Shown: in pieces, positions 1 through 64,000 of the stretch | How the letters are laid out: each line of letters opens with the position of its first letter | How positions within the stretch are numbered: the stretch's first letter is position 1 | Source of the DNA: Gemmatimonadaceae bacterium | GTDB taxonomy: Bacteria; Gemmatimonadota; Gemmatimonadetes; Gemmatimonadales; Gemmatimonadaceae | Assembly (NCBI GenBank): GCA_051859245.1 | Contig: JBHYGA010000005.1 | Span: 160,001 to 224,000 of the forward strand | Reading direction: 5' to 3' | DNA: 64,000 nt | Translations under genes and position numbers: made by a program | Notes under the pieces: model-generated | The model's database searches: none | Told to the model about the DNA's origin: nothing | The model's input: only the letters and a program-made list of their open reading frames with translations

Positions 1-1856
1 TCAACATCATCGACACGCCGGGTCACGTCGACTTCACCGTTGAAGTGGAGCGCTCGCTCCGCGTCCTCGACGGTGCCGTCACGCTGCTCGACTCGGTAGC
101 CGGTGTTGAGCCGCAGACCGAAACGGTGTGGCGTCAGGCGGACCGGTACCAGGTCCCCCGCATGATTTTCTCGAACAAAATGGATCGCGTTGGCGCGAAC
201 TTTGAGCGCTGCGTGGCCATGATTCATGATCGACTGACCAAGAGCGCCCAGCCGCTCCAGCTCCCCGTTGGTTCGGGTGAACTGTTCACGGGTCACATCG
301 ACGTGATCGAACGCAAGCAGTACATCTTCGACGAAGCCTCCATGGGCAAGACGTTCACGGTCATGGATGTACCGGCCGAGTTCCATGATGCGGTCGAGAC
401 GGCGCGCGCGAAGTTGATCGATACGGTGGTTGAGTACGACGAGAAGCTGATGGAGAAGTACCTGGCGGGCGAAGAGCTGTCGGTGGCGGAAATCCGCAGC
501 GCGATTCGTACGGCTACGTGCGCGGGCAAGTTTGTTCCGATTCTCTGCGGCGCGTCGTTCAAGAACAAGGGTGTGCAGGCGCTGCTCGACGCGGTGATTG
601 ATTTCATGCCGGCGCCGATCGACGTGCCCGCGATCAAGGGGCATCTGCCGCACCACGACGAAACGTTTGTCGATGCGCCAATCAAGGACGACGCGCCATT
701 TGCCGCGCTGGCGTTCAAGATTGCCACCGACCCGTTCGTTGGTAAGCTCACGTTCTTCCGCGTGTATTCGGGCGTCATGACGTCCGGCTCGTACGTCTAC
801 AACAGCACGAAGGACAAGCGTGAGCGTGTCGGTCGTCTGCTGCAGATGCACGCCAACAAGCGTGAAGAAATCGAAGAAGTGCGCGCGGGCGATATTGCCG
901 CGGCGATTGGTTTGAAGGACACGCGCACCGGCGACACGCTGTGCACGGAAGACAACCCGATCATTCTCGAGGCCATGAAGTTCCCGGCCCCGGTGATCGA
1001 CGTTGCCATCGAGCCCAAGACCAAGGCCGACCAGGACAAGCTCGCGATCGCGTTGCAGAAGCTGGCCGAAGAAGATCCCACGTTCCGCGTGCGGTCGGAT
1101 CCGGAAACCAGCCAGACGATCATTGCCGGTATGGGTGAGCTCCACCTGGAGATCATCGTGGACCGCATGATGCGCGAGTTCAAGGTGGACGCGAACGTAG
1201 GTCGCCCGCAGGTGGCCTATCGCGAAACCATCCGCAAGCGCGTTGAGAAGGTTGAAGGCAAGTTTGTCCGTCAGTCAGGTGGTAAGGGCCAGTACGGCCA
1301 CTGCGTGATCAATATGGAGCCGTCGGAGCCCGGCCAGGGCTTCATCTTCGAAGACAAGATTGTCGGCGGCACGATCCCGCGTGAGTACATTGGACCGGTG
1401 GAGCAGGGCATCAAGGAAGCGTTGGAAACGGGCGTGTTGGCCGGTTATCCGGTCGTTGACGTCAAGGTCCAGCTCATCTTCGGCTCCTACCACGATGTTG
1501 ACTCGTCGGAAATGGCGTTTAAAATCGCCGGCTCCATGGCGTTCAAGGAAGCGGCCCGTGCGGCGTCGCCTTGTCTGCTTGAGCCGGTCATGAAAGTCGA
1601 AGTCGTTTGCCCGGATTCGTACATGGGCGACGTCCTCGGCGACCTGTCCTCGCGGCGTGGCCGAATTGGCGGTATGACGCAGCGCGGTGAGGCTCAGGTT
1701 ATCTCGGCGACGGTGCCGCTCTCCGAGATGTTCGGCTACTCGACCAAGCTGCGCTCAATGTCACAAGGGCGCGCGGTCTACTCGATGGAGTTCGCGCACT
1801 ACGAAGAAGTGCCGAAGTCGAAGGCCGACGAGATCATCACCAAGGTGAAGGCGTAA
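1..1856 (+). CDS. fusA: Elongation factor G, 5'-partial
   Basis: Frame open from base 3 ([26 protein letters not shown]); [13 protein letters not shown] and [13 protein letters not shown] motifs; directly upstream of tuf. Confidence 0.99.
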
Positions 1857-1897
1857 GCCTTCATCTATTTACCTACTTCTTTCACACCGGACGCGTT

Positions 1898-3100
1898 ATG
1901 GGCAAGGCAAAGTTCGAGCGGAATAAGCCGCACGTGAACGTGGGGACGATCGGCCACGTCGACCACGGCAAGACCACCACGACCGCTGCCCTGACGAAGA
2001 TTTCGTCGGACAAGGGCTACGGCACCAAGTACATCGCGTATGACGAAGTCGCCAAGGCGTCTGAGTCGCAGGGCCGTCGCGATAGCACGAAGATCCTCAC
2101 GATTGCCACGTCGCACGTTGAGTACGAGACGGAAGCGCGTCACTACGCGCACGTTGACTGCCCGGGCCACGCGGACTACGTGAAGAACATGATCACGGGT
2201 GCCGCCCAGATGGACGGCGCAATCCTCGTGGTGTCGGCCGTTGACGGCCCGATGCCGCAGACCCGCGAGCACATCCTCCTGGCTCGCCAGGTGAACGTGC
2301 CCACGGTCGTGGTCTTTTTGAACAAGTGCGACCTCGTGGAAGACGAAGAGCTCCTCGACCTCGTCGAGCTCGAAGTTCGCGAGCTGCTCAGCAAGTACAA
2401 CTACCCGGGCGACGACGCTCCGGTGATCCGTGGATCGGCCATCAAGGCCATTGAAGGCGATCCGAAGTGGATCGCCCGTCTCGAAGAGCTCTACACGGCT
2501 CTCGATACGTTCATCCCGGAGCCGGTGCGTGAAATCGACAAGCCGTTCCTGCTTCCCGTGGAAGACGTGTTTTCGATCACGGGCCGTGGCACGGTTGCCA
2601 CTGGTCGTATTGAGCGCGGCATCGTGAAGGTTGGTGAAGAAGTCGTGCTCGTGGGCTTCGGCGCTGACAAGAAGACGGTTGTCACGGGTGTTGAAATGTT
2701 CCGCAAGCTGCTCGATCAGGGCCAGGCCGGCGACAACGTCGGACTCCTGCTCCGTGGCGTGGACAAGAAGGAAATCGAGCGTGGCATGGTGCTGGCCAAG
2801 GCCGGTTCCATCAAGCCGCACACGAAGTTCGCCGCCGAGGTGTATGTCCTCACGAAGGAAGAGGGTGGCCGCCACACGCCGTTCTTCAAGGGCTACCGCC
2901 CGCAGTTCTACTTCCGCACGACCGACGTAACCGGCACCTGCGAACTTCCGGAAGGCACGGAAATGGTGATGCCGGGCGACAACATCGCCATGAACATCGA
3001 GCTGATCATTCCGGTGGCCATGGAAGAGCAGCTGCGCTTCGCCATCCGTGAGGGTGGCCGCACGGTGGGCGCTGGTGTCGTGACGAAGATCATCGCGTAA
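1898..3100 (+). CDS. tuf: Elongation factor Tu
   Basis: [41 protein letters not shown]. Confidence 0.99.
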
Positions 3101-3107
3101 CCGGTAA

Positions 3108-3158
3108 GTCGGAGGGCAGCGCGCTCATCCTGCGCGGTGCCCTCCGACGTTCCTTTTT
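3108..3158 (+). terminator. Stem-loop with pyrimidine tail between tuf and rpsJ (terminator or attenuator)
   Basis: gtcggagggca (3108-3118) pairs with tgccctccgac (3138-3148), followed by gttccttttt. Confidence 0.55.
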
Positions 3159-3169
3159 CGAGACTGAGC

Positions 3170-3478
3170 ATGGCAGGCCGTATCCGCATTCGCCTCAAGG
3201 CGTTCGATCACGCGGTGATCGATCAGGCATCCGCGGACATCGTGCGCACCGCTGAAAAGACGGGCGCCCAGGTGTCGGGGCCGATTCCGCTTCCTACGAA
3301 GACGCAGCGCTGGACCGTTCTGCGGTCGCCGCACGTGGACAAGAAGTCGCGGGAGCAGTTTGAACTCAAGACGCACAAGCGCATGATCGATATCCTCGAT
3401 TCGCGCGCGCAGACGGTTGACGCGCTCACCAAGCTGGATTTGCCGGCTGGTGTGGACGTCGAAATCAAGGTCGAATAA
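3170..3478 (+). CDS. rpsJ: 30S ribosomal protein S10
   Basis: [32 protein letters not shown]; start moved to ATG 3170. Confidence 0.99.
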
Positions 3479-3602
3479 GCCACACGGCCTTGGGTGGTAC
3501 CGGCATGACGGGAGTTGCTCGGAGGCAGTTCGGCCTCAGCCGCAACCGTCCACAGTCCAACGGCAGCGCACTCGGCGCTCCGCGACTACGCACGGAGAAA
3601 AC

Positions 3603-4283
3603 ATGATTGGTGTGATTGGCAGGAAGCTGGGGATGACCCAGCTGTTCAATGAGCTGGGGCAACAGATCCCCTGCACGGTGGTGGAGGCCACGCCGAATCC
3701 TGTCACCAAGGTGACGAAAAAGGAAACGGCTGGTTATGCGTCCGTCGAACTCGGCTTTGGCGCGCAGCGTATCGCGCGTGACAATGGCAAGGGTGAGCGC
3801 ACCCCGAAGGGTCGTCGCGCTCCCAAGGGCGAAGTTGGACACGCGGCGAAGGCGGGGCTTGATGCGCCGCCGTCGATTCTGCGCAGCTTCCGTCTCGACG
3901 ACGCGCCGGGCAAGCAGGAAATCCCCACGTACAATGTGGGCGACAAGATCACGGTCGACATTTTTACGGCCGGCGAAAAGGTGAAGGTGACGGGCACGTC
4001 GAAGGGCCGCGGCTTCCAGGGTGTCGTGAAGCGCTACGGTTTCCACGGCGGTCCGAACACGCACGGCAATACGAAGCACCGCAAGCCCGGCTCCATTGGC
4101 GCCGGCACGAATCCGTCGCGCGTCATCAAGGGCAAGAAAATGCCCGGACATTACGGCGCGGCGCAGCATACGGAAATTGGTCTCCGTGTTGAGAAGGTGG
4201 ACACGGAGCGGAATCTCATTTACCTGCGTGGCAGCGTGGCGGGGCCGATTAACGGCATCGTCCTCGTGCGCAAGCAGGGCTGA
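3603..4283 (+). CDS. rplC: 50S ribosomal protein L3
   Basis: GRKLGMTQLF, GTSKGRGFQG, RKPGSIG; ggag SD before ATG 3603. Confidence 0.98.
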   Translation: MIGVIGRKLGMTQLFNELGQQIPCTVVEATPNPVTKVTKKETAGYASVELGFGAQRIARDNGKGERTPKGRRAPKGEVGHAAKAGLDAPPSILRSFRLDDAPGKQEIPTYNVGDKITVDIFTAGEKVKVTGTSKGRGFQGVVKRYGFHGGPNTHGNTKHRKPGSIGAGTNPSRVIKGKKMPGHYGAAQHTEIGLRVEKVDTERNLIYLRGSVAGPINGIVLVRKQG

Positions 4284-4291
4284 CGCGCACG

Positions 4292-4924
4292 ATGACCATG
4301 AGCGAAACCCAGACCTTCGAAGCGCCGGTGTTTTCGGCGACCGGTGCAGCGCGCCAGCAGCGTGCGCTCCCGGCGGCGCTGTTCGACGGCACGATCAACG
4401 TGCCGGTTATGCACCAGGCAGTAAAGGCGTTCCTGGCCAATCAGCGCCAGGGCACGCACAAAACCAAAACGCGTGGTCAGGTGACCGGCGGTAATCAGAA
4501 GCCGTGGAAGCAGAAGGGCACCGGTCGTGCTCGTCAGGGCTCCACGCGCGCTCCGAACTGGCCGGGCGGTGGTACGGTCTTCGGTCCGATGCCGCGCAAG
4601 TACACCCAGATCGTGCCCAAGAATGTGAAGGCGTTGGCCCGCAAGAGCGCGTTCAACGCGCGTGCGTCGGAAAACGCGATCATGGTGGTGGAGGAGCTGA
4701 ACTACTCGGCGCCCAAGACCAAGGACATGCTCGCGCTGCTCGGCTCACTGGGTGTGGCGCACCGCAAGGTGCTGGTGCTCACCAATGGCGTAAAGCCGGC
4801 GGTTTATCTGAGCGCTCGCAACCTGCCCGCCGTGCACGTCATGCCGTACTCTGACGCCAGCACGTACCATCTCCTCTGGAGTGACGTGGTTGTGATCGAA
4901 TCCCCAGCACTGGCGGAGGGCTAA
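4292..4924 (+). CDS. rplD: 50S ribosomal protein L4
   Basis: KPWKQKGTGRARQGS; operon position. Confidence 0.98.
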   Translation: MTMSETQTFEAPVFSATGAARQQRALPAALFDGTINVPVMHQAVKAFLANQRQGTHKTKTRGQVTGGNQKPWKQKGTGRARQGSTRAPNWPGGGTVFGPMPRKYTQIVPKNVKALARKSAFNARASENAIMVVEELNYSAPKTKDMLALLGSLGVAHRKVLVLTNGVKPAVYLSARNLPAVHVMPYSDASTYHLLWSDVVVIESPALAEG

Positions 4925-4927
4925 TCC

Positions 4928-5215
4928 ATGGCCACGCTGCACCGCACCATTCTGCGCCCGTTGGTGACCGAGAAGACCTCGGCCTCCTACCAGGAGCGCG
5001 GTGAATACACGTTTGAAGTGGCCCCCGACGCCAACAAGCACTCCATCAAGGAGGCCGTTGAGCGCCTCTTCGGAGTCACGGTGGTCGGAGTGTGGACGAT
5101 GATCTCGCGCGGGAAGTCGCGCCGAGTTGGTCAGTCCATCGGCCGTCGTCCACACACCAAGAAGGCGATTGTGAAGCTCCAGGACGGAGATTCCATCGCA
5201 GTGTTCGAGGGCTGA
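4928..5215 (+). CDS. rplW: 50S ribosomal protein L23
   Basis: [29 protein letters not shown]. Confidence 0.98.
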
Positions 5216-5220
5216 TCGCA

Positions 5221-6051
5221 ATGGGTATCCGTCAATTCAAGCCAGTGACCAAGAGCTCGCGGTTCCGCTCGGTCTCCGATTTCAAGGAGATCACGCGGTC
5301 CACGCCCGAGAAGTCACTGACCGCACCGCTCAAGAAGTCCGGTGGTCGCGACAATCATGGTCACATCTCGATGCGTCGCATCGGTGGTGGTCACAAGCGT
5401 CGCTATCGCATCATCGATTTCAAGCGCAACAAGCATGGCATCACGGCCACGGTTGCGCACATCGAGTACGATCCGAATCGCTCAGCGCGTATTGCGCTGC
5501 TCGAGTACGCGGACGGCGAGAAGCGCTACATCATTCAGCCCAAGGGACTGAAGCAGGGTGATGTGATCGTGTCGGGTCCGGGTGCGGATGTGCGCGTGGG
5601 CAATGCGCTGCCGCTCAAGGAAGTGCCGCTTGGTACCGCGGTGCACAATATCGAACTCAAGATTGGCAAGGGCGGGCAGATTTGCCGCTCCGCCGGCACG
5701 AGCGCGCAGGTGGTGGCTAAAGAAGGTGACTACGTCACGCTTCGTCTGGCGAGCACGGAAATGCGTTTGGTGCATGGCAACTGTGCGGCCACTATCGGTG
5801 AAGTTGGCAACGCGGAGCACGAACTCATTTCGCACGGTAAGGCCGGCAAGAGCCGTTGGCTCGGCAAGCGTCCGAAGGTGCGTGGTGAAGTCATGAATCC
5901 GGTCGACCATCCGCACGGTGGCCGGACGCGAGGCGGCCGTAACGTGGTGAGCCCGTGGGGCAAGCCCGAGGGCGTCAAGACGCGTCACAAGAAGAAGGCG
6001 TCGACGCGCCTGATCGTGCGCGGCCGTAAGCGTGGCAAGGCCACGAAGTAA
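5221..6051 (+). CDS. rplB: 50S ribosomal protein L2
   Basis: [36 protein letters not shown]; start ATG 5221. Confidence 0.99.
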
Positions 6052-6083
6052 CGCCGCCGACCAACGGAACCGAGAGCTCATCC

Positions 6084-6380
6084 ATGTCAAGAAGCGTTAA
6101 GAAGGGACCGTTCGTCGCAGAGCGCCTGCAGGCCAAGGTGCTCGGCATGAACGAACGCAGCGAGAAGAAGGTCGTAAAGACCTGGTCGCGCGCGAGCATG
6201 ATTCTGCCCGATTTTGTCGGGCACACGTTCGCTGTACACAACGGCAATAAGTTCATCCCGGTGTACGTGACCGAAAATATGGTTGGCCATAAGCTGGGCG
6301 AGTTCTCGCCCACGCGACTGTTCCGCGGTCATGCGGGTCAGAAGGTCGACAAGAAGGCCGGCGCGAAGGGAGGCAAGTAA
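6084..6380 (+). CDS. rpsS: 30S ribosomal protein S19
   Basis: [25 protein letters not shown]. Confidence 0.99.
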
Positions 6381-6382
6381 CC

Positions 6383-6766
6383 ATGGCCCTCCCAGCACTT
6401 CGCCCGGGCGGCACCACGGCCAACGCCACGCAGCGCACCACGCGTCAGTCACCGTACAAGATGCGCTTGGTGATTGACCAGATTCGTGGTCAGCGCGTGA
6501 ACGATGCCCTGGCGCTGCTCAAGTTCTCCAAGAAGCACGCGGCCAAGCAGATCGAAAAGACGCTGCTGTCGGCGGTGGCCAATGCCGAACAGACGGCCCG
6601 CAAGAATAACACCTCGCTGGATGCCGATACGTTGGTGATCACGCGCGCGGTGGTGAATGAAGGACCGAAGCTCAAGCGGTTTACGCCAGCGGCCATGGGT
6701 CGGGCGACTCCGATGATCAAGCGTACCAGCCACGTCGAGATCGTCGTGGCGGAGGCCGGTAAATAA
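6383..6766 (+). CDS. rplV: 50S ribosomal protein L22
   Basis: [30 protein letters not shown]. Confidence 0.98.
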
Positions 6767-7425
6767 TGGGACAAAAGGTCAATCCGATTGGCTTTCGCCT
6801 CGGAATTACGAAGACGTGGCGTTCGACCTGGTACGCAAAGCGGGACATGCCGGCGCTGCTCAAGGAAGACGCGTTGCTGCGCAAGTACCTGCGCGCGCGC
6901 CTCGACAACGGCGCTATCTCCGACGTGCGCATTGAGCGCAAGCCGGGCAAGGTCGTGGTCACGATTCACACCGGTCGTCCGGGTGTCGTGATTGGTAAGA
7001 AGGGTGCCGAAGTCGACAAGTTGCGTGACGAACTCGCGCAGCTGACCGGCAAGGAAGTCGGCATCAACGTCGAAGAGATCAAGCGTCCGGAAATCGACGC
7101 GCAGCTCGTCGCCGATAACATTGGCGCGCAGCTCATTCAGCGTATCTCGTTCCGTCGTGCGCTCAAGCGCGCGGTGCAGAGCGCGATGCGGAGCGGTGCG
7201 CAGGGAATCAAGGTCAAGTGCAGCGGTCGTCTTGGCGGCGCGGAAATCGCGCGTGTTGAAGGCTACCACGAGGGGCGTGTGCCTCTGCACACGTTGCGCG
7301 CGGACATCGACTACGCCACCTCCACGGCTCGCACTACCTATGGTGTCATTGGCATCAAGGTGTGGGTCTTCAAGGGTGAAGTCGTCGAAGATCGTCGCAA
7401 CAAGACCTACTCGACCGGCGCCTGA
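6766..7425 (+). CDS. rpsC: 30S ribosomal protein S3
   Basis: [37 protein letters not shown]. Confidence 0.99.
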
Positions 7426-7437
7426 GGAGATTGAACG

Positions 7438-7866
7438 ATGCTGAGTCCGAAGCGGGTCAAGTTCCGCAAGACATTTAAGGGTCGCATGACTGGATTGGCG
7501 CACCGTGGGGCCACTGTGTCCTTCGGTACGTACGGTCTGCAGGCCGTCGAGCCGGGCTGGGTAAGCAGCCGGCAGATTGAAGCGTGTCGTGTCGCCATGA
7601 CGCGTCACATCAAGCGTGGTGGTAAGGTCTGGATTCGTATCTTCCCGGACAAGCCGATCACGAAGAAGCCCGCCGAAACCCGAATGGGTAAGGGTAAGGG
7701 TTCGCCGGAGTTGTGGGTGGCCGTGGTGAAGCCGGGTCGCATCATGTTCGAGCTGGAAGGTGTTCCGCTCGACGTGGCGCTCAAGGCCATGGCACTCGCG
7801 TCCGCCAAGCTTTCGGTCAAGACGAAGTTCGTCCAGCGCGAAGAGGTGGTGAGCAATGAAGGCTGA
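7438..7866 (+). CDS. rplP: 50S ribosomal protein L16
   Basis: [21 protein letters not shown]. Confidence 0.99.
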
Positions 7867-8140
7867 AGACATTCGCGCGCTCGGCGACGACGAGCTTCGC
7901 GCCCGTATTCTGGAGTTGGAGGAGGAGTCGTTCCGCCTCCGGTTCCGTTCGGCCACGGAGGCGCTGGAGGATCCCCTTCGGCAGCGTGTGATCCGGCGCG
8001 ACGTCGCGCGCCTGCAGACGATCCTGCGCGAGCGGGCCATGGGCATTGTTCGTACGGCGGCACCAGCCGCGGCGAAGAAGGCTCCGGCTCGGAAGACGGC
8101 CGGTGCCAAGAAGGCGCCGCGTCGGTCCACGGCGCGTTAA
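7856..8140 (+). CDS. rpmC: 50S ribosomal protein L29 with Ala/Lys-rich C-terminal tail
   Basis: [16 protein letters not shown]; lies between rplP and rpsQ. Confidence 0.95.
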
Positions 8141-8155
8141 CCGGGAAGAACGAAG

Positions 8156-8446
8156 ATGGCTGAGATGAACAACGCAAACGCCACCCAGGGTGAAGAGCGC
8201 ACGGCGCGGAAGTTGCGCGTGGGCGTGGTGGTGAGCGATAAGATGCAGAAGACTGTCGTTGTGCAGATCGATCGGCGCATGCCGCATCCGGTGTACGGCA
8301 AGATGGTCACGCGCTCGAAGCGCCTGAAGGCCCACGACGAGGAAAACTCGGCGAAGCTCGGCGACACGGTGCGTATCATGGAGACCCGGCCCTTGTCAAA
8401 GGACAAGCGGTGGCGCCTGGTCGAAATCGTCGAGCGCGCCCGCTAA
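8156..8446 (+). CDS. rpsQ: 30S ribosomal protein S17
   Basis: [28 protein letters not shown]. Confidence 0.99.
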
Positions 8447-8463
8447 GGGTAGGAGCCTGAGTT

Positions 8464-8832
8464 ATGATCCAGCAGGAATCAGTAGTGAAAGTCGCGGACA
8501 ACTCGGGGGCCAAAAAGGCGCTCGTGATCCGTGTGCTCGGCGGCACGCGGCGTCGCTATGCGGGACTCGGTGACAAAGTCATCGTGGCCGTGAAAGACGC
8601 GCTGCCCAACGGCACCGTGAAGAAGTCCGATGTTGCCAAGGCCGTGGTGGTGCGCACCGTCAAGGAAACGCGCCGCAAGGATGGCAGCTACATCCGTTTC
8701 GACGAAAACGCGGTCGTCATCATCAATGACAACGGCGATCCGAAGGCCACGCGTATCTTCGGTCCCGTGGCGCGCGAACTGCGTGACAAGCGATACATGA
8801 AGATCGTATCGCTGGCGCCCGAGGTGATTTGA
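8464..8832 (+). CDS. rplN: 50S ribosomal protein L14
   Basis: [33 protein letters not shown]. Confidence 0.99.
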
Positions 8833-8833
8833 T

Positions 8834-9238
8834 ATGCGTCTGAATACGTACAAAAAGTCCGACCGTGGACATCGTCTTGGCTCGTCGCGTCACGCCCTCA
8901 AGGCGTCGCGTGAGCCGGTGCATGTCGTCACTGGCGACATCGTGCGCGTGATGCGCGGTGATGACGCTGGCAAGGAAGGCAAGGTTATTAAAGTGCATCA
9001 CAAGACCGGCCGCATTACGGTGGACGGGATCAACATTGTGAAGAAGCACCGCAAGGCGCGCTCGGCTGAAGAGCAGAGCGCGATCATTGAGATGGCGGCC
9101 CCGATCAACGCGTCGAACGTGATGCTGATCGATCCGCAGAGCGGCAAGCCCACCCGGGTGCGTGCGCGTCTTGATGAGGATGGCACGAAGGAGCGGATCG
9201 CCGTGAAGAGCGGGCAGTCGATCGCGTTCAACCGCTGA
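8834..9238 (+). CDS. rplX: 50S ribosomal protein L24
   Basis: [18 protein letters not shown] (KOW), [16 protein letters not shown]. Confidence 0.97.
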
Positions 9239-9255
9239 CCGGATAGAGACTGACC

Positions 9256-10047
9256 ATGGCAACGAAGACAAAGGCGCCCGCGAAGGGTGCAGCAGGTAAG
9301 GGTGGCGCGAAGGCTGGCGGCAAGTCGGCGGGCAAGGGCGGCGCGGGTGCGCCGAAGCCTGGCAGCAAGGCCGCCAAGAAGGCCGGCGCGGGCGGACGGG
9401 CCGCGGTTGACTTTACGAAGCGCGATCACGCGGGTGCCGGCTTGCCGGTTCCGGCGCCGCGCCTCAAGGTCCACTACGAGAACGTCGTGCGAAACGTGCT
9501 GGCCGACAAGTTTGGTCTCAAGAACATTCACGAGATCCCCACGCTCACCAAGATTGTGGTGAACTGTGGTGTTGGCGAAGCGGTGAAGCAGCCCAAGTTG
9601 CTCGACGTAGTGGTCGAAGAACTGGCGCTCATCACGGGCCAGAAGCCGGTGCGTCGCAAGGCCAAGAAGTCCATCGCCAACTTCGGTTTGCGCGAAGGAC
9701 AGGAAATCGGTGCGTCAGTCACGCTGCGTGGCGCGCGCATGTGGGAGTTCCTTGATCGGTTCGTCACGGTGGCGTGCCCGCGTATCCGCGATTTCCGCGG
9801 ACTCGGCACGCGCGCGTTCGACGGTCGTGGTAACTTCACGCTCGGCATCAAGGAGCAGATGATCTTCCCGGAGATCAACTACGACATGGTCGAGCAGATG
9901 CATGGTTTTGACATCACGTTTGTCACGACCGCGCAGAAGGACGAGCTCGCACTGGCGCTGTTGCACCAGTTGGGCATGCCGTTCCGTGGCGACGACAAGC
10001 CGGTGACGCCCAAGGTGGCGCAGCCGGCCGAAGCAGCAGCGGCCTGA
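9256..10047 (+). CDS. rplE: 50S ribosomal protein L5 with ~67 aa N-terminal extension
   Basis: ITGQKP, PRIRDFRG, FDGRGNFTLGIKEQMIFPEI. Confidence 0.99.
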   Translation: MATKTKAPAKGAAGKGGAKAGGKSAGKGGAGAPKPGSKAAKKAGAGGRAAVDFTKRDHAGAGLPVPAPRLKVHYENVVRNVLADKFGLKNIHEIPTLTKIVVNCGVGEAVKQPKLLDVVVEELALITGQKPVRRKAKKSIANFGLREGQEIGASVTLRGARMWEFLDRFVTVACPRIRDFRGLGTRAFDGRGNFTLGIKEQMIFPEINYDMVEQMHGFDITFVTTAQKDELALALLHQLGMPFRGDDKPVTPKVAQPAEAAAA

Positions 10048-10079
10048 CGGCCACTATCGAATCACACCGAGAATAGCCG

Positions 10080-10385
10080 ATGGCCAAGACCAGCAAACTC
10101 GCCCGTAACGCCCAGCGCCGTGAACTCGTAGCTCGCTACGCCGAACGTCGTGCCGCGCTCAAGGCGATTATCAAGAATCCGAACACCACGATGGATGCGC
10201 GCGCAGAAGCGTATGAGAAGCTGCGCAAGTTGCCGCGTGACAGTTCCGCTGTGCGTATTCGTAACCGCTGCAATATGTCAGGACGCCCGCGCGCGTTCCT
10301 GCGGCAGTTTGGCCTCAGCCGTATTGCCCTCCGGGACATGGCCCTGAACGGCCTTATCCCCGGTGTTCGCAAGGCGAGCTGGTAA
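10080..10385 (+). CDS. rpsN: 30S ribosomal protein S14, long zinc-independent (C-) type
   Basis: 101 aa; [25 protein letters not shown]; only one Cys. Confidence 0.98.
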
Positions 10386-10402
10386 GCCTTTTTTCATTCA
10401 CT

Positions 10403-10437
10403 TCCTACAGGTCCGGCCAGGCCGGATACCATAGGAG
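10403..10437 (+). promoter_or_regulatory. Candidate S8-binding mRNA operator (16S rRNA helix 21 mimic) upstream of rpsH
   Basis: Hairpin tccta-ca-ggtccggc-cag-gccggatacc-a-tagga; AGGUC/GAUACC core matches the S8 site; basal stem covers the aggag SD. Confidence 0.6.
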
Positions 10438-10449
10438 CAATATCACGCC

Positions 10450-10851
10450 ATGAGCCTGAACGACCCGATTGCCGACATGCTCACGCGCATTCGTAATGCG
10501 TGTGCAGCCAACCACCGTCGTGTGGACATGCCGGTTTCTACGATTAAGTCACAGATCGCGCGTATCCTGAAGGAGAATCACTTCATCACGGATTATCGCA
10601 CGGTTGAGACGGAAGACGGCAAGCCGATGCTGCGCGTCATCCTCAAGTACGCGCACGGTGGCCAGTCGGTCATTCGTGAACTCAAGCGCGTGTCCACGCC
10701 GGGTCTGCGCCGCTATGTCGGCGTGGCAGAAATCCCGCGTGTACGCAACGGGCTGGGCATGTGCATCCTGAGCACGTCTCAGGGACTGATGTCTGATCGC
10801 CAAGCGCGTTCTGCGAACACCGGCGGCGAGTTGCTCGCCCTGGTTTGGTAA
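10450..10851 (+). CDS. rpsH: 30S ribosomal protein S8
   Basis: DPIADMLTRIRN, RVSTPGLRRY, GGELLALVW. Confidence 0.99.
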   Translation: MSLNDPIADMLTRIRNACAANHRRVDMPVSTIKSQIARILKENHFITDYRTVETEDGKPMLRVILKYAHGGQSVIRELKRVSTPGLRRYVGVAEIPRVRNGLGMCILSTSQGLMSDRQARSANTGGELLALVW

Positions 10852-10863
10852 GGAGACGCTACC

Positions 10864-11403
10864 ATGTCACGTATCGGCAAACGTCCAATCCCGGTTCCGG
10901 CCGGCGTTACCGTCAAGATTGACGGCAACATGATGGTCGTGAAGGGTCCGCAGGGAGAGTTGTCCCGCGCGTTGCACCCGGAAATGATCCTCAAGCAGGA
11001 AGATGGCAACTTGGTCGTCGAGCGTCCGAGCGACGAAACGGCGCACAAGTCGCTGCACGGTCTCACGCGTACGCTCGTCGCCAACATGGTGGAAGGCGTC
11101 ACGTCGGGCTTCAAGAAGACGCTCGAGATCTCCGGCGTCGGTTACAAGGCGGAGCTGCAGCCGTACGGCGTGAAGCTGTCGCTGGGGCTGTCGCACCAGA
11201 TTGAGTTCAAAACACCGGCGGGCATCACGCTCACCACGCCGAACGCAACCACGGTGGTCGTGTCTGGCATGAGCAAGGAACTGGTCGGGCAGGTGGCCGC
11301 GGAGATCCGCAGCTTCCGCAAGCCCGAACCCTACAAGGGCAAGGGCGTGAAGTATCAGGGCGAAGTCATCCGGCGTAAGGCTGGTAAGGCGGGAGGCAAG
11401 TAA
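10864..11403 (+). CDS. rplF: 50S ribosomal protein L6
   Basis: [24 protein letters not shown]. Confidence 0.99.
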
Positions 11404-11759
11404 TGGCCAAAATGGCAATCCCGAAGACGGGCGTACAGAAGCGCGCGCGGCGTCACCTGCGCGTGCGCAAGAAAGTGCATGGCACTCCGGAGCGTCCGCG
11501 CTTGGTGGTGTTCCGCTCGCTCAAGCACATGTATGCCCAGATCGTCGACGACCAGGCGCAGCGTACGCTGATGACGGTGGGCGATCAGGAAATGACGGGT
11601 TCGAAGTCGGAGAAGGCATCTGCAGTCGGCAAGTCGATTGCGGAACGTGCCAAGGCGGCCGGAATTTCGAAGGTCGTCTTCGACCGGGCCGGATACCAGT
11701 ATCACGGCCGAGTGAAGGCCGTGGCCGATGGCGCCCGAGAGGGCGGCCTGGAGTTCTGA
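11403..11759 (+). CDS. rplR: 50S ribosomal protein L18
   Basis: [31 protein letters not shown]. Confidence 0.99.
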
Positions 11760-11760
11760 T

Positions 11761-12621
11761 ATGGCTGAACAGACGAATTCGGGCGGCGGGGCCCCAAGCG
11801 GTCCCGGACGCAGTGCACGTAGCGGTGGCAGCGCGAGCGGCCCAGCCGGTCGTGGTCGTGGTGGCCCAGGTGGCGGCCGTGGCGGCGCTGGCGGTGGTCG
11901 TGGCGGCCCTGGTGGCGGTCGTGGTCCCGGCGGCGGCGCGGGTGGCCGTGGTCCTGGTGGACCTGGCGGCGGCCCCGGCGGTCGTGGCGGTGAAGGTGGC
12001 GGTCGTGGCGGCCCTGGCGGCGGTCGTGACTCGCGTGGCGGACCTGGCGGCGCCGATCGCAACGAAGGCAGCGATCTGGTAGAAAACGTGATCGCGATCA
12101 ATCGCGTCGCGAAAGTCGTGAAGGGTGGTCGTCGCTTCAGCTTCAACGCGCTCGTGGCCGTCGGCGACGGACAGGGCAAAGTGGGCTACGCCACTGGCAA
12201 GGCCAACGAAGTGTCCGAAGCGGTCCGCAAGGCCGTGGAAGGCGCGCGCAAGAGCATGGTGCAGATTCCGCTCACCGGATCCACGATTCCTCATGAAATC
12301 GTGGGCAAGCATGGCGCGGGCAAGGTGTTGCTCAAGCCGGCGGCTCCGGGTGCTGGCGTGATCGCCGGTGGTGCCGTTCGTGCGGTGATGGAGTGCGTGG
12401 GTATCCATGACATCCTCACCAAGAGCCTTGGCTCCACGAACCCGCACAACATGGTGCGCGCGGCAATGGACGGACTCCAGCATCTGATCACGGTTGATCA
12501 GGCCGCGAAGGAACGCGGAATCGATGTTGGTCAGATCGGGTATCGTTCACGGGCCAAGTTGCGCTCGACTGAATCGCGTACCCCAGGCGCAGCGGCTGTG
12601 GTCGCGGCGGAGGTGGCATAA
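11761..12621 (+). CDS. rpsE: 30S ribosomal protein S5 with ~104 aa Gly/Arg/Pro-rich N-terminal extension
   Basis: [38 protein letters not shown] 11761 follows ggag and the rplR stop. Confidence 0.97.
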
Positions 12622-12875
12622 TGCCAAGAACATTTGTATGGCACGCGTCCAAGGGACCGAAGCACACCCCCAAGCTTGAGGCGCCCACGGGCGGTCAGGT
12701 CTTGATCACGCAGGTGCGCAGTGGTATCGGTCATTCGTGGCGTATGCGCCTCACGCTCAAGGCCCTCGGCCTCAAGCATCATCAGGACAGCGTGGTGCAG
12801 ACGGATACGCCGTCGCTGCGCGGTCAGATCAAGCATGTGCGTCACCTGGTTCAGGTGACGCCGGTGAAGGAGTAA
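12621..12875 (+). CDS. rpmD: 50S ribosomal protein L30 with N-terminal extension
   Basis: ITQVRSGIG, TLKALGL, DTPSLRGQIKHVRHLV. Confidence 0.96.
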   Translation: MPRTFVWHASKGPKHTPKLEAPTGGQVLITQVRSGIGHSWRMRLTLKALGLKHHQDSVVQTDTPSLRGQIKHVRHLVQVTPVKE

Positions 12876-12877
12876 CC

Positions 12878-13372
12878 GTGGCAACTAAAACCAAGAGCGC
12901 GGCCAACGGCGGCGCTGGCGATAAGCTTGGACTGCACAACCTCGTGCCGGCACCCGGTTCACACCGGTCGCGCCGTCGCGTGGGTCGCGGCCCGGGCTCG
13001 GGACTCGGCAAGACGTCCGGTAAGGGTCACAAGGGTTCCATGGCGCGTTCCGGCCATGGCGGTCCTGGTGGTGGCAAGCCGCATTTCGAAGGCGGTCAGA
13101 TGCCCCTCACGCGTCGTATTCCGAAGCGTGGTTTCAACAACCCGGCCCGTGTCGAAGCGCAGATCGTGCGTCTCGATGCCGTAGCCGCGTTGCAGGGCGA
13201 TGAAGTCACGACCGAGATCCTGTTGGCTGCCGGTTTGATCAAGGCGGGCAAGGGTCCGGCCAAGCTGCTCGCGAATGGCGAGCTCACCAAGGCAATGACG
13301 ATTCGCGGCGTAAAGGCCAGCGCGTCGGCGATTGCCAAAATCGAGGCGGCCGGCGGCCGCGTCGAGGGCTGA
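12878..13372 (+). CDS. rplO: 50S ribosomal protein L15
   Basis: RVGRGPGSGLGKTSGKGHKG, FEGGQMPL, KIEAAGG; GTG 12878 after aaggag. Confidence 0.98.
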   Translation: MATKTKSAANGGAGDKLGLHNLVPAPGSHRSRRRVGRGPGSGLGKTSGKGHKGSMARSGHGGPGGGKPHFEGGQMPLTRRIPKRGFNNPARVEAQIVRLDAVAALQGDEVTTEILLAAGLIKAGKGPAKLLANGELTKAMTIRGVKASASAIAKIEAAGGRVEG

Positions 13373-13388
13373 CGGAGACCCACCAGGA

Positions 13389-14729
13389 ATGGCCCAGACG
13401 AATGCGGCGGCTCAGGCCGTTGCGAACATCTACAAGACGCCAGAACTGTGGCAGAAGATCACCTTCACGCTCATTTGTCTGGTGATCTATCGTACGGGCG
13501 CGCACATCACGGCGCCCGGCATCGATGTCACGGCCATGATGGACTATTTCGCCGCACAAGGTTCGAACGGCCTGCTCGGCTTGTACAACCTTTTTGTGGG
13601 CGGATCGCTCGAGCGCGCCACAGTACTGTCGCTCGGCATCATGCCGTACATCTCGGCGAGCATCTTCATGCAGATCGCGGGCGCCGTTGTGCCTACGGTC
13701 GACAAGATGAACAAGGATGAAGAAGGCCGGAAGAAAGTCACGCAGTGGACGCGCTACCTCACGGTCGTGCTGGCCATGGTGCAGGCGTACGGATTCGCGC
13801 TCTTTGTCGCGAGCTTGCCGAACGCCGTGTCGCGTCCTGGTGCGTGGTTCACGATTCAGATGATGCTCTTCCTCACCACGGGCGCGCTGTTCGTGATGTG
13901 GTTGGGTGAGCAGATCACCGAGCGTGGCATCGGCAACGGCGCGTCACTCCTGATTTTCTTCTCCATCGTGCAGGGCTTCTGGCCGTCCATCTTCCAGACG
14001 TTCAGCCTGTTCAGCACGGGCGCGATTCCAATTTTCACGCTGATTCTGCTTGGTGTGATGATGATCGCGGTGGTTGCCGCAGTGGTCGCGGTAACGGTTG
14101 CTGCCAGACGCGTGGTCATTCAAATCCCGCAGCGCACCATGGGACGTGGTCGCATGCGTGAAGCGAGTCGCAACTTTATTCCGTTGCGTATCACCACGGC
14201 TGGCGTGATGCCGATCATCTTTGCGCAGTCGGTGATCATTGTACCGGGCGCGATTGGTCAGTTCAGCGGCAATCCGCGCTTGCAGGAAATCGCCGAAATG
14301 TTCAACCCGCTCGGCCCGAACCCGTGGTTGTATTTCGTGGTGTCGGCGGTGCTCATCATTCTGTTCACGTACTTCTACACGTCCATCATCTTCAATCCGG
14401 TGGACATCGCCGAGAATCTGAAGAAGCAGGGTGGATTTGTGCCGGGCGTGAAGCCTGGTGCAAAAACGGCGGAGTACATTGAAGGCGTGATTGAGCGCAT
14501 CACCCTGCCGGGCGCGCTGTTCCTCACGGCGATTGCGTTGTTGCCGATGGTGATTGCCCGCGTGATCAACGTGCCGTTCCTCTTTGGCGGAACGTCACTG
14601 CTGATCGTGGTTGGTGTGGCGCTTGATACCATGTCGCAAATGCAGCAGCACCTGTTGCTGCGCAAGTACGACGGCTTCATGAAGAAGGGTCGGGTGAAGT
14701 TCCGTGGCCGTCAGGCTTCGGGTATCTGA
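13389..14729 (+). CDS. secY: Preprotein translocase subunit SecY
   Basis: LGIMPYISASI, WLGEQITERGIGNG, GVMPIIFA, GGTSLLIVVGV. Confidence 0.99.
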   Translation: MAQTNAAAQAVANIYKTPELWQKITFTLICLVIYRTGAHITAPGIDVTAMMDYFAAQGSNGLLGLYNLFVGGSLERATVLSLGIMPYISASIFMQIAGAVVPTVDKMNKDEEGRKKVTQWTRYLTVVLAMVQAYGFALFVASLPNAVSRPGAWFTIQMMLFLTTGALFVMWLGEQITERGIGNGASLLIFFSIVQGFWPSIFQTFSLFSTGAIPIFTLILLGVMMIAVVAAVVAVTVAARRVVIQIPQRTMGRGRMREASRNFIPLRITTAGVMPIIFAQSVIIVPGAIGQFSGNPRLQEIAEMFNPLGPNPWLYFVVSAVLIILFTYFYTSIIFNPVDIAENLKKQGGFVPGVKPGAKTAEYIEGVIERITLPGALFLTAIALLPMVIARVINVPFLFGGTSLLIVVGVALDTMSQMQQHLLLRKYDGFMKKGRVKFRGRQASGI

Positions 14730-15380
14730 GTGCTGATCGTACTACTCGGACCACCAGGCGCAGGAAAGGGAACTCAAGGCGAGCGGCTTGCTGCTCGCCT
14801 TGAAGTGCCCAAGATCGCCACGGGAGACGTACTGCGTGCCGCGGTGCGCGATGGCACGCCGCTCGGTCTTGCGGCCAAGGCCGCCATGGATCGGGGTGAC
14901 CTCCTTCCTGACGACGTGATTCAGGGCATCATGAAGGAAGCGCTCACGGCACCGGAAGCGGCCAACGGCGCAATCCTCGATGGTGTCGTGCGCACGATTC
15001 CGCAGGCCGAGGGTTTGCGTGACATGCTCGCGTCGGTTGATCGCGAGCTGGACGCCGTGCTCCTGTTTGATGTCGAGACGGAAGAACTGGTGCGTCGCCT
15101 CAGCGGCCGTACCACGTGCAGTGCCTGTCAGCGCCCGTACTTTGGTCGCCAGCCGGGTGAGCCATGTGAATGCCCGGATGGCAAGAAGGGTGTTCTCGTG
15201 CGTCGCAGTGATGACGAACCGGAAGCGGTGCGCAAGCGTCTCGATGTATTCAAGGCGCAGACGCAGCCGGTGATTGAGTGGTATCGCAAGAACGGCGCTC
15301 GTGTGATTGCGATTAACGCGGTGGGCACGCTCGACGAAGTCGAGGCGCGCGCGATCGCGGGCCTCGGACCCGCACGCTGA
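14730..15380 (+). CDS. adk: Adenylate kinase with Cys-containing LID
   Basis: GPPGAGKGTQ P-loop; LID CSAC...CEC; follows secY. Confidence 0.97.
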   Translation: MLIVLLGPPGAGKGTQGERLAARLEVPKIATGDVLRAAVRDGTPLGLAAKAAMDRGDLLPDDVIQGIMKEALTAPEAANGAILDGVVRTIPQAEGLRDMLASVDRELDAVLLFDVETEELVRRLSGRTTCSACQRPYFGRQPGEPCECPDGKKGVLVRRSDDEPEAVRKRLDVFKAQTQPVIEWYRKNGARVIAINAVGTLDEVEARAIAGLGPAR

Positions 15381-15381
15381 G

Positions 15382-16149
15382 ATGGCGATCGGATCCGGGC
15401 TGCAACTCAAGTCGCCACGCGAAATTGATACGATGGCTCGTGGCGGCGCGATTCTGGCCGCCACGCATGCGTTTGTAAAGACGCACATTCAGCCCGGCGT
15501 GAGCACGGGCGAACTCGACCGCCTCGCTGAGCAGTTCATTCGCGATCACGCCGGCGCCGAACCCGCGTTCAAGGGACTCTACGGATTTCCTGGCGCTGTG
15601 TGTATTTCGGTGAACGAAGAAATCGTGCACGGCATTCCGTCGAACAAGCGCATCCTCAATGACGGCGACATTGTGTCGGTCGACATTGGTGTGAAGTTCG
15701 AAGGCATGTTCACCGATGCCGCGATCACGCATCCGGTTGGTGTGATTGACGAAGTCACGCAGCGGTTGCTCGAGGTCACAGAGCGTTCGCTGGCCGCCGG
15801 CATTGCTGCGGCGACCACGGACAATCATGTCGGTGACATCGGTGCGGCGATTCAGGCGGTTGTTGAGACGGCCGGGTTCTCGATCGTGCGTGAGCTTGTG
15901 GGGCACGGCGTTGGGTTTGCGCCGCACGAAGAGATTCAGATTCCCAACTACGGCAAGGCCAAGCGCGGGAAGAAACTCGTGGCTGGGCTTACCATCGCGA
16001 TCGAGCCCATGGTGAATGTGGGTACCGCGAAAACGCGTACGCTTGGTGATAAGTGGACGGTGGTCACGCTTGATGGGAAGCGGTCCGCGCACTTTGAGCA
16101 TACGATTGCGGTGACGGATGCCGGGCCGAGGGTGTTGACGGTCGTTTAA
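15382..16149 (+). CDS. map: Methionine aminopeptidase type I
   Basis: SVNEEIVHGIP, GHGVG...HEE, AIEPM, SAHFEHT. Confidence 0.98.
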   Translation: MAIGSGLQLKSPREIDTMARGGAILAATHAFVKTHIQPGVSTGELDRLAEQFIRDHAGAEPAFKGLYGFPGAVCISVNEEIVHGIPSNKRILNDGDIVSVDIGVKFEGMFTDAAITHPVGVIDEVTQRLLEVTERSLAAGIAAATTDNHVGDIGAAIQAVVETAGFSIVRELVGHGVGFAPHEEIQIPNYGKAKRGKKLVAGLTIAIEPMVNVGTAKTRTLGDKWTVVTLDGKRSAHFEHTIAVTDAGPRVLTVV

Positions 16150-16162
16150 GGGCGCGTCCGCG

Positions 16163-16346
16163 GGATTGTAAACTGCCTGGAACGCAGAGACGCAGAGACG
16201 CAGAGACTGCTCGCTGATTTGAGATCGCGGCTCAACACATTCAAAATGTTTTGAGGTGTGTGCCCGCTGCACCGCGGCACGTCGCAGCATGCAGTCTCTG
16301 CGACTCTGCGACTCTGCGCCTCTGCGTTCCAAGCAGTTTACGATCC
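16163..16346. repeat. Palindromic REP/MITE-like element, family A (CGCAGAGA units)
   Basis: Left arm 16163-16210 (3 units) and right arm 16291-16346 (4 units) are reverse complements; between convergent map and ftcD. Confidence 0.9.
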
Positions 16347-16374
16347 TGCCCTCGCCGCGAACGCGGCGCTACGC

Positions 16375-17916
16375 TCAACCCATCGACATCTCCGCCCGCC
16401 GCTCCGCCAGTCGCGCGTGCTCGTGCGCAATGCCAGCCGCCGCCATTGCATCTTCCACGAGCTTAGCCGCCCGCGACCCCGCACCAACCTCCGCGCCCTC
16501 CTGCTTCAGCGCGTGCACATTAATGCGCACATTCCAGATCGCTCCCTTGCACGCCGCCTCGGCGAGCAGTGCCGCTACCGTGGCATCACTGATCGCATTC
16601 TGATTGCCAATCCGCGCGACTTCGGCTGCGATCTCGCACACACGCGCGCACGCATTCGCCGTTTCAAGCGGCACGTCCGCTGCACCGTACAGTGCGATGT
16701 GAATCGCCTGCGTGCGTGCCGCCGCAGCTTCTTCTGTATCGCTGCCGAGTTGATACGCCGCGCGCACCGCTTCGTAGCTGTCCGCATCGCGCGTCACGAG
16801 GTCCGTGAGCGTGCGACGCAACGCTGACGCGCCCGCCGCAATCTGGCGCAGTTCTGTGTCGTGTGCCGCGTACTTCTTGCGACCAATGCTGAGCCCCGTG
16901 ACCATCTGCGCGAGCGCTGCACCGAGTGCGCCCGCGTGCGCCGAAACGCTACCACCACCTGGTGTCGGCGACGGCCCCGCCACGCGCGCGACAAATGCGT
17001 CAACACTTTCACCACCGGCCGCGAGTTCACGCACACGCGTTTCAATCAGCATGCGTGGTGAGTAGCCGCGAAGTTGCACGTGACGCGCGCCGGCTTCGAG
17101 CAGGCAGCGCTCTGGCACTAATCCAACGAGCTCACTCCAAGTTGGCGCAACGCCGAACGCTGCCGCTTCACTCTTCACCATTTCAAACACGCGATGCAGC
17201 GGTGTCTTTTCCGTGTCGACAAGATTCATGGACACCTGCGCTTGTCCGTCAACTTCAAGGCCCATGCCTTTCACGTAGCGCAGTCCACCGCTTGAACCGC
17301 GAATGGCTTTGGCCACTTCTTTGGCCACGGGCAGATTGCTCGCCGGGCCGAGGTAGACGTTGTAGGCGACGAGGAACGGTCGTGCACCGATTGCGATGGC
17401 GCCCGCGGTTGCGTGTACCGCGCGCGGGCCAAAGTCGGGAATGCGAGCGTCGTCAGTGGCAATGCTATCGCGAATGCCTTCGAATTGTCCGCGTCGCACG
17501 TCGGCGAGATTCTCGCGCGCAGGAGATTGTGCCGCGCACTCGTAGAGGTACACCGGAACCGACAGCTCACGCGCCACACGTTCGCCGAGCTCGCGCGCGA
17601 GTGCGATGCAGTCGTCCATGGTCACGCCATCGAGCGGAATGAACGGCACCACGTCGGTTGCACCGAGTCGCGGGTGTTCCCCAACGTGTTTGGTGAGATC
17701 AATGCGCGCGGTGGCTTCGCGTATGCCAGCGAATGCTGCGTTCACCGCCACTTCAATTGGTGCGACGAACGTGATCACCGTGCGATGGTGCGATGCGTCG
17801 CTTGAAACATCGAGCACGTGTGCGCCGTCCACGCCAGCGATGGCATCGCGAATTGCGGAGATGATGGCCGCGTCTCGGCCCTCAGAGAAGTTGGGGACGC
17901 ATTCAACGAAGGGCAT
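16375..17916 (-). CDS. ftcD: Glutamate formimidoyltransferase-cyclodeaminase (fused)
   Basis: ECVPNFSEGR, HVGEHPRLGATDVVPFIP, QVSMNL; C-terminal cyclodeaminase SPTPGGGSVSA, NVRIN. Confidence 0.95.
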   Translation of the reverse strand: MPFVECVPNFSEGRDAAIISAIRDAIAGVDGAHVLDVSSDASHHRTVITFVAPIEVAVNAAFAGIREATARIDLTKHVGEHPRLGATDVVPFIPLDGVTMDDCIALARELGERVARELSVPVYLYECAAQSPARENLADVRRGQFEGIRDSIATDDARIPDFGPRAVHATAGAIAIGARPFLVAYNVYLGPASNLPVAKEVAKAIRGSSGGLRYVKGMGLEVDGQAQVSMNLVDTEKTPLHRVFEMVKSEAAAFGVAPTWSELVGLVPERCLLEAGARHVQLRGYSPRMLIETRVRELAAGGESVDAFVARVAGPSPTPGGGSVSAHAGALGAALAQMVTGLSIGRKKYAAHDTELRQIAAGASALRRTLTDLVTRDADSYEAVRAAYQLGSDTEEAAAARTQAIHIALYGAADVPLETANACARVCEIAAEVARIGNQNAISDATVAALLAEAACKGAIWNVRINVHALKQEGAEVGAGSRAAKLVEDAMAAAGIAHEHARLAERRAEMSMG

Positions 17917-18017
17917 GGCCAGGGCGTGCGAGGGGGAGTGTGAGACTGTTGTCGACGTGCGTTACAGCAGAGTCTGCCTTGAAATTTAGATGGCGGAAAA
18001 GGCGGGGTATAGGGCAA

Positions 18018-18422
18018 ATGCCCAATTGCGTCGCATTGAGCCGCGAAGTACCTCAAGACATGGACGCACACGAACTCTTGATTCATGCAGATAATGGCTG
18101 GCTCAACTTCAGAAATCGGGACGGAGCTTTGAGTATTCCGGAGCGATACTCGCGCTCGTGCGCACAGCTCGCACAAATGTTGTCGCGCAGCGCGATGCGA
18201 TGTCAGATCGTGGAACTTCTAGTACAAGGCAAGTCGCGGAAGGAAATATCGAACGATATTCAGCGATCTCAGCACACCGTGGATACGCACATCAAGGCGT
18301 TGTATCGCGGCGTTGGCGTTGGCGATCGCGCGCAACTGATCGTGATTGCGGTATTGTTGTTCCGCTTCGGTGCCCCCCCCCCGGAACTGGGGACTGTACA
18401 TGAGCATAGTGTTGCTGAATGA
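18018..18422 (+). CDS. LuxR-type HTH regulator without a recognisable receiver domain
   Basis: IVELLVQGKSRKEISNDIQRSQHTVDTHIKALYRGVGVGDRAQL fits the LuxR/GerE HTH pattern; start uncertain (17940, 18018 or 18060). Confidence 0.8.
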   Translation: MPNCVALSREVPQDMDAHELLIHADNGWLNFRNRDGALSIPERYSRSCAQLAQMLSRSAMRCQIVELLVQGKSRKEISNDIQRSQHTVDTHIKALYRGVGVGDRAQLIVIAVLLFRFGAPPPELGTVHEHSVAE

Positions 18423-18473
18423 TGATGCCCTAACTGAATGCGGCTTTGTCTCATGTCCAACAAAGGAGATAGC

Positions 18474-19607
18474 GTGCTTGAGCGACGGATTATCGCGAGT
18501 CTTAGTGTAGGAGTAGTCGCCGTGAGTGTACTCGTCGCGGCTTGCGGCACACGAGAGCAGTCAGCAGTGGCACCAGTAGCAGAGGCTCCCCTCGATCTCA
18601 TGCACATGTTCGAGCGCTCTTTAAAGGATCCGATGTCGCTGGGAAATCAGCACAACGCTGGTCTTGACTCAATTCTGGTGAGAATAAAGCATGCACGAGC
18701 TCAGAAGAACGGCGCAAGATTGACGAAGTCCGAGATCTGCGACGTCATTTCCGGCATAGTGTCAGAGAAATTCGTCGAAGCAGAGGCCAAAGTTTTGGAG
18801 CGGACTCCTGGAAAATTTCTCCATCCGAGAAACGCGTGCAGAGGCGAAAATCTTGTTCTGGCTGCAGGTGGGCGCCTAAAGCAACTTCGTGCGATTCGCG
18901 CCTTCAGCATGGCACAAGCTAGCCTTACTGAGGATTGGATCGATACGGTGTGGGCCACGGATTCTTTGTGGGACGGAGCGGACGACATCAGCCTGCAGGA
19001 TGATTTGACTTTTTTGAGCAGTCTAGATGGCATCTTTACTGCTGCGATCAATGGAACCACCTCGTCCAGCGGCCTCTCCACTGCAGTTGGTGGGCTCTTA
19101 AGCTCGCTGAACCTGAGCGATGACGTTCAGGCGGAGTGGGTCACTGAGGTCGCCGCGCTCTCGGTTTCTTCGTCCGACTATTGGAACGCGAATCTCGAAG
19201 AGTGGCTCGACCAGTATTGCGAAGATCAGTCAGAGCAGATGCGTGCACCAAGCTCATCCATGATGGCATTGGACTGCGATGATGAAGGTGGTGGAGAGTC
19301 GCTTCGCGCTGGCTCCATGCTTGACGGCTGCTGTGAATGGAACGACGTGAAGGGCGTCGTTATCGCAGATGCAGTTGGGGCACTTGGCATTGGAGGTCTA
19401 CTCATCGATTCGTATATCCAAGGCAACGCCGCAAGCTGGAAGAAGGTTGCGCAAGGAACGCCCGGCTACAAGGTTTTGGTGCGCTACGAGAATCCCACTT
19501 ACTGGCAACAGGTTGTCGCCGGTGGAACCAAGGTTGCGAGGAGAGCAGTGATGGGTGGCATCTGGGGCGCAGCCATCAACTCTGCGGGTGCCTATCTAGC
19601 GCAGTGA
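18474..19607 (+). CDS. Hypothetical lipoprotein (377 aa) with Gly/Ala-rich bacteriocin-like C-terminus; candidate pro-toxin
   Basis: aaaggag SD before GTG 18474; signal peptide and lipobox VAAC (Cys24); C-terminal VIADAVGALGIGG and MGGIWGAAINSAGA. Confidence 0.75.
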   Translation: MLERRIIASLSVGVVAVSVLVAACGTREQSAVAPVAEAPLDLMHMFERSLKDPMSLGNQHNAGLDSILVRIKHARAQKNGARLTKSEICDVISGIVSEKFVEAEAKVLERTPGKFLHPRNACRGENLVLAAGGRLKQLRAIRAFSMAQASLTEDWIDTVWATDSLWDGADDISLQDDLTFLSSLDGIFTAAINGTTSSSGLSTAVGGLLSSLNLSDDVQAEWVTEVAALSVSSSDYWNANLEEWLDQYCEDQSEQMRAPSSSMMALDCDDEGGGESLRAGSMLDGCCEWNDVKGVVIADAVGALGIGGLLIDSYIQGNAASWKKVAQGTPGYKVLVRYENPTYWQQVVAGGTKVARRAVMGGIWGAAINSAGAYLAQ

Positions 19608-19618
19608 GTAACAGCCGA

Positions 19619-19658
19619 GCACTGCCGCGCTCCGAGATACGGACGAGCGCGGCAATGC
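19619..19658 (+). other. GC-rich stem-loop between lipoprotein and membrane protein genes
   Basis: gcactgccgcgctc (19619-19632) pairs with gagcgcggcaatgc (19645-19658), one mismatch; no U-tract. Confidence 0.55.
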
Positions 19659-19740
19659 GAGTCATTGACGTGGGCGCGCGTTCGAGAGTAGAGACAGTGA
19701 GTTGATCAGGAGTATTGCGACATCGCAATAGGAGAACTGC

Positions 19741-20154
19741 ATGCCGACGAAGTTTCGACCAGTATTGGTTCTCGCTTTACCCATAGTGGCAGCGATGTCA
19801 GCGCTAGTATTGAGTTCGACCGCTAAACCCGTCAGTGCCGCGTTGGTCTGGAGAGTGTTGGTCGTCTCCATCGCTCTCTTTGGCCTCTACTGCGGATTTT
19901 GGGTCGCATTGTCGCGACTTGGGCGATCCCGACCTGTTCTCGTTGGCGCGATCCGAGGCGCTGCATGGGGAATGCTGGTAGCCTACCTGAACTCTTGGGC
20001 AGCCGGCGAACCTGCGCCGCCTTACGTGGCCGTCTGGTACAAGGTCATCGCAATGTCGTTGGCCTTCGCAATTCTCGCTTCAGGCGGAGGACCAAGGACG
20101 AAGGTGCCTTCGAGGTTGCGGCACTGGTTTGAAAACAAAGCGATGATCCAGTGA
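19741..20154 (+). CDS. Small membrane protein with about 4 TM helices; candidate immunity protein
   Basis: taggag SD; 137 aa with four hydrophobic segments and a basic tail. Confidence 0.7.
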   Translation: MPTKFRPVLVLALPIVAAMSALVLSSTAKPVSAALVWRVLVVSIALFGLYCGFWVALSRLGRSRPVLVGAIRGAAWGMLVAYLNSWAAGEPAPPYVAVWYKVIAMSLAFAILASGGGPRTKVPSRLRHWFENKAMIQ

Positions 20155-20209
20155 AATCATCACGCGCTGTTACGGTCGGCGAAGGCCATGTGTGACATTG
20201 CGCGCCGCC

Positions 20210-21049
20210 TCAGCGCGCCGCCAGCACGCCGAGCAACCACTCATGCATCACCCCGTTGCTCGCGACAATCGGGCCGTGTACCACACCAACGTCGCGTCCG
20301 TCAAAATCCGTCACTTGTCCACCGGCTTCACGAATAATCAGTATCCCCGCCGCCACATCCCACGGCGCGAGCTCAAGCTCCCAGAAGCCCTGAAATCGTC
20401 CGCACGCGACATCGCATAAATCGAGCGCCGCGGCACCGGCGCGTCGCATGCCGGCAGTGCTCGCGGCAACGGCGGCAAACTGCGGCTGATACCGCGCGAG
20501 ATGATGCGTGTGCTTGAACGGAAACCCGGTGCCAATGAGCGCGCGCATCGGCTCTGCAATCGGCGACACCGTGATGCGTGAATACTCGCCAGATGCCAGC
20601 ACACGATGCGCGCCGAGTCCGCGCGCGGCAGCAAATGTTTCGCCGGTTGCCGCATTCACAATCGCTCCCGCCGCAAGCTCGCCATCAACGAGAATGCCAA
20701 CGCTCGTGGCGTACCACGGAAAGCCGTGCAAAAAGTTCGTCGTGCCATCAAGCGGGTCAGCCACCACCGCAATGCCGCGCGAAACATCGGCGTCCGGCGT
20801 CATCTCCTCGGCCAATAACACCGCGCTGGGCGCCAAACGCGTGATTACCTCGGCCAACGCGGTCTCAGCCTCACGGTCCACATGACTCACAAAGTCGGCC
20901 GGGCTCTTCACCTCCCACGTGAGCGCGTCCACGTCGCGCGCACGCGCTGATACAACTGCGGCTCCCGCCCGCGCCGCGGCCAGGGCAACATCACGCAATG
21001 CCGCAACATCCGTTTCACTCTTCGCTTGCACAGGAACTGCCTCGCTCAC
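20210..21049 (-). CDS. suhB: Inositol monophosphatase family protein (SuhB-like)
   Basis: AEE, DPLDGTTNFLHG, RRAGAAALDLC, LAPWDVAAG; start uncertain (GTG 21049 or 21031). Confidence 0.9.
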   Translation of the reverse strand: MSEAVPVQAKSETDVAALRDVALAAARAGAAVVSARARDVDALTWEVKSPADFVSHVDREAETALAEVITRLAPSAVLLAEEMTPDADVSRGIAVVADPLDGTTNFLHGFPWYATSVGILVDGELAAGAIVNAATGETFAAARGLGAHRVLASGEYSRITVSPIAEPMRALIGTGFPFKHTHHLARYQPQFAAVAASTAGMRRAGAAALDLCDVACGRFQGFWELELAPWDVAAGILIIREAGGQVTDFDGRDVGVVHGPIVASNGVMHEWLLGVLAAR

Positions 21050-21060
21050 AGTTTTGTGAC

Positions 21061-22053
21061 ATGACACGCATCTTCAGTGGAATCCAGCCCTCTGGCGAAC
21101 TCCACATCGGCAACTATCTCGGCGCCATCCGCAACTGGGTCGCGCTCCAGCAACAACATACCGGCTCGCTCTTTTGCGTGGTGGACTATCACGCGATTAC
21201 GGGCAACTACGATACCGACCTGCTACGCCAGCGCCGCTGGGATATGGCGCGGTCGCTGCTCGCCGCGGGCATTGATCCGTCGCAGGCCGCGCTGTTCATG
21301 CAGAGCGACGTGCCGGAACATACCGAGCTGTCGTGGATCTTCACGACGAACCAGCCCATCGGCGATCTGGAACGCCAGACGCAGTTCAAGGACAAAGCCG
21401 GCAGCATGGAAAGCATTCCGGCCGGCCTGCTTATGTACCCGGTGCTGCAGGCGGCGGACATTTTGCTCTACCGCGCGGATCGTGTGCCGGTGGGTGAAGA
21501 TCAGGTGCAGCACCTCGAACTGTCGCGTGACATCGCGCGTCGATGGAACGCGCGTTTTGGCGAAGGATTTTTTCCGGAACCGCAGCCGCTGCTTACGCCC
21601 ACGCGTCGCATCATGGGGCTCGACGGTAAAGCCAAAATGTCCAAGTCGCTTGGCAATACGATCGGGTTGCTCGAAAGTGATGACGACATCTGGCAGAAGT
21701 TGCGCCCCGCCGCAACTGATCCGCAGCGTGTGCGCAAAACAGACGCCGGTCGTCCCGAAGTGTGCAACATTTTTCAGTTGCACAAAGCATTCTCGCCGGA
21801 AGCAACGGTTGCTGAGGTCGACACGAACTGTCGCACCGCCGCGTGGGGGTGCATTGACTGCAAGAAGGTGCTGCATACGCACATGGTCGCCGAGCTGACG
21901 CCAATTCGCACGCGTGCACAGCTGCTCGCGGATGAGCCGTCACGCGTGCTTGATGCGCTGGCCGATGGTGCGCGTTCGGCGCGTGCGATTGCGCAGGAGA
22001 CGATGCGTGAGGTGAAGCAGCGCATGGGGCTGGATCCGCTCAAGGTTTCGTGA
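21061..22053 (+). CDS. trpS: Tryptophan--tRNA ligase
   Basis: SGIQPSGELHIGNY, YPVLQAADILLY, VPVGEDQ, KMSKS. Confidence 0.98.
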   Translation: MTRIFSGIQPSGELHIGNYLGAIRNWVALQQQHTGSLFCVVDYHAITGNYDTDLLRQRRWDMARSLLAAGIDPSQAALFMQSDVPEHTELSWIFTTNQPIGDLERQTQFKDKAGSMESIPAGLLMYPVLQAADILLYRADRVPVGEDQVQHLELSRDIARRWNARFGEGFFPEPQPLLTPTRRIMGLDGKAKMSKSLGNTIGLLESDDDIWQKLRPAATDPQRVRKTDAGRPEVCNIFQLHKAFSPEATVAEVDTNCRTAAWGCIDCKKVLHTHMVAELTPIRTRAQLLADEPSRVLDALADGARSARAIAQETMREVKQRMGLDPLKVS

Positions 22054-23084
22054 TGCGCCGCGCTGTCATCGATTTGCAGAGTTCTGCCCCGACCATGGCG
22101 CTGCCACCGAGCGGCGCCGAGCGGTTGCGTGCGTTCACGCCCGCTGGTTGGGAGCTCACGGTCGTGCAATCACCCACGGAATCGAGCGGTGATGGCACCA
22201 ACGCGGTGAGCGAAGAAACCCTGGCCGCAGTGTCCAGCGCCGAGGTTTACTTCGGATACGGGTTGCCGGCCGCGCTCGTGGCAGCCGCGCCACAGTTGCG
22301 TTGGGCCCACAGTGCGTCGGCGGGTGTTGGCAAATCGATTACCCCCGAACTGCTCGCGTCCGGCCTCGTGTTCACGAACAGCGCCGGTGTGTACGGCGAG
22401 GCCATGGCCGACTCGGTACTCGCCGGCGTGCTGCACTTTGCGCGCGGGCTCGATCACGCCGTGCGTTTGCAGGCACTGTCACGCTGGGACAAGGAACCGT
22501 TTCAGCATGAGCACACGCCCATGCGTGAGATCGCGGATCTGCGCGTGCTGGTGATTGGTGCCGGTGGCATTGGCAGTGCGGTCGCGAAGCGCTTCACCGC
22601 ATTGGGTGCGCAATGCACGGGCGTGCGTCGCCGTCCGGAGCTTGGAATTCCGCCCGGATTCGCGCGCGTGACCGGTCCTGATCACATCGATTCTGAACTG
22701 CATGCAGCCGATGTGTTAGTTCTGGCCGCCCCGCTAACAGCATCGTTGCGAGGACTCATGGACGCGCGTCGATTCGCGTTGCTCCCAACGGGCGCAATCG
22801 TCGTAAATGTGGCGCGTGGTGCCTTGCTCGATGAAGACGCATTGGTCGCGTCGCTCAACGCAGGGCAGGTGCGCGGCGCGTATCTCGATGTGTTTCGTCG
22901 CGAGCCGTTGCCGGACAGTAGTGCGTTGTGGACACACCCGCGGGTCTTGATCACACCGCATGTGTCGGGCGTTTCGCCGGCCCGCCATTGGGGACGTGCG
23001 TTGACGTTGTTTGAAGACAATTGGAAACGATATGTGGCGGGTGAACCGCTGCAGAACGTGGTAGATCCTGCGGAAGGATACTGA
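22050..23084 (+). CDS. D-2-hydroxyacid dehydrogenase family protein
   Basis: GAGGIG Rossmann motif, NVARG, LDVFRREPLP, TPHVSG. Confidence 0.92.
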   Translation: MMRRAVIDLQSSAPTMALPPSGAERLRAFTPAGWELTVVQSPTESSGDGTNAVSEETLAAVSSAEVYFGYGLPAALVAAAPQLRWAHSASAGVGKSITPELLASGLVFTNSAGVYGEAMADSVLAGVLHFARGLDHAVRLQALSRWDKEPFQHEHTPMREIADLRVLVIGAGGIGSAVAKRFTALGAQCTGVRRRPELGIPPGFARVTGPDHIDSELHAADVLVLAAPLTASLRGLMDARRFALLPTGAIVVNVARGALLDEDALVASLNAGQVRGAYLDVFRREPLPDSSALWTHPRVLITPHVSGVSPARHWGRALTLFEDNWKRYVAGEPLQNVVDPAEGY

Positions 23085-23142
23085 TGCGAACCTGATGTTC
23101 GCGTAACGTGTCGCCGCGACCTGCACTCAAGGCACGAATCAC

Positions 23143-24438
23143 GTGGCGATCGAGCGAATCATCAAGGCGGCAGTAGACCGTGGCGCGTCGGACATTCACA
23201 TCAAGGCCGACGACTGCGTGCGTGCACGCATTGACGGTCGCCTCGTCGCGCTCACCAAGCAGGCGCTCACCGCCGAACAAACGAAAGCGATTGCGCTGCG
23301 TTTGATCGAACTTGATGAAGACCGGCAGAACATCGACAAACTGCGCGATCACGATTGCTCGTGGGCGCAGCCGGGTGTTGGTCGGTTCCGCGTGAACATC
23401 ATGCGCCAGCGTGGTGCGCATTCCATTGTGATGCGCGTGATTCCCGAAAATGTGCCCACGATTGAAAGCCTGGCGTTGCCGGCCGTCGTGGGTCGCGTTG
23501 CGCACGCGGAGCGCGGCATGGTGTTGGTCACCGGCGTGACCGGATCCGGCAAAAGCTCCACCATGGCCGCTGTGGTGAACACGATCAATCACCACTACGA
23601 AAAACACATCGTCACGCTCGAAAATCCGATTGAGTTCTTGCATAGCGACATCAAGAGCTCCATCACGCAGCGTGAAGTGGGTATTGATACCGACACATTC
23701 CGCATGGGACTGCGTGCGGCGCTGCGTCAGGATCCCGATGTGATTCTCATCGGCGAAATGCGCGATGCGGAAACGATTGACACGGCGATGAAAGCGGCCG
23801 AGACAGGGCATTTGCTCATCTCCACGCTGCATACGCCAGACGCGCAGAGCACCATCATGCGTGTGGTCGCCATGTTCCCACCCGAAGAACAGTCGGTGGT
23901 GCGGATTCGTCTCGCGGAGTCGCTGCACGCGGTGGTATCGCAGCGATTGTTGCCACGCGCGAATGGACAGGGGCGCGTGGTGGCGTGTGAAGTGATGATC
24001 GTGACGCCCACGATTCGTGATCTGATCATCGACAATCGTGTGGGTGAAATCCGCGACTACATCGCCGAAGGCCATGTGCAGTACGGCATGCAGACGTTCG
24101 ATCAGCATCTCACCGAGCTGGTGAACGACGGGGAGGTCGCGTTCGAAGTCGCACTTGGTGCGGCCACCCGTCCGGCGGATTTTGAGCTCAACTTCCGTAC
24201 ACTCAGTCGCGGTCAGCGCGCGCCGACTCCGCTGGCCACACCGGCAATCAAGGCCGCAGCATCGGCTGCGTCGCCGCAGCGTGCCGGCGTGCCACAGCAT
24301 CCGTTGGGCACCGGGCCCACACTGCCGCCCATGGCCACATCGCCGCACGGCACACAGGCGGTTACGAGTCCATCACCGTTTGGCGGTGGTGATGATACGG
24401 TGTTCGGCTCCGGATTCGAGAGCCTGTTCGGGAGCTGA
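23143..24438 (+). CDS. pilT: PilT/PilU-family type IV pilus retraction ATPase with low-complexity tail
   Basis: ASDIHI, TGVTGSGKSST, ALRQDPDVILIGEMRD, AAETGH..STLHT, GMQTFDQ. Confidence 0.92.
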   Translation: MAIERIIKAAVDRGASDIHIKADDCVRARIDGRLVALTKQALTAEQTKAIALRLIELDEDRQNIDKLRDHDCSWAQPGVGRFRVNIMRQRGAHSIVMRVIPENVPTIESLALPAVVGRVAHAERGMVLVTGVTGSGKSSTMAAVVNTINHHYEKHIVTLENPIEFLHSDIKSSITQREVGIDTDTFRMGLRAALRQDPDVILIGEMRDAETIDTAMKAAETGHLLISTLHTPDAQSTIMRVVAMFPPEEQSVVRIRLAESLHAVVSQRLLPRANGQGRVVACEVMIVTPTIRDLIIDNRVGEIRDYIAEGHVQYGMQTFDQHLTELVNDGEVAFEVALGAATRPADFELNFRTLSRGQRAPTPLATPAIKAAASAASPQRAGVPQHPLGTGPTLPPMATSPHGTQAVTSPSPFGGGDDTVFGSGFESLFGS

Positions 24439-24444
24439 GTTTGT

Positions 24445-24683
24445 AGTTGCAGTTCCCGATTCGGTCATTCGGCCGAGTAGCGGGAGCCCATGGCCATTTG
24501 GCCTTTCGGCCTCGCAGTTTCGGAAGGTTGCACCGGGCGCGATGGCAGCAGTTCGACCCTCTGTCGCCGAGATCGTTGACCGGCATTTGTGCTCTGTGCC
24601 GTCGTACGAAAATGGGAGGCCGAAAGGCCAAATGGCCGTGGGCTCCCGCCACTCGGCCGAATGACCGAATCAGAACTGCAACT
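24445..24683. repeat. 239 bp long-armed palindrome (MITE-like), family C
   Basis: About 78 bp arms, 24445-24522 and 24607-24683, near-perfect reverse complements with internal ttcggtca/ttcggcc units. Confidence 0.9.
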
Positions 24684-24699
24684 GCTTTATATTCCGAAC

Positions 24700-25602
24700 A
24701 TGACAACCCGCACCCTCACCGGCCTGCTCGCGCCCGCCGTTACCACGTTCGACCGCTCGGGCGAACTCGCGCGCGACCCATTCATCCGCAACCTGCGCGC
24801 GCACCTCGCCGCGGGACTCGATGGTATCCTCGTGGCCGGCTCCAGCGGCGAAGCTGCTCTGCTCGACAGCGCCGAACGCCGCACCATCACCGAGTGGGCC
24901 CGCGAAGTGGTGCAACCACACCAGTGGCTGCTTGTTGGCACCGGTAGCGAAGGCACGCGGCAAACCATCGCGCGCTGTCGCGACGCAAAAGACGCGGGTG
25001 CAGACGCGGTGCTCGTGGTCGCGCCGCACTATTTCCTCAAGCGCATGACGGAAGCGGCGCTACTCGCGCATTATCGCGCCGTCGCCGACGCGAGCCCGCT
25101 CCCGGTGCTGTTGTACAACATGCCCGCGTATGCACATCTCGTGCTGTCGCCGGAACTCGTGCACACCATGGCCGAACACGACAACGTGATTGGCATGAAG
25201 GACTCGGCCGGCAACTTGCCCGTGCTGGAGCAGTATCTCGCTGCGCAGTCCGACAGCTTCAGCGTGATCACCGGCAGTGGCGGCACGGCAGCGGCAGCCA
25301 TGGCTCGTGGTGCCCGCGGCGCCATTCTCGCGATCGCGCTCTACGCGGCGCTGCCCACGCGCGCGATGATCACCGACGCGCTTGCTGGGAACCTCGAGGA
25401 GGCCGCTCAGCTGCAGTTGCCGCTCGTACCCCTCGCCACCGAAATTGCGGCCGCATTCGGGCCGCCAGGGCTCAAGGCGGCCATGGATATGGTGGGGCTC
25501 GACGGCGGTGCGCCGCGGTTGCCGCTGCTGCCGCTTGATGCGAGTGAGCGCGCCAAAGTGGAGGCGGTTTTGCGCCGAGCTGGGGTGTTGGCCGCGGCGT
25601 GA
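24700..25602 (+). CDS. Dihydrodipicolinate synthase family lyase
   Basis: GSSGEA, VAPHYF, LLYNMP, GMKDS (Schiff-base Lys); start ATG 24700. Confidence 0.92.
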   Translation: MTTRTLTGLLAPAVTTFDRSGELARDPFIRNLRAHLAAGLDGILVAGSSGEAALLDSAERRTITEWAREVVQPHQWLLVGTGSEGTRQTIARCRDAKDAGADAVLVVAPHYFLKRMTEAALLAHYRAVADASPLPVLLYNMPAYAHLVLSPELVHTMAEHDNVIGMKDSAGNLPVLEQYLAAQSDSFSVITGSGGTAAAAMARGARGAILAIALYAALPTRAMITDALAGNLEEAAQLQLPLVPLATEIAAAFGPPGLKAAMDMVGLDGGAPRLPLLPLDASERAKVEAVLRRAGVLAAA

Positions 25603-25627
25603 ATCGGGAATGGGGCGGCAGGTACGG

Positions 25628-25790
25628 TTGCTTAACCCGCCCATCGCTCTAGATTCCAACAACGCCCCGAGCGTGCGCCAAGCCGCGCCGCCGACGGGGC
25701 GTTTTTTGCGTTCAGGTGCTGCCTGCAGACGCCGTCCACGATGGGCGGCTACCGGCGGTTGGGCCCTCTGCCCAACCCTCGTGTGAGGCG
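25628..25790 (+). promoter_or_regulatory. Putative sigma70 promoter and structured purA leader with terminator-like hairpin
   Basis: TTGCTT(25628)-16 bp-TAGATT(25650); aacgccccg/cggggcgtt followed by a T-run; further hairpins at 25731-25749 and 25757-25777. Confidence 0.5.
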
Positions 25791-25808
25791 CACGTTTCCA
25801 GGATTCGC

Positions 25809-27104
25809 ATGTTCGATTCGAATATCCGCACCGTGGTGGTGGTGGGTGCGCAGTGGGGCGACGAAGGCAAGGGCAAGCTCGTAGACGTACTCGCCGAGCG
25901 TGCGGATTGGGTGGTGCGCTACCAGGGCGGCGCGAATGCCGGTCATACGGTGCACATCGGTGATCGCTCCTTTGTGTTGCATCAGGTGCCCAGCGGCATT
26001 CTGCACGGCGGCGTGCGCTGCGCGATTGGCAACGGTGTGGTGCTTGATCCCGAAACATTGTTTCACGAAATCGACGGCCTTGTCACCAAGGGTGTCGATG
26101 TCGAAGGTCGACTGTATGTGAGCGAGCGCGCACATCTCGTGCTGCCGTATCACAAGGTTATGGACAAGGCGAGCGCGGCGTCCAAGGAAATCGGAACGAC
26201 CGGACGCGGCATTGGGCCGGCGTACGAAGACAAGAGCGCGCGGCGTGGCGTGCGCGTGCTTGATCTGCGGTGGCCGGAGCGTTTGCGCGAGCAGGTCACG
26301 CGTGGTGTGGCGCACGCGAACGCGCGTCTCGAAGCGTCGGGCAGCGATCATCGCGCCAGTGTGGACGACACGATGGCGTTGCTCGAACAACTCGCCCCGC
26401 GTTTGCTCGCCGTGGCCGATGACGTGAGCCTGTGCGTGCACACGGCGATCAAGTCGGGTGCGGCGGTGTTGCTCGAAGGCGCGCAGGGTTCACTGCTTGA
26501 TGTGGATCACGGCACGTATCCGTTTGTCACGTCGAGCAACACGACAGCAGGCGGCGCGGCGACGGGTGTTGGTATCGGCCCGCGCGCGATTCACGCGGCG
26601 CTTGGTGTGGTGAAGGCGTACACAACGCGCGTTGGAAACGGTCCGCTGCCCACGGAGTTCGATGAGCCGCTGCAAACGCAGGTGCGCACGCTCGGCAACG
26701 AGTTTGGCGCAACCACTGGTCGTGCGCGTCGCTGTGGATGGTTTGACGACGTGGTCGTGCGGTACGCGGCGCGCGTGAACGGACTCACGGGACTTGCGGT
26801 GACCAAGCTCGACGTACTCGATACGCTGGATCGCATTGCGATCTGCACGGCGTACGAAGTGGACGGAGAACGCTACACGGAGTTTCCGGCTGACGTGGCG
26901 TTGCTTGATAGGGCGGTGCCGGTGCTGGAGTGGCATGAAGGCTGGAAGACGGATACAACAACGGCACGCACGCTCGAGGATTTGCCGAGTGCGGCGCGCA
27001 AGTATCTCGATCGCATGGAATCGCTCATCGATGTGCCGATTGCGTATGTCAGCGTAGGAACGCGACGCGACCAGATCATCGAGGGTCGGACCGTCGGGGC
27101 ATGA
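25809..27104 (+). CDS. purA: Adenylosuccinate synthetase
   Basis: GAQWGDEGKGK, GGANAGHT, GTTGRGIGPAY, EGAQG, GATTGR.RRCGWFD. Confidence 0.99.
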   Translation: MFDSNIRTVVVVGAQWGDEGKGKLVDVLAERADWVVRYQGGANAGHTVHIGDRSFVLHQVPSGILHGGVRCAIGNGVVLDPETLFHEIDGLVTKGVDVEGRLYVSERAHLVLPYHKVMDKASAASKEIGTTGRGIGPAYEDKSARRGVRVLDLRWPERLREQVTRGVAHANARLEASGSDHRASVDDTMALLEQLAPRLLAVADDVSLCVHTAIKSGAAVLLEGAQGSLLDVDHGTYPFVTSSNTTAGGAATGVGIGPRAIHAALGVVKAYTTRVGNGPLPTEFDEPLQTQVRTLGNEFGATTGRARRCGWFDDVVVRYAARVNGLTGLAVTKLDVLDTLDRIAICTAYEVDGERYTEFPADVALLDRAVPVLEWHEGWKTDTTTARTLEDLPSAARKYLDRMESLIDVPIAYVSVGTRRDQIIEGRTVGA

Positions 27105-28168
27105 CGTCGAACGAGCAGGCAGCGGTGATGCGTGACGCACCGCTGCAGGTAGACCTGGCGATTGTTGGGGCGGGGCCGTGTGGGTTGGCGGCCGGTGTTG
27201 CCGCGAAGCGTGCGGGGCTGAGCGTCGTGCTCTACGATCGTGGGCCGATTGTATCGGGGATTGCGCAGTATCCCACGTACATGACGTTCTTTTCGACGGG
27301 CGAGCGGTTGTCGATTGGTGGGTTGCCGTTTGTGGTTGCGGGGGAGAAGCCGTCGCGGCGGGATGCGTTGGCGTACTACCGGGCGGTGGCGTCGCACTAC
27401 GATTTGCCGGTGCGGCAGTACGAATCGGTGGCCGCAATTACGGCAACTGCTTTGGAACGCAGAGACGCAGAGACGCAGAGACAGCATGATGGAGTAGGAC
27501 CGTATCGATGGACGGTGAAGTCATTAATGCGGTCGGGAAGGGAAAGGATTGTTGAAGCGCGGGCTGTGTGCGTGGCGACCGGGTACTTTGGGCGGCCGAA
27601 CAAGTTGGGCGTGTCTGGAGAAAATCTGCCGCATGTGCAGCATGGGTATACCGAAGGACATTCGGCGTGGCGTGAACCTGTCGTGATTGTTGGTGGTGGT
27701 AACTCGGCGGTGGATGCGGCGCTGGAGTTGCTTCGTGCTGAGGCCAAGGTGCAGATGGTGCACTTTGGCGAAGACTTTGATCGTGGTGTAAAGCCGTGGG
27801 TTCGGCCGGTGGTGGCGAATCGCATTCATGACGGAAGCATTGTGGCGCACTTTCAGTCGCGTGTTGTGGAGATCACGCCGGAGCATGTCGTGATTGAAGG
27901 GCCGGAGGGGCAGTCGCGCATTGAAGCGACGCAGGTCTATTTGCTGACCGGATACTTGCCGGAAACCGAATTGCTGGCGGACCTGGGTGTGCCGATTGAC
28001 GCGACCACTGGCGTACCACAGCACGATCCGGCCACGATGGCGACGCCTCTGCCGGGTGTCTACCTTGCGGGTGTTATTGCGTCTGGATTTGACGCAAACA
28101 AAATATTCATCGAGAACGGCCGCGATCATGGTGATTTGATCGTAGCACACCTCACCTCTTCTTCCTGA
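27101..28168 (+). CDS. ypdA: YpdA-family FAD-dependent (putative bacillithiol) disulfide reductase
   Basis: [39 protein letters not shown]. Confidence 0.88.
27445..27485 (+). repeat. Single arm of family A repeat, in-frame inside ypdA
   Basis: tggaacgcagagacgcagagacgcagagac is identical over 30 nt to 16178-16207; translated as [10 protein letters not shown]. Confidence 0.9.
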
Positions 28169-28176
28169 CCGGCTCC

Positions 28177-29520
28177 ATGGCACAACCCGACGTGATGGAC
28201 AAACTTGTGTCGCTCTGCAAGCGACGCGGCTTCATCTTCCAGTCGTCCGAGATTTACGGCGGCACGGGTTCCGTGTGGGACTACGGTCCACTTGGTGTTG
28301 AGCTCAAGCGCAACATCAAGGACCACTGGTGGAATGCCATGGTGCGCAGCCGCGATGATGTGGTCGGTCTTGACGCCGCCATTCTCATGCATCCGCGCGT
28401 ATGGGAAGCGAGTGGACACGTGGGCGGCTTTGTGGATCCACTCGTGGACTGCAAAACGTGCAAGGGCCGCTTTCGCGCCGACAAGTTGGAAGACGCGCGC
28501 TGCCCGCAAAAGCCGAGCAAGCAGCCGGGGCAGCATGATGCCTGCCAGCTTACCGAGCCGCGTCAGTTCAACCTGATGTTCAAGACGTTCATGGGCCCGC
28601 TCGAAGAGAGCGCGAGCACGGTGTATCTGCGCCCGGAAACGGCGCAGGGCATTTTTGTGAACTTCCTGAATGTGCAGCAGAGCACGCGTCAGAAGGTCCC
28701 GTTCGGCATTGCGCAGATTGGCAAAGCGTTCCGCAATGAAATCACGCCCGGCAACTTTATTTTCCGCACGCGTGAGTTCGAACAGATGGAAATGCAGTTC
28801 TTTGTCGAGCCAGGCACCGACATGGAGTGGTTCGAGCAGTGGAAGGCTGCGCGCATGAAGTGGCACCTCGACATTGGTCTGTCACCGGAGCGCCTGCAGT
28901 TCCATCAGCACGGCGCTGGCGAACTCGCACACTACGCGCGCGCGGCGTTCGATGTCACGTTCGACTTTGGCGGTACGCTCGGATTTCAGGAAATCGAGGG
29001 CATCCACAATCGCAGTGACTTCGACCTTACGCAGCACCAGAACTTCTCGAGCAAAAAGCTTGAGTACTTCGACCAGCCGAACAACAAACGCTACGTGCCG
29101 TATGTGGTGGAAACCTCAGTGGGCGCAGATCGCGTGACGTTGGCGGTGCTGGTGAATGCGTACCGTGAAGAGTCGGTCGAGGGTGAAGACGAGGGTCGCG
29201 TGGTGCTCGGCTTGCATCCCTCGCTGGCCCCGATCAAGGCGGCCGTTTTTCCGCTCACGCGCAAAGACGGCCAGCCCGAAATGGCGCGCCGCATTGTGGA
29301 AAATCTGCGGCCGGCGATGGCGGTGGACTACGACGAGACGGGCTCCATCGGCAAGCGCTATCGCCGCCAGGACGAAGTGGGTACGCCGTATTGCATTACC
29401 GTTGACCCGCAGTCGATCACCGATGAGAGCGTAACCGTTCGCGATCGTGATTCGCTGGCGCAGGATCGTGTGAACACGTCGCAGCTCAAGGCGTATCTGG
29501 CGGGCAAGCTGGCGGGTTAA
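28177..29520 (+). CDS. glyQS: Glycine--tRNA ligase, homodimeric alpha2 type
   Basis: [47 protein letters not shown]. Confidence 0.97.
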
Positions 29521-29551
29521 CTCTCCAAAGCACTGGCTGTCACCGGTGCAG

Positions 29552-29659
29552 GTGGAGGGAACGGGAAGGCGCGAAAAGCGCGAAGGACGCGAAGAAGAGC
29601 AACTGCTCAAGCTCTTCTTCGCGTCCTTCGCGCTTTTCGCGCTTTCCGGTGCCCTTCAC
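29552..29659. repeat. Palindrome, family B (9 bp CGCGAANNN units); may act as bidirectional terminator
   Basis: 37 bp stem 29564-29600 / 29611-29647 with one mismatch, loop aactgctcaa; between convergent glyQS and TonB receptor. Confidence 0.88.
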
Positions 29660-29694
29660 TCAAACATGAGACAACGCGGAGGAATCACCTGCGG

Positions 29695-32484
29695 TTAGAA
29701 ATCGAACTTGAAGCCCGTCTGGATGCGGCGACCATAAAACTCGTCCTGCATGAGCCGGCCGCGATTGCCCTGGAAGAAGCGCAGCGGGCGGTTGTTCAGG
29801 TTGTTGGCTTCGACAAAGAAGCGAGCAACCGGTGTGATCTGCACGCTGGCATTTGCATCGATGTCCGTACGGCGATCTGACCAACGATCGAAGAACGCGT
29901 CTTCGTTGTAGCCGCCTTCGCCGGCGTCGAGTGACTCGCTCTGGTAGTTGAACGCCACACGCATGGACACACGCGGCGCGTCGAACGAGAGCGACAGGTT
30001 GCCGCTGTGCTTCGCGGTGCCGAGCAGTGGGAGTTCTTCCAGTTCGCGACCTTCGAGGTCCAATCCTTCCGCGTTGGAGTCGTTGTAGTTGTAGTTCACA
30101 TACACACCAACGTAGCGCAGCAGCCCCGGGAGGAAATCAAGCTGGCGCTGGAAGGCCGTTTCAAAGCCGGTGATCTGCGCTTCGGCACCGTTCAACGGCT
30201 GATTGATCTGCGAGAACTCTCGATTCGTGACCGGGTCAACCGCTCCAAAACGCGACAGATTGAACACAAAGTCCGTGATGCGCTTGTGGTACACGCCAAC
30301 TGAGAACACACCAACACTTTCAAAGTAGCGTTCGGCCATCAGGTCAAAGTTCATGCTTCGCGTCGGATTCAGATTCGGGTTGCCGAGTGAGAGCTCGTCA
30401 TCCTCGAGGCTGATTTCGCGGTACGGCACGAGGTCAAAATAGTTCGGGCGCGCGATGGAGTTGGTCCACGCGGCACGCAGTACCGTGTTTGGTGCGGCGT
30501 CCCAACGGGCGTTGATGCTCGGAAGCACGTCGGTGTACGACTGCGAACCACTCGTGCGACGCGACGTCTCTTCATCGACGTCAAACTCGAACCCATTGTA
30601 GTCAACGTTGGTGTTTTCCACACGCACGCCGGCAATCAGGCTCAGTCGCGGACCGAAGCGCTGTTCGATCATGCTGTAGCCACTAGTCACACGTTCCGTC
30701 GCGTCAAAGTTGCCAGCGACATACTCGTCCGGCGTGTCAGACAGCTCGAACTGAGACGGGTTGAACAGATTGAGCCCAGCCAGGAAGTCGGGCGTGCTGT
30801 GCACGCCGTACTGGTAGTTGCCCGAGTAGTTGCGCGATGTGGTGAAGTCTGAACTGCCGGCCGCCGTGAGGTTACCAAAGGCAGTGAGCGGATCCGCTTC
30901 GAAGAAGCTGTTGTCGCGGAGCTTTTCCTTGCCGCGATAACGACCGCCAACTTTGAGACGCGTGGCATTCTCGCCTTCACGCAGCGGAAACATCAGGTCG
31001 ATGCGCGCGTTGCGATCTTCGTCCTTCGTGTAGCTATCAAGTTGCTCGATCTTGTCAAGCGAAAACGCGGACGGAGCGGCTGCTGCCGCATTCAACGCGG
31101 TGAACGAAGGATTCTGCTGGTCAGCGTAGTTCGCACGAAAGTTGACGCCTTCGTTCGCCCACACGATGTAACGTTCATCAGGGCGCGTCTCGGACGCACG
31201 TCCAATGCTTCCCTGCCACGTCAGCGTAGCGCGTCCACCCAGCAGATGTTCGCCGCTCAACATATGGCTTTGCGTGCGCTGATCTTCGAGGCGCGCATTC
31301 TTTACGCGGCTTGCCGGTCCACCACCCTTCGTTTCGCGAACGAGCTCGGCTTCCTGCACACCCTGTGCATCGGGCTCGCCAAACTCAAAGCCGGCCACAA
31401 AGCGATTTTCCCAGTCATCGCGGCTGTTGTACAGCGAGCGCAGCATAATGGAGTTGTTCTCGTTGAACCGATAGTCGAGTCCGGCCGAGAGAGAGCGGCG
31501 TGTACGCTGCACGTCGTAGCGACGAATCTCGAATTCCTCCATGTACGGCTGCCCTGCATCCGTGCGGTTCCACACGCCTTCCTTATTGTCGGAGCCAAAC
31601 TGCTGATCGTAATACGAGGCACTCGCAATCACGCCGAACTTGTTGTTCAGAAATCGATTGCCGATCACCAGACCGCCGAGCGCAACCGGCTTCTCGCGAA
31701 TGAAGTTGTAGCCACTGCCCGCCGTTGCTGACATGCGGAAGCCGGCCGGCGCCGCGCGCGTGACCACGTTGACCGATCCGCCGATGGCGTCAGCATCCAT
31801 GTCTGGCGTGAGCGTCTTGTTCACTTCGATGGCTTGCACCATGTCGGCCGGAATCAGGTCGAGCTGGACCTCGCGGACTTCGGCTTCGGCCGACGGAACA
31901 CGCTCGCCGTTCACCATCACCGAGTTAAAGCGCGGCTCCGTGCCACGAATGGAACCAAAGCGTGCTTCGCCCTGGTCGAGCGCAACGGTCACGCCCGGCA
32001 CGCGCTTGAGTGCGTCACCCAGGTTTGCGTCAGGGAATCGTCCGATCTGGTCGGCGGCGATAACGTTGGTCACGTTCGCTGCATTCTTCTGCTGATTGAG
32101 CGCCGAAGCCTGTCCCGAGCGCGTTGCCACGACCGCTACAGTGCCAAGCACGTTCTCCTGCGTCTTGATGCGGAACGTGATCGACATCGTGCCACGATCC
32201 GTTACCGAAATGCGATTGGTCAGCGGCGCGTAACCGATGTAACGAGTGGTAACGTCGTACGCACCCGCGGGCACGCCCGTCATGACAAACCGTCCCGTGC
32301 GATCACTGAATACCTCACGGTTCAGCGACGCAATGCGCACCGACGCGCCCGTGATCGCGAGTCCGTTGCCGTCATCGACAACGAGGCCGGTGATGACACC
32401 CTGCGCAGCGGCGGGTGTGGCGAAAGCAAGCAGCATCGTGGTAACGATCGCCGACAGCTTGTGAAGTAGTTTGCGTCGTGGCAT
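29695..32484 (-). CDS. TonB-dependent receptor with N-terminal carboxypeptidase-regulatory-like domain
   Basis: Signal peptide; plug FPDANLGDALKRVPGV...SIRG; barrel strands; C-terminal Phe; start ATG 32484. Confidence 0.95.
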   Translation of the reverse strand: MPRRKLLHKLSAIVTTMLLAFATPAAAQGVITGLVVDDGNGLAITGASVRIASLNREVFSDRTGRFVMTGVPAGAYDVTTRYIGYAPLTNRISVTDRGTMSITFRIKTQENVLGTVAVVATRSGQASALNQQKNAANVTNVIAADQIGRFPDANLGDALKRVPGVTVALDQGEARFGSIRGTEPRFNSVMVNGERVPSAEAEVREVQLDLIPADMVQAIEVNKTLTPDMDADAIGGSVNVVTRAAPAGFRMSATAGSGYNFIREKPVALGGLVIGNRFLNNKFGVIASASYYDQQFGSDNKEGVWNRTDAGQPYMEEFEIRRYDVQRTRRSLSAGLDYRFNENNSIMLRSLYNSRDDWENRFVAGFEFGEPDAQGVQEAELVRETKGGGPASRVKNARLEDQRTQSHMLSGEHLLGGRATLTWQGSIGRASETRPDERYIVWANEGVNFRANYADQQNPSFTALNAAAAAPSAFSLDKIEQLDSYTKDEDRNARIDLMFPLREGENATRLKVGGRYRGKEKLRDNSFFEADPLTAFGNLTAAGSSDFTTSRNYSGNYQYGVHSTPDFLAGLNLFNPSQFELSDTPDEYVAGNFDATERVTSGYSMIEQRFGPRLSLIAGVRVENTNVDYNGFEFDVDEETSRRTSGSQSYTDVLPSINARWDAAPNTVLRAAWTNSIARPNYFDLVPYREISLEDDELSLGNPNLNPTRSMNFDLMAERYFESVGVFSVGVYHKRITDFVFNLSRFGAVDPVTNREFSQINQPLNGAEAQITGFETAFQRQLDFLPGLLRYVGVYVNYNYNDSNAEGLDLEGRELEELPLLGTAKHSGNLSLSFDAPRVSMRVAFNYQSESLDAGEGGYNEDAFFDRWSDRRTDIDANASVQITPVARFFVEANNLNNRPLRFFQGNRGRLMQDEFYGRRIQTGFKFDF

Positions 32485-32657
32485 GGAAAGCACGGGGTGG
32501 GTTGGGGGTACTGCGAAGGGTCCGCGGAACCTCAAGTCCCAAAGGTGCCGTTACTACGTCACTAGCTTGTCCGTGCCACGTCACGGCTGTGTATCGGTGA
32601 TTTTTCGCACACGCGTCCCCCGCCTCCACGCGGTTCACTCCTTTTCTGAAGAGAGCC

Positions 32658-33350
32658 ATGTCCCGTCCCACTGCACTCATCACCGGCGCCTCACGCGGCA
32701 TTGGCCGAGCGATTGCCATCGCACTTGCGCCCACGCATGACCTCACGCTCACCGCGCGCGACGTCAACTCGTTGAACGAGGTCGCGGTGGCGTGCACCGC
32801 GCTCAATGCCACGTGCACCACGGTGCCGCTCGATCTTCGCGATCCCGCCGCGATTGCCTCGGCGCTCACGGGCCATGCGCCCGATGTGTTGATCAACAAT
32901 GCCGGCCTGGCCGTGATGAAGCCGTTTCTTGAACTCACGCCCGACGAGTGGCAGTCACAAGTGGACGTGAACGTCAACGCACTCTATCACGTGACACGCG
33001 CGGTGCTGCCGGCCATGGTGGCGCGCGGAAGCGGCCATGTGATCACGATCGGTTCGCTGGCCGGCCGCAATACCTTCGTGGGGGGCAGCTGCTACAGCGG
33101 CACCAAGCACTTCGTGATGGGATTCACCGATTCGCTCATGCTCGAAGTGCGCGATGCCGGTGTGAAGGTGTCGGTGGTGATGCCCGGCTCCGTGGATACG
33201 GAGCTGTTCCCCGAGGGAACGGACCGCTCGTGGATGCTCGAGGCATCCGATGTGGCTGAAGTGGTCGCGCACATGGTGGCCACGCCGGCCCACGCGCTGC
33301 AGGCGCGGGTTGAGGTGCGTCCCCTGTCACCGAAACGGCCACGCCGGTAA
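32658..33350 (+). CDS. Short-chain dehydrogenase/reductase
   Basis: TGASRGIG, NNAG, YSGTK. Confidence 0.95.
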   Translation: MSRPTALITGASRGIGRAIAIALAPTHDLTLTARDVNSLNEVAVACTALNATCTTVPLDLRDPAAIASALTGHAPDVLINNAGLAVMKPFLELTPDEWQSQVDVNVNALYHVTRAVLPAMVARGSGHVITIGSLAGRNTFVGGSCYSGTKHFVMGFTDSLMLEVRDAGVKVSVVMPGSVDTELFPEGTDRSWMLEASDVAEVVAHMVATPAHALQARVEVRPLSPKRPRR

Positions 33351-33359
33351 ATTGGAGGG

Positions 33360-33698
33360 ATGCACCAGCAAAGCGCCCGCACTCTGCAAGACGTTCGCAC
33401 CACGATTGCGCCGGAGGCGGTCATCGCGGCCGCCACGGCCTTCTTTTCGCGCCGGAACGCCATCTATTCCGCGTTTCTCGAAACGGAGGGTCCGGGTTGG
33501 GCCACATACCGTGGACAGGGCGGGGAAGAGATCGCCATTGGCGCGCAGGTGGCCGTGGACGGACACACGCGCGTGACGGGGTCGAGTTACATGTTCGATC
33601 AACAGGTGGCGCGTTTCTTGTCCACCTTGCCGCCGGCACCACCGTTGCCGGTGTTGCAGGCCCTGCCCGCCGGTGAAGGCGGCGAGGCCTCCGCGTGA
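33360..33698 (+). CDS. Hypothetical protein
   Basis: 112 aa, host-like codon usage, GTGA overlap with next gene. Confidence 0.75.
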   Translation: MHQQSARTLQDVRTTIAPEAVIAAATAFFSRRNAIYSAFLETEGPGWATYRGQGGEEIAIGAQVAVDGHTRVTGSSYMFDQQVARFLSTLPPAPPLPVLQALPAGEGGEASA

Positions 33699-34021
33699 CG
33701 GCGCCGTTCGTGACACAGCTGCGCACCCGGGGCGCGACCATTGAGCTGAGCGCTGGTGCGAGCGATGCGTTTCTGATTCGGGCGCAAGTACACGAGGCGT
33801 GGGATGCGGTGCGAGTGCTCGTGACCGCTTCAACCACGATTCACGCCGTCAAGCGCGCCGCGCTCCACGCGCTGATTCATGAGGGCGACAATTCCGACGC
33901 GTATGTTGTAAAGGTGCGCGGCACGGAAGTCCATGACGAATCGCAGCCGCTGTCCGCGAGCGCGGTTCGCGCGGGAACCACCGTGTTTGTGCACGCGCGA
34001 CGTCGTCGCGTGATTCGCTAA
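33695..34021 (+). CDS. Hypothetical protein with possible ubiquitin-like (beta-grasp) fold
   Basis: VRVLVTASTTIHAVKRAAL...YVVKVRGTEVHDESQPLSASAVRAGTTVFV resembles the Ubl/YukD pattern; no C-terminal GG. Confidence 0.65.
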   Translation: MTAPFVTQLRTRGATIELSAGASDAFLIRAQVHEAWDAVRVLVTASTTIHAVKRAALHALIHEGDNSDAYVVKVRGTEVHDESQPLSASAVRAGTTVFVHARRRRVIR

Positions 34022-34036
34022 GCAACGCGCGTCGGA

Positions 34037-35044
34037 ATGTCCGCGTCCGGTGAGAAGGAGCAGCAGGAACTCGTAGCGGTTGTTGATGCGGTACGGCGCG
34101 AAATTGCGCGACGCGTGGTGGGGCAGTCGGTTGTTGTGGATCAAATCCTCATGGCGATTGCCGCTGGTGGACACGCACTGCTCGTTGGCGTGCCCGGTCT
34201 CGCGAAAACGCTCATGATCCGCACGCTGTCAGACTCGATGCATCTGGCGTTCCGTCGCATCCAGTTCACACCGGATCTCGTGCCCAGTGATATCACAGGC
34301 ACCGAACTGCTCGAAGAAGACGCGCACGGCCATCGGGCCTTCCGTTTCGTGCAGGGTCCGATCTTTGCGAATATCGTACTGGCCGATGAAATCAATCGAG
34401 CCCCACCGCGCACGCAGGCGGCGTTGCTCGAAGCCATGCAGGAGCACAGCGTGACGGCGGCCGGTGATACCATGCGCTTGCCGGAACCGTTTTTTGTGCT
34501 CGCCACACAAAATCCGATCGAACAGGAAGGCACGTATCCGCTGCCCGAAGCGCAGCTCGATCGCTTTCTCTTCGACATTCGGGTTGGTTATCCGTCGGCC
34601 AGTGAAGAGGTGGAGATTCTTCGTGCGACGACGGGACGCACGTCGGCACCGCCCGAGGCTGTGATGGATGCGAACGCCGTGATCGCGTTGCAACGCGGCG
34701 TGCGTGATGTTGTCGTTGCCGATACGGTGTTGCACTACGCGGCGTCGCTCGTGCGTGCCACGCGCCCGGACAGCGCGGACGCACCGCCGCTCGTCAAACA
34801 GTACGTGCGATGGGGCGCCGGCCCGCGCGCGGGACAGGCACTCATACTCGGCGCCAAAGCGGCCGCGTATCTCGATGGACGCGTGGCGGTGGCGCCGAGT
34901 GATGTGCAACGCGTGGCGCACCCTGTACTGCGCCATCGCGTGCTGCCAAACTTTGCCGCGGAGGCTGATGGCATGACGTCTGAACCAGTTGTCGACGCAC
35001 TGCTCACACATGTATCGCCGCCGTCAAGCCGTTTGCCGGCCTGA
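34037..35044 (+). CDS. MoxR-family AAA+ ATPase
   Basis: GVPGLAKT, RIQFTPDLVPSDITG, LADEINRAPPRTQAALLEAMQE, ATQNPIEQEGTYPLPEAQLDRF. Confidence 0.97.
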   Translation: MSASGEKEQQELVAVVDAVRREIARRVVGQSVVVDQILMAIAAGGHALLVGVPGLAKTLMIRTLSDSMHLAFRRIQFTPDLVPSDITGTELLEEDAHGHRAFRFVQGPIFANIVLADEINRAPPRTQAALLEAMQEHSVTAAGDTMRLPEPFFVLATQNPIEQEGTYPLPEAQLDRFLFDIRVGYPSASEEVEILRATTGRTSAPPEAVMDANAVIALQRGVRDVVVADTVLHYAASLVRATRPDSADAPPLVKQYVRWGAGPRAGQALILGAKAAAYLDGRVAVAPSDVQRVAHPVLRHRVLPNFAAEADGMTSEPVVDALLTHVSPPSSRLPA

Positions 35045-35110
35045 CTCGCCTCGGGGCGGACGGTGTGATGCGTTGACCCGTAGAATGTCAACGCGCGCGC
35101 GGAGTGTGCG

Positions 35111-36061
35111 ATGACAACGCTGACTGAGCCATTGGTTCTCGGTCCGCTGCTCGACGCGCTGCGCGGCGTGAAGTGGCCGGCTCGCGAACGGGTGCGCGCT
35201 GGATTGCCTGGAACGCATCGCGCTTCGCAACGCGGCACCACGGGTGAGTTCACAGAGTTCCGCGCGTATCGACAAGGCGACGATCCACGGCGCATCGACT
35301 GGCGTTTGCTCGCGCGCAGCGATCGTGCGTACGTACGCATTACCGACGAGCGCGCGTGGTGGCCCACCTGGATTCTTGTGGATGCGTCGGCATCCATGGC
35401 GTTTCCGAACGCGGATCACGCACGAAGTCGGATCCCGCGTGACGCGAACGCGCGAGACGCGAACGCGCGTGACAAGTGGACGATGGCACGGGCGCTCGCC
35501 ACCGGATTGGCCGCCGTGGCGCATGCCACTGGCGATCCGGTGGGGTTATGGGTCGCGTCACGCCCCGACGGCAGGCGGTTACCGCCGAGAACGCGTCGCG
35601 GCACTGTGCAGGCGATTGCGAACGCGCTCAATGCGGTGGTGCCATCGCATGATGCACCACTCGCCCCCCTGCTCGCGCGCGTGCCTGCGGGTGTGCGCGT
35701 GGTCCTGATCACCGATGCATTGGGTGATGCGGATGCCATGCTCTCCGCGGTGGCTCGGGCCGGCGCGGCCGGCAGTGATGTGACGGTGGTGCACTTGGTG
35801 CATCCGCTGGAGATTACACCGCCCGATGGGGTGTGGCGCTTCGTTGATCCGGAGTCGTTGCAGGTACAGCGCGCGTTCGGTGCGAGTTCTCGCGAGGAAT
35901 ACAGCACAACCTTTCAGTTGTGGCGTACGGAGTTCGCTCGGCGCTGTCTGGCCGCGGGCGCACGGCACCTCGAGGTTGTGTGTAGCGAGGACGCTTCGCG
36001 TGCCGTCCGTCGCGTTGCGGGTTCCCGCACTGCGGGATCTGCTGCGGGGAGCGGCGCGTGA
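35111..36061 (+). CDS. DUF58 (vWA-like) protein
   Basis: EFTEFRAYRQGDDPRRIDW, VDASASM, LITD; follows MoxR. Confidence 0.92.
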   Translation: MTTLTEPLVLGPLLDALRGVKWPARERVRAGLPGTHRASQRGTTGEFTEFRAYRQGDDPRRIDWRLLARSDRAYVRITDERAWWPTWILVDASASMAFPNADHARSRIPRDANARDANARDKWTMARALATGLAAVAHATGDPVGLWVASRPDGRRLPPRTRRGTVQAIANALNAVVPSHDAPLAPLLARVPAGVRVVLITDALGDADAMLSAVARAGAAGSDVTVVHLVHPLEITPPDGVWRFVDPESLQVQRAFGASSREEYSTTFQLWRTEFARRCLAAGARHLEVVCSEDASRAVRRVAGSRTAGSAAGSGA

Positions 36062-37476
36062 CGGTCGCGTATCCGTGGGTGCTGTGGGTCACAGCCGCCG
36101 CTGCGTTCGCGGTCGTTGCCGCGCACTTGCTGTCGGTGTCACGCCCGCCGGAGCTGGCGTTCCCTACGGCAAGATTTGCACCGGAGCGAACGGTACCCGC
36201 GGTGTCGCGCGCGAGCCGACCAACCGATCTCTTGCTCATGCTCCTGCGGTTGTGTGCGGTGGTGTGCGCTGGTATTGCCTTTGCTGGTGTGACAGTTGAT
36301 CGGTCACCCGAGTCGGTGCTCACGGTGATTGCGATTGACGATCGCGTAGTGGCGGACACTGCGGCGTTGCGCAGCGGACTCGCTGCGGTTGCACGCGACG
36401 CTCGGCGCGACAATACGCCACTCGTGGGGATCGTCTCACCGTTCGGTACAACTTCACTTGATCGCACGTGGAATGCGGAGACGTCGGCCCTGCCAATCGC
36501 ACCCGTAACTCCGGCTCATCGCAGCACGGTGCCTGCACGTGTCGACGTCTCTGTTTCGCTGAGCGCCTTGTTGTTGCGCACGCGCCGCGCTGCTCCGGAG
36601 TTTGCCATCAACGCAGACTCGATACGTTTGGTCGTGCTCACGGCAACGCGCGGGGCGTTGCCCGAGACGCGAGACGATGCGTTGTCCGCAGTCCGCGCGA
36701 TCTGGCCCGGACGCGTGGAGCCACAGGAGGTCAACGTCGCATCATTAGTGCGGGACTCCACCCGCGCACGAGATGTGGTAACGGTGCGCGCGGCCAATGA
36801 TGATGTGGTGCGCGCCGCGTTCACGCGCTGGGGTGATTTACCGGCCGCTTCCACGCGTGTGCTTCGCGACTCGTTTGGCGGTAACGATTCGGTGGCCGCA
36901 GCAAACGGTGAGGCCGTTGTGTGGTGGGAGCCGGTTGGTGACGTGCGCGCACCCGCTGCGGCGTCCAGCAAAACAACCGAGCTCGCTGCCGCGGAGAGTG
37001 CCGTCGCGGCCGTGGTTGCGAATGGTGTGGCGCTCGTTGCACCACTGCGTCGCACAAAATTGTTGATTGAGGACAGCACCCAGCGCGCGATTGTGTGGTG
37101 GAGCGACGGGACACCCGCGGCAGTAGAGTGGACGGTTGGCGCGGGGTGCGTTCGTGTGGTGGGCTTTGATCCGCCTGCGGGTGACGCACTGCTCAGCGTC
37201 TCGGCGCGCGGTGTGCTGGCGGCACTGATCGCGGAGTGCGGCGAAGGTGCGCGCATGCTTACTGCTACAGGCATGCCGTCGCGCGAAGACTCGATCGCGC
37301 GTGGCCAACAGGATTCGGTGTTGGCCGGTACTGGTCAACTCGCCACGTCTGGTGATCTGCGCGCGTCGCTCCCCGAACCGTTGTCGCCGCTCACGCGGTG
37401 GCTGCTCGTCTTGGCGATCGCACTGATTGCGCTCGAGGCGTTGCTGGCACGCACGCGTGCAGGGGTACCGCAGTGA
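36058..37476 (+). CDS. BatA N-terminal domain membrane protein
   Basis: PWVLW...AHLL...FPTARF...LLMLLRL double-TM N-terminus; C-terminal TM with ALE. Confidence 0.8.
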   Translation: MTVAYPWVLWVTAAAAFAVVAAHLLSVSRPPELAFPTARFAPERTVPAVSRASRPTDLLLMLLRLCAVVCAGIAFAGVTVDRSPESVLTVIAIDDRVVADTAALRSGLAAVARDARRDNTPLVGIVSPFGTTSLDRTWNAETSALPIAPVTPAHRSTVPARVDVSVSLSALLLRTRRAAPEFAINADSIRLVVLTATRGALPETRDDALSAVRAIWPGRVEPQEVNVASLVRDSTRARDVVTVRAANDDVVRAAFTRWGDLPAASTRVLRDSFGGNDSVAAANGEAVVWWEPVGDVRAPAAASSKTTELAAAESAVAAVVANGVALVAPLRRTKLLIEDSTQRAIVWWSDGTPAAVEWTVGAGCVRVVGFDPPAGDALLSVSARGVLAALIAECGEGARMLTATGMPSREDSIARGQQDSVLAGTGQLATSGDLRASLPEPLSPLTRWLLVLAIALIALEALLARTRAGVPQ

Positions 37477-39674
37477 GTCCGACGAGCGGCCATACACAGT
37501 TGCCGGCTGCCGGACCGCTCTCGGCGCCCGATGTTCGCACGCGTGTACATGCGTTGCAGCGGGCACTCGTACATACACGCATCCTTCGCACGGTGCTCGT
37601 GGCCGCAGCGGTGTCGCTCGGCGTTCTGCTGGTGCTGCGCACCATGGTTTGGCTGCTGACGCTGATCTCAACCGAGGTCATGTCTGCACCCGCGTGGCCG
37701 TTGCTCTCCGAGGCGGCACCACAAACGATCACCGTGTTGGTGGTGTTTGTGCTGGTGCTTAGGCGTTTGATGGTACGTTGGCAACCAATCACGCCGGTTC
37801 GTGCTGCGCTGTGGTATGAGGAGCGTTATCCGGCGTCGCACGCGGTGGTCACGCTCGTGGAGAACGAAGAGCTCACCGGAAACATTGCCGATCGGCTCGC
37901 CGCGCAGTCGAATATGTCGGGGCACGGCGCACTGCCAGCGAAGCGCGCAGTGCACGAAACGCGCTGGCGCGCGGTCAAGCTACCGCTGTTCACGAGCCTG
38001 ATCGCGCTGATCCTGCTCGTGGTTGTATCGCAACTTCCAACAGCCCCGCAATCCACGGCCTTCGCGCGCGGCGCTGCGACGAGTACGGGCCCAAACGCAA
38101 ACGCAGCGCGCGAATCGCGCCTCGCACGCTGGCGAATTGAAGTCACCCCACCGGCGTACAGTAAACTGCCAACACGCGTGATCACCGACTCCGGTACAGT
38201 GGAGGCGCTCGTTGGCAGCCAGGTGCGCGTTGTTGGTGGCGGCGACACAACCGGCCTGCTGGCCACCTTCACGCCGCGCACCTCGCGCGCATCTGCGCTA
38301 CCGATCGAACGCTATCGTGATGCGGCGGACGAGTGGTCGATCGTGACCCGTGTCTCGACAGCACCTGGAGTCATCAATGTGCGCGACGGCGATGATTCGC
38401 GTCTGCTGGTGATCATTCCGAAAGCCGATTCGCTGCCGCTCGTGCGATTGGCGGCGCCGCTGCGCGACTCGGTCTATCGCGATAGCACCGGTTCACTGTC
38501 GCTCGCCGCCGAGGCTCGCGATGACTACGGTCTTGCATCTGTGGCATTCGAGGTGATTTTCACAAGCGGTGCTGGCGAGCAGTTTACAGCGCGCACGTTA
38601 CGACTGGCCGAACGTACGTTCGGCGGTGCAAGAAGCGGTCGCATTGAGCATGTGCTGTCATTCGCGCAACTCGGCGTGAAATCTGGTGATGTGTTGCATA
38701 TACGCGCAGTTGCGCGCGATCAGCACCCGGTCGCGTCGCGCGAGATGGGCGTGAGCGAAACACGGTCGCTGCGCTTTGCGCGGGCTGAGGAATACGACTC
38801 CGTAGCGGTAGAAGCGGCACCGCCGCCGGCTGTTGATTCATCGCTGCTCTCACAGCGCATGCTGCTTGAGCTCACGATCAAGCTCGACGCACGCCGACCC
38901 AAAATCTCGCGCGATGTCCTGGTGGCTGAATCGCGCAAGCTCGCTACCGAGCAGGCGCGTATCCGTCGCGCCGTGAGTGCCATTGTGTACGCGCGTGTTT
39001 CTGGAGAGGGGGAATCCGAGCATGTGCACTATGAGGGCGACGGGCACGATCACGGACTCACGCTGCAGGAGGGCAAGTTGGTGCCATCATTTGGTGGCAC
39101 GGCCAACGCCGCCGGAACACCTGCACGCGCGAACAACAACGTGTCGGAAGAGTCCGCAATTGTTGCGGTGAACCTGCCGCTGCTCGAAGCCTACAACGCC
39201 ATGTGGGACGCGGGGCGCGCGCTTGAGCAGGCCGATCCTCGTGCGGCGATCCCCCCCATGCGACTCGCGCTCGCGGCCATTCAACGCGCGCGCGCGGCGG
39301 AACGGGTGTATTTGCGCGGACGCGTGCGACCGATTGTGGTGGATCTGGCGCGTGTACGGTTGGCAGGAAAGGATACGGGACAGGATGCACGACGATTGCC
39401 AGGCGCCGCGGTTCCTGATCGCGCGCAGCAGCTCGATACGCGACTCACGCGCGCGGCGTATGCACTCACCACGAACGCCACGGCTGCCCGGGATTCGCTG
39501 GTCGTGTTGCGACTCGATGCGCTCGCTGACGCGCCGGCGTTCTCGCAGGCGCTGGACGCGGTGCTGGTGGCGTTGCGTGACGGGCGTGATGTCACCAACG
39601 CACTCGTAATCGCGCGTCGCACGCTCAGCAGGCCCGCGGTCATACGCGGTGTTTCAGGTTGGAGTGTTCCGTGA
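37473..39674 (+). CDS. Membrane-anchored protein, DUF4175-like
   Basis: N-terminal TMs, VTPPAYS, ARDDYGL, AVARD, helical C-terminus; operon context. Confidence 0.7.
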   Translation: MSPTSGHTQLPAAGPLSAPDVRTRVHALQRALVHTRILRTVLVAAAVSLGVLLVLRTMVWLLTLISTEVMSAPAWPLLSEAAPQTITVLVVFVLVLRRLMVRWQPITPVRAALWYEERYPASHAVVTLVENEELTGNIADRLAAQSNMSGHGALPAKRAVHETRWRAVKLPLFTSLIALILLVVVSQLPTAPQSTAFARGAATSTGPNANAARESRLARWRIEVTPPAYSKLPTRVITDSGTVEALVGSQVRVVGGGDTTGLLATFTPRTSRASALPIERYRDAADEWSIVTRVSTAPGVINVRDGDDSRLLVIIPKADSLPLVRLAAPLRDSVYRDSTGSLSLAAEARDDYGLASVAFEVIFTSGAGEQFTARTLRLAERTFGGARSGRIEHVLSFAQLGVKSGDVLHIRAVARDQHPVASREMGVSETRSLRFARAEEYDSVAVEAAPPPAVDSSLLSQRMLLELTIKLDARRPKISRDVLVAESRKLATEQARIRRAVSAIVYARVSGEGESEHVHYEGDGHDHGLTLQEGKLVPSFGGTANAAGTPARANNNVSEESAIVAVNLPLLEAYNAMWDAGRALEQADPRAAIPPMRLALAAIQRARAAERVYLRGRVRPIVVDLARVRLAGKDTGQDARRLPGAAVPDRAQQLDTRLTRAAYALTTNATAARDSLVVLRLDALADAPAFSQALDAVLVALRDGRDVTNALVIARRTLSRPAVIRGVSGWSVP

Positions 39675-40375
39675 ACGATCAGACGATTGTCCACCGCGCC
39701 TCTGGCGCTCGCGCGCCCCGCGCCTCCGCGCCCCGCGCCTCCGCGCGCCGCGACTCCGCCGCTGCCGAACCGTTTGTGTTCGCCACCGCGCAGTACGAGT
39801 CGGGGGACTGGGACAGCGCGCCCTCGCTGCCGGGGAACCTGATTGACTCGGTTGCGCGGTACACGTCGCTCCCAGTGGCACCACAGGGTGTGGCGGTGGC
39901 GCTCGCGTCGGAAGATGCGCTGCGATATCCGCTGCTCTTTCTCACGGGCCATTTACCGGTGCGATTTACGCCGCAGGAAGGACGGGTGTTGCAGCGCTAT
40001 GTCGAGCGTGGTGGTCTGTTGTTTATCGATGATCACAACCATGATATCGACGGGGCGTTTCACAAAACGGCGACTGAAGAAGTGGCGCGCCTCATTGCAC
40101 CGCTCGCGCCGCTGCGCAACAATCACCCGCTCTATACGTCGTTCTTTCGTTTCGAAGACGGACCGCCAACCACCAGTCACGAGCTCAATGGGTGGGGCGA
40201 CAATCTGGTGCATGAGCAGTTGCTCGCCGTGTTGCGCAACGATCGCATCAGCGTGCTGTACAGCAACAAGGACTACAGCTCGGAGTGGAACTTCCATCCC
40301 GACAACAAGCGCTTCATGGGCGTTGATCCCACTCGATTCGGTGTGAATCTCGTGGTCTACGCACTCACGCATTGA
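39671..40375 (+). CDS. DUF4159 family protein
   Basis: YESGDWD, YPLLFLTGH, YVERGGLLFIDD, HPLY.SFF, FGVNLVVYALTH. Confidence 0.85.
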   Translation: MNDQTIVHRASGARAPRASAPRASARRDSAAAEPFVFATAQYESGDWDSAPSLPGNLIDSVARYTSLPVAPQGVAVALASEDALRYPLLFLTGHLPVRFTPQEGRVLQRYVERGGLLFIDDHNHDIDGAFHKTATEEVARLIAPLAPLRNNHPLYTSFFRFEDGPPTTSHELNGWGDNLVHEQLLAVLRNDRISVLYSNKDYSSEWNFHPDNKRFMGVDPTRFGVNLVVYALTH

Positions 40376-40382
40376 GCCACTG

Positions 40383-41696
40383 ATGCGCGTTTGGCTGGAA
40401 CGGATGCTGCGCGCAACCGCGATGGTCGCGCTTTTCTACGCGTGGTGGCTCACGGGGCGTGCCGACACACGCAGTGCAGCACCGGCACCACTCACAGCCG
40501 ACACAGCCACCGCCCTCAGCGCGACGCAGCTCGCGCAAACGCTGGCCGATCCGATGCGGCAGCAGCTGCACGTGCCGATATCTACCATCCCTGATGCGGC
40601 ATCACGCGCCGTGCTGCATGCGGCGCAACGTGCGGGTGTTGCCGTGACATGGCAATCACGCGACACGATTCCTGCGGTGGCGATATCGGCGTTGGCATTG
40701 GCCGATCCGGCCGGTGGTACCGTGCTGCATGTGGTCGCGCGCGATTCGGCACCTCTGTCCCTCGCGGATTCTGTGGGCTGGCTCGACAGCGCCCGCACTG
40801 AGCGCGGTGGTGTCTCGTGGACACTGCCCGGATCACGCGGTGCGTATGCCGTCTCTCATGAACGCATTACCGCGCGCGTCATCCGGTCCGACTCTGCTTC
40901 GCTTGGTCGCGTTCGCTTGTTTGCCGCGCCAGGCTGGGAAGCGCGATTTGCCATGCGCGCGCTTGAAGAATCCGGCTGGAGTGTTGATGCCGCGTTTTCC
41001 ATCGCGCCGCGCGCGGTTGTCACTGCCGGTTCACTCAGTACACTTGATACGACTACGTATGCCGCCGTGATTGCACTCGACAGCTCTTCGTGGACCCACG
41101 CGGCCGCGATCGAACGTTTTGTGCGAAGCGGCGGCGGGTTGGTGCTCTTTGCGGACGCCGCACGAGGCAGCAGCATGCGCGCGCTTCGCGCCGGCGAGTC
41201 GGTCACGCGCCTCGCGGGTGTGCCGGGCGCGCTGCAAACCGCCGCGCCACGAGAAGGGCTCGCGCTCTCTCCGATCTCCTCACTCGCCGCCAACGCCGTT
41301 GCGATCGAACGGAGCGCGCGGGCCGGTGCACCGTTGGCCATCGCGGCACGTGTAGTCGGCGTGGGTCGCGTGTTGCAGGTGGGTTACGCAAACACATGGG
41401 AATGGCGCATGCTTGGCGCGGATGGCGCGCCGGCCGATCACCGTGCGTGGTGGCAATCGTTGTTGCATCGCACGGCATTTGTGTCGCACAAGGGCGGCGA
41501 GGTGTATACGGCCTTTCCGGGGGACGCGGCCCCGTTGGCTGATCTCGTGGCGCGTGTAGGGCCCCCCGGCGCGCCGCGAGCTTCGGAGTTCGCAAGCTCT
41601 CTGTTGCCGACCGCGCCACCGGTCTGGTTGTTCGTGCTGGCCGCCTTCGCGCTACTCGCCGCATGGTGGTCACGCCGCCTCAGAGGTGCACGATGA
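40383..41696 (+). CDS. Membrane-anchored protein with glutamine-amidotransferase-like region
   Basis: PGWEARF, FVRSGGGLVL, GVGRVL, TWEWRM; C-terminal WWSRRLRG. Confidence 0.7.
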   Translation: MRVWLERMLRATAMVALFYAWWLTGRADTRSAAPAPLTADTATALSATQLAQTLADPMRQQLHVPISTIPDAASRAVLHAAQRAGVAVTWQSRDTIPAVAISALALADPAGGTVLHVVARDSAPLSLADSVGWLDSARTERGGVSWTLPGSRGAYAVSHERITARVIRSDSASLGRVRLFAAPGWEARFAMRALEESGWSVDAAFSIAPRAVVTAGSLSTLDTTTYAAVIALDSSSWTHAAAIERFVRSGGGLVLFADAARGSSMRALRAGESVTRLAGVPGALQTAAPREGLALSPISSLAANAVAIERSARAGAPLAIAARVVGVGRVLQVGYANTWEWRMLGADGAPADHRAWWQSLLHRTAFVSHKGGEVYTAFPGDAAPLADLVARVGPPGAPRASEFASSLLPTAPPVWLFVLAAFALLAAWWSRRLRGAR

Positions 41697-41764
41697 GCGC
41701 CATGCAGGGAAACGCGCGCGTGGCACCGGTAGCGGCAGCACCGATGCGTGACGTAACATCAAGG

Positions 41765-42697
41765 ATGTCAGTTGCCTTGATTTCGCACTCGGATTGTGGA
41801 CTGCATGACACGGGCTGGGAACACGTGGAGCATGTGGGGCGGCTCCGCGCAATTCCCAGCGCGCTCAAGTATCACCCCGAGCTGTTCCACGCGGTGCTGC
41901 ATCATGAAGGGCGGCACGCCACACCCGCCGAGCTCGCGCTGGCACACGATGCGGCGTACATCTCGCGCGTCGAAGCGTTTGCCAGCTCCGGCGGTGGACA
42001 TCTCGATCCAGACACCGTGGTGAGCAGCGGCTCGTATCTCGCCGCAACCGCCGCCGCAGGTTGTGTGCTCGACGCGATCGACATGCTCTACGACGGACGC
42101 GCTACGCGCGCATTCTGCGCCGTTCGCCCACCCGGACATCACGCCGTGCGCGACCGTGCCATGGGATTTTGTCTGTTTGGCAACATCGCCGTTGGTGCGT
42201 TGTACGCGCTCAACAAGCAGTATGCCGAACGCGTGCTCGTGATTGACTGGGACGTGCATCATGGCAATGGCACTCAGGCGCTGGTGGAAAACAACGAGCG
42301 CATTCGTTTTGTATCCATCCATCAGTGGCCGTGGTACCCGGGCACGGGAGCACGCACCGATCACGGTCCGCACAAAAGCGTGTGGAATGTGCCCATGGCC
42401 GAAGGCCTCACACCAGACGCGTACACACAAGCGCTCTGGAACGCGGTCGACGAGGCCACGCGCGACTGGACGCCTGATCTCGTACTGCTCAGCGCCGGCT
42501 TTGACAGTCTCGCAGGTGATCCACTCGGCGGGTTCACGTGGACGAGCGAACACATCGCCGCGATGACGCGCGAACTTGGTCGCCGAGCAGATGTTTGGTG
42601 CGAGGGTCGCATTGTGAGTGCGCTCGAAGGTGGATACGCACCGGCGCAAACGGCCGAAGCGGCCATCGCACACCTTAGCGCACTCGTTCACGAATGA
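41765..42697 (+). CDS. Histone deacetylase family protein
   Basis: RPPGHHA, MGFCLF, DWDVHHGNGTQ, SAGFD, LEGGY; start 41765 or 41693. Confidence 0.95.
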   Translation: MSVALISHSDCGLHDTGWEHVEHVGRLRAIPSALKYHPELFHAVLHHEGRHATPAELALAHDAAYISRVEAFASSGGGHLDPDTVVSSGSYLAATAAAGCVLDAIDMLYDGRATRAFCAVRPPGHHAVRDRAMGFCLFGNIAVGALYALNKQYAERVLVIDWDVHHGNGTQALVENNERIRFVSIHQWPWYPGTGARTDHGPHKSVWNVPMAEGLTPDAYTQALWNAVDEATRDWTPDLVLLSAGFDSLAGDPLGGFTWTSEHIAAMTRELGRRADVWCEGRIVSALEGGYAPAQTAEAAIAHLSALVHE

Positions 42698-43971
42698 AGA
42701 CCACACGCGCGCGTTGCCGGAGTCATCGCTCGGTTCCAATGTTGTCCGCTGTGCTTGCCACATGGGTGCTTGTGGCGTGCCAACGCGGGGCACCGCGTGA
42801 GTCGGACAACACACCACAAACATCGGTGCGTGACAGTGCCGGTGTGCGCATCGTGTCGGCCGGCTTCTCGCGCGACTCACTGCGCAGCAACGAAGCGTTG
42901 CGTGTGCTGGACACGTTGCTGAACGGGGCGAACGCTGAGGCCGAAGGGGTGGTTGGGCTGGTGGCGTTGCAGCCGCTCGCGGATTCATCGCTGGTGATTT
43001 TCAGTCAGAGCGGGCCGGCGTTGTTGCGGTTCCCAAACGCGGGACGCGGCCGCGCTGAACCGATCGCAAAAGTTGGTGCCGAACTCGGCGAGTTCAGCGC
43101 GCGCACCACAATCCTGCCGTACCGGCCCGACACGTTGCTGCTGTGGGACTGGGATGCAGGTCGACTCACGCGCGTCACCGCGGCCGGTTTGGGTGACGCC
43201 ATTGACATCCAGTTTGCGCTTCCGCGGATCGCGACCGTGTCTGGCGCGTTTCACAGCGGTGTTCCCATTGCCGTGACGATCGCACCGCCGCAGGAGCAAG
43301 GCGCGGGTGTGTCGCGCGCGGCGATGGCGCTCTTGCGTTTTGGAGCGGACGGCGCGTTCCGCGACACCCTGTTGCAGCTGCGCGGGCCGGAACGCACGGT
43401 GCAACTTGGTCGACCCGGTGCAGCCGGTGACAACCAGGGCGTGCGCTCCGGCAGTATTCCGTACGGTCGCACCACGCTCTGGACGCTCGGCGCGCACAGC
43501 GTGTTGGTGCACGATACCGAGGGCTGCGAAATCGCGCGCTATGATTCAACGGGCACGCTTCGCATGCGACTCGATTTTTCATGCGCGATCGAAGCGGTCA
43601 CGCCTGAAGACCGTGAACGCTTCCTTTCAGAAGTCTTGTCCACCGCGCGCTCACGCTCTGATTCCGCGATCCGCACACGTTTCGTTGACGAGGCGTCGTT
43701 CCCACCCACCAAGGCCACCGCGAGTGGATTGCTCACCGATCCGTGGGATCGCATCTGGCTTCGATTGCCGGTAAATGGCCCGACGGACGATTGGGTATGG
43801 TGGGTGTTCGACGCAGAGGGTATTCCCATGACGCGCGTATCGCTCGGTCGACAATGGCGGATTGCCGCGGTGCGTGAACGAGATCTGATCGCGGTGCAAA
43901 CCGATCGCGACGACGTGCCACCGGTTGTGGTGCGCATGGCGCTACCCGACGCGCTGCACCACACGCCGTAA
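42694..43971 (+). CDS. Putative lipoprotein, beta-propeller-like
   Basis: Lipobox LVAC; VRDSAGVRIV; beta-rich repeats with DPWDRIW and WVFDAEG. Confidence 0.65.
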   Translation: MKTTRARCRSHRSVPMLSAVLATWVLVACQRGAPRESDNTPQTSVRDSAGVRIVSAGFSRDSLRSNEALRVLDTLLNGANAEAEGVVGLVALQPLADSSLVIFSQSGPALLRFPNAGRGRAEPIAKVGAELGEFSARTTILPYRPDTLLLWDWDAGRLTRVTAAGLGDAIDIQFALPRIATVSGAFHSGVPIAVTIAPPQEQGAGVSRAAMALLRFGADGAFRDTLLQLRGPERTVQLGRPGAAGDNQGVRSGSIPYGRTTLWTLGAHSVLVHDTEGCEIARYDSTGTLRMRLDFSCAIEAVTPEDRERFLSEVLSTARSRSDSAIRTRFVDEASFPPTKATASGLLTDPWDRIWLRLPVNGPTDDWVWWVFDAEGIPMTRVSLGRQWRIAAVRERDLIAVQTDRDDVPPVVVRMALPDALHHTP

Positions 43972-43983
43972 CGCGAACAGCGT

Positions 43984-44784
43984 ATGCCATCGCCTCGCGT
44001 TCCGCCCGTTCCCGTGGTGCTGCGCCTCGTGCAATCGGTGGTGCTCGGTCGCTGGCGCGGCTCGGTGGAAACGCTGTATCGCGAACTCGCCGATTTGTTG
44101 GAAGCCGGGGCGGGGAAAGACGTACTGGTGAGTGGATGTGGTGACGGGCGGAACGCTGAATGGTTGGCGCTGCGCACGCGTGCGTCGGTGATCGGGGTGG
44201 ATCCCGATAGTGAACGAATGAACGCGGCGGCCGCGCGTGTGGCCACGGAGCGCAAGACCACCACGGTGAGTTTTCAGAGTGCACCGCTCGATGACTTGCC
44301 CTTTGACGACGCCGTGTTCGATGGCGCGATTGGTGAACCCGTGCTCGCTGCGGCCAGCAATCCGGTGCGCGCCGTGGCGGAGCTGGCACGTGTGGTGAAA
44401 CCGTACGCACCGGTGGTGTTGTGTCAGCTTACCTGGAATGCCGACTTTGATGCGGATGAACGCGAAGCCGTCGTGGAGCGACTTGGACTGGGGCTGCGCC
44501 ACGTGGTGGAGTGGAAGCAGATGATGCGCGAAGCCGGTCTGGTAGATATTGAAGTGGACGACTGGACCGACCGTGGCATGCGTGGGCGCGTGGACAGTGC
44601 ACCACGATTTACGCTCCGTGAAAAATTGCAGATCGCAAGCCGCGCCTGGCGTCGCTTTGGCTGGCGTGCCGCACGTGAGGCGGTTGATCGCGAAACACAA
44701 CTCTTGCACGTCCTGTCGCAGGAACGTGCGGTAGGCTTCCATCTCATTCGCGGCGTCAAGTGGCCGCATCCGAGAACGCCGTGA
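43984..44784 (+). CDS. Class I SAM-dependent methyltransferase
   Basis: VLVSGCGDG, IGVD, LPFDDAVFD, ELARVVKP. Confidence 0.88.
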   Translation: MPSPRVPPVPVVLRLVQSVVLGRWRGSVETLYRELADLLEAGAGKDVLVSGCGDGRNAEWLALRTRASVIGVDPDSERMNAAAARVATERKTTTVSFQSAPLDDLPFDDAVFDGAIGEPVLAAASNPVRAVAELARVVKPYAPVVLCQLTWNADFDADEREAVVERLGLGLRHVVEWKQMMREAGLVDIEVDDWTDRGMRGRVDSAPRFTLREKLQIASRAWRRFGWRAAREAVDRETQLLHVLSQERAVGFHLIRGVKWPHPRTP

Positions 44785-45800
44785 CTGAACCGTTGCCATC
44801 CGTCATTCGTCCAAGTGCAACGCCAGAGATCAGTGTCTGGCATGGTCCGGGCGACGAGCGCGCGGTCACGTGTCATCCGCGAGATATCCCTGGGCTCCTG
44901 GCGCGCCGCGACGGCGCATTGTGGGTGCATCTTGATGCACAAAGTCCGGCCCAACACGCGTTGCTCGAACATGTCTTTCGATTTCATCCACTCGCCATCG
45001 AAGACACGCTGAACCCGGCAACTCGCGTCAAGATCGAAGAGTACGACGGCTATCTGTTTGTCGTCGTGCGCGCAGTGGCTTTCTGTGAATCAACGGACGA
45101 TCCGTACGATCTCGAAACGCAGGACCTCTATGCGTTTCTCAGCCCCAATGCACTTGTTACGGTGTCAGCAGGCGCTATCCCGTCCATCACTGCGGTGTCG
45201 GAGCGCCTCACGCGCAACCCGGAAATGATGGCCCGCGGTCTCGACCGCCTGCTGCACGCACTCCTGGATGAAACGATCGACGCGTTCTTCCCGGTATTGG
45301 AACGCATTGACGAGTTTGTGGATGGGCTGGAAGAACGCGTGTTTGTGGAGTTTGACGAAAGTGCCTTGCGCGACATTTTTCAGGTGAAGCGACTGGTCTT
45401 GTCACTGCGGCGGCACCTCTCGCCACAACGTGAAGTGCTCGCCACATTAGCGAATCGCCCAACGCCGTTACTGACGGCGGGCACCCAACTGTATTTCCGC
45501 GACATTTACGATCACATTCTGCGTATTACCGATTCGCTCGATACGTACCGGGATCTGCTGAGCAGCACGATGGACAGTTACCTCACACAAGTGTCGAACC
45601 GACTCGGCGCGACCACCAAGGCGCTGTCGGTGCTGGCTACCATGAGTCTGCCATTTGTCGTGGTCAGTGGCATGTGGGGCATGAACTTCAACAAGATCCC
45701 GCTCTCCGGTTCGCCGTCCGGTTTCTGGATTATGCTCGTGCTGCAACTGGCGATTGGTGGCGCGTTGCTTCTGTTCCTGCGTCGTCGTCGCATTCTGTAA
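44781..45800 (+). CDS. corA: CorA-family Mg/Co transporter
   Basis: FHPLAIED, YFRDIYDH, GMWGMNF, two C-terminal TMs. Confidence 0.93.
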   Translation: MTEPLPSVIRPSATPEISVWHGPGDERAVTCHPRDIPGLLARRDGALWVHLDAQSPAQHALLEHVFRFHPLAIEDTLNPATRVKIEEYDGYLFVVVRAVAFCESTDDPYDLETQDLYAFLSPNALVTVSAGAIPSITAVSERLTRNPEMMARGLDRLLHALLDETIDAFFPVLERIDEFVDGLEERVFVEFDESALRDIFQVKRLVLSLRRHLSPQREVLATLANRPTPLLTAGTQLYFRDIYDHILRITDSLDTYRDLLSSTMDSYLTQVSNRLGATTKALSVLATMSLPFVVVSGMWGMNFNKIPLSGSPSGFWIMLVLQLAIGGALLLFLRRRRIL

Positions 45801-45833
45801 CGTCGCGCTCACCTTCACTCATCTCATCGCCCC

Positions 45834-46835
45834 ATGTTCTGTCCGGAGTGTGGCACCTGGAATCGCGCGGCAGCGGCTCGCTGTACACGTTGTGGGGTGC
45901 CGCTCCCCGACGTGAGCGCGCCGCCGCTCGAGGCGCCAGATGAAGAACTGTCCGACTTGCGCCGCGTCACCGGCAATCGCTACACGGTGATCAAGCGCCT
46001 CGGCAGCGGTGGCATGGCGCATGTGTACCTTGCGCGTCACGTTGCGCTGGCTCGACCCGTTGTGATCAAGGTGCTGCATCGCACCCTCGCGCGTGAATCA
46101 GAAATGCGCGAGCGGTTCCGGCGTGAAGCCGAGGCTGCTGCACGGCTGGTGCACCCGTACGTATGCGCGATTCTTGATCAGGGCGCATCTGGCGACATTG
46201 TGTATCTCGTGATGCCGTACTACGCGGGTGGTTCGCTGGCCGACATGCTCACGCGCTCGCGCCGTCTGCCGGCCAGGATCGCGGCGGGGATTGGAGCACA
46301 GGTGGCCTGCGCGCTCGACTACGCGCATCGACGGGGCGTGGTACACCGTGATGTGAAGCCCGACAACGTGCTGTTCGACGAAGACACGAACGCCGTGCTC
46401 ACCGATTTTGGTATTGCCACGGCGCGATTCCACGGTCGACTCACCGCGACCGGTCGCGCGATGGGTACACCGCACTACATGTCGCCGGAGCAGGCCATGG
46501 GGCGCCTGGTGGACGGTCGCAGCGATTTGTACGCGGTTGGCTTGTTGCTCTACGAAATGCTGACCGGACATCCGCCGTTCGATGGCGCGGATTCGTATGC
46601 GGTAGGATACAAGCACGTGCACGAGCAACCGGTGGCGCCGGACATTGCGCAGCCGGAGGTGCCAGCCGCCATGAGCGCCATTGTCATGCGGTGCCTCACC
46701 AAACTGCCAGCGGAACGATACGATCGTGGCTTTGAGCTGGCCGACGCGCTGCTCGGCTTTCTCGCCACGCACGGCACCCCGGACGAGGCCCGTGCCGCGC
46801 GCGCTGCCCGTGCGACGGGTGTGACCCCCACTTAA
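45834..46835 (+). CDS. Hanks-type Ser/Thr kinase with N-terminal zinc ribbon
   Basis: CPEC...CTRC; GSGGMAHVY, HRDVKPDN, DFG, GTPHYMSPE; no TM. Confidence 0.95.
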   Translation: MFCPECGTWNRAAAARCTRCGVPLPDVSAPPLEAPDEELSDLRRVTGNRYTVIKRLGSGGMAHVYLARHVALARPVVIKVLHRTLARESEMRERFRREAEAAARLVHPYVCAILDQGASGDIVYLVMPYYAGGSLADMLTRSRRLPARIAAGIGAQVACALDYAHRRGVVHRDVKPDNVLFDEDTNAVLTDFGIATARFHGRLTATGRAMGTPHYMSPEQAMGRLVDGRSDLYAVGLLLYEMLTGHPPFDGADSYAVGYKHVHEQPVAPDIAQPEVPAAMSAIVMRCLTKLPAERYDRGFELADALLGFLATHGTPDEARAARAARATGVTPT

Positions 46836-46902
46836 ACTCAAGGAGCGGCGGCGCGTGCCGCTCCTAACCATCAGCTGTTCGTCAACACTCCCCTCGCCGA
46901 CC

Positions 46903-47940
46903 ATGCAACTCTCCTGGGAAGTTCTGTCTGTACACACAAAGCATCCGTTCATCATTGCGCGCGGCGGTACAGCAACCTGGTCGGTGGTGTGGGTCAAGAT
47001 TCGCGATACTGATGGACTCGAAGGGTGGGGTGAAGCGGCACCGAGTCGTTTTTACGGCGAGAATGCGGACTCGGTGGTGGCGGCGCTGCAACGGTTCAAG
47101 CCGCTGCTTGAACAGGCCGACGGCTGGTCGCTCGAAGCAATTGAAAAAGAACTGAGCCTGGCCATTCGCTGGAATGCCGCCGCAAAAACGGCGGTCAGCG
47201 CTGCGCTGCACGACCTGGTGGGCAAACGCCTGGGCGTACCGCTCTGGAAACTGTGGGGACTCTCGCCGGCGAACTCACCACAGTCATCGTTCACGATTGG
47301 CATTGCGCCAGATGACGACACACTGCGCGCGCGCGTGCGTGAGGCGGCCGCGTTTCCCGTGCTCAAGGTAAAGCTTGGATCGGCGCGTGATCGCGAAATT
47401 CTGGCGATTGTGCGGGAAGAAGCGCCAAACGCGGTAATTCGTGTTGATGCAAACGCCGCCTGGACACCCAAGAGCACGCTCGCGATGCTCGACACACTCG
47501 TTAAATACGGTGTGGAAATGCTGGAGCAGCCGCTGCCACCGCATGATCTCGATGGACTGCGTTTTATTCGTGAACGCTGCCCAATGCCACTCTTTGCCGA
47601 CGAGTCGTGCTTGGTGGCATCAGATATTCCGAAGCTGGCGGAATGTGTGGATGGCATCAATCTCAAGCTGATGAAGTGTGGCTCACTGCGTGAAGCGCTG
47701 CGCATGATTGCCACGGCGCGCGCGCACAATCTGCAAGTCATGTGTGGCTGCATGATTGAAACCACGTTGGGCATTGCGTCGGCCGCACACTTTGCGCCGC
47801 TGCTCGACTACGTGGACCTCGACGGTGCCGCATTGCTGGCTGATGATCCGTTCGACGGCCCATCCATCACTGCTCCCAACGCACTCGGTTCGATCACGCT
47901 TGGCGATGCCCCCGGACTTGGCGTCACGAAACGAGGCTGA
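46903..47940 (+). CDS. Dipeptide epimerase (L-Ala-D/L-Glu epimerase, enolase superfamily)
   Basis: GWGEAAP, LKVKLG, VDAN, EQP, ADES, KLMKCG, DLDG. Confidence 0.92.
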   Translation: MQLSWEVLSVHTKHPFIIARGGTATWSVVWVKIRDTDGLEGWGEAAPSRFYGENADSVVAALQRFKPLLEQADGWSLEAIEKELSLAIRWNAAAKTAVSAALHDLVGKRLGVPLWKLWGLSPANSPQSSFTIGIAPDDDTLRARVREAAAFPVLKVKLGSARDREILAIVREEAPNAVIRVDANAAWTPKSTLAMLDTLVKYGVEMLEQPLPPHDLDGLRFIRERCPMPLFADESCLVASDIPKLAECVDGINLKLMKCGSLREALRMIATARAHNLQVMCGCMIETTLGIASAAHFAPLLDYVDLDGAALLADDPFDGPSITAPNALGSITLGDAPGLGVTKRG

Positions 47941-50260
47941 ACGCAGCGAGACGGTCAACCACGGGTCCGCGAGCGAAACGGCAACGTCTGCGACCGGCGC
48001 GCGCTGCGTGTCAGTCGCGCTGCCGGTTCCGCTGTTTCGCGCGTTCACCTATCTCGTGCCAGACGCGCTGCCGCTACCCGAGGCTGGTCAGCGTGTGGTC
48101 GTGCCGTTTCGCAACAAGAAGGTGGTCGGCATTGTGCTCGCGCATACGGAGGCGCCGGCCGGTGTCACGCTGAAGCATGTGATCGGCGTTCCGAACGAAG
48201 CGCTGGCGTTTCCACCGGCGCTGTTGCACACGGCCGAATGGATTGCGGAGTACTACGCCGCACCGATCGGACTCACCGTGCGTGCGATGCTCCCCACAGC
48301 GCTCACCAGCAGCACAGTGCCGACGCCCGCCGTACGCACGCAGCGGCGCGTGCGGATTCTGTCGCCACTCGAATCGTTGCTCGCGCGCGAAGCCGCGTTT
48401 GCGCGCGCTCCAAAGCAACGTGCATTGTTCGAGCTGCTTGAATCGCGCGGTGGTGAAGCACCGGTCACATCACTGCTCACGCAAGCCGATTGCACGCCTG
48501 CGGTGCTTGATGCGCTCGTCAAGAAGCAATTGGTGGAAGTGTCGCACGAATCTGTGCAGCGCGATCCGTTTGCCGATCGCGCTGTTGTCGCGCCGCCACT
48601 CACCCCAACCGAAGCGCAGCGCGCCGCCGTGCACGCCATTGTCAACGCGGCGCCTGGTGCGACGCTGTTGCTGCACGGCATCACGGGGAGCGGTAAAACG
48701 CTCGTGTACATTGAGGTGTTGCGAAAGCTCGTTACGGAGCAGGGCCGTTCCGCGATTGTACTGGTGCCGGAAATCGCACTCACACCGCAAGCGGTCGATC
48801 GTTTTCGCGGCGCGTTCGGTGATGATGTGGCCGTGTTGCACTCCGCGCTCAGCGACGGGGAACGCTACGATGCCTGGCGCGCACTGCGCGATGGCACGCG
48901 ACGCATTGCCGTTGGTGCGCGGTCTGCGCTCTTTGCTCCGCTCACGAACGTTGGTGTGATCATCGTCGACGAAGAACACGACGCGAGCTACAAACAGGCG
49001 GAAACACCGCGCTATCACGCCCGGGAAGCTGCGATTGTGCGCGCGCAGGCTGAAGGGGCGGTGGTTGTGCTGGGCAGCGCCACGCCCGGACTCGAAACGT
49101 GGGAACGCGCCGACACCGGATTCATTCAGCGTCTTGAACTACCACTGCGCGCGACGGGAGCGTCGCTGCCACAGGTTCGTGTGGTTGATCTGCGCGGCGT
49201 GGTACGCGATGCTCTCGCCAATCGACCGCCCAACGCGCCGTTCGATGAAACGATTGGCATTCTCTCGCCCGAGCTGGCGGTGGCGATTGAAACGCGTCTC
49301 GCTCGCAACGAGCAATCCGTACTGTTGCTCAATCGCCGCGGATTCGCGGCGTTCCTAGAATGCCGTGACTGTGGTGATGTCACGCAGTGCCCGAACTGCT
49401 CCATTGCGCTCACGTATCATCGCGTACCGGAGTCGCTGGTGTGCCACTACTGTCAGCACCGCGCTCCGGTGCACACCACATGTCGCGCCTGCGGCGGACT
49501 CGCGCTCGCGCGCAAGGGACTGGGTACACAGCAGGTGGAACGCGTGGTGGCGGAACGGTTTCCGTCCGCACGTATTGCGCGCATGGACGTGGACACGACC
49601 AGCGGCAAATGGGCGCACAGCAACATTCTCGATCGTGTCGCACGACGCGAAGTCGACATTTTGCTGGGCACACAAATGATTGCCAAGGGACTCGACTTTC
49701 CGGACGTCACGCTTGTTGGGGTGATCGATGCGGACACCGGACTGAGCTTGCCGGATTTTCGTGCGTCTGAGCGCACGTTCCAGTTGCTCAGTCAGGTCGC
49801 CGGTCGGGCTGGTCGCAGCAGCAAGCCCGGTGAGGTGTTGATCCAGACGCGTCGTCCGAATCATCACGCGGTGCACTGTGCGGTGACGCATGATGTGCCC
49901 GGGTTTATTCAGGCTGAACTCGCCGAACGTCGCGCGCCGGCGTATCCGCCGTTTGTGCGACTGGCCAACATTGTGATCAGCGGTGAGGACGAATCCAATA
50001 CCAGCGCGAAGGCCATTGAAACGGCCGACTGGACGCGTGCGTTGCTCCGCAGTCGCGGTATCCGTGAGGTGGAGGTGGTAGGACCCGCACCGTGCCCCAT
50101 TCACCGCATCAAGGAACGCTGGCGCTGGCATTTTTTCCTGCGTACGCCCAAGTCGGGATTGCTCACCAGACTATGCCGTTTTGTGGCCGAACGCGCGCCA
50201 GCCGCCCGTGACGCGAGTGTACGCCTGGTCGTCGACCGCGACCCGGTGGCGTTGCTGTAG
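47906..50260 (+). CDS. priA: Primosomal protein N'
   Basis: GITGSGKT, VPEIALTPQ, DEEH, four CxxC, GTQMIAKGLDFP, QVAGRAGR; start uncertain. Confidence 0.97.
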   Translation: MPPDLASRNEAERSETVNHGSASETATSATGARCVSVALPVPLFRAFTYLVPDALPLPEAGQRVVVPFRNKKVVGIVLAHTEAPAGVTLKHVIGVPNEALAFPPALLHTAEWIAEYYAAPIGLTVRAMLPTALTSSTVPTPAVRTQRRVRILSPLESLLAREAAFARAPKQRALFELLESRGGEAPVTSLLTQADCTPAVLDALVKKQLVEVSHESVQRDPFADRAVVAPPLTPTEAQRAAVHAIVNAAPGATLLLHGITGSGKTLVYIEVLRKLVTEQGRSAIVLVPEIALTPQAVDRFRGAFGDDVAVLHSALSDGERYDAWRALRDGTRRIAVGARSALFAPLTNVGVIIVDEEHDASYKQAETPRYHAREAAIVRAQAEGAVVVLGSATPGLETWERADTGFIQRLELPLRATGASLPQVRVVDLRGVVRDALANRPPNAPFDETIGILSPELAVAIETRLARNEQSVLLLNRRGFAAFLECRDCGDVTQCPNCSIALTYHRVPESLVCHYCQHRAPVHTTCRACGGLALARKGLGTQQVERVVAERFPSARIARMDVDTTSGKWAHSNILDRVARREVDILLGTQMIAKGLDFPDVTLVGVIDADTGLSLPDFRASERTFQLLSQVAGRAGRSSKPGEVLIQTRRPNHHAVHCAVTHDVPGFIQAELAERRAPAYPPFVRLANIVISGEDESNTSAKAIETADWTRALLRSRGIREVEVVGPAPCPIHRIKERWRWHFFLRTPKSGLLTRLCRFVAERAPAARDASVRLVVDRDPVALL

Positions 50261-50317
50261 AGCCGGACCAGCACGGGCCCTCGCGTTCGTCGACATCGCA
50301 GTTGCTAGTATTCAGGC

Positions 50318-51493
50318 ATGTCTCTCACGACTTCGCCCCACATGATTCAGCCAACGCAGCTCATTCGCTCCATCCCCCAGTACGTGTTCTGGGAGCTGGA
50401 TCAGCGCAAGCGTGCGCATCGCGCCACTGGTCGACCGCTGCTCGACGTGGGTATCGGCAGTCCGGATCAGCCGGTGCCGGAGCTCGTGCAGGAAGCAATC
50501 CGCGAAGCCGCCACACGTCCGGAGTTGAGCGGGTATCCGCACTTTCGTGGGCACCCCGAGTTCTTGCGCGCCGTGGCCGACTACATGGTGGACCGGTTTG
50601 GCGTGCACACGGATCCGGAACGCGAGTACATGGCTGTGGCCGGAAGCAAAGAAGGGTTGGCCGAAATCATTTTGGCGATCTGTGAACCGGGCGACGTCGT
50701 GCTCGTGCCGGAGGTGTACTACCCGGTGTATGTGCGCGCCACACAACTCGCGCGCGCCGAAGCGGTCATGGTGCCGTTTTCAGCCGACGGTTTGCTGGAT
50801 CTCGACGCAGTTGATCCGGCACATGTCGCGCGTGCGCGAGTGCTGATTGCGAACTATCCGTGCAATCCTACTACGGCAATTGCGGATCTCGCGGCCATGA
50901 CGCGCCTGGTCGAGTTTGCGCGCACACACAACATCCTGCTCGTGAGTGATCTGGCGTATTCGGAGCTGGCGTTTGACGGGTTTGTGCCGCCGAGTGCACT
51001 CCAGGTGCCGGGCGCCATGGAGTGCACGGTCGAACTGCACTCTGCGTCGAAGAGTTTCAACATGGCCGGCTCGCGCGTGGGTGTGGTGGTTGGAAATCCA
51101 CAGGCCATCACCGCGCTCGATGCATATCGCAGCAATGTGGGCTACGGAGCGGCCACGCTGCCACAACTCGGTGCGGCCGTTGCGTTCACGAACTATCGCG
51201 CGTTGGTCAAGCCAATTGTGCAGGAGTACGCAGCGCGTCGTGATGCGCTTGTAAATGCGTTTCACGCGCACGGATGGGCGGTGCCGTCGCCTCGCGCCAC
51301 CATGTACTTGTGGCTCACAGTACCCGAGGGCTATGACGACTGGGCCTGGGTGGATCACTGTCTGGCCGAACACAACATTGTCATCACGCCCGGCATGGCG
51401 TTTGGCGCGGCGGGACGCGGACGCTTTCGCATTTCGCTGGTGCAACCGGCGCCGGTACTCGCGGATGTAGCAAAGGCCCTCGCGCAGCGGTAG
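50318..51493 (+). CDS. PLP-dependent aminotransferase class I/II
   Basis: GSKEG, NYPCNPT, DLAYSEL, SASKSFNMAGSRVG. Confidence 0.93.
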   Translation: MSLTTSPHMIQPTQLIRSIPQYVFWELDQRKRAHRATGRPLLDVGIGSPDQPVPELVQEAIREAATRPELSGYPHFRGHPEFLRAVADYMVDRFGVHTDPEREYMAVAGSKEGLAEIILAICEPGDVVLVPEVYYPVYVRATQLARAEAVMVPFSADGLLDLDAVDPAHVARARVLIANYPCNPTTAIADLAAMTRLVEFARTHNILLVSDLAYSELAFDGFVPPSALQVPGAMECTVELHSASKSFNMAGSRVGVVVGNPQAITALDAYRSNVGYGAATLPQLGAAVAFTNYRALVKPIVQEYAARRDALVNAFHAHGWAVPSPRATMYLWLTVPEGYDDWAWVDHCLAEHNIVITPGMAFGAAGRGRFRISLVQPAPVLADVAKALAQR

Positions 51494-51510
51494 TCGCTAC
51501 GCGAGGGCCT
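51474..51510. terminator. Hairpin between convergent aminotransferase and yceI genes
   Basis: aggccctcgcg pairs with cgcgagggcct (11 bp); no clear U-tract. Confidence 0.55.
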
Positions 51511-51530
51511 CGATTGCTGTCAGGTCAAAC

Positions 51531-52115
51531 TTACTTCTTGGCCGCCGGATCGTTGATCGCGAAATCCCACTGCACGGTCACGTCGTCCTTGATCGGATTC
51601 ACGTTTGAGTCATACGCCACGCCGTACTCCTTGCGCTTGATCACAAACTCGCCGCGGAATCGGCCCGTGCCGGCTTCGTAGAACACCATCGACGCGGGAA
51701 TCACAATGCGCTTGGTGGTGCCGCGAATGGTGAGGTCACCCTCAATGTCGAGCGTGTTCGCCGTCTTCGGACGCACAGCGGTTGAGACAAACGTGATCTT
51801 CGGGTGCTTCTCCACATCAAAGAAGTCGGCACTCTTGAGATGACCGTCACGACGCTCAACGCGCGTGTCAATGCTCGCCGCATCAATGCTCAGTGACACC
51901 GACGACGCGGCCATGTTCTGCGGATCAAGCGAAATGGTCGCGTCCCACGTCTCAAAGTGTCCTCGCGCGTCAATGAGGCGCGATTCGGCAATGAAGTTGA
52001 TCTGGCTGTGGGCCTTGTCGACCGTGTGCGGGCGCGGGGCCGCCGGCGTGAACGGATTCGCGGCGACGAGTACGAACGGGAGCGCGAGCACCGCGCTGAG
52101 ACGAGCAAACGACAT
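51531..52115 (-). CDS. YceI-family secreted lipid/polyisoprenoid-binding protein
   Basis: VDKAHSQINF, SIDT, RDGHLKSADFFD, GDLTIRG; signal peptide; ggag SD. Confidence 0.93.
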   Translation of the reverse strand: MSFARLSAVLALPFVLVAANPFTPAAPRPHTVDKAHSQINFIAESRLIDARGHFETWDATISLDPQNMAASSVSLSIDAASIDTRVERRDGHLKSADFFDVEKHPKITFVSTAVRPKTANTLDIEGDLTIRGTTKRIVIPASMVFYEAGTGRFRGEFVIKRKEYGVAYDSNVNPIKDDVTVQWDFAINDPAAKK

Positions 52116-52189
52116 ATGAAGACTCCTGAAGGCTGAAGGCTGTGGCATTTCTGAACGGCTCAACGCGCCCAAACGGCGCCATATTCACA

Positions 52190-52217
52190 AATATATCTTA
52201 GTTGTAAGATAACGCAA
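52190..52217 (-). promoter_or_regulatory. sigma70 promoter of yceI with palindromic operator
   Basis: Minus strand TTGCGT-16 bp-TATATT; perfect inverted repeat TATCTTA-N4-TAAGATA at 52194-52211 fills the spacer. Confidence 0.65.
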
Positions 52218-52435
52218 GTGTTTCTCACGGGAGGCGCCGACGGCGATCCCCGCGGATCACGGCGCCAACGCTTGTAGCAGCGGGGGCGCGCAGGTGATCT
52301 TCCACTCAGCCAGCAGAACGCACGTGCCAGTCGCCACGTGCCCTGACGTTCTCGTCTGCCGAACCCTTTGCACCTCGTCGTGAACTCTCAGACCGACTTT
52401 TGCTGCCCTACGGCGGCCTTCGTGAGCGCCGGCCA

Positions 52436-52858
52436 ATGACCGCGCCTGTGTCCGCCGACAATCGACGTCCCGTAACCGAAACGGCCGAACGCTTCCTGCG
52501 TGCCATCGTGGCCGAGGTGCCGGTCGCTCGCATCGCCGAACTGCATCTGTTCACCGCGCTGCGACAGGGTGTGTACGAAACCGGAGTGGCCGTGATCGCC
52601 GTGTGGCCAGAAGTGGGCGAACGCACGGAAGACGCCCGGCATACGGTGTACACAGCGCGGTATCGCCTGGTGGTGAAGGGGCCTGATCGTGGTCGCTGGG
52701 AGTTCGAGTGCGTGGCCGAAGCGGACGCGCCGCTGATCACCGTGGAAACCGTGGTGCGTGGTGTGCAGCGTCGCAGTGGCGACCTGGATGATCCCATGCG
52801 GTACGATGCGAACGCGCTCACGCACGTGTTGCATCTGGACGTCGCGGAACCGGCATGA
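52436..52858 (+). CDS. Hypothetical protein
   Basis: 140 aa, host-like codon usage, ATGA overlap with Fur-family gene. Confidence 0.75.
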   Translation: MTAPVSADNRRPVTETAERFLRAIVAEVPVARIAELHLFTALRQGVYETGVAVIAVWPEVGERTEDARHTVYTARYRLVVKGPDRGRWEFECVAEADAPLITVETVVRGVQRRSGDLDDPMRYDANALTHVLHLDVAEPA

Positions 52859-53343
52859 CATCAGCGCCGATGGTGGGCACGTCGCGCACGGCGCAGCAGG
52901 GACGGGAAGGGTTCCGTTCGTGGCTACGTGAGCACAACCTGCCCGTCACCGCGCAACGTTTGGCGATCGCCGAAGTGGTGATCGGATCAGCGCAGCATCT
53001 TTCGGCTGAAGAAGTGGCGCAGCACTTGTCGTCGCACGGCGACAAAGCGGGCACCGCAACGGTGTATCGCACGCTCGATCTGCTGGTGCGCAGCGGACTC
53101 GTGGTGGAGCGCGATTTTGGGGAAGGCTTCAGACGGTTTGAAGCGGCGCGTGATGTGCCGCATCATGAACATCTGTTGTGCACGGTGTGCGGCGCGGTGG
53201 AAGAGTTTCGCGACGAACGGCTGGAACGCATGACCACCATTATTGCTGAAGCGCATGACTTTGCGCGGCATCGCCATCGCCTGGTGATTCAGGGCGTGTG
53301 CGGGGCCTGTCGTCGAGGCACGCGTACCACGCCTGAGCGCTGA
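52855..53343 (+). CDS. Fur-family transcriptional regulator
   Basis: TAQRLAI, HLSAEE, ATVYRTL, HHEHLLCTVCG, GVCGAC. Confidence 0.95.
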   Translation: MTSAPMVGTSRTAQQGREGFRSWLREHNLPVTAQRLAIAEVVIGSAQHLSAEEVAQHLSSHGDKAGTATVYRTLDLLVRSGLVVERDFGEGFRRFEAARDVPHHEHLLCTVCGAVEEFRDERLERMTTIIAEAHDFARHRHRLVIQGVCGACRRGTRTTPER

Positions 53344-53371
53344 TCGCGTTCGGCAAACCTGACGATACAAC

Positions 53372-54094
53372 ATGGAACCAACCCTTGGCCTCGCGATCGC
53401 GTTTACCGCGGGCTTGCTGAGTTTCCTCTCGCCTTGCGTGCTGCCGCTCATTCCGAGCTACATCACGTTCATCACGGGCATGGGGTTTGAAGACGTTACG
53501 CGGTCACGGCGCACCACGCTCACGCACGCGGTGCTGTTTGTCTTCGGCTTCTCACTCATTTTCATCGCGCTCGGCGCCAGTGCTACGGCGCTCGGCAACT
53601 TGCTGCTTGGTTATCGCGACTGGATCACGCGCATTGGTGGTGTGCTGGTGATCATCTTCGGGTTGTACATGCTCGGTGTGCTGAACATCGGGATGATGTC
53701 CAAAGACACGCGCATGCATTTGTCGGACAAACCCGTTGGCTATCTCGGCACCGTGATTGTTGGCATCGCATTCGGCGCGGGGTGGACACCGTGCATTGGT
53801 CCGATCCTCGGCGCGATTCTTACGTACGCGGGCACGAGTGGCAACGTATCGCATGGCATGGGGCTGCTCGCCACGTATTCCCTTGGCCTCGCCGTTCCGT
53901 TCCTGTTGAGCGCGCTGCTCATGGAACGATTCCTCGGCGCGTTCCAGAAGTTTCGCCGGCATATGGGGCTCGTGAACAAGATCAGTGGTGTGCTGCTGAT
54001 CATCGTGGGCGTGTTGATGCTCACGAACTGGTTTACGATGCTGGCCGGGTATCTGGATCAGTTCACGCCGGATTTCTTGCGGGATCGGCTCTAG
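53372..54094 (+). CDS. ccdA: Cytochrome c biogenesis protein CcdA
   Basis: AGLLSFLSPCVLPLIP and GWTPCIGPILG; multiple TMs. Confidence 0.95.
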   Translation: MEPTLGLAIAFTAGLLSFLSPCVLPLIPSYITFITGMGFEDVTRSRRTTLTHAVLFVFGFSLIFIALGASATALGNLLLGYRDWITRIGGVLVIIFGLYMLGVLNIGMMSKDTRMHLSDKPVGYLGTVIVGIAFGAGWTPCIGPILGAILTYAGTSGNVSHGMGLLATYSLGLAVPFLLSALLMERFLGAFQKFRRHMGLVNKISGVLLIIVGVLMLTNWFTMLAGYLDQFTPDFLRDRL

Positions 54095-54131
54095 CGCACT
54101 CCGCCAGCGGTGGTGCACTGGCAGAGATCGG

Positions 54132-54176
54132 AACTGCAGTCAACACAGAGACGCAGAGGCGCGGAGACAACACGTT
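54132..54176 (+). repeat. Left arm of family A palindrome disrupted by IS3
   Basis: aactgcagtcaacacagagacgcagaggcgcggagacaacacgtt is an imperfect reverse complement of 56991-57033. Confidence 0.8.
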
Positions 54177-54312
54177 GCGACAGACGACGTCACCACGGCG
54201 CAAAGCAGTTCAATTCAAAAAGATTGTGCCGCGAACTCTCGCTAACATGAGCTTGCCCCGATTTAATGGACACCTTGAGATCCCAGCGTTAGTTCTGGGG
54301 AGGAGGTGTGTG

Positions 54313-54615
54313 ATGAGCAAACGGGGGCAGACGCAGCGACGCTACACGGCCGAGTTTAAAGCGGCGGCCGTGCAGCGCTTACGCGATGAGATGGTGCGAG
54401 GCCGCACGCAGGCCGATGTGGCGGCGGCCTTAGGGGTACCGGCGGGCGTGTTAGGCAAGTGGCGACAGGTGGCCGATGAGCAGCCCGCTGCCGCGCCGAC
54501 TGGCGAGTCGCTGGAGGACGAGGTGCGGCGACTGCGGCGCGAAGTCGAGACGCTGCGGATGGAGCGTGATTTCGCAAAAAAAGCGGCGGCGTACTTCGCG
54601 CGGGAGCTCCCGTGA
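54313..54615 (+). CDS. IS3 transposase OrfA
   Basis: RRYTAEFKAAAV HTH, coiled coil, KKAAAYFARE; ggaggt SD; A7 slippery run at 54576-54582 with OrfB in the -1 frame. Confidence 0.93.
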   Translation: MSKRGQTQRRYTAEFKAAAVQRLRDEMVRGRTQADVAAALGVPAGVLGKWRQVADEQPAAAPTGESLEDEVRRLRREVETLRMERDFAKKAAAYFARELP

Positions 54616-55208
54616 GCGCGAAGTACGCGTGCCTGACGGCGCATCGCGCCATGTATCCCGTGCGACTGATGTGCCGCGTGCTCGGCGTGAGCGCCGCCGG
54701 TTACTACGCCGCGCAGTCGCGCGCACCGAGCGCACGCGCGAGGCGCGATGTGGATCTCACGACGCACATTGCCGTCGTGCATCAGGCGAGCCGTGGCACG
54801 TATGGCGCGCCGCGCATTCACGCGGCGCTGCAGCAGGCGGGGGAACGCATCAGTCGCAAACGCGTCGCGCGCTTAATGGACGCGGCCGCGCTGTGTGGGC
54901 GCACGCGGCGGCGCGGACGGCCCCGCAGCAGCAGTGATCCCGAGGCACCGGTGCGCAATGTGCTCGCGCGCGCCTTTGCGCCGTCGGCGGCGCTGAACAC
55001 CGCGTGGGCAGCCGACATCACCTACGTGCCGTACGCGGGCGGCATGGCGTACCTGGCCGTCGTGCTCGATCTCGCGTCGCGCGCGGTGATTGGCTGGGCG
55101 CTCGAGGGTCACCTCACGACGCCACTGCCCGAAGCGGCGCTGCACCAGGCACTCCTCACGCGCCGTCGCAGGGGACCGACGCTGCATCACTCCGATCGCG
55201 GTACGCAA

Positions 55209-56674
55209 CCCGAATTCAACCAGTCGTCGCAACACTAAGGTTCTGTAGAAGATTGTAGCAGGATGTTCAGTGCTTCCGCTGGGGTGCGCCACTGCAGTGT
55301 TTTTCGTGGTCGTGTGTTGAGCGTGTGCGCAATCGCATCTAACTCATCGCGCGTCACGCCGCTCATGTCCGTGCCTTTCGGAAAATACTGTCGCAACAAC
55401 CCGTTCGTGTTTTCATTGGTGGCGCGTTGCCATGGACTATGCGGATCACAGAAGTAGATCTGCAGGCCGGCATCGATGCGCAGCTGGACATGCTGGGCCA
55501 TCTCCGCGCCTTGATCCCACGTGAGGGATTGGCGGAGATGCGCAGGGATGGTCGCGATCGTCCGCACAATCGCATCGCGCACCGCTTCGGCGCCATGTCC
55601 GGCGAGCGCCAAGCCATTCTTCGCTCGCGATTGGTGTGCACGCTCCGGCATTGGCGGAAGATGCAAGAGCAGCGTGAATCGCGTGGTGCGTTCCACCAAT
55701 GTCCCGATGGCCGAGCTGTGCAAGCCGAGTATGAGATCGCCCTCCCAATGCCCGGGCACCGCGCGGTCTTCGACTTCCGGCGGCCGCGCGCTGATCAACA
55801 CGTCGGGCGTGACGAACCCCTTTCCACGTCCGATCGTGCGTGCGCGTGGGACGCGCAACGCGCGTCCGGTGCGCAAACACGCGCTCAGCTCGCGACGCAG
55901 CGCGCCACGGCCTTGCACGTACAACGCCTGGTAGATGGCCTCGTGACTGATGCGCATGGTCGGGTCGTCGGGAAAGTCGAGCAGGAGTCGTTGTGCAATC
56001 TGTTCCGGACTCCACGCGCGTGCCCAGCGTCGCGCTTGTCGTGGACCATGTCGGCGTCCCTTCCAGGGTGCGACCGACGGCCCGGCGATGGGCGTGCCTC
56101 GCGGCGTTTGGATCGCGCCGGCGAGGCGCTCTGCGACATATATGCGCAGTCGCTCGTGCGTGGCGAGCTTCGCCGCCTTCGGACGCAAGGCCGCCCGATC
56201 CGCATGCCACTGCGCGATCGTCGCCCGATACACAAAATCGCCACTGCGCGTCGAGGCATTCCGTCGCAACTCGCGGGAAATGGTCGAGGGGGCACGCGCG
56301 AGACGGCGCGCGATGTCGCGTACGCCGAGGCCCTGGGCCCGGTAAAGCGCCAGTGCTTCCCGCTCAGTGAGCGAGAGGTATCGCGCGGACGGCGCTGGGG
56401 TCGTGGGTCGCAAATGAGAGGGAGGCATGCCTCCACAATGGCGAAACCAGCGCGAGCCCACCGGCGCAGAGACCCCTGCCGCTTCCGCGGCGTCTTCGCT
56501 CGACAGGCCACGCGCAATGGCGATCCAGAAGGGACGCCGCGCGGACTTTGACAGCACCGGCGGTCGGCCAGGTGACGCCAGTTTCTTGCGTGTCGAACGA
56601 CTCGATTTTCGCTTGCCCGTTTTTGACATCGTCCACCTCGCTCAGAGGTGTTGCGACGACCGATTGAATCCACC
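55209..56674 (-). mobile_element. IS30-family insertion sequence
   Basis: Terminal inverted repeats 21/27 (core attcaa...gtcgtcgcaacac); flanked by CAA at 55206-55208 and 56675-56677. Confidence 0.93.
55235..56629 (-). CDS. IS30-family transposase (464 aa)
   Basis: RAPSTISRELRRN, WSPEQI, ISHEAIYQ, PGHWEGDLI, LTWDQG.EM, SPWQR.TNENTNGLLRQYFPKG. Confidence 0.97.
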   Translation of the reverse strand: MSKTGKRKSSRSTRKKLASPGRPPVLSKSARRPFWIAIARGLSSEDAAEAAGVSAPVGSRWFRHCGGMPPSHLRPTTPAPSARYLSLTEREALALYRAQGLGVRDIARRLARAPSTISRELRRNASTRSGDFVYRATIAQWHADRAALRPKAAKLATHERLRIYVAERLAGAIQTPRGTPIAGPSVAPWKGRRHGPRQARRWARAWSPEQIAQRLLLDFPDDPTMRISHEAIYQALYVQGRGALRRELSACLRTGRALRVPRARTIGRGKGFVTPDVLISARPPEVEDRAVPGHWEGDLILGLHSSAIGTLVERTTRFTLLLHLPPMPERAHQSRAKNGLALAGHGAEAVRDAIVRTIATIPAHLRQSLTWDQGAEMAQHVQLRIDAGLQIYFCDPHSPWQRATNENTNGLLRQYFPKGTDMSGVTRDELDAIAHTLNTRPRKTLQWRTPAEALNILLQSSTEP

Positions 56675-56990
56675 CAATACGTCAGTCACGCCTATCAAAC
56701 CGCACTCGTCGCCGCGGGGCTGACGCCAAGCCTCAGTGCGACCGGTGACTGCTACGACAACGCGGTCGTCGAAAGTTTTTTCAGCACGCTGAAGTGTGAG
56801 TGCGATTTCGCGCACTGCACGTCGATGCGGGCGCTGCGCACCGTCGTCGCGCACTACATTGACGGCTGGTACAACCCGCACCGACTGCACTCCAGTCTGC
56901 ACTATCAATCACCCATGCAGTACGAGGCGCGGCTCCGTCATTCCGATCGGGCCGCTTAACCCCGGTGTCCACTAAACCGGGGCAACCTCA

Positions 56991-57033
56991 ACATGTAGTC
57001 TCTGCGGCTCTGCGTCTCTGCGTTCATGCAGTT
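56991..57033 (-). repeat. Right arm of family A palindrome disrupted by IS3
   Basis: acatgtagtctctgcggctctgcgtctctgcgttcatgcagtt. Confidence 0.8.
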
Positions 57034-57685
57034 ACACGATGAACGGTCCTACAATCGCCGTGACCTGCTGCAACGTCAACGGCTCATCAAACGCCTCAGT
57101 CGCTGATGCCGCACCACCAAACATGGCGGCCATCGGCAACGTGGTGATGTTCACGCCGCCCTGCGTGAGATTGTCTTCGCCGTCGTAGATTCCCTGCGTA
57201 AACGCCGGCAGATCTTCGCGGCTGTTCCCCATCACCCACCCCTTCTTGCCACGCATGCGTCGCACCTGCGCCGCGTGACGTGCTTCGACGGAGTGAATGG
57301 ACAACGCCGCCGTGAGCGCCGCCTTGTCGTTGATGAGTCGCGCGGCCTGCCCCTTGTACGCACGCACACCCGTGTCTTCAAAGGCCATCGCCAGCGCCTT
57401 GAACGTCTCGTACTGCGATGCCCCGAAGTTGAAGCCCGGGAGTGCTCCACCGGCCGTGAAGTCGAACGTCGGCTTCGTGATCGGCGTGTTGCCCGACGCG
57501 GTGATCAGCGCACGCAGCGTGCTCACATGCACCGCTTCGTGCTCGGCGATCAAACCGAACACTGCACGATCGGCCGTTGGAATCAAACCCGGCGCCGCCA
57601 TGCCGCGCGCGTAAAAGTCGGCTTCGAGATATTCGAGCAGGAGGGCGAACTGAAGCACCTCAAGCGTCACAGATTGTTGTTGCAT
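57032..57685 (-). CDS. Ferritin-like domain protein without signal peptide
   Basis: LQFALLLEYLEADFY, EHEAVH, FEDTGVRAYKG, SVEARHAA. Confidence 0.9.
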   Translation of the reverse strand: MQQQSVTLEVLQFALLLEYLEADFYARGMAAPGLIPTADRAVFGLIAEHEAVHVSTLRALITASGNTPITKPTFDFTAGGALPGFNFGASQYETFKALAMAFEDTGVRAYKGQAARLINDKAALTAALSIHSVEARHAAQVRRMRGKKGWVMGNSREDLPAFTQGIYDGEDNLTQGGVNITTLPMAAMFGGAASATEAFDEPLTLQQVTAIVGPFIV

Positions 57686-57696
57686 GAGTGTTCTCC

Positions 57697-58440
57697 TCAG
57701 CCGTTGTTATTGGGGCCCTGCACGAACGACGACGGCGCGTTGGCCAGCGTCAGCTGCTGCGTCACGAAGCCTTGCGCCGCGGTACCAACCTTCGCGGGAC
57801 GGAAGACATCGTCGAACGCATTCGGCGCGAAGGCCGTGGTGTTCGGCGCCAACAGGTCGCGAATCGCCGACGCGTGACGCGCCTCGACGGACACGATCTT
57901 GCCGGCGAGCGTGAGCGTGCCCGGATCGCTGATGTACTGCGCCGCACCGTTGTACGCGGCCACACCGAGATCTTCAAACCCGCGCGCCGCTTCAAGAATC
58001 GACTGACGATTGCTGAAGTTCACGCCAGGATACACGGCACTGATCGTAAAGTCGTTCGATGGGCCGAGTGCGGCCTTGAACAGTTCACGATGCAACACTT
58101 CGTGGTTGCGCAGGTCCACCATCACGGCCTGTTCGGCCATGCTGAGCCCCGAGCTGCTCAGGCCGTTCACGACGCGAATGTAGAAATCGGCTTCGAGCTG
58201 CTCGAGGGCGTACGCGAACTGCAGAATGGCAATATCACCGCGGGCAAAATCAATCGTGAGCGGTGAACCGGTGCCGGGCTCGCCCGGACCAACAACGTTG
58301 TCGTCGCTGCAACCGGCAAGCATGGACGGCAGCAGCATCGCCACTCCGCCTGCGGCCATGAGTTTGAACATTTCGCGTCGCGTGCGGTGCGACGTGAGCA
58401 GTCCGCCATCGCCTACGACGAGGGTGGGACGTTCTGACAT
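57697..58440 (-). CDS. Ferritin-like domain protein, predicted Tat lipoprotein
   Basis: TRREMFK twin-Arg motif and LAGC lipobox; LEQLEADFY, HEVLH, FEDLGVAAYNG, SVEARH. Confidence 0.9.
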   Translation of the reverse strand: MSERPTLVVGDGGLLTSHRTRREMFKLMAAGGVAMLLPSMLAGCSDDNVVGPGEPGTGSPLTIDFARGDIAILQFAYALEQLEADFYIRVVNGLSSSGLSMAEQAVMVDLRNHEVLHRELFKAALGPSNDFTISAVYPGVNFSNRQSILEAARGFEDLGVAAYNGAAQYISDPGTLTLAGKIVSVEARHASAIRDLLAPNTTAFAPNAFDDVFRPAKVGTAAQGFVTQQLTLANAPSSFVQGPNNNG

Positions 58441-58498
58441 GGAAATCCTCCGGACGCAAATGGTCTCGTGCACACGCTTTCGTGTGCGACGGGTTGCG

Positions 58499-58525
58499 TA
58501 CGAAGGTCAGATCCAAACTGGATTC
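58499..58525 (-). promoter_or_regulatory. Possible ECF sigma promoter for the ferritin-like pair
   Basis: Minus strand GAATCC-17 bp-CGTA, resembling ECF-type -35/-10 elements. Confidence 0.35.
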
Positions 58526-58534
58526 ATGGTTTGG

Positions 58535-60394
58535 TTACGCGGCCTCAACCTGCTCCAGCAGCTGTTGACGACGCAGCAATTGTGTGTAACGCCCGTCACG
58601 TTTCATCAGCTCGTCGTGTGTGCCCTGTTCCACCACCGCGCCATCATCGAGCACCAGAATCCAGTCTGCATCGCGCACGGCGCTCACACGGTGTGACGCG
58701 ATAATGGCCGTGCGTCCCGACAGTGCGCCGCGCAGTCCGCGCAGAATCGCCGCTTCGGTTTGGGTGTCAACGGCCGACAGCGCGTCGTCGAGCAGTACCA
58801 CACGCGGTGAACGAGCCAGCGCCCGGGCGAGCGCCGTTCGCTGCTTCTGCCCACCAGACAGGTTGATACCACGTTCGCCGAGCGGCGTGGCAAAGCCCTC
58901 AGGCAGCGCCGAGACGGTATCGGCCAGCTGTGCAATCTGCGTGGCTTCTATGACCTCGGGAATCACATCGTCGCCGCGTGGCACCGCGTGTTCGGCGGTG
59001 TGCGTGACCGGCGCGGCTGCATCGACGGCGCCGATGCTCACAAGACGCCGTGCCTGATCGATTCCGTAGGCCACGTTCGTGCCAATCGTTTCGGAGAAGA
59101 GCAGCGTATCCTGCGGTACATATCCGATTTGTTCGCGCAGCGCGGACAGCGGCACGGAAGCGATTGGTACGTTGTCGAGCAACACCTCGCCACGCTGCGG
59201 TTCAAACAAACGCGGAATCAGATCGAGCAAGGCGCTTTTGCCGCTACCGGTGGCGCCAACAATCGCCAGCGTCTGACCTGCGCGCACCGTGAACGAGACA
59301 TCGCGCAGCACCCAACGTGGTTCGGCGGCAGCGTCCGGATACGCGAACCACACATTGCGAAACGTGATCGCGCGTCCGCCCGCGGCCGTGGGCAACGCGG
59401 CCGTTCCAGTGTCGTGCACCTGCAAAGGTTTCGCGTCAAGCAACTCCATCACACGCCCCATCGATGCGGCGCCGCGCTGAAAGAGATTGATCGTCCAGCC
59501 GAGCGCAATCAGCGGCCACGTGAGCATGGCGAGATAGATGCCAAACGCAACGAAGCCGCCCACGGTGAGCGTGCCGTCAATCAACTGATGTCCGCCGAGT
59601 CCCACGGTGATGGCACCACCCAATCCCGCCAGCAGTGCGAACCCGGGGTTCATCAAACCATTCAATTTGGCGAGGCGAAGATTGCGCTCGAGATATTCTT
59701 CGCCTGCTGCGGCAAAGCGTGCAATCTCCGCGTCTTCCTGCTGATACGCACGCACAATGCGCACGCCCGACAAGTTCTCCTGCGCACGCACCGACAGTGC
59801 ACTGAACTGTTCTTGCACGGCTTCAAAGCGCTGATGTACCGCGCGCCCAAGTTTGATCATCAGGAATGGCAATCCAATCATGGGCAGCAGCGCTGCACCC
59901 GTGAGCGACGGGCTGATTTGCACCATCATGATGAGCGCGAACAGCGCGCCAAAAATCGTGTTCACGAAATACATGATGGCCGGCCCGGTGGCCATGCGTA
60001 CCGCTTGCACGTCGTTGGTGAGACGCGCCATTAAATCGCCCGTGCGCATGCGACCAAACCAGGCCGCGTCGAGCAGCAATAACCGGCTCAAAACGTCACG
60101 CCGCAGGTCCGTTTCAATACGTCGACTGATGCTGTTGAGCAGCTCCCGCATGCCAAACCGGAACGCACCCGCCACCAAAGCGGTGATCAGCATCACGGCG
60201 GCGATTGGCCATAAGTCACCAGATTGAGGGGTGCCTTCCATGGCATCGATTGCCCGGCGCAAGAGCGCGGGAATCGAGTTTGCCGCTGCCGACGCCGCGA
60301 CCACGAACACCAGGCCGAGCGTAACGCCCCGTTTGTACGGGCGAAAGTATGGGAGCAGGCGTCGCAGGGCGACGCGGGTTGGCACAGATTGCAC
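58535..60394 (-). CDS. ABC exporter, fused permease and ATPase
   Basis: TM domain; GATGSGKS, LSGGQKQR, LLDDALSAVD; start uncertain (GTG 60394 or 60385). Confidence 0.95.
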   Translation of the reverse strand: MQSVPTRVALRRLLPYFRPYKRGVTLGLVFVVAASAAANSIPALLRRAIDAMEGTPQSGDLWPIAAVMLITALVAGAFRFGMRELLNSISRRIETDLRRDVLSRLLLLDAAWFGRMRTGDLMARLTNDVQAVRMATGPAIMYFVNTIFGALFALIMMVQISPSLTGAALLPMIGLPFLMIKLGRAVHQRFEAVQEQFSALSVRAQENLSGVRIVRAYQQEDAEIARFAAAGEEYLERNLRLAKLNGLMNPGFALLAGLGGAITVGLGGHQLIDGTLTVGGFVAFGIYLAMLTWPLIALGWTINLFQRGAASMGRVMELLDAKPLQVHDTGTAALPTAAGGRAITFRNVWFAYPDAAAEPRWVLRDVSFTVRAGQTLAIVGATGSGKSALLDLIPRLFEPQRGEVLLDNVPIASVPLSALREQIGYVPQDTLLFSETIGTNVAYGIDQARRLVSIGAVDAAAPVTHTAEHAVPRGDDVIPEVIEATQIAQLADTVSALPEGFATPLGERGINLSGGQKQRTALARALARSPRVVLLDDALSAVDTQTEAAILRGLRGALSGRTAIIASHRVSAVRDADWILVLDDGAVVEQGTHDELMKRDGRYTQLLRRQQLLEQVEAA

Positions 60395-60490
60395 CAGTCT
60401 GATGTATGATACAGGGTGGCTCGACGAGTTCTCACGCCGACTGTCGGCGCGAGCGGTGGACTGTCTCACAATACGAAGGAGAATCAGCAC

Positions 60491-61348
60491 ATGCGTGAAT
60501 ATACCCGTGGGAAACGTGGTACCTGGGCGAGCGTTGCGGCCCTGACGCTGGTGCTTGCCACCGCCGCGTGCGGTGGCGACAAGACGAACGACCTGGCGAC
60601 CGACGACGCACTCGGCCGTGATCTCGCGCTCGCGGGTCAGGATTCCGTGCAGCCGCAGTTGCAGGACGTGCCGGTGCAGGAGCCGCCCGCTGTTGCGCCC
60701 GTCACCCCAACGCCGGCACCAGCACCCGCGCCGCGGCCCACTACGCCGCGTCCGCGTCCAACGCCGCCGGTCGCAACCACACCAGCGCCGAAGCCCGCGC
60801 CTGAGCCGGTTGCTCCAAAGGAAGGCGCGATCGCCAGCGGCACGACGATGCGTTTTGTCTCGAACACCAAGGTGTGCTCAGGCGCGCAGAACATTGGCGA
60901 CAAGTTCACGGCACGTTTGAGTGGCGATGTGACCGGTACGAACGGTGCGTCGTTGCCCGCGGGTTCAACCGGCACGTTCGAAGTGGTGTCGGCCAAGCGC
61001 GCGCAGAATCAGAACGACAATACGTACCTCACCGTGCGTCTCGTGTCGGTAACGGTTGATGGCAACGTGTATCCGGTGCAGGCCACCACGGAAACCGCAG
61101 CGACGGAGCGGGTGCGTGGTGCGACCAAGGCAACGGACGCCAAGAAAGTGGCGGGTGGCGCAATCCTTGGTGCCATCGCCGGTCAGATTCTCGGTAAGGA
61201 CACCAAGAGCACGGTCGTTGGTGCCGCCGCTGGTGCCGCAGCCGGTACGGCTGCCGCCGTTGGTACCGCCGACTTTGATACTTGTCTGAACTCGGGCGCA
61301 CTGGTCACCGTGCAGCTTGATCAGCCGGTCACGGTCAAAATCGGCTAA
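60491..61348 (+). CDS. Lipoprotein with Pro-rich linker and glycine zipper
   Basis: aaggag SD; TAAC lipobox; GGAILGAIAGQILG...GAAAGAAAG. Confidence 0.85.
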   Translation: MREYTRGKRGTWASVAALTLVLATAACGGDKTNDLATDDALGRDLALAGQDSVQPQLQDVPVQEPPAVAPVTPTPAPAPAPRPTTPRPRPTPPVATTPAPKPAPEPVAPKEGAIASGTTMRFVSNTKVCSGAQNIGDKFTARLSGDVTGTNGASLPAGSTGTFEVVSAKRAQNQNDNTYLTVRLVSVTVDGNVYPVQATTETAATERVRGATKATDAKKVAGGAILGAIAGQILGKDTKSTVVGAAAGAAAGTAAAVGTADFDTCLNSGALVTVQLDQPVTVKIG

Positions 61349-61366
61349 CGCCGCTCTCTGTTAAAG

Positions 61367-61405
61367 AAGCCCCGACCATCTCCAATGATGGTCGGGGCTT
61401 TTTTT
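61367..61405 (+). terminator. Intrinsic terminator, possibly bidirectional
   Basis: aagccccgaccatc-tccaat-gatggtcggggctt followed by a T-run; A-rich 5' side. Confidence 0.9.
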
Positions 61406-61410
61406 CTTCC

Positions 61411-61457
61411 ATCTCAGTTGCTCTGCTTCGCGAAGGACGCGAAGAAGAGCAACAGAT
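61411..61457. repeat. Short family B palindrome
   Basis: Shares cgcgaaggacgcgaagaagagcaac with 29579-29603; gttgctctgcttcgcg pairs with cgcgaagaagagcaac. Confidence 0.8.
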
Positions 61458-61482
61458 ATCTTGGGAGGGCTTTGCGCCGGCG

Positions 61483-63306
61483 TTAGTGCCCCGACGCGCC
61501 GCCTGATCGACGCGGTTCTGGGACGCCTTCCCAACCGCCCTTCACGCGCATGATGGCGTTCACGTTCACGAGCGCACGCACTGGCTGCAGCGCCCAACCC
61601 ATCGCGCGCAGTGAATCGGCGACTGCGGTGGTCATGCCGCCTGTTTCGTAGCGCAGTGAATCGGGCAGCGCCTGATGATGCAAACGTGGCGCGCGCATCG
61701 CGTCCGCGAGATTCATGCGGTGATCGAGCACGTTGAGCACCACTTGCGATGTGCCGGTAATAATCGTGGGGCCGCCGGCGGCACCAACAACGAGCAACAC
61801 CTGACTCGCCGAATCGAGCACAATGGTAGGTGACATCGCGCTCAGCATGCGCTTGCCCGGCTGAATTGCGTTCTGCTCACCCTGCACGAGGCCGAACATG
61901 TTTGGCATGCCAGGCTGTGCCGCGAAGTCGTCCATTTCGTTGTTCAGAAAGAACCCCGCACCGCGTACCCACACACCGGAGCCCCAGCTGCCATTCAGCG
62001 TGGTGGTGGTGGCGACGGCGTTGCCCGCACGATCCACCACCGAGTAGTGCGTGGTGTTCATCGGTTCACGCAGCGGCGCCTTCATCATGCTGTCTACAGC
62101 TCGCGTTGGCGTGGCACGATCATCACGCACCGTGCTGCGCAACTGACGCGCGTACGTTTTGCTGATCAGCTGATCGAGTGGCACGCTGATAAAGTCTGGA
62201 TCACCGAGTTTGCTGTTGCGATCCACAAACGCGCGTTGGTAGGCACTGGCGACGGAGTGGTGCCACATGGTGCTGCCGTGCGGTGCGGTTCGCGGCCACG
62301 TTTCGAGAATGTTGAGTGACTCGGTCATCGTCACACCACCGCTCGACGACGGCGGCATGGCCAGCAGTGTAAAGCCGCGATACGTGGAGCGAATGGGTGT
62401 GCGTTCGCGCGGCTTGTACCCCGCGAGATCTTCGCGCGTGATGATGCCACCACCGCGCGACATCTCGGCCACGAGTGAATCGGCAACCCAGCCGCGATAA
62501 AACCCCTGCACGCCGTTGTCCGCAATGGCCTGCAGTGTGCGTGCGAGTTCTGGCTGCACCAAACGTGCACCGGTTGTCAGCGGTTGTCCGTTCGGAAAAA
62601 ACAGCGTCTTGCCCTCAAAGCGCGGAACCCGATCGGTGCCGCGAATCGAGCTCGCAAGCGCCGAGTCGACGACAAAACCATCGCGCGCAAGTTTGATGGC
62701 CGGCTGAATCACATCGCGCAACGACATCGTGCCGTAACGCTCCAGCGCGTGTGCCATGCCGGCCACTGCGCCCGGTACGCCCGACGCGAGATGTCCCACA
62801 ATGCTCTTGTCGGTGAGCTTGCCGTTGCTATCCAGATACATGTCGCGCGATGACGCCTTGGGTGCGATCTCGCGGTAATCAATGGCGGCGGTGCGTCCAT
62901 CGGCGAGTTTGATCACCATGTAACCGCCGCCGCCAATGTTGCCGGCTTCCGGCCACGTCACGGCCAGCGCAAACCCGAGTGCCACGGCGGCGTCCACCGC
63001 ATTGCCGCCACGCTTGAGAATTTCGGCGGCCGCATCACTCGCGTGCGTACTGTTGCTCACGGCCATCGCATTCGGCGCGAACGTGGCCTGCGCACCCGCA
63101 GGCAGGCGCCACGTACTGGGGAACTGCGCCGCCACACGTGGGGCAATGCGTGGATCACCTGGTGCGCGTGACACACCACTGACGCCGGCCGACGCACCAC
63201 TGCTCATGCTCGTGCTCGATTGCGACGAACTGTACGAGCACGCAGACAACGCAACCGTATGACACACCACGAGCACCGCGAACGCGCGGCGAACAAACTG
63301 GCTCAT
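61483..63306 (-). CDS. ggt: Gamma-glutamyltransferase
   Basis: GGNAVDAAVA, PEAGNIGGGG, autocleavage NTTHYSVVD, LNNEMDDF, KRMLSAMSPT; LSAC lipobox. Confidence 0.97.
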   Translation of the reverse strand: MSQFVRRAFAVLVVCHTVALSACSYSSSQSSTSMSSGASAGVSGVSRAPGDPRIAPRVAAQFPSTWRLPAGAQATFAPNAMAVSNSTHASDAAAEILKRGGNAVDAAVALGFALAVTWPEAGNIGGGGYMVIKLADGRTAAIDYREIAPKASSRDMYLDSNGKLTDKSIVGHLASGVPGAVAGMAHALERYGTMSLRDVIQPAIKLARDGFVVDSALASSIRGTDRVPRFEGKTLFFPNGQPLTTGARLVQPELARTLQAIADNGVQGFYRGWVADSLVAEMSRGGGIITREDLAGYKPRERTPIRSTYRGFTLLAMPPSSSGGVTMTESLNILETWPRTAPHGSTMWHHSVASAYQRAFVDRNSKLGDPDFISVPLDQLISKTYARQLRSTVRDDRATPTRAVDSMMKAPLREPMNTTHYSVVDRAGNAVATTTTLNGSWGSGVWVRGAGFFLNNEMDDFAAQPGMPNMFGLVQGEQNAIQPGKRMLSAMSPTIVLDSASQVLLVVGAAGGPTIITGTSQVVLNVLDHRMNLADAMRAPRLHHQALPDSLRYETGGMTTAVADSLRAMGWALQPVRALVNVNAIMRVKGGWEGVPEPRRSGGASGH

Positions 63307-63381
63307 GTGAAACTCGGGCGGGAGATGAAGGTGGGAAACAGCAGAGGATCAGGAGTGAACCATGTGAAAATCAACGGCACA

Positions 63382-64000
63382 TCAGCGACGTGATCCCAGT
63401 CCATAACGAAGCGTCACGCGTGTGTTGCGCGTGCTGTAGGTGCGTTTGGTGTTCTCGGGCAACTGATCCCCACTGTGCCACGCGATACCAAAGTCCTGTA
63501 CAAACGCGAGATGAAAGTCGTTGGAGAGTGCGAAGCCGAGTCCGTAACCGATGCCGGCGGTGACATCGAATGTGTTTTCCACCGGCAATGCCACGCCGTC
63601 TGATTTCACGCGCATGTTGCGAAAGCCGATCACACCGCCGGTGGCTTCAACAATCTGGTACAGCCCCTCGGCCGCGTTGCCGCCGCGCAGCACGCCCTGA
63701 ATGCCCATCAGGTCCACCTGTCCGGTGCACCCCGTAAACTGGCATTGCGTGGCTGACGTTGGATCCGGTGGGAGGGGAGCGTCTACGCCGTTGACACCCG
63801 CGAGCGGCCGATACTGAAAATCCACCGTGCCGTAGTTCACCGCGATACCCAGCGTGGTCGTGGGCTGAATGGCCTTCTCCAGCGTGCCACGCATCTGCCA
63901 GCGCGGGTCGCCCCCAAAGTCCCACGTGGACCCTGACTTGCCGTCATTCACCGCGCCCAGCCCGGCGACCACCGCACCGCCGCTGAGCCACCAGTTGCTC
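63382..64000 (-). CDS. Hypothetical protein, possible outer-membrane beta-barrel, 5'-partial
   Basis: Frame open to the window edge; alternating beta-strand pattern ending TRVTLRYGLG. Confidence 0.6.
   Translation of the reverse strand, partial: SNWWLSGGAVVAGLGAVNDGKSGSTWDFGGDPRWQMRGTLEKAIQPTTTLGIAVNYGTVDFQYRPLAGVNGVDAPLPPDPTSATQCQFTGCTGQVDLMGIQGVLRGGNAAEGLYQIVEATGGVIGFRNMRVKSDGVALPVENTFDVTAGIGYGLGFALSNDFHLAFVQDFGIAWHSGDQLPENTKRTYSTRNTRVTLRYGLGSRR

Follow-up and report, generated by a model that had tools for sequence, protein, structure and literature searches.

Between ftcD and suhB in the genome of a Gemmatimonadaceae bacterium lie three genes of atypical composition; what do they encode, and could they serve to attack neighbouring cells? 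Gemmatimonadota are abundant in soils and sediments, and our full-text literature search, which included bacteriocin and lipoprotein topics, returned nothing on how they compete. The original prediction, made from the window (the whole 64,000-nt stretch of contig JBHYGA010000005.1), proposed a self-regulated antagonism module with a detachable toxin. Our analysis retains its insertion, its uncharacterised protein family and its recurring transmembrane (TM) gene, and drops the detachable toxin and the self-regulation.

ORF calling placed three plus-strand genes in the islet, where the original prediction had positioned them, encoding a LuxR/GerE regulator, a 389-aa lipoprotein and a 137-aa TM protein (Table 1). 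GC content is 55.2% in the islet (17930–20160) and 62.0% genome-wide (z = −3.78); among 9,355 genome windows of equal length, only 0.26% are as low. The GC3 of its genes is 58–62%, that of the flanking genes 67–72%. suhB and ftcD are neighbours (<300 nt apart) at 64 of 73 assessable Gemmatimonadaceae loci, and therefore the ~2.2 kb between them are an insertion at a variable site, in agreement with the predicted acquired cassette. Among 14 relatives of the genus, the two genes are adjacent in five, other cargo occupies the site in six and three are unresolved. The cargo at the suhB–ftcD site of G006 and G007 includes a nucleotidyltransferase-like ORF and a PIN-like ORF, the latter recognised by eye only. 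As originally noted, the three islet genes include no transporter, protease or integrase in the ORF and Pfam scans, and a search around the islet detected neither direct repeats nor att-like sites. No promoter-like sites were found in the islet region, and the sole terminator-like site lies on the minus strand behind suhB. Contigs from three sediment sequencing runs carried merely short, near-identical pieces of the islet.

Table 1 Features of the islet and its flanks, in window coordinates
Feature	Position	Strand	Remarks
ftcD	16375–17916	−	Flanks islet; FTCD_N match, E = 5.9e-68
Small LuxR/GerE-type HTH regulator gene	17940–18422	+	Longest ORF 160 aa; true start may be later
C10 homopolymer	18373–18382	+	Inside 3′ end of LuxR gene; encodes Pro run of ...GAPPPELG
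Lipoprotein gene	18438–19607	+	Longest ORF 389 aa; probable start GTG 18474 (377 aa)
Signal peptide II with lipobox LVAAC	18474–18545	+	Cys36 codon 18543–18545
Helical N-terminal and middle region, residues 50–262	18585–19223	+	Holds family motifs
Acidic Gly- and Cys-containing linker, residues 263–300	19224–19337	+	Predicted disordered
C-terminal module, residues 301–389	19338–19607	+	'ADxxGA' helix, basic insert, terminal small-residue helix GAAINSAGA
Inverted repeat, 14-nt arms, 93% complementary	19619–19658	+	In 133-nt spacer between lipoprotein and TM genes
Shine–Dalgarno AGGAG of TM gene	19730–19734	+	6 nt before ATG
Small polytopic membrane protein gene	19741–20154	+	137 aa, 3–4 TM; candidate partner/immunity protein
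suhB	20210–21067	−	Flanks islet; Inositol_P match, E = 3.5e-54

The GTG at 18474 is the more likely start of the lipoprotein gene, as AAGGAG precedes it by 5 nt and it opens a classical signal peptide, MLERRIIASLSVGVVAVSVLVAAC. The predicted lipobox was found as L-V-A-A-C with Cys36, and this cysteine is kept in 31 of 39 aligned family members; several of the exceptions are N-terminally truncated fragments. The protein has no match in Pfam, NCBIfam, PADLOC, PHROGs or the PDB, and neither Pfam nor NCBIfam reports an enzymatic domain in it. A PDB profile search with the family reached E = 1.7 at best. Scanning 37 members (19 + 18) against Pfam yielded no family at E ≤ 1 above its cut-off, PF05433, PF13488 and relatives included. 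PADLOC and PHROGs likewise returned nothing for the three islet proteins or for five other family or partner proteins.

The family is sparse, with 20 representatives at E ≤ 1e-3 among 1.84 billion proteins, and a profile search located it in 26 of 401 Gemmatimonadaceae genomes, in 8 of the 77 genera. Searching 40 relatives with the single lipoprotein sequence gave no match. A word-indexed search retrieved only P0001, a near-identical 277-aa entry, with the protein alone and two entries with profile A1; alignment A3 recovered two overlapping metagenome loci and nothing among genome contigs. P0001, as a near-identical fragment, and P0018, a low-complexity tandem repeat with five short matched stretches, were left out of the alignments. 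The family gene is broken into pieces at three loci (L066, L068 and L069). Members share the motifs NPxSxGxxHNxxLD, ExC, WxDSxW and SSxxYWxxNxxxWxDxxC (alignments A1 and A4). Over 39 members, W249 is kept in all, S245 in 38, C134 in 35, Y248 in 34, C101 in 32 and H72 in 31; the conserved cysteines would fit an oxidising, extracytoplasmic location. Judged by these searches, the lipoprotein is a member of a previously undescribed family. The motif order G..HN..L / S..YW / D..G, close to one that the original prediction ascribed to uncharacterised Bacteroidota lipoproteins, is recovered in this uncharacterised family; according to ESM Atlas leads, the family possibly reaches Bacteroidota.

AlphaFold, given a 24-row alignment, predicted an all-helical lipoprotein (pLDDT 74.7, pTM 0.71), with pLDDT >85 at residues 50–110 and 170–260 and of 85–96 at residues 301–370 of the C-terminal module; the single sequence gave a model of no use (pLDDT 36). 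Foldseek returned no match to the model at E ≤ 0.001. The VIA fold search reached a Z score of 8.0 at best, with unrelated helical bundles, and no colicin was among the best 50 matches listed. The model is thus a confident all-helical one, and these searches gave its fold no clear known counterpart.

The C-terminus was central to the original prediction, which took it for a cleavable toxin of 89 residues, Gly/Ala-rich and hydrophobic. The linker preceding it has pLDDT <50 at residues 274–296 and a mean pairwise identity of 0.18. The last 89 residues are indeed Gly/Ala-rich (28/89), but they are not uniformly hydrophobic: only one C-terminal helix, residues 306–324, is TM-grade (Kyte–Doolittle (KD) ≥1.6), and borderline so at 1.78, while a hydrophilic basic insert of ~45 residues separates it from the terminal helix (KD 0.86). 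Small-residue helices lie at residues 305–319 and 373–384, with clear glycine zippers in short-form members; no family member matches Bacteriocin_IIc or a Gly-zipper family in Pfam. D311 is nearly invariant (37/39), S382 occurs in 34/39, and the architecture, with or without the insert, is kept in all full-length members. Mean pairwise identity in the C-terminus is 0.216, compared with 0.204 and 0.231 in the N-terminal blocks, so the homologues do not show the variable C-termini that had been anticipated. This uniform identity, together with a C-terminus modelled at high confidence within the pTM 0.71 fold, speaks against a toxin domain that is modular or cleavable. The C-terminal region belongs to the conserved fold and is neither an exchangeable toxin cassette nor a demonstrably cleavable one. 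A polymorphic toxin, with a constant N-terminus and an exchanged C-terminus, was rejected as a reading because identity is even along the whole protein.

At 20 of 24 assessable family loci, several of them from the same genera and hence not independent, the lipoprotein gene is followed on the same strand by a small TM ORF (55–156 aa, at least one TM-grade segment, start ≤250 nt downstream). The same holds for 149 of 2,586 long ORFs (5.8%) in the genome of the islet, a crude background based on the ORFs of a single genome. Recurrence of the TM gene among homologues, suggested originally as a check, is thereby confirmed. Many of these ORFs start −19 to +23 nt from the lipoprotein gene, and two of the four loci without a partner have overlapping two-helix ORFs just below the threshold. 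By BLASTP, 22 partners fall into 14 unrelated clusters, whereas 21 of 22 lipoproteins form one. Partner types are kept across species within a single genus and on a metagenome contig (39–72% identity). The 72-aa type is confined to those 3 of 401 genomes in which its lipoprotein subtype is present, and for this type no further genome of the 401 holds an orphan partner gene. Lipoprotein and small membrane protein thus constitute a conserved, co-varying two-gene core. A predicted complex of lipoprotein residues 160–389 with the islet's TM protein scored 0.00, which speaks neither for nor against binding.

In the islet itself, the TM gene has its own Shine–Dalgarno sequence, as predicted. Three of the four predicted TM segments exceed the KD threshold of 1.6 (residues 8–26, 39–57 and 96–114); the fourth (65–83) reaches only 1.48. 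No homologue of the protein was found, the word-indexed search included. The inverted repeat appears in the RNA fold of the spacer, which as a whole does not differ from shuffled sequence (z = −1.13). The absence of any homologue and a 133-nt spacer with a hairpin would suit three unrelated hitch-hikers, or a TM ORF that is not a genuine gene. We regard this as very improbable, given an ORF with its own AGGAG, ATG and three to four hydrophobic helices, the same gene order at other family loci far above background and the conservation of partner ORFs as proteins.

The regulator carries a C-terminal four-helix HTH that matches PF00196 (GerE) at residues 88–137 (E = 5e-9; 36.1 bits, cut-off 23.5). 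Pfam at E ≤ 0.1 showed no receiver or autoinducer-binding domain, and the LuxR-type matches in NCBIfam cover the HTH only, far below their cut-offs; by domain content, the regulator is a small 'solo' HTH protein. Its homologues within the genus (64% identity in G003, 51% in G012 and 42% in G006) each precede a different lipoprotein gene, unrelated to that of the islet and without TM partners of the islet's kind. The proline run encoded by the C10 tract is also present in the G012 homologue. Contigs of sequencing run X2 span 18112–18262 of the LuxR gene, a part that does not include this tract. No GerE/LuxR gene adjoins the family member at any of the 24 other loci examined. The LuxR-type gene is thus a locally associated regulator outside the conserved two-gene module, and the original 'self-regulated module' is at best true of the islet locus.

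These results also bear on a signalling unit, in which the lipoprotein would sense a cue in the envelope or outside the cell, the TM protein relay it and the regulator provide the output. The regulator gene sits immediately upstream and is read in the same direction, its homologues elsewhere in the genus stand next to lipoprotein genes, and the TM protein weakly resembles the anti-sigma factor NrsF (PF06532, E = 0.0017). However, the NrsF score of 18.7 bits is below the cut-off of 26.8, and the match covers only positions 84–192 of the 204 in a profile describing a six-TM domain. Considering also the unrelated lipoproteins behind the LuxR homologues and the missing regulator at the other family loci, we consider a signalling unit quite improbable.

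The reading that we prefer, although we give it slightly less than even weight, is that the pair comprises a lipoprotein membrane toxin and an inner-membrane immunity protein. Building on the insertion, family, fold class, conserved pairing and co-variation described above, we infer the route of export, insertion into the membrane, toxicity, immunity and regulation as follows. The first gene would encode a Sec/signal-peptidase-II lipoprotein with a C-terminal pair of small-residue ('glycine-zipper-like') helices and a nearly invariant Asp; the second, directly behind it, a small polytopic membrane protein specific for each lipoprotein subtype and otherwise unrelated between subtypes. After export, a lipid anchor would hold the lipoprotein in the envelope, at the cell surface or on vesicles, with the hydrophobic hairpin shielded inside a soluble helical bundle. 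At the periplasmic side of a neighbour's cytoplasmic membrane, the hairpin would insert and oligomerise via small-xxx-small faces, dissipating the membrane potential. In the producer, whose own membrane would meet the lipoprotein during export, immunity would be needed, and the co-transcribed inner-membrane protein would block the action of the hairpin.

Two sets of loci are suggestive in this respect. At five family loci in two genera, a gene for a CPBP/Abi-type intramembrane protease (PF02517) lies directly upstream, and published accounts link this family to bacteriocin immunity. In G002, only the last 36 codons of the family gene are left (94% identity to P0015), and behind them lies an intact ORF of 132 aa with three TM segments, an arrangement that resembles a retained immunity gene. 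Against the toxin reading, the lipoprotein resembles no known toxin in sequence or fold (Pfam, NCBIfam, PDB, Foldseek and VIA), the cassette holds no delivery or release machinery, and the 58 neighbouring ORFs at the 24 other family loci include no transporter. Moreover, where a toxin is diffusible, its immunity gene often spreads without it, and the lack of orphans of the 72-aa partner type therefore argues against a toxin.

A conserved, co-varying lipoprotein/membrane pair is equally expected of a non-toxic two-protein envelope complex, and SlyB-type glycine-zipper lipoproteins protect the outer membrane. Such an accessory module, niche-adaptive and islet-borne, would stabilise, remodel or sense the envelope. 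The strict co-occurrence, tight coupling and co-variation of the two genes, the hairpin as a conserved part of the fold and the lack of orphan 72-aa partners among 401 genomes are all in keeping with it. Yet none of the 37 members matches the glycine-zipper lipoprotein families or any other Pfam family, 14 unrelated partner types would be unusual for a structural partner, as would the patchy distribution and the pseudogenes, and the CPBP neighbours and the remnant-plus-partner locus of G002 fit antagonism better. On balance, we hold this serious rival to be unlikely.

The accessory, islet-borne, patchy and fast-diverging distribution would also suit a phage-exclusion or defence module, in which lipoprotein and partner block adsorption or DNA entry or trigger abortive depolarisation. 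Temperate phages carry superinfection-exclusion lipoproteins, and the cargo at the same hotspot in G006 and G007 includes genes of toxin–antitoxin-like type. With PADLOC and PHROGs silent on all eight proteins searched, and no prophage context at the islet or at the 24 loci whose neighbours were scanned, this explanation appears improbable. A lysis cassette (holin or spanin) was dropped because phage context and a PHROGs match are both absent.

Should the toxin reading prove true, the islet would represent a family of lipoprotein toxins that has a new fold, follows a simple, testable two-gene logic and needs no delivery system, and it could readily supply membrane-active proteins along with their cognate inhibitors. 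Should it prove false, the work still defines a conserved, unannotated two-protein envelope module for which Pfam, NCBIfam, PADLOC and PHROGs have no model; a confident structural model is at hand, the invariant residues W249, S245 and D311 can be mutated, and the 14 natural partner variants can serve specificity studies. With more doubt than we attach to the toxin reading itself, we suggest a new bacteriocin class of diderms: Sec/Lol-exported lipoproteins whose hidden glycine-zipper hairpin, with its invariant Asp, would assemble into ion-conducting oligomers within the inner membrane of a neighbour. Each lipoprotein would have its own rapidly replaced inner-membrane immunity protein, in two-gene islets of Gemmatimonadota and possibly Bacteroidota, without a dedicated secretion system.

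Several known systems offer parallels. Pore-forming colicins attack from the periplasmic side; their helical bundle is water-soluble and conceals a hydrophobic helical element rich in Ala and Gly, and they have small inner-membrane immunity proteins of three to four TM segments. By analogy, the islet pair would combine such a bundle with a small polytopic membrane partner. The islet system differs in having a lipobox and in lacking receptor-binding and translocation domains, a lysis gene and a plasmid context, and the colicin pore domain is not among the fold matches listed for the lipoprotein. SlyB is a lipoprotein with a glycine-zipper helical hairpin, to which the zipper-like hairpin of the islet lipoprotein would correspond. 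In SlyB, the zipper comes immediately after the lipobox and matches PF05433/PF13488, whereas the hairpin of the islet protein is C-terminal, behind a helical domain of ~260 residues.

The polytopic membrane proteins ExiCD are described as neutralising the glycine-zipper toxin EsxX from outside (PMC12744356). Toxicity resides in a C-terminal glycine-zipper segment, and polytopic membrane proteins protect against toxin from outside; the zipper-like C-terminus and the TM partner of the islet pair would have the same roles. As this account has it, EsxX belongs to the LXG-domain substrates of the Firmicutes T7SS and has a second immunity pair, in the cytoplasm, while orphan copies of its membrane immunity genes exist, unlike in the islet family as far as the 72-aa type is concerned; the islet lipoprotein would instead take the Sec/lipoprotein pathway of a diderm.

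The SitA toxins of myxobacteria are reported to be lipoproteins (PMC8546572). They share with the islet protein a lipobox, a division into several families with patchy, islet-like distribution and, in what for the islet are proposed roles, an adjoining cognate immunity gene and use as interbacterial toxins. By the cited description, each SitA family has its own N-terminal escort domain, the C-terminal nucleases are polymorphic and act in the cytoplasm, and delivery is by TraAB outer-membrane exchange. By contrast, the islet lipoprotein has a conserved, membrane-like C-terminus as similar among members as the N-terminus and a membrane protein as partner.

A further parallel is Cdz of Caulobacter crescentus, in which, according to the report cited, the glycine-zipper proteins CdzC and CdzD kill by contact and the three-TM inner-membrane protein CdzI confers immunity (PMC5380434). 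CdzC and CdzD are given there as 84–86-aa peptides with a dedicated type I system in the locus. Class II and Cdz bacteriocins are peptides of <100 aa with a double-glycine or type I leader, and their loci encode an ABC or type I exporter, whereas the islet encodes a 389-aa Sec-dependent lipoprotein with a signal-peptidase-II lipobox and a large conserved helical domain, without sequence similarity to Cdz and without an exporter gene in the islet or at the 24 other loci. As far as the Cdz report describes, however, small-residue/GxxxG-rich helices are the presumed membrane-active part in both systems, the toxin (in the islet, a candidate) is cell-associated and not freely diffusing, and a small polytopic inner-membrane protein without homologues is encoded beside it.

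The cassette at window 17930–20160 sits between the minus-strand genes ftcD and suhB, and its ORFs are as originally predicted. The HTH match of ORF 1 lies above the Pfam cut-off (E = 5e-9), and no input domain was recognisable in Pfam or NCBIfam. Within ORF 2, an AAGGAG stands 5 nt ahead of an in-frame GTG at 18474; because a start there would yield a textbook lipoprotein signal peptide, the lipoprotein is probably 377 aa long. The TM gene has an AGGAG 6 nt ahead of its ATG, and its product shows three hydrophobic segments at a Kyte–Doolittle (KD) value of at least 1.6 and a fourth at 1.48. Two hairpins (19619–19658 and 19713–19730) lie in the 133-nt lipoprotein–TM spacer, the second immediately preceding the Shine–Dalgarno sequence; folding of the whole spacer does not exceed that of shuffled sequences (z = −1.13). 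Ten consecutive C at 18373–18382, within the LuxR gene at its 3′ end and just upstream of the lipoprotein gene, code for a Pro run also found in one homologue, and could be a slippage-prone tract.

Genes of the cassette and its flanks (window coordinates).
Feature	Position	Strand	Product or match
ftcD	16375–17916	minus	FTCD_N, E 5.9e-68
ORF 1	17940–18422	plus	160 aa; GerE/LuxR HTH
ORF 2	18438–19607	plus	389 aa; lipoprotein, lipobox LVAAC
ORF 3	19741–20154	plus	137 aa; small TM protein
suhB	20210–21067	minus	Inositol_P, E 3.5e-54

Composition and flanking synteny show the cassette to be an inserted accessory islet at a variable site, bearing out the original prediction. Its GC content is 55.2%, versus 62.0% across the 4.70-Mb genome (z = −3.78), a value that just 0.26% of equal-length genome windows reach. 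Among 80 ftcD relatives from Gemmatimonadaceae/Gemmatimonas MAGs, 73 had enough upstream DNA to be assessed, and in 64 of these suhB lies next to ftcD (<300 nt). The other nine have gaps of 302–3,174 nt, all nine lacking a member of the lipoprotein family. For 14 other genomes of the genus, 11 of them resolved, the two genes are adjacent in five and separated by other cargo in six. A spondin-like lipoprotein accompanied by a two-component system is among this cargo, as are beta-propeller-like lipoproteins, a nucleotidyltransferase-like gene, fragments of transposases and an additional copy of ftcD. One such locus (L020; G006:C78:1500-14200) carries two ftcD copies, 83–84% identical to the window ftcD, several beta-propeller-like lipoproteins and fragments resembling transposases; its further ORFs include one PIN-like, one nucleotidyltransferase-like and a LuxR homologue that contains internal stops. 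Flanking repeats and an integrase were looked for at the cassette and neither was found. Behind suhB, a minus-strand terminator-like hairpin with a T-run (20140–20163) overlaps the TM gene stop codon, and the right edge of the insert therefore abuts the suhB terminator. Contigs from three sediment metagenome runs, belonging to two other studies, contain near-identical short islet fragments, and a contig of one run (X2) shares a G-to-E change with the database fragment P0001. This 277-aa, 99%-identical variant diverges fully from the window protein beyond residue 321 of the latter and stops 12 residues on, which suggests a close strain whose C-terminal module may be rearranged or truncated.

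The lipoprotein has no match in Pfam, NCBIfam, PADLOC or PHROGs, and a PDB sequence search gave a best E of 1.7, no match. Searched exhaustively with phmmer, 1.84 billion representatives returned 20 matches at E ≤ 1e-3, of which 12 reach ≤1e-10 and share 20–40% identity; 18 were aligned with the window protein (19 rows), leaving out P0018 as a repeat artefact and P0001 because it is a near-identical fragment. Against Pfam, 19 + 18 further family members gave sub-threshold noise only. Two short-form members (L061, L062) have weak sub-threshold matches to DUF6861 (E about 0.01) in the glycine-zipper helix. Searching 40 relatives, G021 included, with the single protein found no family member; in a phylum-wide sample of 401 genomes, a profile search detected the family in 5, and after enrichment the count within the taxonomic family was 26 of 401 genomes, from 8 of 77 genera. 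The gene is fragmented into pieces in three genomes. The nearest ESM Atlas entries are unnamed clusters of ~290-aa proteins from Bacteroidota and Gemmatimonadota; a reach into Bacteroidota, which agrees with the original prediction, is only a lead.

A 39-sequence family alignment retains the lipobox Cys in 31 members, C101 in 32 and C134 in 35, and the conserved cysteines fit an extracytoplasmic protein. Also conserved are G69 and H72-N73 ('GxxHN'), S245 (38/39), Y248 (34/39), W249 (39/39), D311 (37/39) in a 'DxxG' helix and S382 (34/39) in the terminal helix. The C terminus is a conserved small-residue hairpin with a nearly invariant Asp, built as a tight glycine zipper in the short form and interrupted between its two helices by a basic insert of 45–70 residues in the long form, to which the window protein belongs. 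Its last 89 residues are Gly/Ala-rich as predicted and hydrophobic in part only: a helix at KD 1.78 is followed by a basic, hydrophilic insert (~45 residues) and then by a terminal helix whose KD is 0.86. With a 24-row alignment, AlphaFold gave an all-helical model (pLDDT 74.7, pTM 0.71), confident at residues 50–115, 165–260 and 300–375, with a disordered linker at 274–296. Foldseek found no match to the model at E ≤ 0.001, and the best hits of an exhaustive structural search (Z up to 8.0, in the range generic for helical proteins) were unrelated helical bundles. The protein represents a new helical lipoprotein family. In the C-terminal block, members share a mean pairwise identity of 0.216, much the same as the 0.204 and 0.231 of the N-terminal blocks, so the C terminus is not a swapped cassette; this, and its confident modelling as part of the whole rather than as a separate domain, speaks against the proposed pro-domain with a cleavable, variable toxin.

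The predicted recurrence of a small TM gene downstream of homologues holds. Other genomes supplied 25 family loci, of which 24 could be assessed and one was cut off by a contig edge. In 20 of the 24, a same-strand ORF of 55–156 aa that contains one or more TM-grade segments starts ≤250 nt past the stop codon, frequently at gaps of −19 to +23 nt. The misses are L063 and L068, with overlapping two-helix ORFs slightly below threshold, L054, and L066, which is broken. In the window genome, 149 of 2,586 non-overlapping ORFs of at least 250 aa (5.8%) have such a neighbour, and 33 (1.3%) have one with at least two TM-grade segments; the enrichment is large, though the loci are non-independent and the one-genome control is crude. 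With the window's partner and one from metagenome locus L033 counted in, BLASTP sorts 22 partners into 14 unrelated clusters, while 21 of the 22 lipoproteins join a single one. Partner types are conserved at the protein level between species of one genus and on a metagenome contig; a 72-aa type (39–72% identity) occurs only in the 3 of 401 genomes with its lipoprotein subtype. The partner is therefore a cognate, hypervariable small membrane protein, the two genes form a co-inherited, co-varying unit, and the pairing is a general rule for this new family. That the genes have no functional link is very improbable. At L033 (1224–2089) the pair is followed by BlaI-type-repressor-like and BlaR-like membrane protein ORFs, judged by eye.

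The regulator falls outside this unit. Among 58 neighbouring ORFs scanned, no GerE/LuxR gene adjoins any other family member, and the predicted self-regulation is not supported. Every LuxR-gene homologue in the genus (42–64% identity) stands ahead of its own, unrelated lipoprotein gene, one such homologue occupying the same ftcD site in genome G006, and the regulator seems to reflect a local tendency for small LuxR genes to be paired with lipoprotein genes, outside the conserved module; a signalling unit is accordingly a reading to which we give little credence. Behind one homologue, at L040 489–1484 (minus strand; G012:C40), a 331-aa lipoprotein finishes with an acidic linker rich in Glu and Gly (EEEGGGSEGGGGGGE) and a short tail containing Cys; the linker resembles that of the window lipoprotein in style, and the two proteins are unrelated. 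At five loci, drawn from two genera, the gene immediately upstream on the same strand encodes a CPBP/Rce1-like intramembrane protease (PF02517); CPBP/Abi proteins are linked to bacteriocin immunity. The remaining neighbours are unrelated housekeeping genes, and we regard a defence or exclusion module as improbable. Genome G002, from the same genus, retains just the final 36 codons of a family gene (94% identical to database protein P0015), with an intact 132-aa three-TM ORF after them.

We tentatively propose that the lipoprotein may be a membrane-active toxin and the partner its inner-membrane immunity protein. Counting against this are the lack of likeness to any known toxin, the integration of the C-terminal module into the modelled fold, TM-grade hydrophobicity in one C-terminal helix only, the absence of release or delivery genes, and the absence of orphan partner genes (72-aa type, 401 genomes). 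A non-toxic two-protein envelope complex, the main rival, accounts for the gene pairing equally well; the 14 unrelated partner types, patchiness, pseudogenes and G002 remnant fit it more poorly, and we judge it rather unlikely. If the lipoprotein is instead a toxin, its Sec export would expose the producer's own membrane to the hairpin from the periplasmic side, which would account for each copy's need of a membrane partner. Should this function hold, the cassette pair would be a membrane-targeting toxin/immunity-like pair; whatever the function, the protein family is undescribed and follows a defined partner rule. The toxin/immunity reading is supported by three kinds of precedent: CdzC/D are glycine-zipper proteins with CdzI as their three-TM inner-membrane immunity protein (PMC5380434), the glycine-zipper toxin EsxX is neutralised from outside by polytopic ExiCD (PMC12744356), and SitA toxins are lipoproteins (PMC8546572).
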